From the NCBI RefSeq assembly GCF_032191835.1, contig NC_083243.1:173910001-173974000 (forward strand): 64,000 nt of DNA. Direction: 5' to 3'. A program made the position numbers and the translations under genes. The notes under the pieces were generated by a model that worked only from the letters and a program-made list of their open reading frames with translations, was not told where the DNA came from and did no database searches. Positions 1 through 64,000 of the stretch are shown here, piece by piece; position 1 is the first letter of the stretch; each line of letters starts with the position of its first letter. Source of the stretch: Heteronotia binoei. Taxonomy: Eukaryota.

Positions 1-504
1 ACCTACACCACGTGTGTACAACATGTGACCCATCAAGATAAAAGCAGCCTGTCTACCTTGTACTGTATTTCACATCACAACAAATTGTATTTGCGGTCTG
101 ACACAGGCAATAATACCATTTTTTTTTTCATGTCTAGCAGCCCAGCATACATTGCTGGTAGGCTGTGTTTGGCCTTTTGGGTCACAGCTTGAACAGGCCT
201 GGGAGAATATGACTAAATGTGTTCAGTGAAACTTCAGTCACTGCTATTACTATGGGTTGTCTGAATTCTTTGCAAATTACTACATTTTCTCTACAGAGAT
301 GAGCATAACATCTTGTGTTATCCTCAGATGCAAGTTTCAATGTCATCTGAAGGTCAGTCAGCTGTCAAGAGTTAATACACAAACAAAACATGGAAGACTT
401 AAAGGCTTTTACATCCTAAAGTTTATATATGATGCTTCAAAAGGACAACCCAGAGCGGACAGCACCTCAGCACAGGTTTAGTCTATATTTGGGAAGTAAC
501 CATG

Positions 505-1098
505 TGTCACACAGCAGAGGACAAGGAAGGGCCTTCTACTGGCTGCCACCACTCTGGTAAGGGTCTGTCTGAAAGGGGCCAGAGCACCCACCCAACCCCT
601 GTGCTTTCCTTCTCAGCAAATACCTGTTAACCATGACTGAAGAGATATAAGGATCCAGGCAGTATAACGATGATTTTATTCTAAGTGCTCAAGAATAAAC
701 AAGTGAGTTTTAATTATTCACCCAACAGTGAAAGTTAGAAACAGTAAAGGTGATGCAAAGAAAATAACAGCCCTGCTGTGACTAAATGTTCCCTTCCTTT
801 AATGCTAAATGTTCCCTTCCTTTAATCTCCTCCAGCTGCAACCTCTCTCCAGGCCAGCCTTTTCAGAGAGAACTCTTGATTACAGCCTCCCCAGATAGCA
901 CACTTCCCTGTCTGTAGCTAGGCCATTTATTCTATCCTCCTAGGCCCCTCTAGCCTTCACTGGACAAGTTTTCCCTCCAAAACTTCTGCCCACCCAATCA
1001 GAGGGACAGAAAGGATCTTGGGAAATAGAGGCCATGTAGCTACTCTAACACAGGCTTCCCTGGAGCCGGTAGGCCTCACTAGGCTTATGATCATAACA
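505..1098 (-). mobile_element. LTR-like interspersed repeat (possible solo LTR)
   Basis: Ends TGTCAC...ATAACA. TTTTATT near 673 gives AATAAA on the - strand. About 170 bp (ccaatcagagggacaga...ggcttccctgg...gatcat) recurs at about 23760-23930. No convincing TSD. Confidence 0.35.
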
Positions 1099-1138
1099 AT
1101 ATGCAAGAGTAAACAGTTTGTTCGATTTTGCTCATAGA

Positions 1139-1355
1139 TAGGATTGCCAATTTACAGGTAGTAGCTGGAGATCTCTTGGGACTACAATTGATCCCCAGGT
1201 GACAGATCAATTTCCTGGAGAAAATGATCACTTTGGAGGGTGGACTCAATGGCATTATACTCCACTGAAATTCCTCCCCTCCCCAAACCCTGCTCTCCCT
1301 AGATTCCACCCCCCCAAATATCCAGGAATTTCCCAACCAGGAGCTGGCAACCCTA
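1139..1355. mobile_element. hAT-type MITE (TIR TAGGGTTGCCA-like)
   Basis: TAGGATTGCCA...TGGCAACCCTA termini with perfect 8-bp TSD CTCATAGA (1131-1138, 1356-1363). Confidence 0.85.
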
Positions 1356-2499
1356 CTCATAGAAATACACTTTTGGAAATAATTGTAGTTTTAAAAATGG
1401 CAGGGTTTCCCCAACACAATTCATGAAACAAAACTGGGATGACCAGCCTACACTCATGTGGATAGGAACAAGTAGCTGATGCGTCCCACTTTCCTTAGTT
1501 TTTCTGTGCCAAGCAAGGTGTATATGTTGTTTCAGATCCGACCGACATACTTTTCAAAGGTATGGGATGTGTGTGTGTGTGAGTGAGAGAGAGAGAGAGA
1601 AGGAAAGCGATCTTGAGAGTCCAGAATGAGATAAGATAAAGGTACAGTACAGTCCTAAACAGAGTTACAGTACAGTCCTAAACAGAGTTACCCTTCTAAG
1701 CCTATTGACTTAACTGGCTTTAGAAGGGTATAACTCTGATTAGGGCTGTTCTATAAAATGTTCATTGCAAAAGAAATATTGAATGCAATCTAGCCTCCTG
1801 TAGTAGCAAAAAACCCCATACAGAATACAAAGCAGAATATCTCAGCATTTATTGGTTTTGCAGGACTGAGAACAATATCAGTGAAAACATGTCGACCTCA
1901 GAATTATTTAGAGTTCAGTGAAACCTTTAGTATGGTTGTCCCCAACCCACAGGACATCCATTTAGCCTTAATCAGGACCAGGGCTTTCTCTGTTGGAACA
2001 TGCTCCCTGTTGAGATCAGGGCCCTGCGGGACTTATTGCCATTCTGCAGGGCCTGCAAAATAGAGTTGTTCCACCAGGACTTTGGCTGAGGTGGTGGGCA
2101 TCCAATAAAACATTCAGCCTCCCCCACTGAAGCTGAAGTTACCATCATATAAGGCCCAGATCTGATGATCCCTACAAGCCCAGTGGCACCAGCTGGAAAC
2201 CATGCAGATATATATTTAAATTATGCTGTTTTCAACTAATTGTATTTGATGTTTTAAACCTTACTGTAATCTGCCCTAAACCCGTTTCAGGGAAGGGGAA
2301 TATAAATTGAAATAATAAATATGTTTGGTACATGGTTTAAGAGGGATTATCGAGAATGTTCCAGGCATAGACAACTTCTCTTGTATGCTGAAATGAAAAT
2401 GAACCAGCAAGTCTCCTTTTGTAAATGGTTTCAGTTCTGTCTGTCTAGCTCTCAGATAGCTAGTGGTATTCACACAAAACAAAACAGGTTCTGCTTCCT

Positions 2500-2642
2500 T
2501 GGAGGTTTTTAAACAGAGGCTAGATGGCCATCTGATAGCAATGTGGATCCTGTGAATTTAGGGGGAGGTATTTGTGAGTTTCCTGCAGGGGGTTGGAGTA
2601 GATGACCCTGGAGATCCCTTCCAACTCCATGATTCTATGATT
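2500..2642 (+). mobile_element. CR1 LINE 3' end fragment
   Basis: ...aaacagaggctagatggccatctg...gatgaccctggagatcccttccaactccatgattctatgatt; same tail as the large CR1 at 18883. Confidence 0.8.
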
Positions 2643-2933
2643 ACATGGTTTGTCAAATATTTTTCTTAACACTATTTCAATTAATGCCAGGGTTACCTGT
2701 TAGGGAGGCTATGCCATACCACTTTAGATTGCAGACGCAAGTGCATCCCCAGTGGGGCCTCAGAACAGTTTAGAACATCATTCTTCCCTCCTCCATTTTC
2801 TCACAAGAACCCTTTGAGGTAGGTTAGGCTGAGAATAACTTCCAGCTAACTTCCTTATATCCAAGTTTAAACTCCAAGCCCTACAAGGTATAGTGATTTC
2901 AATGTGATCGCCTTTATAGCACCAGGCGGCAGC

Positions 2934-3414
2934 CATATGAACATATGAAGCTGCCTTATACTGAATCAGACCTTTGGTCCATCAAAGTCAGTATTGTCTT
3001 CTCAGACTGGCAGCGGCTCTCCAGGGTCTCAAGCTGAGGTTTTTCACACCTATTTGCCTGGACCCTTTTTAGTTGGAGATGCCGGGGATTGAACCTGGGA
3101 CCTTCTGCTTCCCAAGCAGATGCTCTACCACTGAGCCATTGTCCCTCCCCTGCTCTCCAGGGTCTCAAACTGAGGTTTTTCACACCTCTTTGCCTGGACC
3201 CTTTTTTGGAGATGCCGGGGATTGAACCTGGGACCTTCTGCTTCCCAAGCAGATGCTCTACCACTGAGCCACCGTCCCTCCCCTACTCTCCAGGTTCTCA
3301 AGCTGAGGTTTTTCACACCTATTTGCCTGGACCCTTTTTGGGAGATGCCGGGGATTGAACCTGGGACCTTCTGCTTCCCAAGCAGATGCTCTACCACTGA
3401 GCCACCGTCCCTCC
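2934..3414 (-). mobile_element. tRNA-Ala-derived SINE with CR1-like tail (Squam2-like); 5' 133 bp present in three tandem copies
   Basis: On the - strand: A box TGGCTCAGTGG, B box GGTTCAATCC, tRNA-Ala-type end TCCCCGGCATCTCC. Heads recur at 3075, 3208 and 3341 (period 133). Single tail ...GGCAGCTTCATATGTTCATATG. Confidence 0.85.
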
Positions 3415-3529
3415 AGACGATTCTGGGCCCCGCACCCCCTAGCCCCGTTTAGCAGCCAGTGACCCAAGAGGACTCCTCCTTGCACAGCACTTGTCGTCAA
3501 AAAAAAAAATCCCAGCCCAGTAGTGACGA

Positions 3530-3800
3530 AAGCGCATCTTTGAAAAACGATTGGCCGCGCCGGGAAGGGGGCGTAGCGAGGCGGGTGACGTCCGGCTGAG
3601 GGGGCGGAGCCGCGCGGGGTGACACGTAGGACGGCGCCGGAGGCTGTTCCTCAGGAGAAGCGGGAGTGACGCCTTTCCCTCTCCCTCCCCTCACTCCCGC
3701 GAGAGCAGGACGGAGCCCCCTTCCGGGGCTGGACGCATCGGCTGGATCAGCACGCTCCCCAACAGTTCTAGAACTGGGCCGAGCACGCCCCCTCCGTTGC
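3530..3800. promoter_or_regulatory. CpG-island promoter of CHPF (possibly bidirectional)
   Basis: High CpG density; inverted CCAAT (ATTGG 3550-3554), CRE-like TGACGTC 3586-3592, GC box GGGGCGGAG 3601-3609; no TATA; 260-500 bp upstream of the CHPF ATG. Confidence 0.75.
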
Positions 3801-4062
3801 CAGGCAGCAGCCGCCCCTTTCCCACCCGCACCTGAAGCCGGTTCCAGGTTCCCCCCTCACCTGTGGGGCCGTCTTCATAGCCTCCTGCTAGCTGTTCTCC
3901 CCGCCTCTGGTGGCTTCTGCCCCCCTCACGTGGGGTCCTCCCGGCTCCTTAGTTTCCTTCCCCACAGCTGTGTTGTTCCCTCCCCTCCGCCCCATATCTT
4001 GCCCTCTGCCTTGCTTTCTTCCCCTTTGCGCCCCGTCCTTCCCCCCCCTCCCGTGCGGTGCC

Positions 4063-4361
4063 ATGCGCTTCTCCTTGGTTCTGTCACTCCTCCGCCCTGT
4101 GGGGCCTGTGGTGGTTGGGGTGTCTCTAGGTTTCACACTCAGCCTCCTCAGTGTGACCTGGGTGGAGGAGCCATGTGGGCCCAGCCAGGGAAGCCTACGA
4201 GATGGGGACTTGGAGCAACAGCAGCAAGGTCAGGGTAATGCTGCCCGCAAGCCCAATTCTGTGCCTGGGGGATTGGGCACGGAGCCTGAGCAGAATTGGG
4301 AGCCCCGTGTCCTGCCCTACAAGCCTCCAAACCCAGGCAAGGCTGCTAAGAAAACTATCAG
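4063..4361 (+). CDS. CHPF: Chondroitin polymerizing factor, coding exon 1
   Basis: MRFSLVLSLLRPVGPVVVGVSLGFTLSLLSVTWVEEPCGP...NWEPRVLPY...AAKKTIR matches the vertebrate CHPF N-terminus and signal anchor. Donor AG|GTAACT, phase 2. Confidence 0.97.
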
Positions 4362-7300
4362 GTAACTATGGGGAAAAAAGCCTGAAGTGGGTGGGTAGAT
4401 GCAGGTGGGGGCACAAGGTATGGGAAATAGTTGAGGCCTGCAAGATGTCCTTCAATCCCTTTCTAGCGTGGTGCTCCAGTGTAATTGATGTCACCTTAGT
4501 TTTTGGACTTGAGCAACTTTGATACGCTGCTCTTAATGTACCCAGAACTGAGGAGGCCACCTGTAATTGTTTTGGTATCCTGCTGGGTTTCAGTGTGTGA
4601 CTTTACAACATCATGGTGCCTATTTATGAGTTCATACAAAGGCTGCCTGCAGAAGCATTTGCACATTGCCATTCACTTCAGCCGACTGAATAACATTAGT
4701 GCTATGTACCATAGGATTGTGTTCACTCTCACAATAACCCTGTGAGGTAGATGAGCTAAAGGGGAGTGGTGGTGACTTAGCCAAGACTGCCCAGTGAATC
4801 CCTGGTATAGGAGGAACGTGGAGTCATGTGCCTCCCAGATCTGAAGTCAAACCTCTCCCTATGTGTGATCAACAATTCCATCAGTGTAAGTTAAGCTTAG
4901 CACAGAAGTACACAGTCCACAATTCTTTGGCTGTAGATGTTCCAGTGATAGTTTTATTTATTTATTTACTTCATTTATGTTCTGTCTTTCTCCATAGTGG
5001 GGACCCAAAGCAGCTTACATTGTTCTCCTTGCCTCAGCTTTATCATAACAACCCTGTGAGGTAGGTTAGGCTGCAAGTGCTCAACTGGCCCAAGGTCATC
5101 TTGCAAGATTCCATAGCAGTGAGGATATTAATCTAGATCTCCTTTTCTGATTCTTAAATCCCTACACAATCCTGGAGGTTGTGCCCTAAGAGAATTCTGA
5201 ATCCCATTTAAGGGTGGTTGATTATATGTCTTGTAGAGAAGGAACATATCTAGTTATGGAATAAATTTTCTGCATAGCTGTTCCCTGGCAGAGAGGTAGT
5301 GAGCATTATGGAATCTCTGAATCCCATTCCCACTGCCCCACTCATTTCTCTTTTTATGAGCTTTTGCTGTAGTTGCTCAGTACAAATACTTTCCTTTTCA
5401 CAGAGGAAGGCTGAGTTTGGAAGTATGGTGATGACTGCTAGTACTATTCACTAAGGATGTCTGTATTAGTTCCTCTAGAGTGGTCTGGATAGATGACTTA
5501 TCTACTAAGGGCTGACTCACACAGCTGCTTCTTTGGCTCCTGAGAGCTTCTCCAGAGGACTTCTGAGCAATGATTATGTGATTATAGGAGGGCAGTGGGA
5601 ATTAAGTGTTGTCAGAGGAGTGCTTCTGTTGCAAGTGTGGGGTTTCCCCCCCAAGCTGGTTAAAGTTTCTTCCCCTTCCAAAGCACTTCCATTCAGCTGG
5701 TCAGTGCTTTGTCAAGTGTTTTATATTTAAGGTAGGTAACATTTATTTAGGGGCTGGGCATTAAAGCATACAGGAGTCCTCATGTAATGTTAAAAAAGAA
5801 GAAATCTTGAACAGTAGCATGACCTTTCGCTGCTTTTCCTGCCACCCTTAGCAGTGCTCTAAAATTAGGAAATATTTGTATGTTTTGCAGTTTTGCAGGC
5901 TTCCCTTTTCCAAAACTAAAATGTGTATCTTCTCTTGTATTAAAACAATTCCCTCCACTGCAGCAATACCTGGTATGTATGCATTGTGGTAGTCCATTAG
6001 CAAAAATACCGTACCTTCTAGAAATACTTTTGCTTTTCAGTCTGTCGCCTTTTTGCCAGCCCAAAGTCTTAAATCTTGTGTTCCTGCTTTAAAAGTCCAC
6101 AATGCTTCTTAGATAAAAAATGGTTACAAAAATCAACCTGTAATAATAACATACTTGAAGTAGTATGCATTTTTTTAAAAAAATCATCTATAAAGCAGCT
6201 GCACACTATCAGCATCAGAAAAGCTAGTATTTTCAATGTACAGATCTAGCTAAAAAATTGAATAGTCAATTAAAAATGTTCTAAGCAAGAAAAAAATTGG
6301 GAGGAGCATTACAATTAGGCAAATAGTGGGAAAGGGGGAAATTTCTACCAGCCTGGGAACAAAATAATTTAGATGCTCAGGTGCTAGGCAAATAAAATGA
6401 AAAAGTGGGGCTTTGTGACAGAAAAGATCCCAGCTCTGGTGGTCACATCTCAAAAATCTGGGGCACACGTGCCTGAATGCCAGATCATAACTGACTGGCA
6501 GATATTTTAAATATGTTACTCTTAGGCTGTGTAGGGTTTTACATATGCAGCTGTATTCTAAATTGATCCCAGAAGCAAATTGGCAGCTATAGTAAACTGG
6601 TAAACAGCCATTCATAATTGGTATGATGTATTTCATGTACATTGCTGTAATGAACAACCTTGCCACAACATTCCAGAACAATCTTTAAAGGCAGTCGTAT
6701 GCAGACTGTACTAAAATAATCTAGGTTGGATGTAAGTGATGAGTACGTGTGACCCAATTGTGCTTCTCCAGGAAGGACTGCTGCTGGCAGACCAGTCAAA
6801 ATTGGCCAGGCCAGTACCTCCATAGTTAAACTTGCATCCAGACTGCAAACCTGCTTCTTCAGCAGAAGTCCCGTCCAGAATAGTGTATTCCATTTCTAGT
6901 GGAATAGTGTGAATTGCATGGTGTTGTAGTCATTCTTGTGCTCTACCATGCTCTTACATCCTGATTTATCATGCTCTCACAAATATTTCCTTTAAAGTGG
7001 TACAGAGGGTGGATATACTTGAGAGACTAGGGCTTGTTGCATAGGTAGCCCATCCCACTATGCATACAAGCACATAATATGACAACTGAATGTCCTTTTC
7101 AGCAGTTTGTGCAGGGCACTGGCACTACTGTATAGTAGTTCCATGGCTCTTTTTGCATGTGTATCTGCAGCTGTGAGGGACACCATACATGGTAAAGACA
7201 CATGCAAATTCATAATGCATGAGAATCCTGGTGGTAAAGAATATTTGCATTAATATAAATCTGTTCAATCTAAACTAACGATAATAGTCACTGTGCAAAC

Positions 7301-7931
7301 ATGGCTATGTGAGTTGGCTTTTAAGGCAAGTTGAGAAATGATTTTTCAGATATTTGGCATACTGATTTAGCTCACCAACACCTACAAACCATGAGAGGTT
7401 TCTGCTGGTGTTTCTTTGTTCAAACTGCAGGCAGAAAATTAATGATCAAGTGTGTTTGGTGCTGGTGAAATGGGAGATTATTATATAGCTTTGTACTTCT
7501 TCTATGAGAATGGTTTCCTATGTTTCCAGTTTAGCACTAAAATATGCAACCAGCAGTGGAGGTAACTGGAACTCGGTCACACCCTGACTTCAGTCTTAAA
7601 CTCACTTAAACTTTCTAATTTGCCACTCACTTGAGTGAATAGTTGTCCCCAGCTGATGTTTTCAGTGGCAGGTAACATGGCATTTGCTGTGTCAGACTAC
7701 GCGCGCAAATCAGTAGCTGTCCCTACTGAACCATCTGCTTCCATCAATGTAGGGAATGGGGAAAGTGAGCTGGAACCTGCTCATATCATTTTGGCTTACC
7801 TTGGCTATGAAAGGTAGTGCAAAGAGCTGTCTGTGAAGTATGATGCAGTGTAGCGGGAGTTCTCCACTGGGCTCCAAGGTCTAAGGGGGGGGGTGTAATG
7901 ATCCCACAGATCTTATCACCGCTGATTCCTC

Positions 7932-8575
7932 AGATAGATAGATAGATAAATTTATTGTCATTGTTCTCAACAAAAAGAGAGCAATGAAATGAGGTGCTCT
8001 TCCACAAAACATACCAACACATCAAACACACATATTCATATTCATACCATTTAAATACATCTAAAACCATTTAAACCATTCAAACCATTTAAATACATCT
8101 AAAACAGATAAACATTCATAAAACCATTTAAACCATTTAAATATATCTAAAACAGACAATCCTTCATAACCCTGCATTTAGCCTAACCACAGCACTTGGA
8201 TAGAAACTGTCTTTAAATCTGTTTGTCCTAGCCTTCAACACTCTATATCGTCTACCTGACGGTAAGATCTCAAATAGCAAATGGCCCAGATGTGAAGGGT
8301 CCCTTAGGATCATTTGTATCTTCCTTTTACATACCATATTATACAGATCCACCAATGAGGGGAGAGAACATCCACAAATCTTTTGTGCTCTTCTCGTCAC
8401 TCTTTGGAGCACCCTTCTCTCTGCTTCCGTGCAGCTCCCAAACCACGCGCAGAGGCAATAAGATAAAATGCTCTCAATGGAACTACGATAAAAGGCAACC
8501 AGCAGACTCCCTGACAGTTGTAGTGATCTTAAGAGTCTTAAGTAGTATAGTCGTTGCTGGGCCTTTGTGCGCACA
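7932..8575 (-). mobile_element. 5'-truncated Rex1/Babar-like LINE (ORF2 C-terminus, DUF1891-type) with (CTAT)n tail
   Basis: KAQQRLYYLRLLR...FYRSSIESIL...AWFG...LQRV...DPSHLGH.LFE.LPSGRRYR...TNRFKDSFYP.AVVRLN* (stop 8164-8166); AT-rich 3' UTR; (AGAT)n at 7932. Confidence 0.8.
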
Positions 8576-10127
8576 CACACCACTTCCCAGCCCAAGAAGG
8601 ATGTGATGGCGGTGACAGAAGGTGTGAAGAAGGGAGAGGGCAGCCCTCTGTCCTTCAGTAATGCTTTATGGATTGCTGAAGTCCAGGCAGCGGACTTTCT
8701 AAGCAAGTGTGTTTAATAAAAGGGTATATGTCTCTCTTTGTCTGCTCTAAAGGTTACGTTTGGGTTTACTGAATCATATCTCTAGGCCCAGCTTGTTCAC
8801 GTCACTAAAGAGTCTGCCGCTTATCTTATCTGCTCTTACATTTTGAGGTCATTCTGCTTAGTCTGTGATTAAACATGTTCAGGAACATCTTTGCTGTAGA
8901 TTTTCGTGTCCTTAGTTTAACAGTGTAATTTACCAATCAGAATGTGGAAAGTACTCTAGGGAAGGGAAGTGTCCCTCTCCCCCGCCCCCCCCCCCACTCC
9001 CATGCTTACTGTGCAAAACTAGTCAGGAAACTCCCCCCCCCCCCTCTTTTGATATAGTGTTTGTTCCAGAGGCCCAGGTTGACACAAAGCTTTGACAGGG
9101 GAGGAAACAGTGTCAGGATGAGCTGTGTCCTCCTCAGAGATAGGAATGAGCGTGTGTGAGAGACGCCCAGTTTAGTAGACTTACTCTTATTTGCACATGC
9201 CCCTTTTACCAGCTACCCAGTTCCTTGCTGCCTTTCATTAAGAAAGCTCTAATTAGTCTGACTGTGTATGGGGGGTGTCTGTCTCCTCAATCCACATATG
9301 AGTCCTATGGTTGCTACCCTCTGGCAATCTGAAAGTTATGAGTGTTACGTTTATCGCTAGCTGTGTTGGTTTTTGAGGAATTGTCCTGCCTCTTAAAAGG
9401 CTTTGCATTGTCAAGCTCTTATCTTTAACAAATTAGTTTCGTAGCTTATTCTCAGTGTCTCCCCCCCCCCCCCCACCTTTTCTGGTATCACATTTCTCAG
9501 GTTTGTAGGAACATTGTTATTCTGAGAGCACCAGTCTTGTATCTGTTCCCTGAGCTCTTCCTGGTGCTTGTGTGTGGAGGAAAGGCCAGTTTAATTTTCC
9601 ATCTGTCTTATGGTCCTGTCTCCAGGCTTCTCCGCATCTCTTTTTTAAAGCTGTGCTGAGTTGTCAACATCTGCCGGCTGGCTGAAAACCAGCGTTAGGA
9701 ATTTGGGGCCCAGGGATGAGGAACTGAATGAGCAGCGTTGTTTCACAGAGGGAGTAGGTGGGTAGGATGGGCAGGAAGTAGAGGGGCTGAATGAGCCTAG
9801 TGTTTAGAGTGAGGTTAGGGATGGGGGTGGGCAGGAGAAATGATTTCCTGCTGTATTTGAATAATTAAAACCTGAAAGTAATTGGAAGTGACAGGCCAGC
9901 TGCCTCCCAATCCCCACTGTAACATCACTATGAGCCACATAAATCTCCTTCCCCTAGTTTGACTGGTGCATCTCATCCTATTCCTCTGACTGACCTAAGA
10001 CCTAATTTGGGTGGTGGTGGTGGTTATAAATTGTGTTTGCATCTCTCCTTGGTAGCTATTTAGACATTGAGGCCTAATTCCTCCTTAGACTCTGGAGTTC
10101 TGATATTAACTCCCCCTTCCTCTCATA

Positions 10128-10410
10128 GAAGAAGAAGAAGATGATATTGGATTTATATCCCGCCCTCCACTCCGAAGAGTCTCAGAGCGGCTCACAATCT
10201 CCTTTACCTTCCTCCCCCACAACAGACACCCTGTGAGGTGGATGGGGCTGAGAGGGCTCTCCCAGCAGCTGCCCTTTCAAGGACAACCTCTGCCAGGGCT
10301 ATGGCTGACCCAAGGCCATGCCAGCAGGTGCAAGTGGAGGAGTGAGGAATCAAACCCGGTTCTCCCAGATAAGAGTCCACACACTTAACCACTACACCAA
10401 ACTGGCTCTC
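10128..10410 (-). mobile_element. MIR/Ther1-related gecko SINE (Squam3-like) with L2-type (TTC)n tail
   Basis: gaagaagaag...tattggatttatatcccgccctccac...accactacaccaaactggctctc; same family at 26482, 32311, 34376, 43041. Confidence 0.85.
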
Positions 10411-12125
10411 TCATGAGCTGCACATGATTGCTGCTCTCTCTTGGGACTCAGTGAGATGATTATTAGCTCTTTAGGGGCCATTCAGTGTTAGAAGCTTCAT
10501 AGCTGGCCTGGAAGGATTCAGTCCAGGGCAGGTCAATCTGTCTGTTGTGGCTGCCTTCTGGTATCTCTCAATTTTTTTAATGCTGAGTTTTAGTGTAATT
10601 GTGACATCAAAAGTTCTTGGCAGTCTTTCAGAATACAAAATGAATCTTGAACAAGTCATTCTGTCTATCTTAGAGATTGCACTGGGCCGTTATGGTGGAA
10701 TGGATAACATAGGTGGTATCAGGCCTTCCTGAGAACTGTTCTGCCTCCTGGAACTTGGAAATATGTTCAGATCTTCTGTTTGGAAATAGTGACGTGGGAA
10801 GAAGAGAGAGAGAAATCTGGGATTTGTGACTGTGCCTTTATAATGTCATGTAAGGGGGCTTTCAGAATTTGGGATGGGGAGGTCTAGAATAACTGCAGAG
10901 TGTTCGTGTCTTTACTCATTTGTTCCACTGGCCCCAGACATTTTATCTCAAGCTGGACTAGTATTTTTGTTTTCCCCATTTTCCTTTAGCATTTTAGTAT
11001 GATGCCCCTTTTGGCTGCTATGTGGGTCTGCCTGGCTCGGACTGCATATGAAATTCTGGAATCCTTACATCATTGGGCAGTCCTCTGGTTTAAAACAAAC
11101 AAACTTAATTACTAATTAAGAAATGGGTTTCAGGCTGTTGCTAACCATGATCAGATATCGGGGACTAAGAGCTGGCACACCTGTGATCCCTTTTGGTGGT
11201 GTTTCTCCCTGCCCCATGTTCTATATCGACAGAATTCCCAAATGTATTTTTCCTAAAAGAGAGAACCGGTACCCACTTTTATTTACCAGCTCTCTTGAAA
11301 CCATTTAATCTTTGAAACCTCTAGGTGCTTGAACACGAGGGGTTTTATTCTCCCCCCCCCCCGCTCCAACTTGGCTCCATTGATATACATGTTTCTTCTG
11401 AGAGAGGACAGCATTTTCATCATGCCTTGGTGCATCATTGTAATTCATAATTGCAAATGTGGCAATATATTTCCTGTAGAGTTATAATGTGCTGATCACT
11501 GAAACAAATATGGGCTGAACATTTTTAAAATGCTCAGCATGTCGGAACACCTCTAGCATATTCGAAGAACATACATAGGGCCGCTGTCATTTATGTAGTA
11601 CAGTAAATGGCAGTAGTATGCCTTCAGGGTAGCATGAGAGAAAAAAAGTGAGATCCTTGCTCACAAGAGCCTACAGTCTGAAATATGACACCGAGGAGAG
11701 ACTCCACAGGGAAGAGAGAATCAAGGTGAAGAAAAGGTGAGCCACGTGCATGTTCATGCCTTAGTTGTGGCTAAATTCTTTATCTTACTCATGCACACAG
11801 CTGCTTTCCTATAGTTGTGGATATAAGAACTGTCTGGATCTATCCTACCCAGTTGTCATTTCCATCTGATTAGATAGATGGTGATTAATACGTACTACAG
11901 GAAAGTCACCCCCGTGCCACCCACAGGTATGTGCAAATAGACCCAAAGTTTCTCTGTCCTCAGATATTTAGCGGAGGGTTGGGGACTAGTATGCACGGAA
12001 ATGTAGGGCTGATACCCTTTCTCAATAGGTAGGGCATATAGATGATGAAGAAGGGACTGTTTTCCCACTGCTTAGCTGTTTCACCTTCTCTCTCTTTTTT
12101 GTGGCTGCTCTTTCCATTCCCAAAG

Positions 12126-12690
12126 GACTCGATATATCAGCACGGAGCTTGGCATGCGACAGCGCCTTTTCGTAGGCGTGTTGACCTCGAAGAACACATT
12201 GCACTCTCTGGCTGTGGCAGTGAATCGCACGCTGGGCCACCGATTGGAGCGTCTGGTCTATTTCACAGGCACCCGCGGGCGCAAGGTGCCACATGGCATG
12301 ATGGTAGTGACGCATGGTGATGAGAGGCCCATCTGGAACATGTACCAAACAGTCAAGTATGTGCTGGACCATTACATGGCTGACTTCGACTGGGTTTTCC
12401 TGGTGCAGGATGACACCTACACAGAGGCACACCGTGTCAACCGCTTGGCTTCTCACCTCAGCATCGACACTCTGCTGTACATGGGTCGGCCTGAGGAGTT
12501 CATTGGTGGGGACACTCAAGGACGATACTGCTACGGGGGCTTTGGATACCTGCTCTCCCGGGCCCTGCTGCTGCGCTTGCAGCCTCATTTGGAAAGCTGC
12601 CGAAATGACATCCTGAGTGCCCGGCCTGATGAGTGGTTGGGGCGCTGCATCATTGACTACACAGGTGTTGACTGTGTGGCAGAGCATGAG
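12126..12690 (+). CDS. CHPF: CHPF coding exon 2
   Basis: Acceptor ttttccattcccaaag|G completes AGG. TRYISTELGMRQRLFVGVLTS...AVNRTLGHRLER...CRNDILSARPDEWLGRCI...AEHE. Donor GAG|GTGAGG, phase 0. Confidence 0.97.
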
Positions 12691-12699
12691 GTGAGGCTT

Positions 12700-13015
12700 T
12701 GCTCCCGTACCTCTCCCCTCTCTTGCTGAAGATTTCTTCACATGTGACTTTTTCCTTCATGGAGATAACCTCTGTATATGCTCCCATACCTCTCCCCTCT
12801 CTTGCTGAAGATTTCTTCACATGTGGCTTTTTCCTTCATGGAGATAACCTCTGTATATGCTCCCCTACCTCTCCCCTCTCTTGCTGAAGATTTCTTCACT
12901 TGTGACTTTTTCCTTCATGGAGATAACCTCTGTATATGCTCCCCTACCTCTCCCCTCTCTTGCTGAAGATTTCTTCACTTGTGACTTTTTCCTTCAAGGA
13001 GATAACCTCTGTATA
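12700..13015. repeat. 79-bp minisatellite, 4 copies
   Basis: Unit tgctcccNtacctctcccctctcttgctgaagatttcttcacWtgtgactttttccttcatggagataacctctgtata starts at 12700, 12779, 12858, 12937. Confidence 0.95.
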
Positions 13016-14258
13016 AATAGGGGGAAGCGTGTGCTTGTGTGCAGCTTCATAAGGAAACTGCATGTTTATTTTGCAGGGATTAAATTTATTCCATGTAGGG
13101 GGAAATGTCACAAGCAGCTTCATTGACTGCATGGAAATCACTCTTCTGTCTGGGATCTTAACAAATGTGCTGATAACTTTGATTTTTCCAGAGCCCAACT
13201 GGACATAGGGAATTTAACACAGCCTTCTGAGTGATGGGGATGATAGTTTTTACCTTTCCAAAGTGTTTCAGTGATGTTAATCATTTAAGTTTGGTATCCT
13301 TGAAACATGATAGACTTTTTGCTGCTCTCCTGGCCATTTTTAACTCTTCTGGACCAAATTTAGTGAATAGCAGCTTGAATCTTATGATGTCATTCCCCTT
13401 GCACACCTCTTGGCCAATGTGAAGGCTGCAGTGCTTGCATCCTCTGTTGCTAGCACTTCCGCTTGTGTAAGGGTTCCTTGGAAACTTTTGATCTTGCACA
13501 CAGGGAAGTGCTAGCAGCAGAGAAAGTGAGCATCGCAGTGGAAGAACCTGGAGAGAAGTGTGAGGGGAATGATGTTGTAGGAGTCAAACCAGTATGGCCT
13601 GTATGGTAGCAAGTGGAACCTGAATGATATACCCCTGTTTTTCCCTCCTCCTCATTCCCCCAACTAACTAAGCCTATAACTACTTCTCAGGCAAGGCAAA
13701 TGAGTTCTGTTTAGTACCTGGTGCACAGAGAGAAAATGTTTTAACAGTGTATGTTTGGAGAAGGGGCAAAGCAATTTGGGAAGACTGTATGTTAGGAACC
13801 CTGGTTTCATCTAGGCTTTTTATGTATGTAATATATTTATGGACCTTTTTTGAGTCAGAACCAACTTGTAGGTAACCTACAGCCTGCAAACAAGGATCCC
13901 AACCAAGCAGCAACAGCAGGGTGAGCATCAGAATAAGCAAGTCAAACAAACTTACTTCGATTGAACTGCTAAAGGTACAATTTTCACTCTCTTCTGCAAA
14001 GAGAGGAGAGACTGCGTCTGCCCTGTCCCCGAGTGGAGGGAATTGCAGAGATCTCATAAGACTACACAAAACAATATGTTGCAAGATGAATTCTTGATTA
14101 CTCTTGCTCTCCAGATGAAAACTGAGCCTGCATTCAGAAATTTTAGTGGGCTTTTTTTTGGTGACAACTAGAGGAGGATACCAGACTGCACATTAGAGCA
14201 TGTACGTGCCTGAATGACGTTAATTGGCTTGATTCTCTTGTCTTTGTACTCCTCCCAG

Positions 14259-14441
14259 GGCCTTCATTACCACTATTTTGAGCTTGGAAAGAACACTGAT
14301 CCCGAGAAGGAGAGTGACCCACGGTTTGATGCTGCATTCACGGTACATCCAGTGTTGGACCCTGTACAGATATACCGGCTACACAGACATTTTGCACATG
14401 TGGAGCTGGAACACACTTATCAGGAAATACAGCAGCTTCAG
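14259..14441 (+). CDS. CHPF: CHPF coding exon 3
   Basis: Acceptor tactcctcccag|GGC; GLHYHYFELG...DPRFDAAFTVHPVLDPVQIYRLHRHFAHVELEHTYQEIQQLQ; donor CAG|GTAAGG. Confidence 0.97.
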
Positions 14442-14567
14442 GTAAGGAATGTAAGAGGTGACATGGGGAACGAATAAGGTCTGGACATCAGGGCCATAGC
14501 CAGTAGGGGAGCACATAGGGTCTGTTAAATCTGCAGTGCCCCCTATTGAGTGGCGATCAGCATGCTG

Positions 14568-15286
14568 ATCATGGTAGATAACTCCCTGAAAATGTCAAGA
14601 CAGTGTGCGATTGCAGTAAAAAAGGCCAACGCCATACTGGGAATTATTAGGAAGGGAATTGAAAACAATCAGCCAGTATCATAATACCCCTGTATAAATC
14701 GATGCTGCAGTCTCATTTGGAATGCTGTGTGCAATTCTGGTCACCGCACCTCAAAAAAGGATATTATAGCATTGGAAAAAGTTCAGAAAAGGGCAACTAG
14801 AATGATTAAAGGGTTGGAACATTTTCCCTGTGAAGAAAGGTTAAAACGCTTGGGGCTCTTTAGCTTGGAGAAATGTCGACTGCGGGGTGACATGATAGAG
14901 GTTTACAAGATAATGCATGGGATGAAGAAAGTAGAGAAAGAAGTTCTTTTCTCCCTTTCTCACAGTACAAGAACTCGTGGGCATTCGATGAAATTGCTGA
15001 ACAGTCAGGTGAAAATGGATAAAAGGAAGTATTTCTTCACCCAAAGGGTGATTAACATGTGGAATTCACTGCCACAGGAGGTGGTGGCAGCTAGAAGCAT
15101 AGACAGCTTCAAGAGGGGGTTAGATAAAAATATGGAGCAGAGGTCCATCAGTGGCTATTAGCCACAGTGTGTGTATGTGTATATATATATATATATATAT
15201 AAAATTTTTGGCCACTGTGTGACACAGAATGTTGGACTGGATGGGCCATTGGCTTGATCCAACATGGCTTCTCTTATGTTCTTATG
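14568..15286 (+). mobile_element. CR1 LINE 3' fragment (RT C-terminus and 3' UTR containing a (TA)n tract)
   Basis: KKDIIALEKVQKRATRMIKGLEHFPCEERLKRLGLFSLEKCRLRGDMIEVYKIMHG...RKYFFTQRVINMWNSLPQEVV; tail ...cttctcttatgttcttatg. Confidence 0.9.
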
Positions 15287-18200
15287 CTGCCTTCCCCCTC
15301 CCCTCCTCCTCCCTGAAACACAGCTTGTGTGCCTGCAGGACAGGAGCAGAGAGAAGCTTGCTTGCATGAGCCAGAGAGAAAGAGAGGGCCTCCCTCCTTG
15401 ACCTTTCCTCGCTTCTTCCCTTAAGCTCCTTACCCTGGGCCCAGTGGGCAGTCACTGGCTCTTCCTGTTTCTCCCTCCCTCACCCTGCTTCCCTCCTCTC
15501 TCTCTCTCTTGATGTTTTGACAAACAGCATTGTGGCTTTCCAGCCCACGAGTGGGTCTGGGAAGCCGGATATGACAGGGGGAGGATGTTTGCAGGCGCTA
15601 ATTTCAAACCAAATGCTTTAATTATGCAGCTTGACTTGGGGTTGATAGTTTCAACACCTTTTTAACAGAGGACTGCAATTATATTGTGGCAAACAGGCCC
15701 TCAAATGTAGTTGGGGGACAAAAATAGGGGTGTATGTGAGAGAGAGAAATGGGGGGGGGAGTGTGTGTGTGTGTGAGTGAGTGTGTGTGAGAGAATAATC
15801 TGTGCTGCTTAAAGTGAAATCCTAAACAGAGTTACGAATTTCTAGCATTTAATTCAATGAGTGGTGCCCTGGTGTTCCCATCTGAAAAAAATTCTTAGCT
15901 ACAGGGCTCTGGACATGAGCTGAGGGGATTATTCTAATGCTCCTAATACATCCCAGGCTTCATCCTGGAGCTACATTCAGGACCAAACAGATCAGAACAC
16001 TGTGAGTTCTGTAATGAAAACTCACAGTATATTATTAAAAATGCAGTTAAATAATCCCTCCCCTTATGGTCCTGGACATGATTGGGGCCCCCACATGCTT
16101 GACAACTGCAGTTAAAAACAACAGATCCGGCAGCTCTGATCTTCCCGGACCAGTTGAATGGAAGTCAGTCAGTCAAGGCAGACTACTAAAGCCCATCACT
16201 TCTAGGATAACTGACTCATTTTCGTGTCCAGAGCTGAGTCAGTCCTGCTAAATAACAAGCCTACAGAGCCAGTGTGGCATAGTGGTTAGATCAGGACGAG
16301 GGAGAATCAAGTTTAAATCCCAACTCATCCATGAGATTTACACCAGCCAGCCAATGCTTATGTATCTCTGTCTCCTCCCAAAGTTGTATGTTAAATGCTG
16401 TCAAGTCGTTTCCGGCTTGTGGTGACCCTATGAATTAATGTCCTCCATCATGTTTCAATTCCCACAGTTAGGTGACCTTTTTAACCTAAGTGCCCCTTCA
16501 CCCCGTTTAGCGTAAAGTTGTTGGCGTTATCGCAAACAAAATTGGCCTGTGGGGAAAAAAGCAGAGTTGTACTTGGCCAGACACACTGGGAGCAAGCTGA
16601 GCTGCACCACTGCTACTAGCACCTTGGGGGCTCTCCTCAGACTTGAATGGCAGCTGTACAGGTCTGGGAGATGACAACCAGTTGCCTGTCCCATGCTGCC
16701 AGCACCTTGGCAGTGCCTTGTTGCTTGAGCGGGGAACCACCTTGAGCAACAAGCAAATTAGTCTGGCATTTTTTTCTTCAGCATGCAAGGCAGGGATTGT
16801 CTACACCTGACTTCACCCTGTTTCTCAGAATAGCTCAGTTAAAAAGTGGAGGCCAAGAGTCAACAGGTGCATCCCTGAGCTACTTGGGGGAAGAGCAGGA
16901 TAAAAATGTAATAGATAACAGAGTATCCACACAGTTTCCCTCCCTCAGCACTCCCTGCTCTTTAAGTAGAAAAAGGAAGGGAGGACTTAGATTTGATTGC
17001 AGTAGTCCTTATGTTGGCAGTGTCTGGAGATTGATCGGCACACTTAGCAACAAATACTGAACTGGGAGCCCTGGTTGCTACTTTGCTACTACAGATTGGC
17101 TGGAGAGGGTGCCGTACTGTATTTGAAAGAAAATTGGCAAGAAGGGGTGAGAGTGCTGCTTAAGGTTTTTATTGCTCACCTCTTCTCTCTTGCGGCTGCC
17201 ACTTTCCCAGCTACAATTCTAGCCTCATGTTTTCTGCAGGAGTGGAGGGAGTAATGGTTGAAGAAAAGTTATGTATCCTCACCCCTCATTGATCACCATT
17301 TCTTCCAAGTTAGTTCGGAGAGAACTCATTTAGGGCAGGACGTTACTAAATACCAGTTTTGCTGGGGAAATTAAGTAAAAGGGCATGCTAGCAAAACTGA
17401 AACTACAGGCAGACAAGGTGCTAAGATATGTGATCTGATTCCCCCACCCCCAATCTTAAAAAAAAAATATCACAGCTTTACAAGACCCTGATTCAGTGTG
17501 GAGCCGTATAGAGAATGGAGAAGGTACTTAACTTTTAGTTTGCCGCAGCTTTGCTCATCAAACCCAGCACCCCCTTCCCTCCTGCTTTTGCTGGTTTTTT
17601 AAAATAAGTATCATCTCTGTTCTTTGGATAAGCAAAACCCTGGAAGGGCTGAACCCCCCCTCCTTGCACAGCCACTGCCTAAACTGATTGCAAAATCACA
17701 GCTCTGTTGTTTAAGATGCCCGAAGGTCTGCGATCCAGTTGGACTCAAAAAAAGGTTTCTGAAATTTTGGTGAACTGTTTTCCCGTTACAGAGCACTTCC
17801 ATTTGATCCTTATCGTCGTTGTTTTTAGTGGTTACCTTGAAATGCTTAACAAAAACCCTGTAGATGGGAACAAGGCAATATATTTGCATGCTTGTGCAAT
17901 AAATAAAAAGGGCATTCAACAGCAAAAGGTGTGCTTTTATTGAAATGCCAGCAGAGTCCAGACAATAATCTGATTCTTATTTGCATGGCTGGATGCAATA
18001 ATGTCTAGCAAAATGGACCCTGGCTCACAGCCTGCAACTCTGCATGTGACGGACTGAGAATTGTGCACTACTTTTGTTGTTTTTCACTGTACTGTAATAT
18101 TAAACTTCTGGTTTATGGTAAAGTTGTAGACTATAAAGCTATCTGGGAATGTGTTTGAAATATAGCAATATGCTGAACCTTACTGCATACAGCTGTTCAA

Positions 18201-18882
18201 TAGCTGTGTTAAATGACATAGATTAGCATTACACATTTAATTTTCTTTTCGTTGTGCTGTTGTAAACTAATATTTGAGTCTAGTGCTTTGGGTTATAATA
18301 AGTTTTTAAATGAGTTATATAGTGCCCCTGCCAGTTGGCACTGGGGGCGTGCTTTACATAAAAATGACATAGAATGACATATGTAATAGAAATGAAAATC
18401 CATTTTAAACTAATTAAAAATGAAAATCCATATTAAAGTAACGCTTTAAGAAATAGGAAGAAGAGAGGAACGTTGGATGTATTTGGTGCTTCTGTGAAAA
18501 ATGTGTTTATGGAAGTGATTTTTATGCATTTTCCCCCCTACAGCACTCCCCCCTGTACCCCACAAGATTCTGTTGAGGATCAGTATGCCATGGAACACTT
18601 AAGTGCTGCTTGAAAAGGGGTGAATCAGCAGGAATTTCCCTGCCTCCCTTTGCATTGGCAGAGCTAGTGAGGGAGAATGATTTTGCCTTTTTGTTGCATT
18701 ACCCCCCTCTCCTGCTGAGTGGCATACTGCTCTGTGGGGCTTCCCAGGGGGAACTGAATAAAAATATCTTCCAGTCTGTGCACAAAAGCTTTGAATGCAG
18801 ATTGCACATTTTGGGATGCTTTGCAGCTGATGTCTCCAAAGCTGGAGCCTGGGGAAACTAGCAAAGTCTTCAGGTTAAAAGT

Positions 18883-21800
18883 AGAATCATAGAGTTGGAA
18901 GGGACCTCCAGGGTCATCTAGTCCAACCCCCTGCACAATGCAGGAAACTCACAGACACCTCCCCCTAAATTCACAGGATCCGCATTGCTGTCAGATGGCC
19001 ATCTAGCCTCTGTTCTAAAACCTCCAGGGAAGGAGAGCCCACCACCTCATGAGGAAGCCTGTTCCACTGAGGAACCACTCTAATTGTCAGGAAGTTCTTC
19101 CTAATGTTGAGCTGGAAACTCTTTTGATTGAATTTCAACCCATTGGTTCTGGTCCTACCTTCTGGGGTCCAGAAACAATTCCACACCATCCTCTATATGA
19201 CAGCTCGTCAGGTACTTGAAGATGGTGATCATATCACCTCCCAGCTGCCTCCTCTCCAGGCTAAACGTGCCCAGCTCTTTCAGCTTTTCTTCATAAGACG
19301 GTCTCCAGACCCCTCACCATCTTCGTCACCCTCCTCTGGACCTGTTCCAGCTTGTCTATATCCTTCTTAAAATGTGGTGCCCAAAACTGAACACAGTACT
19401 CCAGGTGAGGTCTTACCAGAGCAAAGCGATACCATCACATCATGTGATCTGGACACTATACTTCTGTTGATACAGCCCAAAATTGCATTTGCCTTTTTAG
19501 CCACTGCATCACACTGTTGACTCATGTTCAGCATATTATCCAATAAGACCCCTAGATCCTTTTCGCACATACTACTGCTAAGACAAGTCTCACCCATCCT
19601 ATAACCATGCATTGGGTTTTTCCTCCCTAAATGCAGAACTTTACATTTATCCCTGTTAAAATTCATTTTATTGATTTTAGCCTAGTTTTCCAGCCTGTCA
19701 AGGTCATCCTGTATCCTGTTTCTGTTTTCTTCTGTGTTCGCAACCCCACCCAATTTAGTATTTAATAAGCATTCCCTCTATTCCTTCATCCAAATCATTG
19801 ATAAAGATGTTGAACAAAACAGGTCCCAAGACAGATCTTTGAGGCACTCCACTTGTCACTCCTCTCCAAGAGGATGAGGAACCATTCACAAGCATTCTTT
19901 GGGTGTGATCTATCAACCAATTACAGATCCACCTAATGTTAACAGGATCCAAACCACATTTTACCAACTTGTCAACAAGGATAGTATGTGGACTATCAAA
20001 AGCCTTACTGAAATCAAGATAAACGATGTCTACAGCATCCCCCTGATCCAGCAAGGTAGTCACTTTTTAAAAAAAAAAGAGATCAGGTTAGTCTGACATG
20101 ACTTGTTCTTGAGAAACCCATGCTGGCTCTTAGTAATCACATCCATTCTTTCTAAATGTTCCAGGACCGATTGTTTGATGATTTGTTCTAAAACTTGTCC
20201 AGGTATAGACGTCAAGCTGACGGATTGGTAGTTACCCGGATCCTCTTTTTTCCCTTGAAGATGGGGACAATATTTGCCCGCCTCCACTCTTCCGACACCT
20301 CTCCTGTTCTTCAAGAATTTTCAAAAATAATAGCCAGAGGCTCAGAAATTACATCCGCAAGCTCTTTTAGATCCCCTGGATGCAATTCATCTGGCCCTGA
20401 GGACTTAGTTTCATTTAAAGAAACTAGGTGTTTATGTACTAACCCTATGCTGATCCTAGGTTGGAACTTCATACCCTCATTATATGTTTTGTTTTTGCCA
20501 TGTTGAGCACCGTTTCCCTCAGAAGAGAAGACTGAGGAAAAGTAGGAATTCAGCAGTTCCGCCCTCTCTTCATTACCTGTTACAATTTCACTTTCTTCCC
20601 CTCACAATGGGCCTATCATGTCCTTACTCTTTTTCTTACTCTGAACATAAGAAAAGAACCCTTTTTGTTGCTTTTAGCATCTTTGGCCAGCCTAAGCTCA
20701 TACTGAGCTTTAGCTTTCCTAACTTTTTCTCTACAGGCACTGGTGATTTGTTTATGTTCATCCTTGGTTATAAGGCCTTCCTTCCAATTCCTAAAGCAGT
20801 CTTTTTTATTTCTCAAGTCTTGAGAGAGCTGTTTATGGAGCCAACTCAACTTCTTCTCATAGGAATCGTCTGTGATTGCGCTTTCAGTATTTTGCTTTTA
20901 AGAAACTCCCACCTCTCTTGAACCCCCTTCTTCCTAAGTATTTCTGACCATGGGATTTTACCTAGCATAGTTCTAAGTTTATTGAAGTTTGCCTTTCTGA
21001 AGTCCAACCTATAAGTCTGACTACGTATAGCTTTTCCCTTCCTTAAGACTGTAAATTCCAAAATCACATGGTCACTACTGCCCAGGATGCTGACTATTTC
21101 CACTTCTTCAATCAGTTCTTTCTTGTTGGTGAGAATCAAATCCAAGATAGAAGATCCCCTTGTTTCTATCTTCACCTTCTGGAAAAGGAAGTTGTCATTT
21201 TTCATTTTTAGTAGAGTTGGGCTTCCAGCAGATGTCTGGGTAATTGAAATCTCCCATGATCACTGCATCCCTTCTCTTGGAGAACTTTGCAATCTGTTGT
21301 AGGAGTATCTCATCCAAGTCCTCTGCCTGGCTTGGTGGTCTATAGCAGACCCCTACAATAATATCACTGTTATATCTTACTCCTTTTGTTTTTACCCAGA
21401 GACTCTCAACTGAGCTGCTATGCTCAGATTCACATGTTTCCTCACAAGTATATACCTCCTTCACATATACTGCTGCGTCTCCACCCTTTGTCATGTGCCT
21501 GTCCCTTTTAAATAAGTTGTACCCCTGAATCCTAATATTCCAGTTGTGATTGTCATCCTACCAAGTTTCAGTAAGGCCTATTATGTCGGTCTCCTTCCTT
21601 TATTAGGACTTCCAGTTCCTCCTGTTTGTTTCCCATGCTCTGTGCATTAGTGTAGAGACATCGGAATCCACGTTTTACACATCCCAAGGGTTTAGTTTCC
21701 GTACAAACCTGCATGTTAACATTATCTAGCGTATGCGCCACTCTCTGCAAATCTTTAATGTTCTTCTCCCCAGTTTCTGGCATCATATGAGGCTTTGAAT

Positions 21801-22970
21801 TATTGTCTAGCTCGCCCATACAATTTAAAGCCCTCCTTATTATGTTTGCAAGGCTGTTACCAAACACCCTTTTTCCTACCGCTATAAGGTGCAAACCATC
21901 TCCCAGTAGAAGACCACCATCTCGAAAGCATAATCCATGGTCCAGAAATCTGAATCTTTCCTGACGACACCATTGACATAGCCAGTTGTTTATTTGAAGT
22001 ATTCTTCTTTCTCATCCTAAGCCACAGCCTTCAACAGGAAGCACTGATGAGAACACAACCTGTGTGCCCAGCTCCTTCACCTTCTGACCTAGAGCCACAT
22101 AGTCTTTTCTAATATGTTCAGGGCTATGATGAGCAGTATCATTTGTTCTCACGTGGATCAGCAAGAAAGAATAGTAATCTGTGGGCTTGATAAGTCTTCC
22201 AATCCTTTCTGTCACATCCTGGATGCGTGCACCCAGCAGACAGCAGACCTCTCGGGATGACAAGTCTGGTCGGCATACTTTGGGCTCCCTCTGAGCAAGG
22301 AGTCTCCAATCACCACCACCTTCCTCTTCCTATATTGGGGAGCAGAAGCTCCAGGCTTCTTATCCACAGGATCCTGAGAAACTTTTTTCAAGCTTCGTGG
22401 AGGCTGGGGAAGTAGTCCTTGTCCCAATGGTTCAGAATCAGTTACTGTGGGGAGATCCTGGAACCTATTGCTGAGCAGCAGAGGCTCAGAACATCTCCTG
22501 ATTTTCTTTCTCATTCGGATTACATTTTTTCAGGAACCCTCCTCCTGTGTTGGGTTCTCTTCTAATTGCTGAGATACCGTTTCCTCTCCCTCCTCTTGTC
22601 CTTTTATGGGCGCCTCATGCGTTTTGTCAAGAAATCCTCACCTTCCTTTATACACTGCAGTGTAGACAGTCGTGCCTCCAGTCCCTGTATCTTCTCCTCC
22701 AGCAGGGCCACTAATTTACACTTGCTGCAAGTGTAATTTGTGCTACTGTCAGGTAGAAATACAAACATCCCACAGTCTTTACATGTCAATACTACTGCAA
22801 TCCATTTCAAAATTTTCTTTATCTTCAAATCCCACTACCAACTGCCACTTGAAACTACTTGTTAGTAACTACCCATCTTTCTACAGAACCCCCAGGCTAA
22901 AAGTCACAGGCCAAGAGTCCTTTGGCTTGCACCAAAGTCTCACACCTCTGGCAAGGATGAGCCTTGCAAA
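18883..22970 (-). mobile_element. Near full-length decayed CR1 LINE (ORF1 zinc finger + SGNH esterase; ORF2 APE + RT; many frameshifts)
   Basis: ORF1 pieces CKDCGMF...CSKC (22604-22828) and EVCCLLGARIQDV...LIHVRTND (22012-22263). ORF2 pieces CLYTNAQSMGNKQEEL, VCYRPP...[35 protein letters not shown]...[20 protein letters not shown]. Tail agaatcatagagttggaagggacc. Confidence 0.92.
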
Positions 22971-23084
22971 TTAAAGGCTCAAGCTCACCCCCCCACCTCT
23001 GACTCAACAGCCAGAGCAACAGCAGAGGGTGTATGAAAAGAGACCCATATATTTCATCCTGGACAGCAGTGCTTATGCCCAAAC

Positions 23085-23717
23085 TTAACCAGTTGGGGAT
23101 AGAAGTTGATGATTTTTTTTACTTCTGATGAGTCATATATCTTCAGATGTATTAAATTGAGACTGTGGGAGTTGGAGGAAATGAAACTACGGCCAACAGA
23201 CCCTTATATTTGCTCCCCAGCTTCCTTAGGTCTTTATGCTTTCTGCCGCAAAATGCCCAATTATCTATCAGACTTAACCATTCCAAGTCATCGCAGGGCA
23301 TTTATGTTGGCTAGACTAAATGCGTTTCCCTCCAAAGTTTTACAAGAGAGATATCATCAAGTCCCTTTAGGTGACAGATGCTGTTCCTGTGGAGCGAATA
23401 TTCCCGACTCAATTCAGCATATATCGCCTGATTGTTCCTTTGATCATAATCTCCGTAAAGATTTATTTTGCAAGCTTTCTTTCTCCCCAGATTTGTCTAT
23501 TCTGCCACCCTGTTATTTATTGAACGATACTGAGGGGGAGGTTAGCGAGGCTGTGGCAAAATTTTTGACTGACATCCTTAAATTTAAATCTGAACCATGT
23601 ATGAATGCATCTGTAAGCTCGGTTTCATTTTGTTTTTATCTCCAATGTTTAAATTTTTATAGTCTGTGTTTTTTTATTTGCAACTGTTATGCCATTAAAG
23701 GTATGGGATGGTATGGC
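23085..23717 (+). mobile_element. 3' fragment of a non-LTR retrotransposon with C-terminal CCHC knuckle (clade unassigned)
   Basis: RRAFMLARLNAFPSKVL.ERY..VP..DRCCSCG......IQHISPDC; tail tatgccattaaaggtatgggatggtatgg. Confidence 0.6.
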
Positions 23718-24815
23718 TAAGCCTTCCCGGGGAAAGAACACCCACTTCCTGGGCTTGGCCTTTATATTCTCTTCCCAGGCCCCACCCCTCTCTGGGCCTG
23801 TTTCTCTCCAAAACCCTCACTACCCAATCAGAGGGACAGAGGGGATCCTGGGAGATGTAGGCTTTTCTCAGTAACTCCTAAGCAGGCTTCCCTGGGGCCT
23901 GCAGGCCTCGCTTGTCCCAGGATCATGATACCAGGTAAAAGTAACAGAAAGGAATTAGGACACCCAGAGTTGAGGTATGTGTCTCCAGATCTCAGGGTGC
24001 TGCTACAGTCAGACTATTTAGCGGATGTGTCACCCCTAGGTGGAGTCTCTGCCATTATTGTAGAAAGATCTGTCTTGCCCATTCACAGCTCCAGACACTG
24101 GATTTAAGGATGCAAAGATTTGGCCAACTTCACTATTAGAATATAAGATGATAATACAGGTGCATATCTAATTATGTTTTTGCTCCTTATGTCACACTCA
24201 CAACACTTGCACATTTAGAACTGCCTTTCTATAGCTTGGATATGCAGAGCAACTACTGAAGGGGGTCTGAAATGAACTTTAAATGGGACATGTGAATTTG
24301 GTCTTGATTGCAAGGGGGGATTCTAGGTCCATCTCATGAAGCTGGCACTTAGTTTTCTTCACTCAGGAATCTAAGGCAGATCCTCATTCTATGGTAGAGT
24401 GCTGAAAGGTTTCTTGGGGTTGGCTGAAGTTTGGCAGTCAAGCAGAAAGATAAAAGGGCACTTTTTGTACCTTGTCTTTTTTTCCTTATGGGGCAATAAA
24501 TGCTGTATGTGTGTGGGGGGGCTGTGATTTCCCAAGGAACAATAATTCCTGACTAATATGGCATAGTTCTCTATTTGTACAACAAACCTAGGTTGATGGG
24601 AACTTATTTGATGCTGCTGCAAAAATCACACAAAAGCAATCAGAAACCCTTAAGTGTGGGGTCTTAACATGAACCAACCTCTAGATGTACACAGTCTTAA
24701 GTGTGCCACAAGGCACTTGCTTTGTTCTTGCCTCAGTAGCTACCTATGTGGTGTTTAATTTCTTTTTATATCACTGTCTACAACGTGAAACATGGCATAT
24801 AAATTTGTTCTAGAG

Positions 24816-26102
24816 CAGGGGTGTCAAACATGCAGCCCGTGGGCTGGATCCGGCCCGCAGAGGGCTTCAATCAGGCCCTCCAACAACTGGCTGTTGTCTG
24901 CTTCATTCTCCCTTGCCTGCTGTGTTCGGTCGCCATTTTGTGTTTCTCCCCAGCGATCAGCCTGCCAGCAAAGCAGCCTTTCTTTGCTCCTTCCCTCTCC
25001 CCCTCCCTTTTCCCAAAGGGAGGAGGAAAGAGGAGGAACCTCAGCCAATGAAAGAGCCTAGCTCTATAGCTCTGCTGGGTGATTAAGTTTGCCGGACTCA
25101 ATTAATCACCCTGCAGAGCTACTGAGCCCAGCCTCTCTTTCTTCCTGGCTGAGGCTTCTCCCTCTCCTTGTGTCCTGGGAGAAGGAAGGAAAAAGACAGA
25201 GCTTCCTTTGCCCAGTTCTCACCATCGGGAGAAATACAAAGAGCACTGTTAAGACTAGTAAGGTTTTATTGGAAGTATGAGCTTTTTGCCTTGTTACAGA
25301 GGGGGGGGGGGGGGAGATTAGTTGGGCTTGTTATGGGTGCAGCTGGGTCCCCCTCATCTTTTTCATTGTATTCATGCCCTCCAGTCTTTCTCAATAGGAA
25401 AGTATGTGAACTATTTAGAAGAGAAATAACAAGCTAGCATTAGGCTGAGTGTATGTGTGTCTAGCCCAGGTTTACCCAGGAAATTTCCATTGATTTTTTC
25501 TTTCACATTTTCCTTTGATTGGGCATCTTGAATTTAGACTTCCCAGATAGTAGGCTGATACTAATCATTGTACATGGCTGTCTCTGTTCTTGTACTGCCA
25601 CATAGGAGTTGTAGTTATTTTTTTGGAGAAGACTATAGTTTTGCAGACAAGCACATAGTCCTTAGTCTGTGCCAGGGTGCCTTCACATAATCTTGACCAG
25701 CACATGAAGCAACTTATGTACAAAAGCTCACAATGCTCAGATGCTTCATGTTTTCCTCTAGGTCTGAGGCTCAAAGCATTGACTATGAGATCTCTGTAAT
25801 GAATGTCAATAAATCAAAAGTAGGTTTGCAACTTAGATGTGCACACTTGAACAACATATCCAAGATTGGTACAGCACAGACATTGTCTGCAGTTTTTGAT
25901 GCAATAATTCATAGCAAGAGATGACATTTATCAGACTGTAAAACAAAAATATTGCAAGAGTGCTGTTTTAAGTTAAAAAAAAATTGTCTGCACCCTTTTT
26001 ATACAGTTTATATGTCCACTATCTGGCATTACATCTTATGACCTGACAAGGTCTTATTTATGTCACATCCGGCCCTCATAACAAATGAGGTCGACACCCC
26101 TG
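24816..26102. mobile_element. Non-autonomous hAT-Charlie-type element
   Basis: TIRs CAGGGGTGTCAAAC / GTCGACACCCCTG; perfect 8-bp TSD TTCTAGAG (24808-24815, 26103-26110); no transposase ORF. Confidence 0.88.
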
Positions 26103-26481
26103 TTCTAGAGGGTATTCGCTGTCAGAATTTGACATATGAATAGGTTACTTGGGCATTAATGATTACTGAGCCTAAGAACCTGTAGCCAGGAAGTTCTCGA
26201 TGGGATTTGATGAAAGGAGAGGAGGCCTATTTAATTTTCATGACTGGAGCCTTCAGTCCTAAAAGGGGTGGTGATGGCCTTTGCAGCATAGAGGTGGCAC
26301 AATCTCTACTAGCTCTGAGGGACCAGGCTTATAGGCAAATGATGTGTGCAATGATGCATAATTTTTTATATTACCATCACAAATCCTGTTCATTTCACTG
26401 ATCGCACATACATCTGGTCCGTTGCTTATTGTAGGGTCAGTCTTTTGGGCAAAGGTGTCAAGTGGCTGAATACCCTTCCTT

Positions 26482-26740
26482 GCCAGTTTGGTGTAGTGGT
26501 TAAGTGTGCGGACTGTTATCTGGGAGAACCAGGTTTTGCACCTGCTAGCATGGCCTTGGGTCAGCCATAGCTCTGGCAGAGGTTGTCCTTGAAAGGGCAG
26601 CTGCTGGGAGAGCCCTCTCCAGCCCCACCCACCTCACAGGGTGTCTGTTGTGGGGGAGAAAGGTAAAGAAGATTGTGAGCCGCTCTGAGACTCTTCGGAG
26701 TGGAGGGCGGGATATAGATCCAATATCTTCTTCTTCTTCC
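26482..26740 (+). mobile_element. Squam3-like SINE with internal deletion
   Basis: gccagtttggtgtagtggttaag...gagtggagggcgggatatagatccaatatcttcttcttc. Confidence 0.85.
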
Positions 26741-27804
26741 TTGTCTTGCAGTTCTCACCACTTTAGCTCAGTGTAAGACTTAGGTATCATACCCAACTTT
26801 CTGCGCTGAAAATAAAATGCGCACAATTAATAGAGAGGCATGCTTAATTTATTCATTGCTCATGGAAGTGGTTTTCTAAAGAGGATTGGATATTGGAAAG
26901 GTATGTATGTGTGTACAACAAATGTTGTCTGCTTTGTTTTCATTGATGTATAGGACAAAAAGCTGAACTTAGGGAAAAAAGAATAAAACTCCTGAGGATG
27001 TTGGAATGCTGAATTGCATACCCCAAAACTGACCCTGTGGTTGCTCTTTGTGACCACACCCTTAGAAAAGAAATAGCTGTGGCTTGGTATAACTTTCTAG
27101 CCTCCAGAAGTATTTTCAAGGCCTCAGTTTCCTGCCATGATTTGGTAGAGCTACTCTTTAAAATTGTAAACTTCTAGATGGCCGGAGTAACGATTTCCAT
27201 ATGTGCAGGTTGGTTCATGTTAAGAAATCTGTGTACATTTTCAGATGAACATGTGACCCGTAGTGTGAGAATGTCTGCTTCATAGTGTAAATCACTACAT
27301 GGGTACAAGATCCTGAGTTAGCATCATACTGTAGGGCTATAGTGTGAGATTCCCTCCTGTATCCAGTCAGAGAACCTGAACTGACATTTCCAAGGGCTCT
27401 GCCTCCACAAAATGTTCAGCAATGGGGTTCTCCTGGATTTATCATATTAAAGGCTGATTAGCACACATCTACAGAAACTTTTAACTTTTTTTTTTTTTAG
27501 ATATGAAGTTTTCTTTAGTGGACTGGACACAATGAAATACAAGCATGAGAAAGTGAACCCTACAGTTATTGTGAAAATAAATGCTAAAATGATCAAAGTA
27601 CCTATAATTGCTTTTAGCAAGTAATAGTTTTTAAAAGCACATGTTTCAGCTGTCTCACTGCTTTTAGGGATAATCAAATAAACCCGACTTACCCACAGAA
27701 ATTAATCACCCGTTCTCCTTTTGAGACCTTCATCCAGAGAAATCAGATTTGTTTGTCACAGGAATACATATTTATAGAAAAAACATCAGTTCTTCTCTCT
27801 AAAC

Positions 27805-29520
27805 TAGCGCTGTCAAACATTCGCCCGGGGACCAAGTCAGGCCCCTGGAGGTCCTGAGCAACTGGCCGTCATCTGCTTCCTTCTCCCTCTCTCTTGCTTC
27901 CTTCATCACAACCAAAACACACCAGATATCTCCCTTGTTCAATGAAAACAATGCACTTAATTACACAAAAACATGAAAAATATACAAAACACTAGAAATA
28001 CATATAGCAAAAAAGTCAAAATGTTGTAACATACACTGTTGCCAATAAATACAACTGTCAAAATTACACAAACCAAACAACCAAGTTATCAATACAATTC
28101 TAGGCTTCCAAGGAATATGTAAAGAATATTCAACATTCAAGAGTACTGTGAATATAAATTCTCCAAATATGCATAAAGTTGGTTCTCAACGGAATTTCAA
28201 TCGTTATACTTCCTGTTTCGATAAATATCTTTATCAAGAGATGCACATATAAACAACTTAAGCCTTTACGCTAAGGTTCTCAAAACTATGCATCAGATTC
28301 AAAATATTTATTTTAATGCTTTACAGCTTGCTTTGCCAGGCTTGCTTAATCACACAGAAACTACAGCATCTCTTTTCTTCATTTGCTGAGGCTCCTCTTT
28401 TGGGGAGGAAGGGTGGGAGGGATAGCTTGCTTTGCCAGGCTCTCTCAATCACACAGCAAAGCTACTGAGCCTGCCTCTCTTCCTTTTATTGGGTGAGGCT
28501 CCTCCCCCTCCTGGTCCCCTGGGGAAGGAAGGGAAGTGCCAGAGCTTCCTTTGCCCAGTTTGCTGGATCCCATTGGAGAGATACAAAGAAAGCATCTTTA
28601 AGACCAATGAATGCTAATGCTTTAATCATGTTCTACTTGAATTTTTATCTCTTCTACCTGGCATTACATTTTATGACACACATAGCCTGGCCCAACAAGG
28701 TTTCATTTATGTCAAATCTGGCCCTCATAACAAATCATCATCACATTTTATTTGTATCCCACCCTCCCCGCCGAAGCAGGCTCAGGGCGGCTAACAACAA
28801 GAATTCAATACATACATTGTATAATATAACATTTTAACTACAATTAAAATTATTTAAAATTCTAGAAACAATAAAATTAATATTTTTGTGCTATTACCCA
28901 GATGGCAAGTTTTACTTAGCAGTTCTACTCAGTGAAGGCCATTCGGAACAGGATGGTCTTGCAGACCCTGCGGAACTGTTCAAAGTCCCGCAGGGCCCGC
29001 ATCTCTTCTGGAAGCTGATTCCACAGCTGTGGAGCCATGACAGAGAAAGCCCGAGTGCGGGAACTCTGGAGTTTTGCCTCTTTTAGCCGCCCTGAGCCTG
29101 CTTGGCGGGGGAGGGCGGGATATAAATAAAATTTTACTTACTTACTTACTTACTTTTGGCCCGGGGATAGTCAGCAGGTTCTTCCCTGCTGACCTCAGTG
29201 CTCTCTGGGGTTTGTGCGGGGAGAAACGGTCCCTAAGGTAGGCAGGTCCTCGGCCATATAGGGCTTTAAAGGTAATGACCAGCACTTTGTAACGAATCCG
29301 GTATATAACTGGAAGCCAGTGCAGTTCACGCAGCCCCGGCTGTATGTGCTCCCACTTTGGGAGCCCCAGCAGCAGTCTAGCAGCCGCGTTCTGCACTAGC
29401 TGCAGCTTCCGGGTTCGGCACAGAGGCAGCCCCATGTAGAGGGCATTACAGTAATCTAGTCTCGAGGTGACCGTTGCATGGATCACTGTTGCCAGGTCCC
29501 AAATCAGCTCAACACCCCTG
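27805..29520. mobile_element. Second, older hAT-Charlie-type element interrupted by L2
   Basis: Left end tagcgctgtcaaacat; internal similarity to 24816-26102; right end ggccctcataacaaatca[L2]aaatcagctcaacacccctg; degenerate TSD CTCTAAAC/CTCTGAGC. Confidence 0.7.
28738..29500 (-). mobile_element. 5'-truncated L2 LINE
   Basis: IHATVTSRLDYCNALYMGLP...LQLVQNAAARLL...LHWLPV.YRI.YKVL...FKALYG.GPAYLRDR; AAATCA duplicated at 28732-28737 and 29501-29506. Confidence 0.85.
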
Positions 29521-29574
29521 CTCTGAGCCATTCTATCATAACCATGTGATATTATTTTTCTAAAAGAAGCCCTG

Positions 29575-29700
29575 ACCTAGATAGCCTGCTCTTGTCCGAT
29601 CTCATAAGTTAAGCAGCGGCAGTCTTGACCTCGAAGAAATACAAGGGTTGTGTCACAGAGGTAGGCAATGGCAAACCACCTCTGAAATGTCTCTTGCCTT
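29575..29700 (+). mobile_element. Degenerate 5S-rRNA-headed SINE-like fragment
   Basis: cttgtccgatctcataagttaagcag resembles the 5S internal promoter (CTCGTCTGATCTCGGAAGCTAAGCAG); followed by ggcaatggcaaaccacctctg of RTE/BovB-linked SINE tails. Confidence 0.4.
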
Positions 29701-30149
29701 AAAGGCAAGTCAGGCTCGCCACCTAGTGGCGCATAATGCCGAAAGAGCTAGAACTTCTGGCTGCCTGACAATCTTTGGAGCTCCTGACTATTCTACACAC
29801 GATGCGATATGATTATTATTATTTCAAAAAGTGATTGGTTCATAACTAATAAGATAAGCAACGTTAATGCTGATCAGATAGCATAGTCGTGTGATGTTAT
29901 GGTCGTGTGATTGGTTCTTAACTAGATAAGCAACATATGAGCTAATCTGCTGGTGGATATGAAATACATCTGATGAAGCAAGATAAGAAGGCCAATCTCA
30001 AACTTAAGCCTAGTTTTTTCTATAACTAGTTCCAACTAACTAAGATGAAAATATTTGAAGCAAATAAAATTCACGGACAGTTAAAAGTGCTTTAGCTCTG
30101 ACTAATTTGAAGACTCATCAAGAAAAGCTTAATAATATAGCTACTGCTA

Positions 30150-30760
30150 CGGGCAGGGGTGGTGCTGGGTTTGTTGCTGCCCCCATGCCTGGGCCCCCCT
30201 CCATGGGGGTCGGAGCGAGGGTGCACCACCCCTTTCAGGTTCTGGGTGGATGAAAGGGGCTGCAAGGATGCTGCGCCTCGCTCTGAGGCTGTCTCCCCTT
30301 GCGGGGGAGGCAGCTAGGAGTGAGACTGTGCTTCCTTCTTTGTCCGCCTGGGTGCCTAGCAGTGAAAGCGGTGGCGGTGGGGCTGCTGTGCCTAGCTCCG
30401 AGACTGTCTCTCCTTGCAGGGGAGGTAGCTGGGAGCAAGGCCACGCCACCTCCTTCATCCACTGAGTGCCGGGTGGATGAAAGGAGCCACAGGGCCGCTG
30501 TGCCTTGCTCCGAGGCTGTCTCTCCTTGCAGGTGAGGTAACCGGGAGTGAGGCTGCTCTCCTCAGAGCCCAGACAGGAAGCCGGGCTTGGAGGGGAACAC
30601 ACACTGGCGTGCGGCCCCGTCTCTCTCAGCTTCCTGGGTCTGCAAGAGTGGTGGAGCAGTGGGAGAGGGCACGTGAAGGCGCCCTGTAGACGAGGTGGCA
30701 TCAGAGTTGGCTGCCTGCCTCGTCTACTCCCACCCATTCGCCATGGCTACAGGGCCATGC
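30150..30760. repeat. GC-rich interspersed element with internal imperfect repeats
   Basis: gctcYgagRctgtctcYccttgcRgg recurs at about 30280, 30397 and 30507; gggtggatgaaagg occurs twice. Confidence 0.45.
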
Positions 30761-32310
30761 TGCCACCAGATGGTAAGATAGTGTAATGTCATACAGTGTT
30801 GCCCTCTGACTTTCCTGTTCATCATTCTGCTGATAAGACTCTAGTTCAGTTGGGTAGAAGTTCCAGCCATGCCTGTATAGGCAGTTTGCAGCTTGCATTA
30901 ATACATACACTGGAGTGGTGGGTTTCTGCAGTGCAGTGTGGTGCTTTCTGTTGGACTGAGCTTTCCATATTCTCAAGCACATTTACTTTGGAGTAGTTAC
31001 GATGGTAGAGAGACTAGTGCAGTAAAGCTTAGTGCTGATCATGGATGTAATGAGCCCTTCGTCTATTTAGGGGGTCTTGGTGGGATGCCAGCTTAGGCAC
31101 CCACGAATATCTAAGCTTGCATTCATGTAGCTATCCCAAAGAGAGGTACATGAGTGTGTGTGTTACATGCATGCTGGGAAACTTGAGGGGCAGGATTAAA
31201 GATGTAAAATTTCCAGAAAATGTGAGGCCATGGGGAAGAATTCTCTAGGAGGAAATTGAAAAGTGTAAATGCCTTGGGGTTGTTTACAAGCAAAAGTGTC
31301 AATGTGCCCAGTACTACAGAGACACAGGCATAAGTTGCTTCATAATTATGTAGTAAATGCCAGCATGTTGTTTGGACAGAAGTAGTCTCATATGGTCATA
31401 TTAAGGCTAACAGCATATTTGGATTGTGAGTTAAACGTCATAACATTGAAGTATTCAGTAGGGTATGATCATGCACAATAGTGCATTCATTGTGGACAAA
31501 ATTGGTCACATTTAAACAATAAGAATATCCTTGAAAATGTTATACTTGGTTACACTATATGCAAGAATTATAATTCTCTATTGTGGCCAGTTGTCTTACA
31601 GTAAAACTTCTTATACCACACGTTTTGGGTGAGTAAATCCTTGTATTAAAAACTATTTCATGCATTCCAAAAGAAACATTTCACAGGTTTCTTTCACTTT
31701 CCAGTTTTTCTAATTTTTCTGTTGGAAAAATTAGGCTGGGGGAGGGGAAACACAAAGAACCCCTGGTGTCTCACATGTCTAGGCTGTGTTGAGTACTAGC
31801 TGATGTGGTCTAGAAGATGACAGAGAGCAACCTTGAACTGGGATATCTGCACTGAAGAAGTTGCTTTTGCTGTGGAGTGAGCATGTGGCCGGCAGGAGGT
31901 GGGGTTCTTGTCTTTAAGCCTTTCTCTTTCAAATTTGTGAAAAACAACCTCACCAACAGAGCAACGTTTAAGACAGGTCGGCACTGGAACTTCCCTGCTT
32001 CTCTTTGGAGGTTAAGGAGAAAAGGGCATTGATTTGCATTGAACAAGTGACTGCCAGCCTGAACTCTCCATCTGAGACAATGTATTGGGAATGACAGAGA
32101 GGGAAGAAGTTAATTTTGCGTTTTTGAAACAGTAGCCACCTTAAGAGACCTGCTATAGCTAAAGTGGGAGAGAAATTAAATAAATAAATAGCAACAACAG
32201 TAATCTGTCATTCAGTCCTGTTGTGCTGAGGTCAGGCCTTTTTGCAAATTGGAAGTGCCATGTAACAATTATCAGGGGTAGTGTATTCACACAATAGGGG
32301 AGAGCTCATA

Positions 32311-32583
32311 AAGAAGAAGACCACAGATTTATACCCCACCGTTCTCTCTGAATCAAAGACTCAGAGCGGCTTGCAATCTCCTCTATCTTCTCCCCTCACA
32401 ACAGACACCATGTGAGGTGGGTGGGGCTGAGAGGGCTTTCACAGCAGCTGCCCTTTCAAGAACAACATAGCGATAGCTATGGCTAACCCAAGCCATTCCA
32501 GCAGCTGTAAGTGGAGGAATGGGGAATCAAACCCAGATAACATGTCCGTCCGCACACTTAACCACTACACCAAACTGGCTCTC
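32311..32583 (-). mobile_element. Squam3-like SINE
   Basis: Similar to 10128-10410. Confidence 0.8.
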
Positions 32584-33011
32584 TAAAGGGCCTAAATCTC
32601 TGAATGGGGAAGCTTGGATGTGTGTGCATGTGCATACATGTCCTTGAAGGCTCTGATGAGACATAATGTGAACCCCTGGTTTAGTTTAACCGTTGGTAGT
32701 GTTTATGAAGATTCAGGGCGCTGATAATCACTGAAATCCTGGCTTGCTCAACAAATACTAGCTTCATTGCTGCTTTGGAAGTTGTCACCAGAGAACGTCA
32801 TTCAGACATACGAAACCATAGTGACAGCGAATTGTAGTTGTGAAGACATACATTTTTTTTCTTTGTAGGTTTGAATTGAGCAAAACTTTCTCCTTGAGTT
32901 TAAAAAAAAATTTCTCTGTCTTGGCAGAGAACAAGCAGGAGAGAGAAAGTGATTTCAGTGGTTTTCTTACCTCACTTCAGCCACCCTTTGAGAATTGCTA
33001 ATGCTCTAGTG

Positions 33012-33334
33012 CAGGGGTGGCCAAACGGTGGCTCAGGAGCCACATGTGGCTCTCTCACACACATTGTGTGGCTTTCAAAGCACCCATTGCACCATCAGCC
33101 GGCTTGGAGAAGGCACTTCTCTCTCTAAATCACTTCTCAAAGCCCCCACTGTCCTGCCAACGGCTTGGAGAATGCATTTAAAGTTAAAGTTGCTTTCCTT
33201 CCACCTCTCCCTCTTCTCTCTCCCATCTGTTTTCCTTCCTTCCCTCAAACATCTGACACTCATGTCTTGCAGCTCTCAAACATCTGATGTTTATTCTATG
33301 TGGCTCCTACATTAAGTGAGTTTGGCCACCCCTT
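33012..33334. mobile_element. hAT MITE (TIR CAGGGGTGGCCAAAC)
   Basis: Termini caggggtggccaaac / gtttggccacccct(t); TSD CTCTAGTG / CTTTAGTG (7 of 8 match). Confidence 0.8.
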
Positions 33335-34235
33335 CTTTAGTGAGAGACAATGGGATGTTCAGTCTCCACACACACCCCCCCCCCCATCTAGCAGGGAACA
33401 GAGATTTGGAGGTATTAAGTACAGAAAAACTTCAGGAAAAAATTCCTGCTAACTTCAGGAGATGTTTCTTTGACCTGCCTGACCTGGTCAGTGGGAGTAG
33501 GAAGAAAACTGATAAAACTCCTGGGAGTGAGAAAGAGGCATCAAGATAATAGAAACCCTTTAGATTAGAACATCCGTAACTTTCTAAGTTAAGGAGTCTA
33601 TTGGGAGGAACATAGGGATTACATTTTACCCTTTTTCTTTTGAATCCCTTTTTCACTCTGGTGTGCTGAGGATATGCTTGTGGACGTTTTCTTGCTAATA
33701 AATGCTTTATTACTTTTGGCGCTGATTGTGGTTCTCTGTAGCACATAGATCTCCATCTTCTTGGACGTTCTATTTTGAAAGGAGCATCAGGAGATAGGGG
33801 AGGGACAGGGGTTGCTCCCTCGGTGGCACATAAGGCAGTAAGCCATCCCTATGATAACCAGATGCTAGTTAGCAGAAGACACAGAGGCAGGGGGCCTTGG
33901 AACTGGGAACAGAAGTTCTGGACCTCCCAGTGGGCAATTCCTACAAAGGCCAGGTGGTGGCGGCGGTGGCTGAACAGAGAAAGAGAGAGAAAAGCCCCTC
34001 CAGGTGCTGGGAAATTTTTCTCCCACAGTAGTTAATAAGTACAGATCCTGATTTGATAGGCTCTAACTCAACATAATGAAGCAGTCTGCATTTTTACAGC
34101 CACACTAACCATAGTTTAAATAAACTTTTTTTTGTGGGGGGAACAATGTTTGAACTAAGCCTCTTAGTAGGAATTGCTCTTTATCATGGAGATAATGTGA
34201 GGTCTCAGTGTCTCTGTTCCTAGAAGAAGATAGTG

Positions 34236-34371
34236 CAGGGGTGGCCAACGGTAGCTCTCCAGATGTTTGTTTCCTACAACTCCCATCAGCCCCAGCCATT
34301 GGCCATGCTGGCTGGGGCTGATGGGAGTTGTAGGCAAAAAACATATGGAGAGCTACCATTGGCCACCCCTG
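34236..34371. mobile_element. Palindromic 136-bp hAT-type MITE
   Basis: CAGGGGTGGCCAA...TTGGCCACCCCTG with almost fully self-complementary arms. Confidence 0.8.
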
Positions 34372-34375
34372 AATA

Positions 34376-34604
34376 GTGGATTTAAACTCCCCCCCCATAC
34401 TCTGAGTCTCAGAGAGGCTTACAATCTAAACCCCCCCCCCAACAGACACCGTGTGAGGTAGGTGGGGCTGAGAGAGCTCTCCTTTCAAGGGCAGTTCTGC
34501 AATAGCTATGGCTGACCCAAGGCCATTCCAGCAGTTGCAAGTGGAGAATCAAACCTGGTTCTCCCAGATAAGAGTCCGTGCACTTAAGCACTGTACCAAA
34601 CTGG
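34376..34604 (-). mobile_element. Squam3-like SINE (diverged)
   Basis: ctgagtctcagagaggcttacaatct...cacttaagcactgtaccaaactgg; ends about 80 bp before the exon 4 acceptor. Confidence 0.75.
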
Positions 34605-34684
34605 TTCCATTTGCATCCTTTTGAACTCTGCTAAAAGGTTTTGCTGAACCTACATTGACCCTGTTATGCTTTCTGTCCCTACAG

Positions 34685-35950
34685 CTGGAGATTCAGAATA
34701 CCAGCAGTCTGTCTGCAGATGGTGAGTTGAGTGCCACGTGGCCCATTGGCATCGCACCCCCTTTCCAACCAAAGACTCGCTTTGAGGTGCTGCGTTGGGA
34801 TTACTTTACTGAAGAGGCAGCCTTTGCCTGTGTGGATGGAGCTCCGAAGTGTGAGCTCCGAGGAGCAGATGCAGTTGACGTGGCAGATGTGGTTGCGGCA
34901 GCTGTAGAAGAACTGAACCACCGATACCAGCCAGTCCTACACGTGCGCAAGCAGCAGTTGCTGAATGGGTACCGCCGCTTTGATCCTACACGAGGCATGG
35001 AGTACACTCTGGATCTGCAGCTGGAGATGGTGACTCAAAAGGGGTACAGCCGTTCACTGGCCAAGAGGGTGCATCTGCTGCGCCCACTTAGTGAGGTTGA
35101 GATCATCCCTATGCCCTACGTGACTGAGGCAAGCCGAGTTAATGTCATCCTTCCACTAACTGCCCCAGAGCGGGACTATGCTGCACGCTTTCTAGAGGTC
35201 TATGCTACAGCAGCCTTTGAGAATGCTGAGAATGCTGTGCTCACTTTTCTTTTCATCTATGATCCCTTTGAAGCTCAACAAGTGTCTCAGAATGATGTCT
35301 TTGGGGCAGTGAAAGCCCGTATCGCAGAATATGAGCGACGGTATACCCAAGTGAAGATCCCCTGGATCAGTGTCAAGACAGACGCACCTTCTCAGATCAA
35401 GGTTATGGATATAATCTCCAAGAAGCACCCTGTGGACACGCTCTTCTTTGTGGCAGGGGTGAGCACAGAGGTCACAACAGAGTTCCTCAACCGTTGCCGC
35501 ATGAACACCATTAATAGCTGGCAGGTCTTCTTCCCCATCCACTTTCAGGGCTACAATCCCACCATTGCTTTCCACAACCAACCCTCTCCTCTTTCTAGCT
35601 TGGATCTGGTACGTGACGCTGGCCACTTTGACCGTGATGCTTTCAATGAAGCTTGCTTCTACAATGCAGACTACATGGCAGCCCGCACGCGCATGGCGTC
35701 TGACGCGCAGGATAACGAGGATATCTTGGAGACCATGGACATGTATGATCTATTTGTCAAGTATTCTAACCTGCACGTCTTCCGTGCTGTAGAACCTGCC
35801 CTTCTCCAGAAGTACAGGCCACACAGCTGCAACCCCCGGCTGAGTGAGGAGCAATATCACCGTTGTGTGCAGAGCAGCTTGGAGGGCCTGGGCTCCCGTG
35901 CCCAGCTGGCCATGGTGCTCTTTGAGCAGGAGCAAGGCAATAGCACGTGA
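34685..35950 (+). CDS. CHPF: CHPF coding exon 4 (last)
   Basis: Acceptor ttctgtccctacag|CTG; LEIQNTS...RFEVLRWDYFTE...NGYRRFDPTRGMEYTLDLQLE...LEGLGSRAQLAMVLFEQEQGNST* matches the CHPF C-terminus. Confidence 0.97.
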   Translation: MEIQNTSSLSADGELSATWPIGIAPPFQPKTRFEVLRWDYFTEEAAFACVDGAPKCELRGADAVDVADVVAAAVEELNHRYQPVLHVRKQQLLNGYRRFDPTRGMEYTLDLQLEMVTQKGYSRSLAKRVHLLRPLSEVEIIPMPYVTEASRVNVILPLTAPERDYAARFLEVYATAAFENAENAVLTFLFIYDPFEAQQVSQNDVFGAVKARIAEYERRYTQVKIPWISVKTDAPSQIKVMDIISKKHPVDTLFFVAGVSTEVTTEFLNRCRMNTINSWQVFFPIHFQGYNPTIAFHNQPSPLSSLDLVRDAGHFDRDAFNEACFYNADYMAARTRMASDAQDNEDILETMDMYDLFVKYSNLHVFRAVEPALLQKYRPHSCNPRLSEEQYHRCVQSSLEGLGSRAQLAMVLFEQEQGNST

Positions 35951-36936
35951 GCCCTGGAAACGGAAGCCAGGGCCAGCCTGCTTCAACCTCCCCCTGCGCT
36001 TGCTTCCTGTAGTAGCAGAGGGGAGCTGAAAATGACTCTTCAAGCTTGGAACCAAGGTGTAGTTGTGACTGGCCTCACGGGCTGCATTGTGGACAGTAGA
36101 TGTAAACGGGAATTGATGCATCGGTTCTAGCTCCGTTTTCTGCCTTGCTCTGTTCCCGTAGCATGGAGCCCAGGTCCTTTCTTTCCCGCTGCAGCAGGAT
36201 TGGCCAACCGCAAGCCCCAACGAAGGGGCAGGCAGGACCTGCCCTGAGACTTGCTTCCTTGAACTGCTCGTTGCTGCAGGTCCTGCCTTTGGTGTTCCTG
36301 GGCTCTTAAAGGGGCCTTCTGGATAAGCAGCAGGAAGGGTTAGTGGGGTGGGCAGAAGTAAAGGAGGCTCTGGGGAGTTGGATCCTGGGAGAGGAAAGGG
36401 AGTGAGAGAATTTCTTTCCTGTAAGGAACATTGCTCATTCCTGTGGCTGCAGCTTTGGTGCTGACTTAATGAACACTCCAGATCTGAGTATGAAGTAACT
36501 CATTTTGAGGCGGGGAGGACAGAGGGTTTCCTGTTGTTTTTTGTTGCTCTGAGACGCTTCCCTTGGAAACCATGACCCAGGCTGCTTTGGCCTCAGATTA
36601 GTATTTTGGGGCGGGGTTAAGAGGGTGGCACAGAACGGACGAGAGTCAAGCTGCCTATATTGCCAGGCTGGATCTGGTATTGTGGGAAAAATCATATTTC
36701 TGGGGCTGCCTCCCATGTATGCTGCCTGCAGGGCTGAAGGTATGTGGATAGCCTACCTTGCTGCCATGTGTAGTCTCCTAGAAGTCTTCAGCAGAATGTA
36801 TGATGTTGGTCAGCCTGGTGCTGTGACCATGGAGGGCAAAACCCAGAATTGTGGGGGAGGGCTGGACGTGGAGCATGGCTCTCCAGTGGGTTTATATTTA
36901 ACATGAGATTGGTAACAAAATTTTGTTTTACACTTT

Positions 36937-36942
36937 AATAAA
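36937..36942 (+). terminator. Candidate CHPF polyadenylation signal (alternative at 37089-37094)
   Basis: AATAAA about 1 kb after the stop codon, preceded by a U-rich stretch. Confidence 0.55.
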
Positions 36943-39900
36943 CTGAAGTGACGCACGAGGCGTTTGGCTGTGATTTCTTGATGTGCAGACATGATTTGGG
37001 GAAAGACAGTGGGAGTTTTACGTATATTAGAACTTGGGGGAAGCTAGTGTGGTATCCTTTTTAAAGAGCGAAAAACAAGTAACTGTAGAATAAACCTCTT
37101 AGCTGTACAGCCACATGCTAGGAAAATCTTAGAACAAATCTCTTATCTTTAATGGATTACAAACTGACCGCTGCCTGCAAATACGAGCTGTTCCACTTTC
37201 ATGGTATAAAATGTTCATACACTTTTAAACTCCCAATGGAGGAGGAATCCATCACAGAACTTTTGACAGTGCAACTGCTATATGATACGTTGAAGATCAG
37301 TTCCGTGGCAGTGGTGATCTTTACAAAGTATTCGTATAGCTGGCTAGTAAAGAAATGAGAGGCAAGTGTGCTGAGGATCTTGAAAACAAAGCTAGAGAGC
37401 AAAGGACTTAAATCCCATGGAAAATTTCCATTAATTGGATGGGGTTGTTTCTTTGATTTCTCCCTTCCATGGCAGACCTCTGACCTTCCCCTCATCCTGT
37501 TTGAACAACAGCATTCTAAGCAGTCTTCCCTCCTTTGTGCCCATTGGCCTTGTACAAGCATGGCTCGTGCTCTACGGGGCTACAGTGACCACTCCTTATT
37601 GTTTATCTGGGAATTTGTAGCCGCCTCCTTTTCAAAGGCCGAAGGCAGGGAACTGTGCGATAAGATACTGTTTTAAAACAGACATTAACACTTCCACATA
37701 TGCTCAGTCAGCCCACATAAAGATGATCATATTCTGGTTTCAGTAAAATAAGCCTCTGTGAGAAAGGGATCATAGTCTGTTTTAATATTTTTTTTGCAGA
37801 TTTTGTGTATTGAATTTAATTGTTCCTTCTTTCCTCTTACCCACACTGTGAGCTGTACCATGGGAGTTTAATGGCTGCGGCCCTGGTTATTCTTCAAGCC
37901 ATACCAAGTTCTGGTACACACAGATTAACAAGTCTGTCAGCCGCTTATTGCAGTACGTATGCCTGCTTAAAGCGATTTAATCAAGCACTATTATTCCAGT
38001 ATTGCTCTTACTTACTGAACAGTGAGCAAGAGATGAGAAGGTGTGCCTAAGATCAAGGCAGTCGTGGTGGCTCTGCCATGTCACCCTCCTTTCTTAAGAA
38101 AAGCCAGATATCTTCCTCGCAACTCGGTGTGCATCCTTGAAGTGCCAGATGTAAACCTCTGTGCCTAGTTTTTTGGGAAAGCCAAATGCAGGCCTCTTCA
38201 AATTTAATTTCCTGTAAATCTGAATTTTGACAGGAAATATTTCTTGATTGAGTGGTACAGTTCCTGAAAATGTCATCCCATCCCAGCTGGATGGAAAACA
38301 AGATGCAAAAACAAATGAAAATCTGATACACCTACTGATACACCTACATATTCTAGGGTACACACTCAAGTCAGAACTGTATGTTTTATGAAGACATGGA
38401 TTCTCTGATTTTCCTAAGGAAATGCTTTGATTTTAGGAGGATTTGAAATAGATAAACAGGGGAGGGAGAAATGGGGATGTTTATCCCTTTCTCTCCTACT
38501 GCTTCTCCATTCCAAATTATGCTCCAAGTTACTTTCCTCCACTTTGTCAGAAGTGCACATTTAATAATAACTATTGAGCTATGCGAGGGGGGCTCCTTGA
38601 AGATAAATGGAGTAGAGGAAAGAGTTTATTAATCTAAGCAGAAACGAATCTAGAAAAAGTTTTCCCATGCGCTGTTTCCTACACACCTAAGCACTTCTTC
38701 CTGCACTATTCTTCTAGTAGGTAAAGGAAGCATGGTGACTTGTTTGTATAGTTTGTGTAGAACAGGGTGAGTGAAAGACTGTACAAAGATAGAAAAGAAG
38801 GGATCAAAAGTAGCAGTGAAAATACTTAAGTAGAGAATGTGGCATGATAGCAGCAATGATGAGAAGAGCAGTAAGATTTTCTACAAGAACAGAATATGGT
38901 ACAAAAGTCTAGCGAGATGAGAATTACAGTGGTCTAGCTGAGTACGGAAAAGGATTAATGGCTGGTACCAAGAGAAAAAGATGGAGATGCTGAGAAGGAA
39001 TGGGTTGTAAGACGAGATATAATCATGTGGGAGGAGGCAGGTTTGGATGGGAAATTATAAACTTGGCCTTTGCCATAGAGATGTTGGTTGGTAGAATATT
39101 CCAGACCAAGTAGTTAACTGTGTTGGTTAGAGATATGGAACAACGGACTAAAAAAGGTGTTTCACTGTTCCCTTTGCAACTGACTTCTTTCTCTACTGGT
39201 TGGGAGCTTAGGTATCTTAGCTTATAATTAAAGGCACAAAAACTCCCACTTCACAGATGGATAACTACAAGTAGCCTTTTGTCAATGCAGCAAGTGTGGA
39301 AAATGGCCAGGTGCAGACTGTTTGCAAACTTGGGTACCTTGCTCTTTGCCCAGAGCAAGAGTAACTACTTATATTGTACTCCCCTCTGTGGGGAGTAGTC
39401 TCAAACTTGTACTAAATACCGTTGGCACCCAGAAAGACTTTCTCAAGAGGGATGTCTTCTGAACACGGTTTTATCATACATACCGGTGTCTCTTCCTAGG
39501 CAATGCAACAGTTTCCAAGAATTGAGCTGCTTCATGGATTGATGTACCTGGCTAGAGATCTCTTTCAAAGTACTGTGAAGACTTCCATTATCACTGCCTA
39601 GGTAAATATGCATAGGAATCGGCCTCCTTAAGATCCTCCTTAAATATTACCTCCTTAGGTTATGCAATGAGCTTATGGAGTACGTCTTTTATCACTTGCT
39701 TCCCATTGTATCCAAAATGCCTCTTTCTCTTCCTCTTGTTTCATTAGTTCCTCAGGGCCCCTTGCAGAATCTCCAAATGTCCCTGCTTTGTTTCTTCCTG
39801 AATGAGATATTTAGCCATCTTTCCCTGACTGCACTTTTTCTTCTCTTTAAACTAGGCCTTTCTTTTGCCTTAGCACACTAAAAAAAAAAAAAATACTCTC

Positions 39901-40411
39901 AATTCCTACCAGGGTGAAAATAGCACAAAACCTCTAGTCCTTGCTAAATTTCCAGTTTCTATTCCAAAGCAAAACACACAGATTGGGGCAGGATTGTGCA
40001 GGCAATTCAGACATTTTACAATCCCTTCTCCCTTTCTATCAGAAAGTGCAGAAACGGTGTGTACTTTCATGCTATTTGGACTATGCCACATTTTTTTGGC
40101 AGTTTTAGTAATTAACTTTTTATTGAACTTTTTCAATATAAAAATAAACAGCAATACAAAGAAACAATAATAAATTAATAGTGCTGTAAAGACTATTGAA
40201 TATAACCAAGTAATAAGCGGTTGTAAACAAGAGATAGATTAAGAAAAACATAGTAACATTATTTTGTATGAAGAAGAAAATTGATCAAGTAATTTAAAAA
40301 AACAAATAATATATTATGAGAGAGTTGTGCATTTATGTAAATCAAAAACCAGTATAAATAGCAATAGAAGTAATTAGTACTGTGAGGGATACACTCCATG
40401 ATAATCTAAAG

Positions 40412-40754
40412 CAGGGGTCCTCAAACTACGGCCCGCGGGCCAGATGCGGCCCACTGAGGACGTTTATGCGGCCCACCGGGTTATGGCAAAATCAGACCGG
40501 AAGTGACGTTCGACCTAAACTCGCGTTAGCAACGCACACTTCCGGCACTGGGTTGAGGCGGCGGAGACAGAGTGTGAGGTGATACCGAGGTGAGGTGAGT
40601 TCCCAGGCCGGGGTGTGTGGTGTGGGGAAAGGAGAGAGATGCAGAAGACGGAGAACTGACGGCCCGCGGCCTTGTACAGCAACGGCAGTCCGGCCCTCCA
40701 ACAGTCTGAGGGACAGTGAACTGGCCCCCTATTTAAAAAGTTTGAGGACCCCTG
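40412..40754. mobile_element. Young CpG-rich hAT MITE (OC1/OposCharlie1-like TIR)
   Basis: Perfect 16-bp TIRs CAGGGGTCCTCAAACT / AGTTTGAGGACCCCTG; perfect 8-bp TSD ATCTAAAG (40404-40411, 40755-40762). Confidence 0.9.
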
Positions 40755-40776
40755 ATCTAAAGTTTATGAAAAGTTC

Positions 40777-41075
40777 AGGAGCCCCGTGGCACAGAATGGT
40801 AAGCTGCAGTACTGCAGTCCAAGCTCTGCTCACAACCTGATTTCAATCCTGGGGGAAGCTGGGTTCAAGTAGCCAGCTCAAGGTTGACTCCGCCTTCCAT
40901 CCTTCCAAGGTCGGTAAAATGAATACCCAGCTTGCTGGGGGGAAAGTGTAGATGACTGGGGAAGGCAATGGCAAACCACCCTGTAAAAAGTCTGCCAAGA
41001 AAACGTCATGATGTGACATCACCCCGTGGGTCGGTAACAACTCAGTGCTTGCACAGAGGACTACCTTTTCCTTTA
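40777..41075 (+). mobile_element. Sauria SINE (Squam1-like, BovB-type tail)
   Basis: ggagccccgtggcacagaatggtaagctgcagtac...caaggttgactccgccttccatccttcc...ggggaaggcaatggcaaaccaccc...tgcacagaggactaccttt. Confidence 0.8.
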
Positions 41076-43040
41076 TGAAAAGTTTAGACCATGACCAGCA
41101 CCAATAAAGATGGAAAGAAGATATACCAAGTGAAGAAAGTTTAGAGTAATTTGAGATATTCTGAGTTATATGGCTGGAGTTCATGAGTTGCAAAATATTC
41201 AACAAATGGGAATCATTTTTCAATTAATAGTGTATTTCTGGGGCAAATTTCAGATTGTTGAATGTGGTCAGTAATTTTCTCCATAATAAGTATCCCATAT
41301 TTTGGCAAACCAGCAAGAGAGGGAGCTTAAGATTTCCATGTCGAGGCAATAGCTGTTCTTGCTGCTATTGGGAGACTTGAAATAAAGTCTTGTTTGCAAC
41401 TATACCACATTTTGATAAGATTTTAAAAGTTTGTTTGGTTAGAGATGTTAATGGCATGTGAGAGGGAGAGCTGTTTTAGGACCATTGGCTTAATGGGACA
41501 TACTCCTCTGAACAAATTATTTGCTGCACTCCAGAGGTATGTTCCAGATTTTCTTATGATGTGAGTAGGAAATGTTGAGACTGGTTAGATGCTATGGTGA
41601 TTTTTCAACTTTGAAAAGTAGATTTTGCACTGCTGCATGCCACGCCAGTACATTTTTCACATGTTGTGGATTGTGACGAAAAACTCTCGCTGTGGAAGCT
41701 CAGCTTGGTACTCTGAATTTTTCATTTCAATTTTCGGTTTCTGTGTGATGCTCTTTCTCTTGCTTAGAAAGAATCTGAACCCCTGGGACTCCTGCAGCCT
41801 CCTTTGGACCCCTGGTAACTGCAGGGAGCAAAACAGTTTTCCCATGTATTTTTATATGTCGTGCACAATTTGTAGAAACAAAGTCTGTCATGCTAATAAT
41901 TAGAAAGCAAAGCCTTTCACATGAGAGGCGACACGTGGCTGCGGTTCAATGTTAGAGCGCACATACTGTGCAGTGAGGTCTGGTTCAACCACTGTCATCT
42001 CCAGAAGATTGCAAGTGCCGGATTCTGAGGAAAATCTTTGCCTAAGATCCTGAGGAGGTCCGGTTGGTCAGAGCTGAGAGTACTGGGTTAGATGGGCCAC
42101 TGTTCTGACTCTGAGTAAGGAGGGTACATAGGCTTTTGCGAAAGGCCTGCATGGCCTATCGAAGTGACATAGACATAAATGGATGAAAAAAAACATGGTA
42201 TCCAGAAATGCAGCCCAAATCCCCAGTCATTAAGCAAAAGCTAGAAGGGACAGTACTGCTATAGCAAATATCTCTCTCTCTGCTTGCTCCAGGGCTGTTA
42301 TAGTGTTCAGCCCCTTCTTGGGGGAGAGAATATGAGGTAATTTTCCCCACCATTAAACTCTATGCCAAGAAAATTTTCACCTGTTTAAATGTCTTCAGGT
42401 GAACTGCAGCTAGAGGCAAAAGGGCATTGTAAGAAATGTCCAAGTTACCCCTGCTGCATCCTTTTAAAAGCACAAAAGTGGGGCCATTTTTTTTAAAAAA
42501 AAAAGGCATTTCCATAAATAGCTGCTGCACAGTTGTTCAAGAAAAGAAAAGATGAAGAAATAACCCAGTGACTAACCCAGTGGCTTCATCTCAGCCTAAC
42601 CTGCCCAACAGGATTATTGTGGTAATAAAATGAAAACTGATTAATTGGGCAGTGTATGATGCCTTGCAGACCTAGGGGAATGTGCAGGATAAATACATAA
42701 TGAATGAGAGCTCCCACCTGCAGCCTCAGCTTTACTACCTCATGATCTTCCACCCCTGCGGCGCCCCAAGCCGTGGCAGTGGCATGGGTGGTAGGTGGGA
42801 GGGAAGGAAGGAAGGAAGGTCAGGCACCCTGAATCAGATGCCCTGGGTCACAGCAGTGGTGGCCAGGGGAGGGGAGATGCTAAGAGTATCCTGACTTTTT
42901 AACATGCCCCCCCCCACTTTTAAAATACAATAAAAATATTATTCTGATACACTATTCTAAAAGAAAAATAATAATTTGTAATTCATGAAACTTGGAACAG
43001 ACACCGCCCCAGGATTGAACAGGGATATTGGTGGTTTTTA

Positions 43041-43408
43041 AAGAAGAAGAAGATATTGGATTTATATCCCACCCTCCATTCTGAAGAGTCTCAGAGAGGC
43101 TCACAATCTCCTTTACCTTCCTCCCCCCGCCCACAACAGGCACCCTGTGAGGTAGATGAAGATATTGGATTTATATTCCGCCCTCCACTCCGAAGAGTCT
43201 CAGAGCGGCTCACAATCTCCTTTACCTTCCTCCCCCACAACAGACACCCTGTGAGGTGGGTGGGGCTGAGAGGGCTCTCACAGCAGCTGCCTTTTCAAGG
43301 ACAATTCCTACGAGAGCTATGGCTGACCCAAGGCCATTCCAGCAGGTGCAAGTGGAGGAGTGGGGAATCAAACCCGGTTCTCCCAGATAAGAGCCCGCAC
43401 ACTTAACC
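43041..43408 (-). mobile_element. Squam3-like SINE with duplicated 3' tail segment
   Basis: gaagatattggatttatat...caccctgtgaggt occurs twice in tandem (about 43050 and 43160) before the shared body and head. Confidence 0.85.
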
Positions 43409-44965
43409 ACTACACCAAACTGGCTCTCCTTAAAAAAATCTCATTACATATGCTAAACCCACTCTCACTGAGTATAGCTATATATCCACAGTATTCCAGT
43501 GTATTTTTCTTTTAGAATAGTGTATCAGAATAATATTTTTTGTATTGACATACTAAAATAAGGAATATTGGCTGTTTATCTAATTACACATACTTGACCC
43601 TTCACTATATTTTAATGTAGCCTTTTTTTCTAATGGCAAACTAGAATGATGTTTATAATGTATGGAATGATGTTTATAATATATGTTAAAAAGTAGACAA
43701 GAACATCACTAGGAAATATATGTCCTTTTGTTTTACCCAGATTTGTAGCAAGAGCCATTAGCAGGCAACTTTTATTACCTTTTATTGGTTTCCCACGCAA
43801 AGGCTATTCAGACCAAATGGTCTTCCAATTTATTACGCCATTTTGCCATTTGATCCTAACTTTGTATCAGTTTACACTCTTAACCCACAAGCTATATGTA
43901 TTTCAGCGCACTGTACCCCATCCCCTAGTCTGAAGAAGTATGCATGTATATGAAAGCTTACAATCAGAATAAAACTTTGTTGGTCTTAAAGGTGCTACTG
44001 AACTCCTACTTTGTTCTATTCAGATACTGGATTTGGATAGAAGAAAAGGTATCTGGGATGCACCATGCTCTGCTATGAGACTATATAGTGCAGTGTAATT
44101 GGGCAATTTCAGTCAGGCTGACATAGGAGAGCACCTGGGCATGTCTATATTTTAAATGTAAATAGATTATAGCAGTAGTTCCCTCTTCCCAGGCAATTCT
44201 AGGAATTGCAGTTTTGTGGGGGATGACTGGGAAGTAACAGAATTTTCAGCATTTCATCAAACTGAAATTCCCAGAGTTATTTTGGGGAAATGTGTTAGAA
44301 AACCATCATATATTCATATTTAGATATGCCCTCAAAAGATGGAACTGTATTACAAGACTTAAGACTCTAAAGAGAAAGCTGCCAGTTACCAAGACTGAAG
44401 GTTACAGTCTTTGGTCTAAAAGCCTTCCTCTTTAACCCCAAATGTATGGGTACTGCTTTTGCAGTGCAATTGTGAGCAAAATTGCATCTAAGCCCATTCA
44501 CTTTAATGCACTTTGCTTACAAATGCATGGTTGGTTGCTCAGTAGTGACAGAAAATGCCTCTCTACATTGCTATCATTACTATGTTTACTATAGAGCTGA
44601 AAACAGGTTCTAGAGCTTCTTGAAAATGTGTGGCCAAGGCAGCGGTTTCTTTTCCATCCCCCCCTTTCTTTTTTTGGCCCACAAGTGATCGGATAGACTG
44701 AAACGTTGAGATTTTTAAAAATCTGATCTTGTAAGCCATTCTCTTCGAATGTAACTTGACGCTGAAGCAGACAGTGTTGAGGATTGGATGGATGGAGGCA
44801 CTATCCGATAGGAGAGATCTGGTGGTGCTTGCTGGTCACAGAAGTGTCCATGTTAGTGGTGAAGATGTGAAGATCCTGGAATACTGTGCAGGAAAGTTCT
44901 AGACATTAACTGGACAGAATCACGGACAACACAACAGATATGGCTGGAGTTCTAATTTGTGCCTG

Positions 44966-44971
44966 TTTATT
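44966..44971 (-). terminator. Candidate ASIC4 polyadenylation signal
   Basis: TTTATT on + gives AATAAA on -, followed on - by the GU-rich tract tctgttgtgttgtccgtg; implies a 3' UTR of about 1.9 kb. Confidence 0.6.
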
Positions 44972-46876
44972 GGGAGAAACTTGTACATTTGTAAAACAGC
45001 GACTTGCACTTAGTACAATTGTGAGGATGATAGGTCATGCCGGGGGAAATCCCTGGCAAAGCCCCATGCAGCCTGTAGGGCTGAACCCCCTGGAGCCACA
45101 CACATCTCCAGTGGGTAGGCAGGCTGGCTGGCTGACTGTATCAGCTTCTTCATCCCCCTATAGCAGCCAAATGCTTCTATGCTTGTGGCTTTTGGATCAG
45201 TATATACATGAGTTTGGTGTTGTAACTGATGGATGGGGCGAGGTGGGGTGGTATTTGCAGCATATTTCTCAGTGCCACATTTCTTCCTGAAATGCACCCC
45301 CAGGAGAACAAGCATAATTCCATAGATGTGGGGCAGGATTTCTTCAGTACAGAAGATTCTTACAGTTTTGATGGCACACACTAGCGGCCCTCTGGAATAC
45401 CCTGATACACCACAGACATAACACAAATTGTGATTTGGACAGCTTTTCCTATTGTACAGTTACTCAAGAGGCCTATCATAAAGCTAGACAATTAACAACC
45501 TGCACATTTAGAAGGAACAATCCCCCCCCTTCCCTTGGGAATTCATCCATGTTCATGTGCATGGTATGATGTCCATTCACTGAGGTGTTAAATTTACAGG
45601 ACAATTCCACTATCGAGTGCTGTAAACTGGGGTCCTGCTGCTAGAGAGCTGTTGAGATTCTGTGGTACCATTAGAGACTTTGAAGTGTCCTGCTCCTTTC
45701 TCCTAGAGGCGGGGTGGATGTGGCTTGGACCCTGAATCCCAATGAATGCTGCTGGAGGTGGAGGCTGGATAGAAGTGTGGGGGTGGGGGGAGAGAAGGCT
45801 GTAGATCTGGGGGTGGGGGGAAAGCGACCCAAAGAAACTCAGGCTTTGTTGCTGGCCAGCAGCCCCCTGCTGGGTTTGTCTCTGCGCTTGGGCTGGGAGG
45901 AAACCTGAGATTTGATGCCTATGTCAGTGCCCAGCCCTACCAGCAGTTCTTGGCGACACCAGCAGGGGGAAGCTGCAGCATCGACAAACCTGATATCTGG
46001 CTAAAAACCACAGCCCCAAAACAGTTATATACAAATATACAGTTGTGAAGGTAGGGTGACGGGTGGCCAGCATTGGACTGATGGGGAAGGGCTAATACCC
46101 ATGTAGTAAGAGGGCACGACCTGGAATCCCTTTCTAAGGGCAATGTCTAGGGTTCTGGCATTATGGGGACAGCAGATGCATGTGTAGGCAGCAACAAGTG
46201 GATAGTAGAGTGCACGGCACTACCCAACCACAGGTGATGGTTCACAGAGCTTGTGTTCTGCCCTGACTCCTCTGTGCATGAGTGTATAATACTGTAGTGT
46301 GTTTTTTTTTAAGAGGATGGGGGTATAAGAAGGAATTGTAATGCTGGAATGGACAGTACAAAGTGAGAGGGATCAATTTGTGGCAGTGGCAGACTCTGCC
46401 ATGCAGGGTTGCGAGCAGTTGGTTGGTTGGTGCTACCATATTGGCATAGGCTCTAGGACAGATTTCTGTCTTTCCGTCCTGCCGCTGCATATTGCTGCCT
46501 GCTGTGCTCCGTGTTCCCCTTGCCCTTCCTCTGACTTTGAAGCTGAGAAAAGGCAACTCCCCTGTTAGTGGAGTCGTTTGGGAGCCCATTCCACTTCCTG
46601 GACTTGGCAGCTGATGCTCTCTGTGTGCTTCAGTAGGGGGCGCTGAGCCCTAGGGAGCAGGGTCAGCTGGTCTGGGTAATAGACAGGGCACAGTGGGGGG
46701 GGGGGAAGGGATGGGAGGAAGAGGATTAAAGCCTCGTATGCCTTTTGGAAGCCTTGGGTGGGAAAAGGTGGCTTGGCTTGGCCTTGGCAGGCCTGTTAGC
46801 ACAAGGTGGGATCCACTGCTCCTGAAGCTGCTCCAGAAGCACTGCTGTGATTTGGGGGAGCAGTGCACAAGCTGGC

Positions 46877-46996
46877 CTAGCAAGCGAAGTCCTCAAAGAC
46901 CCCCTGGGGTGAGTAGTGGTGGCGATGGTGATGGTTGGGCAGGAGGCCAGTGGGGTAAGTGCCCTCGGAGTGGCGGCCCAGCGTCTCACAGGGGCT
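46877..46996 (-). CDS. ASIC4: Acid-sensing ion channel 4, last coding exon
   Basis: Acceptor gtgtcttcttttgcag|AGC; SPCETLGRHSEGTYPTGLLPNHHHRHHYSPQGVFEDFAC* (human ends ...LLPNHHHPHGPPGGLFEDFAC); convergent with CHPF as in human synteny. Missed by the ORF track. Confidence 0.9.
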   Translation of the reverse strand, partial: SPCETLGRHSEGTYPTGLLPNHHHRHHYSPQGVFEDFAC

Positions 46997-47031
46997 CTGC
47001 AAAAGAAGACACAGTCAGCATGCAGTACCCA

Positions 47032-47226
47032 CAATGTTCCCTCTAAGCTGCACAGTCTTGTGAGCAAAAAATCCTACTTTGTGAGCTACTGGCATTAAAG
47101 TTGTGAGCTACTGCATAAATTAGCATGCTCTGGGGTCATCCTTCCTGAGCTAAGACAAAAATGTGTGAGTTGGAGGCAAAAAATCTGTGAGCTAGCTCAT
47201 GCTATCTCAGCTTAGAGGGAACACTG
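47032..47226. mobile_element. MITE with CAGTGTTCCCTCTAAGCTG-type TIRs
   Basis: caatgttccctctaagctg...cagcttagagggaacactg; TSD not evident. Confidence 0.7.
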
Positions 47227-48114
47227 CCCACAATCACCCCTTTCCACCTGCAGCTCAGAGCCTCAGGGCCAGTATAACAACACCCGCCTCACGGACCCAC
47301 TGGATCGCTTCTATGTGCTGTTTATGGCTACCCCAGCCCCTCAGTTTCTCCTCAGTTCTTCCTGTTCAAACTTTTACCTCAGGAATATATAACTCAAGGG
47401 GTGAGTAATATATGGATTTCTCTGTACAAGTCTCTTCGGGGTATTTGTTTTCAGATGGATGTATAATTCTATTCGTAGGGGACCACAGCAGCTTTGACAG
47501 TTTCCCAAATTATAGGCACCAGAGAACTTTAAAATAAACCACAGATCTTTAATTAAACACAAAGTCATGAACTGGGGATATGGGAGATATTTACATAGGC
47601 TATCATGTATCTCATGCAGTTAACAAGTTGCTCGGTTGTTTCAGGCTTTAAATTATCTTTTTCTTCTTAGGTCTCTCAGGTTCACAGTTCCTATATAATA
47701 CACTCTCCACCACTAGTATAGGCTGGCCTCTTGGGTATACTGTGCCAAGTCTTCCAAGTCGATTGGAGCCTCTACTCCCAGCCCTTCAGACTCCTAGACC
47801 CACATATATTCCCTCAACCACCTCTCTAGCTCTTAAGAGATGTATAAGTGTCTGTGACCGTTCAGGTCTTCATAGTGACTCTCCTTCTTAGTCAAACACA
47901 GCCCCTTGCTGTTTTTCTAGAGCTAGCAGTCAGCTTTTCTTCTTATGAAGACTCTCCACAGCTACTGCCTCAGCTCCCGCAAAGACCGACTCTCTCTGAC
48001 ACTGGCCCTTTTCACACTTACCAGTGGAAACCGGAAGGGAGTCGGTATTGTGCCGCTTGCAGTAATCCGAGACAGGGATGGGAGTTTTCAGACACATGTT
48101 TTTTTTTCCGGTAG

Positions 48115-49410
48115 TGATACCCAGGAAGACACCCCTGTACTTATTCCCAAGCCATGCACCCCTGGAATGTGATATTGCAATGTAACCCTAGAATATTAAT
48201 TGGATACAGCAATGCCCATTTGAATTGGAATGGTCTTTCTTGCACATAAGGGAGACAAATCCAGTTCCTTCTTGACCCCAAAGCAGGTCTGTAATGTGAT
48301 TCTGGTTCACAGGCCAGAACAACATGATGCCAGCTGAAAGGTTGAGAAGCGTCCATCTTTCTGCTCCTGGGAATGAAAAAGTTTCGGGCTCAGAGAGGTG
48401 GTGTGGGCAGTGCCATAAAAATTCCTTCACTTTTGGCAACCTTTAAAAGTCCTGTTATCAAAGCATAAGGAAATAAGAATGACCCAGGAAACCTCCAACA
48501 CAAATAAATGGCTTGTGTCTGTCTGTTAATCCTCAGGACAAGACAGCAGGAAGGTTAGAGGCCAAGCACTCCTTTTGGTGTGAATGTGTGTTATAACCTG
48601 TAAACTGATCTCACAATTCTGACTTTTAACAAAGTTTCTATTTTTCTTTAATTAATTGCTAAGGCCATCAAAGTCAGCCAGTCCCCTGACCACTTGATGG
48701 ATGCCCATCCATGTTTGACACTAAGAGAGAAATCTATCACTTTTGGGGAGCTTCAAAGGAACCAGTTTTGGGAAAAACAAGGCCATAAAGTCATTTGGCC
48801 AGTGTAATTAAAATGCCTATGTTGGGGTATGGATCTATGATACGAATGGTCTCTGATTGGCTATTACACATATGACACCCCGACTTTCCATTGGTGTGAC
48901 ACTCTGCCCCCTCATTGGGTAGTGGAATTGAGTGATGTGACGTAATTTACCCTAGAAAACAGACAACCCAACCTGTCAGGTTTAGGGTTCGTGGATGCTG
49001 GTTGCAGAAGAAGAAAAAGGAAGGAAAAAGGGAATCCCTTCACCCTCTCCTTCCCCCACCCCCTTCCTACCCTCACCCCCCTCCTCTCAAGAGAAATCTC
49101 CCTCCAGAAGCCTTGCATTTTCCTCTGACTGAGTCTACCCTGCAAAGATCTAGGTATTGTATCACCCTCCCCCATCCTGCTTATTCAGCTAACCTCTTGT
49201 ATTCCTCTTGTATGCTTGAAATTGTTTGATTGAGAGGTAACTATTTGAAACCCTATGCTATAATAAAATCCATTATTAACCAAAGGATTTTCAGTGGTCT
49301 ATCTCCGTAGACAAAGACATAGATCCCATACACCTCACCTCTCGTAGGCCTACCATTTTGAGCTAAGAAATATTAACATTCCCCAATAAAAAGTTGTTTG
49401 AGGTGTAACA
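48115..49410 (+). repeat. 5' LTR (1296 bp)
   Basis: TGATAC...GTAACA; no differences from 59415-60710 found in block-by-block comparison; AATAAA at 49262 and 49385. Confidence 0.97.
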
Positions 49411-49414
49411 GAAG

Positions 49415-49433
49415 TGGTGGAGAATGCGGGCAT
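49415..49433 (+). promoter_or_regulatory. Primer-binding site complementary to the tRNA-Ala(AGC) 3' end; two degenerate copies at 49473 and 49535
   Basis: TGGTGGAGAATGCGGGCAT is the reverse complement of ATGCCCGCATTCTCCA-CCA, the 3' end of vertebrate tRNA-Ala-AGC as recalled. Confidence 0.85.
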
Positions 49434-50016
49434 GTCCTGTACTTTTGGGAACTGTGAGCTAAGCCTCAGAAGTGGTGGAGAATGCAGCGGGCATGTCCTG
49501 TACTTTTGGGGAACTGTGAGCTAAGCCTCAGAAGTAGTGGAGAATGTGATTGGCATGTCCTCTACTTTTGGGAGCTGTGAGCCAAGCCTCAGAACCTAAG
49601 TGTACAGACTTAGAGAAAAGACCCTGAAAAATCCTGGTTAAGTGTGTGTGTGAGATTCTGTGTGCTTGAAAACTATCGGTGGGGATCAGCTTTCTCTTTT
49701 TTTCTCTCTACGGTGGAGTGTCAGTCAGCCGCACCGATTGGGCCATGAGATTCCGTGCAAACGGCCATGAGCTTTAGTCGAACGCAAGGGGTTGACACTC
49801 GCTGAGGTCCTTGGGAATCAGTGCCCAGCATGGGCCTCCCTGTTTGTTATTTTGCCCAGGGCTATCTGGTTGGGTTCTCATAGGCCAGGGAAAAGTCTCA
49901 CCTGTGTGCAAAATCCCCTTTCTCAGGCAGAATGCTGTCCCTTTAAGGAGCAGCTCAAGAGAGAGCCAGCAGTTTTACCCTTAATGAGCAGCTCTGATTA
50001 AGCCAACAGAGACATC

Positions 50017-52353
50017 ATGTTCAACAAAAAGGACCCCTCAGACAAAAAGGAACCCTCTTCCCCATCCCAAACAATGTTTAAACCCAAAGAGAAGTTAGGC
50101 AAACTTCAGAAGTGGCTTATCAAACAAGGAGAGAACCCATGGAAGGGAGGTGTGTTTAAAGGGCCAGACCCACGCACCACTCTGAAAAATGCCTTTCAAG
50201 ATTTCTGTGAAGGGTTTAAGCCCCGTTCATCCTCTAAAGACAAGTATGCTGCTTGGGGTCTATGGTCAGCACTGGGAGACTGTGCTGAATATGCAAATGA
50301 GATGCAGGCTAGTTATGAGGAAGCTGCAGAAAAATTGGCAAAACTAGAAAAGGAATTAGCTGAGAGAACAGAGACAATGCAGAGAGACTCCAGAGAGAAA
50401 TTACATCAGCTAGAACAGGAATGGACAGAAAAATTGAACACTCTAAAACAGGAATCTGAGGAGAAACTAGAGGCTACTGAAAGATCCTACATAGAACAGA
50501 TAGACACACTACAATATGAGGCACACAACAGATGGGTCTCCCTTGACACAGAGTTACGTGAAAAATTAGAATTAAAGGAGACAGAGATAGAGAACTTGCG
50601 TGCTGAGAAATATGACCTATTTGTTGACAAGCAGGCTTATGCCTCCTCTTCTTTAGATGCCCAACAGAAACTTAAGGATGCTTTGACCCGTGCTAGTGCA
50701 GCAGAACAAAGGGCTGCAGACTTAGAAAAACAACTCACAGAAACTCAGCATGCAGCCAAATTTTTAGTACAGCACCAGTCTGCACAAAAACTTGAGTCTT
50801 CACATGACGCCTGCAGGAAAGAAATACACTCCCTCACACGCAAATTAGGACTACAGAAGGCCTTGATTGCCTCTGTACATCCAGGCACTATTGTAGACAT
50901 GGATTTCTCTGAGCTAGAGCCTGACAGTCAAGATGCTAAGCACCCACCCCCTCCTTACAACCCAGACTGGCCACCACTTAGACCAACTAGGCCTGGAGCT
51001 GCCCCACCCCCAGTCACCAGTAAACCAGTCAGCACTCAGGCTGACACAGACCCTATTTCTGAGCAAGCCCCTGAACCAGCTCCTGTCCAACCCGTAACTA
51101 CCAGAACAGTTTCCACCCGAAGTGCAGGAGGGAGACTGAATGTTCAGGAGGTCAGTGAAAAGGTACCCTGGAAGCCGCAGGAGGCAAAGGCTATTGCTGA
51201 CCAAATTGGTCCCCTTACTAGGGAGACTGGGACTGCCTGGTTCACTGCCATCCAGAACACCTACCCAAATGCTATAGGAGAAGACCTTTCTCAGCTAGCA
51301 AGGCTCTGTACAAATGGAATAGATGGCCCCACCATTGAATCTGGTATAGCCACACGCCATCTCTCAGCTCTTAGAAACCAGCTTGACTGGATGAGAGAGG
51401 TCGCAAAATTGCTCTGGCCCGGACGCCCACTTGAACATCTGTACATCACAGAAACTCAAGGCCCAGGGGAAAACCCAGAAGCATATGTAGATAGGAAAAA
51501 GCTTTTAGCCATGCTAGCAAGGAGAGTTCAAAGCCTACATGGAACCTATGAATTTGATGATGCAGACTTTAAAACAACGCTTGTTGCAGGACTAAATACC
51601 CAGACAAAAACCATCATTGGCCTACTGGATCCCATTGCAGTTCCTTGGGACACATTAGCAGCCAGAATTAGGCAGGCTACTGACTATCTGAGAGAGACAG
51701 GAGGCCTGAAACTGCAAAACCGTTCCAATCGTAAAAATCAGGAGCCCAAAAACTCAGAGCCAATTCAGGTAGTCACATATGCTAACAATGGGCCTCATTC
51801 ACAATACAGGAATGAGACAAACAGCCGACCTAATGCACCTCAGCCCCCTCCACGCAGCTGGAATAGGGACAGGGCAGGCAACAATAGATACGGACATGAC
51901 CCTGCTAGAGCTGCCCCACCCCAGAATTTTCACCCAGCTCCCCCTCCTAGACAGAATCCCCCTTCAGCTCCAGCACAAATGACACAAGGACTTGCTCAGG
52001 GACCGCCACACAGTCAGGCACCCCAGTATCTCCCACAAGAAACACTGAGAAAGGCTGTTTGGAACCAGCTCAGAGACACAGGAGCTGATATGTCTTACTA
52101 TGACAAGCAACCCTTGCAAGTGCTCCTTGCAGGCCTTCTGAATTCTATGCCCCCTGCTGCTATGCAAAATCAAGCTACACTCATGCCTGCCGCTACACAA
52201 AGCCAGCCTTTACACAGTCAGCTTGCCCAGAGCCAACCTGCACACTCGAGGCCCACAACCCCACCCCAAGCACAGAATTCAAACCCTTTCCATGCCCCTC
52301 AAGAACATCGTGTTTGCCACGACCAACGTCCAGGGCCTAGCCACCAGCAATAG
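50017..52353 (+). CDS. gag: Gag, 778 aa
   Basis: ATG in context ATCATGT; coiled coil at about aa 90-280; PPPPY (50944-50958); MHR-like QGPGENPEAYVDR (51457-51495); PSAP (51961-51972); no CCHC; ends at UAG. Confidence 0.92.
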   Translation: MFNKKDPSDKKEPSSPSQTMFKPKEKLGKLQKWLIKQGENPWKGGVFKGPDPRTTLKNAFQDFCEGFKPRSSSKDKYAAWGLWSALGDCAEYANEMQASYEEAAEKLAKLEKELAERTETMQRDSREKLHQLEQEWTEKLNTLKQESEEKLEATERSYIEQIDTLQYEAHNRWVSLDTELREKLELKETEIENLRAEKYDLFVDKQAYASSSLDAQQKLKDALTRASAAEQRAADLEKQLTETQHAAKFLVQHQSAQKLESSHDACRKEIHSLTRKLGLQKALIASVHPGTIVDMDFSELEPDSQDAKHPPPPYNPDWPPLRPTRPGAAPPPVTSKPVSTQADTDPISEQAPEPAPVQPVTTRTVSTRSAGGRLNVQEVSEKVPWKPQEAKAIADQIGPLTRETGTAWFTAIQNTYPNAIGEDLSQLARLCTNGIDGPTIESGIATRHLSALRNQLDWMREVAKLLWPGRPLEHLYITETQGPGENPEAYVDRKKLLAMLARRVQSLHGTYEFDDADFKTTLVAGLNTQTKTIIGLLDPIAVPWDTLAARIRQATDYLRETGGLKLQNRSNRKNQEPKNSEPIQVVTYANNGPHSQYRNETNSRPNAPQPPPRSWNRDRAGNNRYGHDPARAAPPQNFHPAPPPRQNPPSAPAQMTQGLAQGPPHSQAPQYLPQETLRKAVWNQLRDTGADMSYYDKQPLQVLLAGLLNSMPPAAMQNQATLMPAATQSQPLHSQLAQSQPAHSRPTTPPQAQNSNPFHAPQEHRVCHDQRPGPSHQQ

Positions 52354-55300
52354 GGCTGCCCGAGGTCCTTGCCGTTACCCCAGGAAGTCATAGCTAGATT
52401 AGCCCCTGATGAATGGGGAAGGCCAACCGTTAAGGCAGGTGTTGGGACCTCAGGGAAAGAGTTACCTGCCACACTTTTAGTTGACACTGGAGCTTCACTG
52501 AATGTGCTGCACCCAGAATTGGCTGCTTGTGGAACACAAACTAACAAGGCCACAATTTTGGAAGGCTTTGCAGGAGGGTCCCACAGGACCAAGATCTGGG
52601 AAGACATACCCCTGACAGTAGGAATGCTCAAGACCCTAATTGCAGCTTGTGAGAATCTCAGGGAGGATGCAGGAATTTTAGGAATGCCCTTTCTCAGAGG
52701 ACAGAGCATTACAGTCGATTTGGCCAATGGTTTCTTATGGCAAGTTCAGAATGGACCTGAAATAATATCTGCTATCCATAGATGTGCTGCTCTAAAGGCT
52801 CCCTTACCCCTAGCCCCAATTGTAGGCGACCCTTGGGTGGAAGAGTTTCCTGAAGTCTGGGTCACAGACAAAGTAGAATGTGGGACCGTTAAAGGTGCCT
52901 GTGTTCTCATTGAAGGGAAAGACCCACCCCCTCAGAAGCAGTATAGGTATCCTAAAGAAGCAGAAATAGGGATAGGGAAAACTATTGAAGGTCTTTTGCA
53001 ATGGGATGTAATCACACCCATGCAGTCCATCTGCAACGCGCCCCTATGGCCCGTCCTCAAGGCAGACGGAGTAACCTGGAGACTAACTGTGGATTTTCGA
53101 GCTCTTAATGCAGTCACACCTCCTGTGGCTCCAGTGGTGGCTAAATACAATGAAATCTTGACAGCCATTGCTGCAGGGGCCAAATACTACAGTGTTTTGG
53201 ACCTGGCCAACGCCTTTCACTCAATTAAACTACATGAATCCTGCTGGTATAAATTTGCCTTCACATTCCGAGGTCAGCAGTATGCTTTCAAAAGAACCCC
53301 CCAGGGTTTCCACTCTAGCCCCAGCATTTGCCATGCACACGTGGTTCAAATGTGGGACAAATTGAGCCCTGCATCTCGCCCCCATGTTGTTTCGTACGTT
53401 GACGATATTCTCGTGTATTTTGACACGGAAGAGAGAACACGTGAAATCACAAGGGAGGTCTTAAACCTCATTAGAGAGACAGGCTTCAAGGCAAACCGAG
53501 AGAAAGCCCAATTGGTCAAAACTGAAGTGAAATACCTTGGCCTCTCCTTAGGAACTGATGGACGCACCCCAGACTCTCAGAGGGTAGAAGTTGTTTCTAA
53601 ACTCCCAGCCCCCACTGACCCCCCTACTCTGAGAGCACTTCTGGGAACATTCAACTTCTCTAGGGATTTCATTGAATCATTTGCAGACAAGGCACGTCCC
53701 TTATATGCACTCTTAAAGAAAGGAGTTCGCTGGAACTGGGGACCTGAGCAACAGAAAGCTTTTGCAGAGCTAAAACGTAGTTTGATTCAAGCCCCAGCGC
53801 TTGCACACCCAGACATGACCAAGCCTTTCTACATACAGCTAGCCACTTCAGACGAAAGCATAGGGGCCACTCTCTTACAACAGCAAACAGGCTCTCTAAG
53901 AGTCATTGCCTATGCCTCTAGGAACCTCACCCCTGTAGAAGCCAGATTCAGCCCCTGTGAGAAGAATTGCCTAGCCCTAGTTTGGAGCCTTACACACTGG
54001 GAATTCATTATAGGAGGTGCAAAAGTCATAGTTCAAACCACGCACACACCTCTCAAATACATCCTTTCAGGGAAAGTGCAAGATGGTCAGGTCTCCAATG
54101 CAAGGATTGCTAAATGGACACTAAAACTGGTAGGCAGAGGAGTGGACTACAAGAAAGAGCAAACTGAATCTCCTGCCCCTTATGGCCTCATAGTTTCAGG
54201 GGAACAGCATGAATGCCCCCTCCCTCAGATGAATCACTCTCAGTGGCCAGTTATATGGGGAGAGTCTCTAGCAGAAGCACAGCAGCAAGGCTTTGTGTGC
54301 TGGTTCTGCGATGGCTCCTCCTTCCATGTAAATGGTTCCCCCAAGACAGGCTATGCCGCAATCAGAGTACATGATTCTTATGTTCTAAAGGGCATAGCAC
54401 GTCCACATTCTAGCCAGGCAGCAGAGGTAGCAGCCCTCCGTGCCATCCTGGAATTTGAACCCTCAGATTGCCCCCTGGCTATATATACAGATTCAGATTG
54501 GACAGCAAAAGCTGCAACTGTATGGCTGCCAGTATGGTTAGCAAATGAGTTCAAATCCTCAGAGGGGAAGCCCATCTCACACAGAGACAAATGGATCCAA
54601 GTTGCTGCACTAATTCAGAGCAGGCAAGCTGCAACCTGGGTCACACATGTCAAAGGCCATCAGAAAAATAATTCAGACACAAGCATCTGGAACAACCGAG
54701 TGGATGCACTAGCTAAAGAAGCTGCCCTGGAGGACCAGAACCCAGCAAACCCAGAGCCTAGTCCCCAACCTCTACACCCAGTTACAACCAGACAAAGAGC
54801 AGCACTCCCTGCTCCCCTCTTAGACTTATCTACTCTCCAGGAGGGAGATGAGCAAATCCAAAGCCTAGCCACTGTAGGAAAAGACCCCACAGGCAGATAT
54901 ACCATCGAGAAACTAGAAGGAGTCTACTGGGCTGTGGATCAGAACCGCAACAGGCACTGGATAGTCCCTGTAGAAGTCAGAAGTGATTTAATTCAACTTG
55001 CCCATGAACAAGGACACAGAGGAAGAGAGCTCACCCTAGAAAGAGTTAAAGACACAGGGTGGTGGCCAAACATGAGACAGGACATCGAGCAATGGGTAGA
55101 CAACTGCCTAGCCTGTGCAATGGTTAATGCAGACAACACAGGAGCCAAAGCACCCATACAACACCAGAGAATAGAGGGTCCTTGGGCACGGATTCAGATT
55201 GACTTCATAGGCCCCCTCCCTCTCACATCCCGTGGCAACCGCCATTGTCTGACAATAATTGATCCCTTCAGCAAGTGGGTAGAAGCATTTCCCTGCAGAA

Positions 55301-56199
55301 ATAACACAGCAGCAACTGCAGCCCGCCTTCTTTTTAACAATGTTTGGTCTAGGTGGGGCATAAGTCGTCAAATTGATAGTGATAGAGGCGGAGCCTTCAT
55401 TGGTGACATCACAAAGGAATTATGCAAAGCATTAGGCATACAGCAAAGATTTCATGTGGCTGGTCATCCCCAAAGTTCTGGAAATATAGAACGTACAAAC
55501 AGAACGCTCAAGGAGGCTCTGTGCAAAATGGTTAAATCCTCTGGCAGGGACTGGGATGAAAAACTCCCCATCATCCTCATGGCTCTTAGAGGTACTAAAG
55601 CTGTTCATGGTTTCTCACCACATCAAGTGATGACTGGCAGAAAAATGCTTTTCCCAGAGGCTTTTTGGTTAGATACAAGCCTCCCATCAGACTTGGAACC
55701 AGTTGTAATAAGTGATGCATGGGTAAGGTCCCTGGTCACTGAAATCTCTGCCATTCACAAAAAGGTTGCCCTGCAGTTAGGCATAGCCCGTCAAGCAATG
55801 GATAAAAGACTGGGATGGGTAAGAAACCCCAGACAATGGGAAGAGGGTCAACTTGTAATGTACAGAAAGTTTTCTGAAAAAGAGCATGCCCTCACTGCCA
55901 AATGGAAGGGACCAGTCCCAATCACAAAGAGGATCAGCCCTGCTGTGTACCAAGTTGCCATCCCCAAGTCAGGAGGTACCTGGCTCAAGTTCTTCCACTG
56001 CTCTCAGTTGAAAGACTGGAAAGGGAAGCCCCCTGACGCTGTGGCCAACTCTGCTCCAACTTCTCCCCAGCAGAATTCTGAAAAGCAACCCCCAGATAAA
56101 CCTGGAAAAGCCTCCTCTATAAAGATCAGACAGATCTCGCTGAATTATGCTCCTACACCTGCTCTGATTGATCTGGCTGAGACTATTGTGGCTCTCTGA
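52354..56199 (+). CDS. pol: Pol (protease-RT-tether/RNase H-like-RNase H-integrase), in frame with gag after a single UAG
   Basis: LVDTGAS (D at 52483); WRLTVDFRALN, TPQGFHSSP, YVDD (53395-53406); IAYASR tether; second RNase H DGS/AEV/TDS/RVD; integrase HHCC and D,D(35)E (QIDFIG, DSDRG, NIERTN); KWKGP. No stops or frameshifts. Confidence 0.97.
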   Translation, partial: GCPRSLPLPQEVIARLAPDEWGRPTVKAGVGTSGKELPATLLVDTGASLNVLHPELAACGTQTNKATILEGFAGGSHRTKIWEDIPLTVGMLKTLIAACENLREDAGILGMPFLRGQSITVDLANGFLWQVQNGPEIISAIHRCAALKAPLPLAPIVGDPWVEEFPEVWVTDKVECGTVKGACVLIEGKDPPPQKQYRYPKEAEIGIGKTIEGLLQWDVITPMQSICNAPLWPVLKADGVTWRLTVDFRALNAVTPPVAPVVAKYNEILTAIAAGAKYYSVLDLANAFHSIKLHESCWYKFAFTFRGQQYAFKRTPQGFHSSPSICHAHVVQMWDKLSPASRPHVVSYVDDILVYFDTEERTREITREVLNLIRETGFKANREKAQLVKTEVKYLGLSLGTDGRTPDSQRVEVVSKLPAPTDPPTLRALLGTFNFSRDFIESFADKARPLYALLKKGVRWNWGPEQQKAFAELKRSLIQAPALAHPDMTKPFYIQLATSDESIGATLLQQQTGSLRVIAYASRNLTPVEARFSPCEKNCLALVWSLTHWEFIIGGAKVIVQTTHTPLKYILSGKVQDGQVSNARIAKWTLKLVGRGVDYKKEQTESPAPYGLIVSGEQHECPLPQMNHSQWPVIWGESLAEAQQQGFVCWFCDGSSFHVNGSPKTGYAAIRVHDSYVLKGIARPHSSQAAEVAALRAILEFEPSDCPLAIYTDSDWTAKAATVWLPVWLANEFKSSEGKPISHRDKWIQVAALIQSRQAATWVTHVKGHQKNNSDTSIWNNRVDALAKEAALEDQNPANPEPSPQPLHPVTTRQRAALPAPLLDLSTLQEGDEQIQSLATVGKDPTGRYTIEKLEGVYWAVDQNRNRHWIVPVEVRSDLIQLAHEQGHRGRELTLERVKDTGWWPNMRQDIEQWVDNCLACAMVNADNTGAKAPIQHQRIEGPWARIQIDFIGPLPLTSRGNRHCLTIIDPFSKWVEAFPCRNNTAATAARLLFNNVWSRWGISRQIDSDRGGAFIGDITKELCKALGIQQRFHVAGHPQSSGNIERTNRTLKEALCKMVKSSGRDWDEKLPIILMALRGTKAVHGFSPHQVMTGRKMLFPEAFWLDTSLPSDLEPVVISDAWVRSLVTEISAIHKKVALQLGIARQAMDKRLGWVRNPRQWEEGQLVMYRKFSEKEHALTAKWKGPVPITKRISPAVYQVAIPKSGGTWLKFFHCSQLKDWKGKPPDAVANSAPTSPQQNSEKQPPDKPGKASSIKIRQISLNYAPTPALIDLAETIVAL

Positions 56200-56356
56200 G
56201 GCTACAAGCATTGAGCTACTATGTAAATATAGGAAACTTGACCCTGCACCCCAGCAGCAAGGGGGGGGGCAAGCCTCTGCTATTTGTATATATTTTTCTT
56301 TCTTGATCTTCAGCTAGAAGTACTATGCAACTAGGCATAACCCTTTTCCCTTACAG

Positions 56357-56566
56357 AATACACTCTCCTCCAAGGATTGCACTTCAGGACGAGGTTGTTT
56401 TTCTTTTTAAATTTTTAAATATTGTCATCCCATAGTGATAATCCTTGCCATACAAGCTGGCATGGTAGTCTTTTTAATTTATCTGGTATGTTGGTTAAGG
56501 CGTCAATTCAATAGACTAGAAGCCTTGGCAAACTCAATCAAATATAGTCACTCAGAAGAACTATGA
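56357..56566 (+). pseudogene. Possible env transmembrane/cytoplasmic-tail remnant
   Basis: After acceptor-like ttttcccttacag: NTLSSKDCTSGRGCFSF*IFKYCHPIVIILAIQAGMVVFLIYLVCWLRRQFNRLEALANSIKYSHSEEL*; 22-aa hydrophobic run followed by RR. Confidence 0.45.
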
Positions 56567-59403
56567 ATGCATTACAATTTTCACAAAAATATCTATATAT
56601 GCATATATTTAGGCATATGTGCATATATATCTAAGAACAAACAGAATTTTTTTTAGGAATTTTTTTTTTTTTTTTTTAAAAATGCCAACCTCCAGGGCAA
56701 ACCTGGAGATCTCCAGCTGAGACCTGGAGACATGCAAATGAAGTCTGGATTTTGTGTTTAATGTAGCAGCCAATGAAAGTATTCAAAACTCAAAAGAAGG
56801 AACCAAAAACAAAAACTCAAAAGAGAAAAACCAAAAAAAAACTCTGAGCATTTCCTTTTAGCAAAGGATTGGCTCTAAGTGAAACTTTAGGATGCCAGCT
56901 CCAGCCTGGAGGTTCCAAATATTTGAAGACTGCATTGGAAAACCATAACACATGGTGCCTTATTTTTCTTAAAGCCCTTTTCCCCAAAGAGACATGGCAC
57001 TTAGTTCCAGGCATAAGATATAATATTGGAGGAAGTAATCTCCAGGTTCCAACTGGAGACTGGCAACCTTACAAGAGCAGCCATGTTTCCCCCCTTTTCA
57101 GAAATCCCACATGTTCTCCCCCCCCTTTTCTCTACAGTCTCTCCCTTGCATGCTTAGCAGGAACTACAAGCAACTGCCACACCTACCCATTTCTCTCCCC
57201 TCATCGCTAACAACTCTGCTCTGTACTTGCACGCCAACCCTGCAAGGCAGACCAGGTACAAACAGCACGTTTGTGCAATGAGAACAGAGAAACAGTCCAA
57301 AAAGCCTTAAATGCCAAGGCAAACAGACAAACAGCATTATTTTGAAAACTCCAGCCAGACTTTTTTTTTACAAAACTTCCCCCACAGAGAAACTTTTTAA
57401 AATTAAAACAAAGACCAGTGACCACGTGGTCAGCACAGAGATATACCTTAGACAAAGGAAAGGCAAAGAACTACAAAGAGTTTTTTCTTCCTCTCTCCCT
57501 TCAGTCCAGAAAAAACTAGGGGGGGAAGTCAGTGATTTTTGAATGGAAGTCAGTGATTTTTGAATAAGAATCTAGTACTGTGGAAGGAAAGTCAGAGATT
57601 TTTTGAATAGATTTTTGAATGGAGATTTTTGAATGGATTTCTGAATAGATCCAATGAGTTTTGAACAGAATCTAGTATTTTTGAAAGGAAATTAGTTTTG
57701 AACAGAATCTAGTATTTTTGAAAGGAAATTCTTTTTAACCCAAGTTTGAACAGAGTTTTTTTAAATGCCTTCCCTTTTAAATTAAGCATTTTTTTTTTCT
57801 CTGCAAACAGCCAAAAGCAATTTTTATTCCCCCTTGCTGGAAATTGGGAACTGCAAGCAGAATTTTTAAGCCTCTCATATGCTTCTACAGATTTCACAGC
57901 CAGGCAATGGCTGATACCAGCTTCCCTCTTCCCCCCTCCATTGCATGACGTTTATACTTACAAAAGAACCGGGTGTTTTGAAATTCTTATCTCCTTGTGT
58001 TCTCCTTTTTTTTCCGCTCCATGCAGGGAAAACAAATCCTTTGTTCAATAAGGAAATAAAGGAAAAACAGACTGCTTTTTCTTTCTAGATCACAAAAAAT
58101 CACAGAGAAAGACGAAGCCATCTCTTTTTCCAAAAATGAGAAAAGGAAAAAGTGCCCTGCAACCCACATTTTTGTATGGGGCAGGACTGACTTAATTTAA
58201 AAGGAAAAACAGGAAATTTTACCAAAAAGTATACCAGCATTGCAGAGACACATGTGCTCAGAGCCATCTTTCTTCCTCTGTCGTCTGAAGAAGAAGAGGA
58301 GCAGGAAATGGGTGGAGTCCCACTGGGACAATGAATTGCCTACTTGTGGCATGTAGCTAAAGGAATGCAACCTTTTGTTTTACAAATGGCCCTGAAGAAA
58401 CAGAGGGCATTTTAACCTCATGTGCTATATCTTCCAGCTCATTTACACACACGCCAGCAGTAAAAATGACCCTGAAGACTTCAGTTTGCCCAAACAAAGG
58501 TGTGCAGCAAAAAAACCTGTCCCTTCGGAAATGATGGTTCCAGGTACATCCCTGCTGCAAGAATACAAGGGGAAAGAATAACAGATTTCAAGATGTGCCT
58601 GTTAATTCTGTATATGCATAGACTAAGCTTACAAGAGGAAACTATCAATGTAAATGTACCTATGTATCTTTGTTGCTGAACCCCATTTTGCTGTAGACTA
58701 ATAGAATCCTATGTTCTTTCCCCCTCCCCCTCAAGAAAATGATATTCTATGTTTGTCTTCAAGTTTGATAAGAATATTTTAGCCATGAGTTAATAACTGC
58801 CTGTTTGGTAGTTTAGAAACATTGAGCATATATTTTGAACATTTTTTTTGTGTGTGTAACTATGCAATTTTTGATATCCTGTTAATTAGCAATATAAGTT
58901 TAGTTACTGTTTTGTACTTCATTTATATTAGAACCTATGATTAGCTATTATAAGTGACCTTATATATGCATAGTATAGTATAGAAGGAGGATTGGTCTTG
59001 TTAAAAATGTATACTCTCAGTTTTAAAAGGCAAGAAACTGTCTTTCCCCTAAGCACCTATCCAAAGATGGTTTTGACCATTTATAACTCCCATGTTCTTC
59101 GTACATGCAACCTCAGAGGCTCAGTGTTCATTATCAGAAACATATATGCACACCCCATGAATTCAGCTTAACCCACTAAAGGTTCCAGTTAATTTTTGAA
59201 CTGGCCTGCAGTTTTTTTATTATTATTATTTTTACCTTTTAATTGGCTGCAAGATTTTAAAGCTCCCACATTTTTTCCTTTTCTCTCTCTTTTCCTCTCA
59301 ATCATATTTTATGGCCTGACATTTCTTTCTCTTTCTATATCTGTATGAATGGTTGTACCTTGATGTGAAAAAGAAGTCTCACTAAGAGTTCGCCTCCATT
59401 TTC

Positions 59404-59414
59404 AAGGGGGGGAC
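59404..59414 (+). promoter_or_regulatory. Polypurine tract
   Basis: AAGGGGGGGAC immediately before the 3' LTR TG. Confidence 0.9.
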
Positions 59415-60710
59415 TGATACCCAGGAAGACACCCCTGTACTTATTCCCAAGCCATGCACCCCTGGAATGTGATATTGCAATGTAACCCTAGAATATTAAT
59501 TGGATACAGCAATGCCCATTTGAATTGGAATGGTCTTTCTTGCACATAAGGGAGACAAATCCAGTTCCTTCTTGACCCCAAAGCAGGTCTGTAATGTGAT
59601 TCTGGTTCACAGGCCAGAACAACATGATGCCAGCTGAAAGGTTGAGAAGCGTCCATCTTTCTGCTCCTGGGAATGAAAAAGTTTCGGGCTCAGAGAGGTG
59701 GTGTGGGCAGTGCCATAAAAATTCCTTCACTTTTGGCAACCTTTAAAAGTCCTGTTATCAAAGCATAAGGAAATAAGAATGACCCAGGAAACCTCCAACA
59801 CAAATAAATGGCTTGTGTCTGTCTGTTAATCCTCAGGACAAGACAGCAGGAAGGTTAGAGGCCAAGCACTCCTTTTGGTGTGAATGTGTGTTATAACCTG
59901 TAAACTGATCTCACAATTCTGACTTTTAACAAAGTTTCTATTTTTCTTTAATTAATTGCTAAGGCCATCAAAGTCAGCCAGTCCCCTGACCACTTGATGG
60001 ATGCCCATCCATGTTTGACACTAAGAGAGAAATCTATCACTTTTGGGGAGCTTCAAAGGAACCAGTTTTGGGAAAAACAAGGCCATAAAGTCATTTGGCC
60101 AGTGTAATTAAAATGCCTATGTTGGGGTATGGATCTATGATACGAATGGTCTCTGATTGGCTATTACACATATGACACCCCGACTTTCCATTGGTGTGAC
60201 ACTCTGCCCCCTCATTGGGTAGTGGAATTGAGTGATGTGACGTAATTTACCCTAGAAAACAGACAACCCAACCTGTCAGGTTTAGGGTTCGTGGATGCTG
60301 GTTGCAGAAGAAGAAAAAGGAAGGAAAAAGGGAATCCCTTCACCCTCTCCTTCCCCCACCCCCTTCCTACCCTCACCCCCCTCCTCTCAAGAGAAATCTC
60401 CCTCCAGAAGCCTTGCATTTTCCTCTGACTGAGTCTACCCTGCAAAGATCTAGGTATTGTATCACCCTCCCCCATCCTGCTTATTCAGCTAACCTCTTGT
60501 ATTCCTCTTGTATGCTTGAAATTGTTTGATTGAGAGGTAACTATTTGAAACCCTATGCTATAATAAAATCCATTATTAACCAAAGGATTTTCAGTGGTCT
60601 ATCTCCGTAGACAAAGACATAGATCCCATACACCTCACCTCTCGTAGGCCTACCATTTTGAGCTAAGAAATATTAACATTCCCCAATAAAAAGTTGTTTG
60701 AGGTGTAACA
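59415..60710 (+). repeat. 3' LTR (1296 bp)
   Basis: Copy of 48115-49410 at offset 11300; the short ORFs in the ORF track are identical in both copies. Confidence 0.97.
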
Positions 60711-62007
60711 GTAGGGTTCCGTGATTGAAGCGAGCCATTTCACACTTATCCGCTCTTATCTCGCTTCCACCAGCGCCAGCCGTTTTTGCCTGCCGGCTCG
60801 CGATCTCCAGCTTTTTTTTTTTTTTTTTGGAACGTCGGGCTAAGATCGCTATAGCGACATATCACAACAGCAGCACCATAGAGATGGCTAGGCTCTATTG
60901 AGATAAGTTACCAGGTTTCAGCGGTGGCGATATCTGGCATCTTAATGGAGCCCAGGCATCCCTATGGTGATGCTGTTGTGATACATCGCTATAGCGCTAT
61001 AGCGATCTTAGCCCGACGTTCCCCCCCCCAAAAAAGCCGGAAATCGCGCGCGCCGGCGGGCGAAAAAGGGCGCGAAAACTGCTCCCGGGTTAGATACTGG
61101 ACATTTCACACAGCACCCCATAGCGATTTCAACCCGGAAGGAGGGGTTGAAAAGTGGAAGAAGCTGCTCTTTGTTTGTAACGACTCAGGCACGCCTCACT
61201 ACCGGGACAGCCGCGGGAGTGTGTGAAAAGGTGAGAGTATTCCGGTAGCAGCCAGTTACTGAATCGGGTCTGTCTGAAATGCCAGCAGAAACCCGTTACT
61301 GTTCAGTAACTGACCAGCTTCCATACCGGAATACATAGACTGTGTGAAAAAGCCCTCTGTCAGGCACTAACTGTCTCTCCACAGATTCTGTCAGACACTA
61401 ACTACTGCCTCAGCCGTTAGCTGTCAATCTCACTGAGAGTTCTGAGCACTCTGGCCCCCACCCTCAGGTCACCTGACGCAGGCTCTGTGTGTCCTTGGTT
61501 TTCTGTTTAACCCATACCTTACTGTCACAGCCAGCCTCACCATGTTCATAGCCCAAGGCAAAAAGGCTTCAGTCCCCACCCCAGTCAGTTGTTTCCTCTG
61601 ATGGCAGTGGGGGAAGTGGTTCCAGAATAGTGCTGGGTGTAAGCACTGTACTCAAATATCCTAAAGAGACAAGAGAGTCCCATTCTAGAACAGCTACCTT
61701 AGGAAAACTGCATGCAGAGCTTAGAATTTATCTGGATTACAGGAGAAACAGAGCTGCAGCCAATCCATGTCCCTTCCTTCCAATGTCTAATAACATTACA
61801 ATGCATCATGTACTACCTTTATTCTTGCAGTCCTGCCTGCCATCAATGGCTATTAACTGGTGGTAGGACAACGAACAATGTGATGTTATTCAAGTAGGTT
61901 ACAAGGAAGAAGGAGGAAAGAGGCACGGAAGTGACATGGCTCTCTTGCGACTTCTAGCTGGACTGTTCGACATGCTTCTCTTCTCAGGTGGGACTAGTGC
62001 TAGTGAT

Positions 62008-63500
62008 TTTATTTATTTGTTTGTTTATGTTTATGTTAATTTTGATGCCGCCTTATCCCGCAAGTGGGCTCAGGGAGGATTACAGCAAATTTAAATAAAT
62101 AACAATGAATGATAAAAAATTAATAATAAATTTGACAGTTAAAACAATTTAAAAACCAGTTAAAATTACTTTGTTTCAGGTGGAAGACAAATAATCAGGC
62201 CGTAATACAAATAGAGCTGGAACTGATGATTTCTCAGTAGGCCTGACAGAAGGTGGGATACTGTGGCAAGGGAGGTCAGACTTGATGTACTGTGGGTGTC
62301 CGCTGCCTCACTCTGTGGATTGGTAAGACATTGCAAGTAACTAAAATCTTGGATGTGTCAGTCCCAGGCCATGCAGGGTTTTAAATGTCAGTACTAAAAC
62401 ATTTCAGGGAAATGGAAGAGGCCAGGTCTATCAATAATAAGACCTCCATGGAAGATACTAGGTTCTGGGCCTGCAAAGATGCATCATCATCAACATGGAC
62501 ATTGAAATCCCTCAAGACCAATAACTTGGGGAAGTCCAGTGCTCAGGTGGATACCATGTCCAGTAGGGCAGGCAGTGTATCTGGTGGTGCTTTAGGTGGT
62601 TGGTACACCAACCAGATGGTCAGGGCAACAGCTTCACCTTCCCACACCCAGGTCTTGGTCACACAAGCCAGTTCTACCTTTTGCTCCATGAGATAATGTT
62701 GGAATACAAGCTATGCACATTCCAGCCATTATATAGTTAACTGTTTGTTTACCTGATAGAGGAAGTGATGTATTGTGACCTAAACTCAATTGTGGGACGG
62801 TTCTTACTTTGCCCGCGAAAGTTGTGAACACAACATTGGTCAGAGAGGATGTTAGGTGTGAAATGCTTTGATCTTGTATGCAAGGTTTATTGCTCTTCTT
62901 CCTGGCGAAATGCTTTTTGGGGAGAAGAACAGTGTAGACAAAGAACGTAGCCATGTAGATAAGACGTAGATAGACTAGCTGGTAAGCTAGATGTTTATTC
63001 TGTTTTATCCCAAGTACCCTATCCTGATGTTTTCTAGTAAACTTTATTTCTTTTGCTAAGCTTAAGCCTCGACTCCAATTACTGCCACTCCAAACCTCTG
63101 AATTTAGCATGTATTTCCTAACATTTTGGTAGCAGATGATAAAAGATTCCAACAGATAATCTCACAGGACAGAGGTCTTATTATTGATAGACCTGGCATT
63201 AAACAACACCAGTGTTGGAGATGGGTAAACATTCCTAGCTCCACAACCGACATGTCTAGGGATGGGACAAAGGTGAGAAGAGGTCTGAGCATTCCCATAT
63301 CTCTGGCCTCTTCCATTTCCCTGAAACCTAGTCCCACCACCATACCACCCCTGCCCCTCTATTACTGGGATTTCCAACCCTTGCATGGCCTCTCCTGCTC
63401 AGGCGTTATTGGGCCAAAATGGTCCAGCTAAGCATCTGCAGAGGGACCAAACCTGTGGTCCAAGATTTTAGTTACTTGCAATGTCTTACCAACCCTCAGA
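62008..63500 (-). mobile_element. Heavily deleted L2 LINE (endonuclease remnants and tail)
   Basis: On - strand: LVLFNARSINNKTSVL, ELACVTKTW, VYQPP, LVLRDFNVHVDD; L2 tail tttatttatt...gccgccttatcccgcaagtgggctcaggg at about 62010. Confidence 0.7.
62697..63154 (-). mobile_element. Solo LTR (458 bp, Copia-like termini) inserted in L2
   Basis: TGTTGGAA...TTCCAACA 8-bp inverted termini; perfect 5-bp TSD GATAA (62692-62696, 63155-63159); TTTATT gives AATAAA on -. Confidence 0.8.
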
Positions 63501-64000
63501 TTATGGCTGAAGGCAGCATATTTTACCAGCCCTAAACTGCACCCCATTTTTGTTATTTCAATGTCCAACTAGATGTGGTCAAGGATTACATTATATTAAC
63601 TCTGCCCTTTCCCCTGCCTTACCTTGCTGTACCTTTTTCTTTAAGCATTTTGCTCCCAGCCTGGCACTGGGATACTGAAAGTGAGCTGGGATGGAAGAAA
63701 AATACTTGCCTTGCTTTCACTTCAGGCCTTACTACTTGTTAAGCTTTTCTGTAGAGAAATCCACTGGTTGCACGAAGAGATGTGTTTTGAAGTTCTGTAC
63801 TTCCCAGGTACGATCAGTCAGTTCAGATCAGGACCATGGCATACGGGGGGCAGCCCTTACATGCCTTTTTGACTAGGTCTCTATTGTCCCTAAAAGCCAG
63901 CAATGCATATTCCAGCTTGCAACTTTTTAGTTTAGAAAAAAGATTACTAATGTACGATGCGGAGGAAATGGAGAGAGAGGATGTTTTCTTCCTCTCCCAA

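Follow-up and report, generated by a model that had tools for sequence, protein, structure and literature searches.

A length-variable tandem array of tRNA-Ala primer-binding sites in a young endogenous retrovirus family of Heteronotia binoei

Introduction

The retroviral primer-binding site is usually treated as one fixed 18-nt element. In the genome of Heteronotia binoei (assembly GCF_032191835.1), a stretch of 64,000 nucleotides (contig NC_083243.1, positions 173,910,001 to 173,974,000, forward strand; hereafter the window, to which all positions refer) holds a provirus in which a primer-binding site appears three times in tandem. Which of these sites primes reverse transcription, how did the additional ones come about, and do they serve any purpose? 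These questions are addressed here by comparing the provirus with its relatives in the same genome and with the host tRNA genes.

A young, env-less provirus

The window provirus is 12.6 kb long, env-less and, as its LTRs are identical, very young (Table 1). It is an endogenous retrovirus, Retroviridae-like in its LTRs, target-site duplication, primer-binding site, polypurine tract, pol domain order and reverse transcriptase (RT) affinity. In pol, PF17919/PF17917 are followed by PF00075 and then by PF17921 and PF00665, a dual RNase H arrangement. The best matches of the RT in PDB are p80 RT/RNase H chains (259 bits), with Ty3 at 116-121 bits. In an RT tree of 54 rows the window family is split from the gypsy-like rows (100/99) and groups with turtle and bird sequences (98/99), in a clade that includes class I-like rows as well, apart from an unnamed fish clade. 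An assignment to Ty3/gypsy (Metaviridae) was ruled out by the dual RNase H and by the position of the RT outside the gypsy rows. The gag frame, which ends in a TAG in frame with pol, gave no Pfam hit, no CCHC knuckle and no homologue at E 1e-5 among 8000 candidates; expression of pol by read-through of this TAG is presumed.

Table 1. Features of the provirus and its primer-site array in the window
Feature	Position	Strand	Remarks
Target-site duplication, 4 bp (left)	48111..48114	+	same 4 letters beside the 3' LTR
5' LTR, TG...CA, 1296 bp	48115..49410	+	identical to the 3' LTR, 1296/1296
Unit 1	49409..49466	+	LTR-terminal CA, 4-nt spacer (49411-49414), primer-binding site, tail; 58 nt
Primer-binding site of unit 1	49415..49433	+	19-nt match to host tRNA-Ala(AGC); putative working site
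Three predicted hairpins, primer site with its own tail	49409..49572	+	prediction, without covariation support
Unit 2	49467..49528	+	62 nt; +3 nt 'I' allele at 49473-49494
Unit 3	49529..49589	+	61 nt; older +3 nt 'T' allele at 49535-49556; CCA-pairing start broken
CAGAA	49590..49594	+	5-nt microhomology with LTR end plus spacer; putative founding junction
gag ORF, 783 aa stop to stop	50002..52353	+	called gag by position
pol ORF, 1281 aa	52354..56199	+	protease (weak hit), RT, tether RNase H, RNase H, integrase
Polypurine tract	59404..59414	+	abuts the 3' LTR
3' LTR	59415..60710	+	1296 bp, no extra unit; 4-bp duplication (60711-60714) directly after

The placement among named retroviral groups is less specific. 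ERV3 and ERV4, as given in Table 1 of PMC4299795, share with the window family a gag without zinc finger but have a 5-bp target-site duplication, as opposed to 4 bp here. Lokiretroviruses likewise possess a dual RNase H (PMC7947760), a trait common to all retroviruses and so not diagnostic, and the RT of the window family groups with class I-like rows in a tree that holds no named loki sequence. Reptile lokiretroviruses are described as highly degraded, and the main text of the same source is silent on their primer sites. In the accessible text of PMC9040795, PMC12440569, PMC2717909, PMC8278194, PMC7411029, PMC12193657, PMC4299795, PMC6450007, 10.1101/2024.03.25.586437 and 10.1101/2024.03.17.585361 the family is not placed by name.

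Some further features of the provirus deserve mention. Between pol and the polypurine tract, about 3.2 kb (56200-59400) contain no ORF above 120 aa and several short tandem repeats. An AATAAA stands at 49385-49390, 20 nt before the LTR end; should it serve as the poly(A) signal, hardly any U5 would be left. Near 49260, a second stretch containing AATAAA may represent the poly(A) signal or a TATA box.

Three primer sites in the window, two to five in the family

The array consists of three head-to-tail units directly 3' of the 5' LTR, closed by CAGAA, with primer-binding sites starting at 49415, 49473 and 49535. In this respect the earlier note on this DNA was accurate, as coordinates, starts and sequences all agree, and Tandem Repeats Finder concurs (49409-49594, period 62, 3.1 copies, 89% matches, score 278). 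The three-unit count at this locus comes from the genome assembly; in an independent public run, one contig crosses a unit-to-unit junction (49481-49566, 2 differences). RNA reads of three runs (about 6% of each) cover the LTR, with zero depth at 49412-50227. Two other tandem arrays lie elsewhere in the window, one of 3 x 133 bp with tRNA-Pro-like calls, probably SINE-derived (3016-3414), and one of 4 x 79 bp (12700-13015).

As a DNA search for relatives scored 40 of 784 candidates, units were counted by whole-genome patterns instead. These returned 60 unit tails and 29 exact unit-to-unit junctions (control 0), all of the latter in 16 loci with two units (five loci), three units (ten, one of which is without the front of unit 1) or five units (one). 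Eighteen older copies have one unit each, and there too a CAGAA follows the unit. In gag, the multi-unit loci occupy the first 16 places (97-100%) among 37 candidates, all of them scored, and the downstream leader unites them in a single clade (100/98). A full-length pol frame is present in 14 of these 16 young copies, LTRs are identical in nine of the 14 that have both (one more differs only by a clipped 5' end), and the median gag-pol divergence among them is 1.3%; no long frame was found in the family-aligned part of the 16 older copies scanned. A single unit occurs in none of the 16 young copies. The array is accordingly a length-variable primer-site repeat common to all of them, as the note's idea of a family-maintained array implied, and its worry that the triplication might be private to one copy is laid to rest by the spread of the junctions over 16 loci. 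An assembly artefact, or slippage confined to the window copy, would be compatible with a unit number read from the assembly; against the number of junctions and loci, the locus-specific variants and the junction recovered in an independent run, this explanation carries practically no weight.

In two of the 16 young copies, an extra segment of about 2.2 kb after pol carries a 782-aa ORF (G000); the window copy and most young copies are without it. In the one of the two that was examined, the start resembles a signal peptide, a furin-type site is present and a hydrophobic segment lies at the C-terminal end; no Pfam hit rises above noise. All six of its PDB hits are F proteins, at weak E values of 0.2-0.6, and its Atlas top score is 0.92, in Fusion_gly clusters with low recognition. 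The ORF thus looks like an envelope-like protein with a weak resemblance to paramyxovirus-type fusion proteins, a feature recalling lokiretroviruses as described in the available part of PMC7947760.

Other rearrangements were noted in the family. One locus (L042:1395-1724) contains a different tandem, in which a segment of about 164 bp, composed of the unit, part of the leader and the end of the LTR, is repeated; the 4-bp flanks match, and internal genes are absent. Seven older copies (L025, L027, L028, L029, L030, L111, L113) break or jump at the stretch homologous to 49750-49791; these 40 bp hold a short direct repeat and may be a recombination or splice hot spot. The 4-bp target duplication is mismatched at its third letter in L003, L015 and L016, three of the 13 young multi-unit copies with both ends, two of which have identical LTRs.

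Primer tRNA and use of tRNA-Ala in the genome

The complement of the 19 nt of unit 1, taken as an exact tRNA 3'-end pattern with CCA, has three matches in the genome (control 0), all of them tRNA-Ala(agc) genes by ARAGORN, which bears out the earlier identification of tRNA-Ala(AGC) as the primer. A looser 3'-end pattern found eight places with four 3'-end variants, seven called as tRNA-Ala(AGC) and one uncalled. Three isodecoder ends were distinguished in the host, A (three genes), B (three) and C (one), and comparisons with isodecoders below refer to tRNA-Ala genes fitting one pattern and not to the full tRNA set.

Priming by tRNA-Ala, which the note had taken to be rare among vertebrate retroviruses, is not rare in this genome, where two other LTR families use tRNA-Ala(AGC) sites. 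A pattern combining LTR end and site has 68 matches, as against 10 in the control; among 20 hits examined, 11 belong to one group, four to a sister group and one to the window family, while four lack similarity. Loci L099-L109 form a separate LTR group, presumably Gmr1-like, with sites fitting the same isodecoder variants and with integrase before RT in 6/11. The sister family (L092-L095), whose gag is 26-44% identical in 3/4, has a single tRNA-Ala site with no insertion. Neither an insertion nor a tandem unit is present in any of 15 copies of these two groups, three of which hold weak site-like 12-mers 150-510 nt downstream. The word 'Ala' does not occur in the readable supplementary files of PMC4299795.

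Only the LTR-proximal unit is likely to prime

In unit 1 the first four letters, which pair with the tRNA 3' end, are intact in 15/15 young copies, and in six of the 15 an 18-nt match to a host isodecoder is found (three A, two B and one C). The CCA-pairing start is intact in five of 29 later units, and an 18-nt isodecoder match in none. The retroviral plus strand copies the primer tRNA and can thereby revert the primer site (PMC7472051, as far as available). Since exact matches to different isodecoders occur in unit 1 only, unit 1 is likely to be the site that is primed, and the only one. Internal priming would moreover lengthen the 3' LTR by one unit, and no extended 3' LTR was found among the 14 copies with both LTRs (in two of the 16 young copies the 3' LTR lies beyond the stretch retrieved). 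Internal priming was therefore rejected as a candidate, as neither of its predictions, extended 3' LTRs and reset later units, was found.

The same counts bear on a suggestion of the earlier note, that the later units could act as alternative primer sites, and on their use as back-up by other tRNAs or when unit 1 is blocked. Three of the five later units with an intact start carry an allele that serves in first position elsewhere, and every junction re-creates the CA and 4-nt spacer found at the LTR end. However, beside the lack of any exact tRNA match and of extended 3' LTRs, the predicted net gain from tRNA binding is -3 to -16.5 kcal/mol for later units vs -16.5 to -28 for unit 1, and an alternative or back-up use is in our judgement very improbable.

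Later units carry pre-existing alleles

The note described the second site as bearing an insertion and the third as further mutated, a picture of progressive decay that did not survive comparison with other copies. The +3 nt allele of window unit 2 ('I') is the first-position site in 9/15 young copies, and the insertion type of window unit 3 ('T') is the sole primer site in 12 of the 18 older single-unit copies (8 clear, 4 decayed); of the remainder, four are without insertion and two have other insertions. Decay after duplication is rejected because the same alleles thus pre-exist as first or sole sites elsewhere, and units 2 and 3 are, judging from their alleles, not decayed duplicates of unit 1. 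The family as a whole has no fewer than five distinct 3-5 nt insertions, or extensions that are misaligned, after primer-site nt 11 (nt 11-15). The terminal unit of every young array is of T-type, its last 25 nt being invariant save for one added T, and its start is broken in 14/16 cases by three different substitutions.

A template jump and recombination as the probable origin

The unit runs from the LTR-terminal CA to just before the second CAGAA, so that a 5-nt microhomology bounds it, and the presumed founding junction coincides with the 5' edge of the primer site, the point at which minus-strand synthesis is known to stop. The reading that we prefer, with a probability of roughly 0.6, is that one template jump at CAGAA founded the array, that recombination during reverse transcription alters its length, and that only unit 1 primes. 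In the older state, one unit is flanked at both ends by CAGAA-like sequence. Minus-strand DNA, on reaching the 5' edge of the primer site, may have left the template and paired anew with the downstream CAGAA, whereby the unit would be copied twice. The mosaics of two, three and five units seen in young copies would then arise by template switching between co-packaged RNAs. In retroviruses, copying of the tRNA into the plus strand resets just the site used, and unit 1 would on this account revert to the exact match of the priming isodecoder. The later units, never exact and mostly with a broken start, would no longer prime, whether through junction errors piling up there or through purging of internal priming. 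In this reading no function of the extra units is needed, and they may simply be carried along with the currently active lineage.

The composition of the arrays fits an origin of the extra copies by strand transfer or recombination, as the note had suspected. No two of the five 2-unit arrays share their second unit, and in the 5-unit array units 1-2 of a 3-unit type occur again. In two chimeric units the crossover can be placed within 4-8 nt of the 5' edge of the site; in others it is mid-unit. Strand transfer in this family appears imprecise, since six distinct deletion or inversion junctions are found at seven loci, in the spacer or at site nt 11, 13, 14, 17 and 19; spacer length ranges from 3 to 6 nt among copies. 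Units are not independent, so that counts of them overstate the number of events. In terminal units, five of eight substitutions fall in 7 nt at the 5' edge of the site (binomial P 0.0008, with the interval picked post hoc), a cluster that is expected both under junction error and under selection against internal priming. As the trees of the young clade mostly lack resolution, the order of events is read from the array mosaics only. Similar processes are described elsewhere: template switching yields deletions and duplications (PMC3187697), and aberrant second-strand transfer at the primer site with comparable errors is reported in HIV-1 (PMC12657518), in both cases according to the portions available.

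Unit number could also shift mainly through unequal crossing-over or slippage in the host chromosome after integration and not during reverse transcription. Tandem 60-bp repeats can slip in genomic DNA, and the mid-unit crossovers are compatible with either route. The many copies with identical LTRs leave little chromosomal time, however, and the arrays mix unit alleles of different loci while junction errors concentrate at the primer site; a chromosomal route is consequently considered improbable.

A difficulty for a neutral recombination origin is that retroviral direct repeats are unstable, with a 110-bp repeat in one vector deleted at a rate of 41% per cycle (PMC3187697, available part), yet none of the 16 young copies is back at one unit. 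On the assumption that the five 2-unit arrays arose by contraction and that one third of contractions yield one unit, the absence of one-unit young copies has P = 0.13, which is not significant, although its direction is that of selection. A second, primer-dead unit may hence be under selection.

Predicted hairpins and a tentative role for the extra units

According to folding predictions, every unit forms a hairpin that would mask its primer site. The hairpins of units 1, 2 and 3 in the window have energies of -11.8, -15.4 and -18.2 kcal/mol and z of -2.1, -2.8 and -4.2 (200 shuffles each). The two common 3-nt insertions both map to the loop of the predicted hairpin, which they make more stable by about 3.5-4.5 kcal/mol. 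Several derived changes of later units turn a mismatch or wobble into a pair and make the predicted hairpin stronger, and the folds of distinct later units are more stable than those of distinct first units (Mann-Whitney P 0.027, on non-independent units). Some common derived changes weaken the predicted stem. Covariation is not above shuffles, 475 of 500 of which reach the observed values (21 selected distinct units of 64 folded), and the whole 311-nt leader is modestly structured (z -1.8, with 6/100 shuffles equally good).

These predictions allow a selected division of labour to be put forward, in which the ancestral unit combined primer site and hairpin, unit 1 now primes and the later units, as primer-dead hairpins, would function in packaging or dimerisation or would titrate tRNA-Ala 3' fragments. 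Duplication of the primer-site hairpin would thus have resolved a conflict between priming and structure: unit 1 would be corrected by the tRNA, while a loop insertion would keep it imperfect and weaken silencing by tRNA fragments, the primer-dead copies would be selected as structural or decoy modules, and error-prone strand transfer would regenerate the array. Consistent with this are the presence of at least two units in 16/16 young copies, the shared T-type end with its nearly invariant last 25 nt, the three different substitutions that broke the terminal starts, and the stabler folds of later units and of sites with the common loop insertions. On the other hand, the covariation result, the weakened stems and the modest z of the leader argue against it, single-unit ancestors did replicate, and one origin followed by a sweep would equally give 16/16. 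Such a role is consequently offered as the main alternative, tentative and, at present, rather unlikely.

Comparison with known systems

The family provides a natural allelic series within one genome, with one to five units, exact and bulged sites, and three isodecoders. As the later units are not reset by the tRNA, they act as an internal control, and the site that primes and the tRNAs used can be read from DNA alone. If the extra units are neutral, the array is a clear record of imprecise strand transfer, of limited wider interest. Vectors with two primer sites have been worked on, and no report of a variable-length whole-site tandem array was found in the literature searched, which excludes most subscription papers.

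The comparisons that follow draw on those parts of the cited sources that were available. The closest precedent is HIV-1 MAL, in which a natural primer-site duplication lies just downstream of the working site and is inherited in the lineage (PMC3185550, PMC7411029). There, however, the duplication is one fixed and partial copy of 23-24 nt, whereas here the whole site and its tail occur 2-5 times, with number and allele content still changing. Among mouse ETn, MusD and IAP elements, an imperfect primer-binding site is commoner than a perfect one in young copies, as in 9/15 here, the perfect sites look like tRNA-copying reversions, again as here, and the imperfect sites have been proposed as an escape from 3'-tRF silencing (PMC7472051). 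These elements carry a single site, in contrast to the insertions of 3-5 nt after nt 11-15 within a tandem array in the present family. In the alternative isodecoder priming of HIV-1/SIV, a one-base change of the site records the use of a second isodecoder, which is likewise the case here; this use amounts to about 0.5% in HIV-1 (PMC6450007), as compared to 3/6 exact first sites that match a second or third isodecoder in the H. binoei family.
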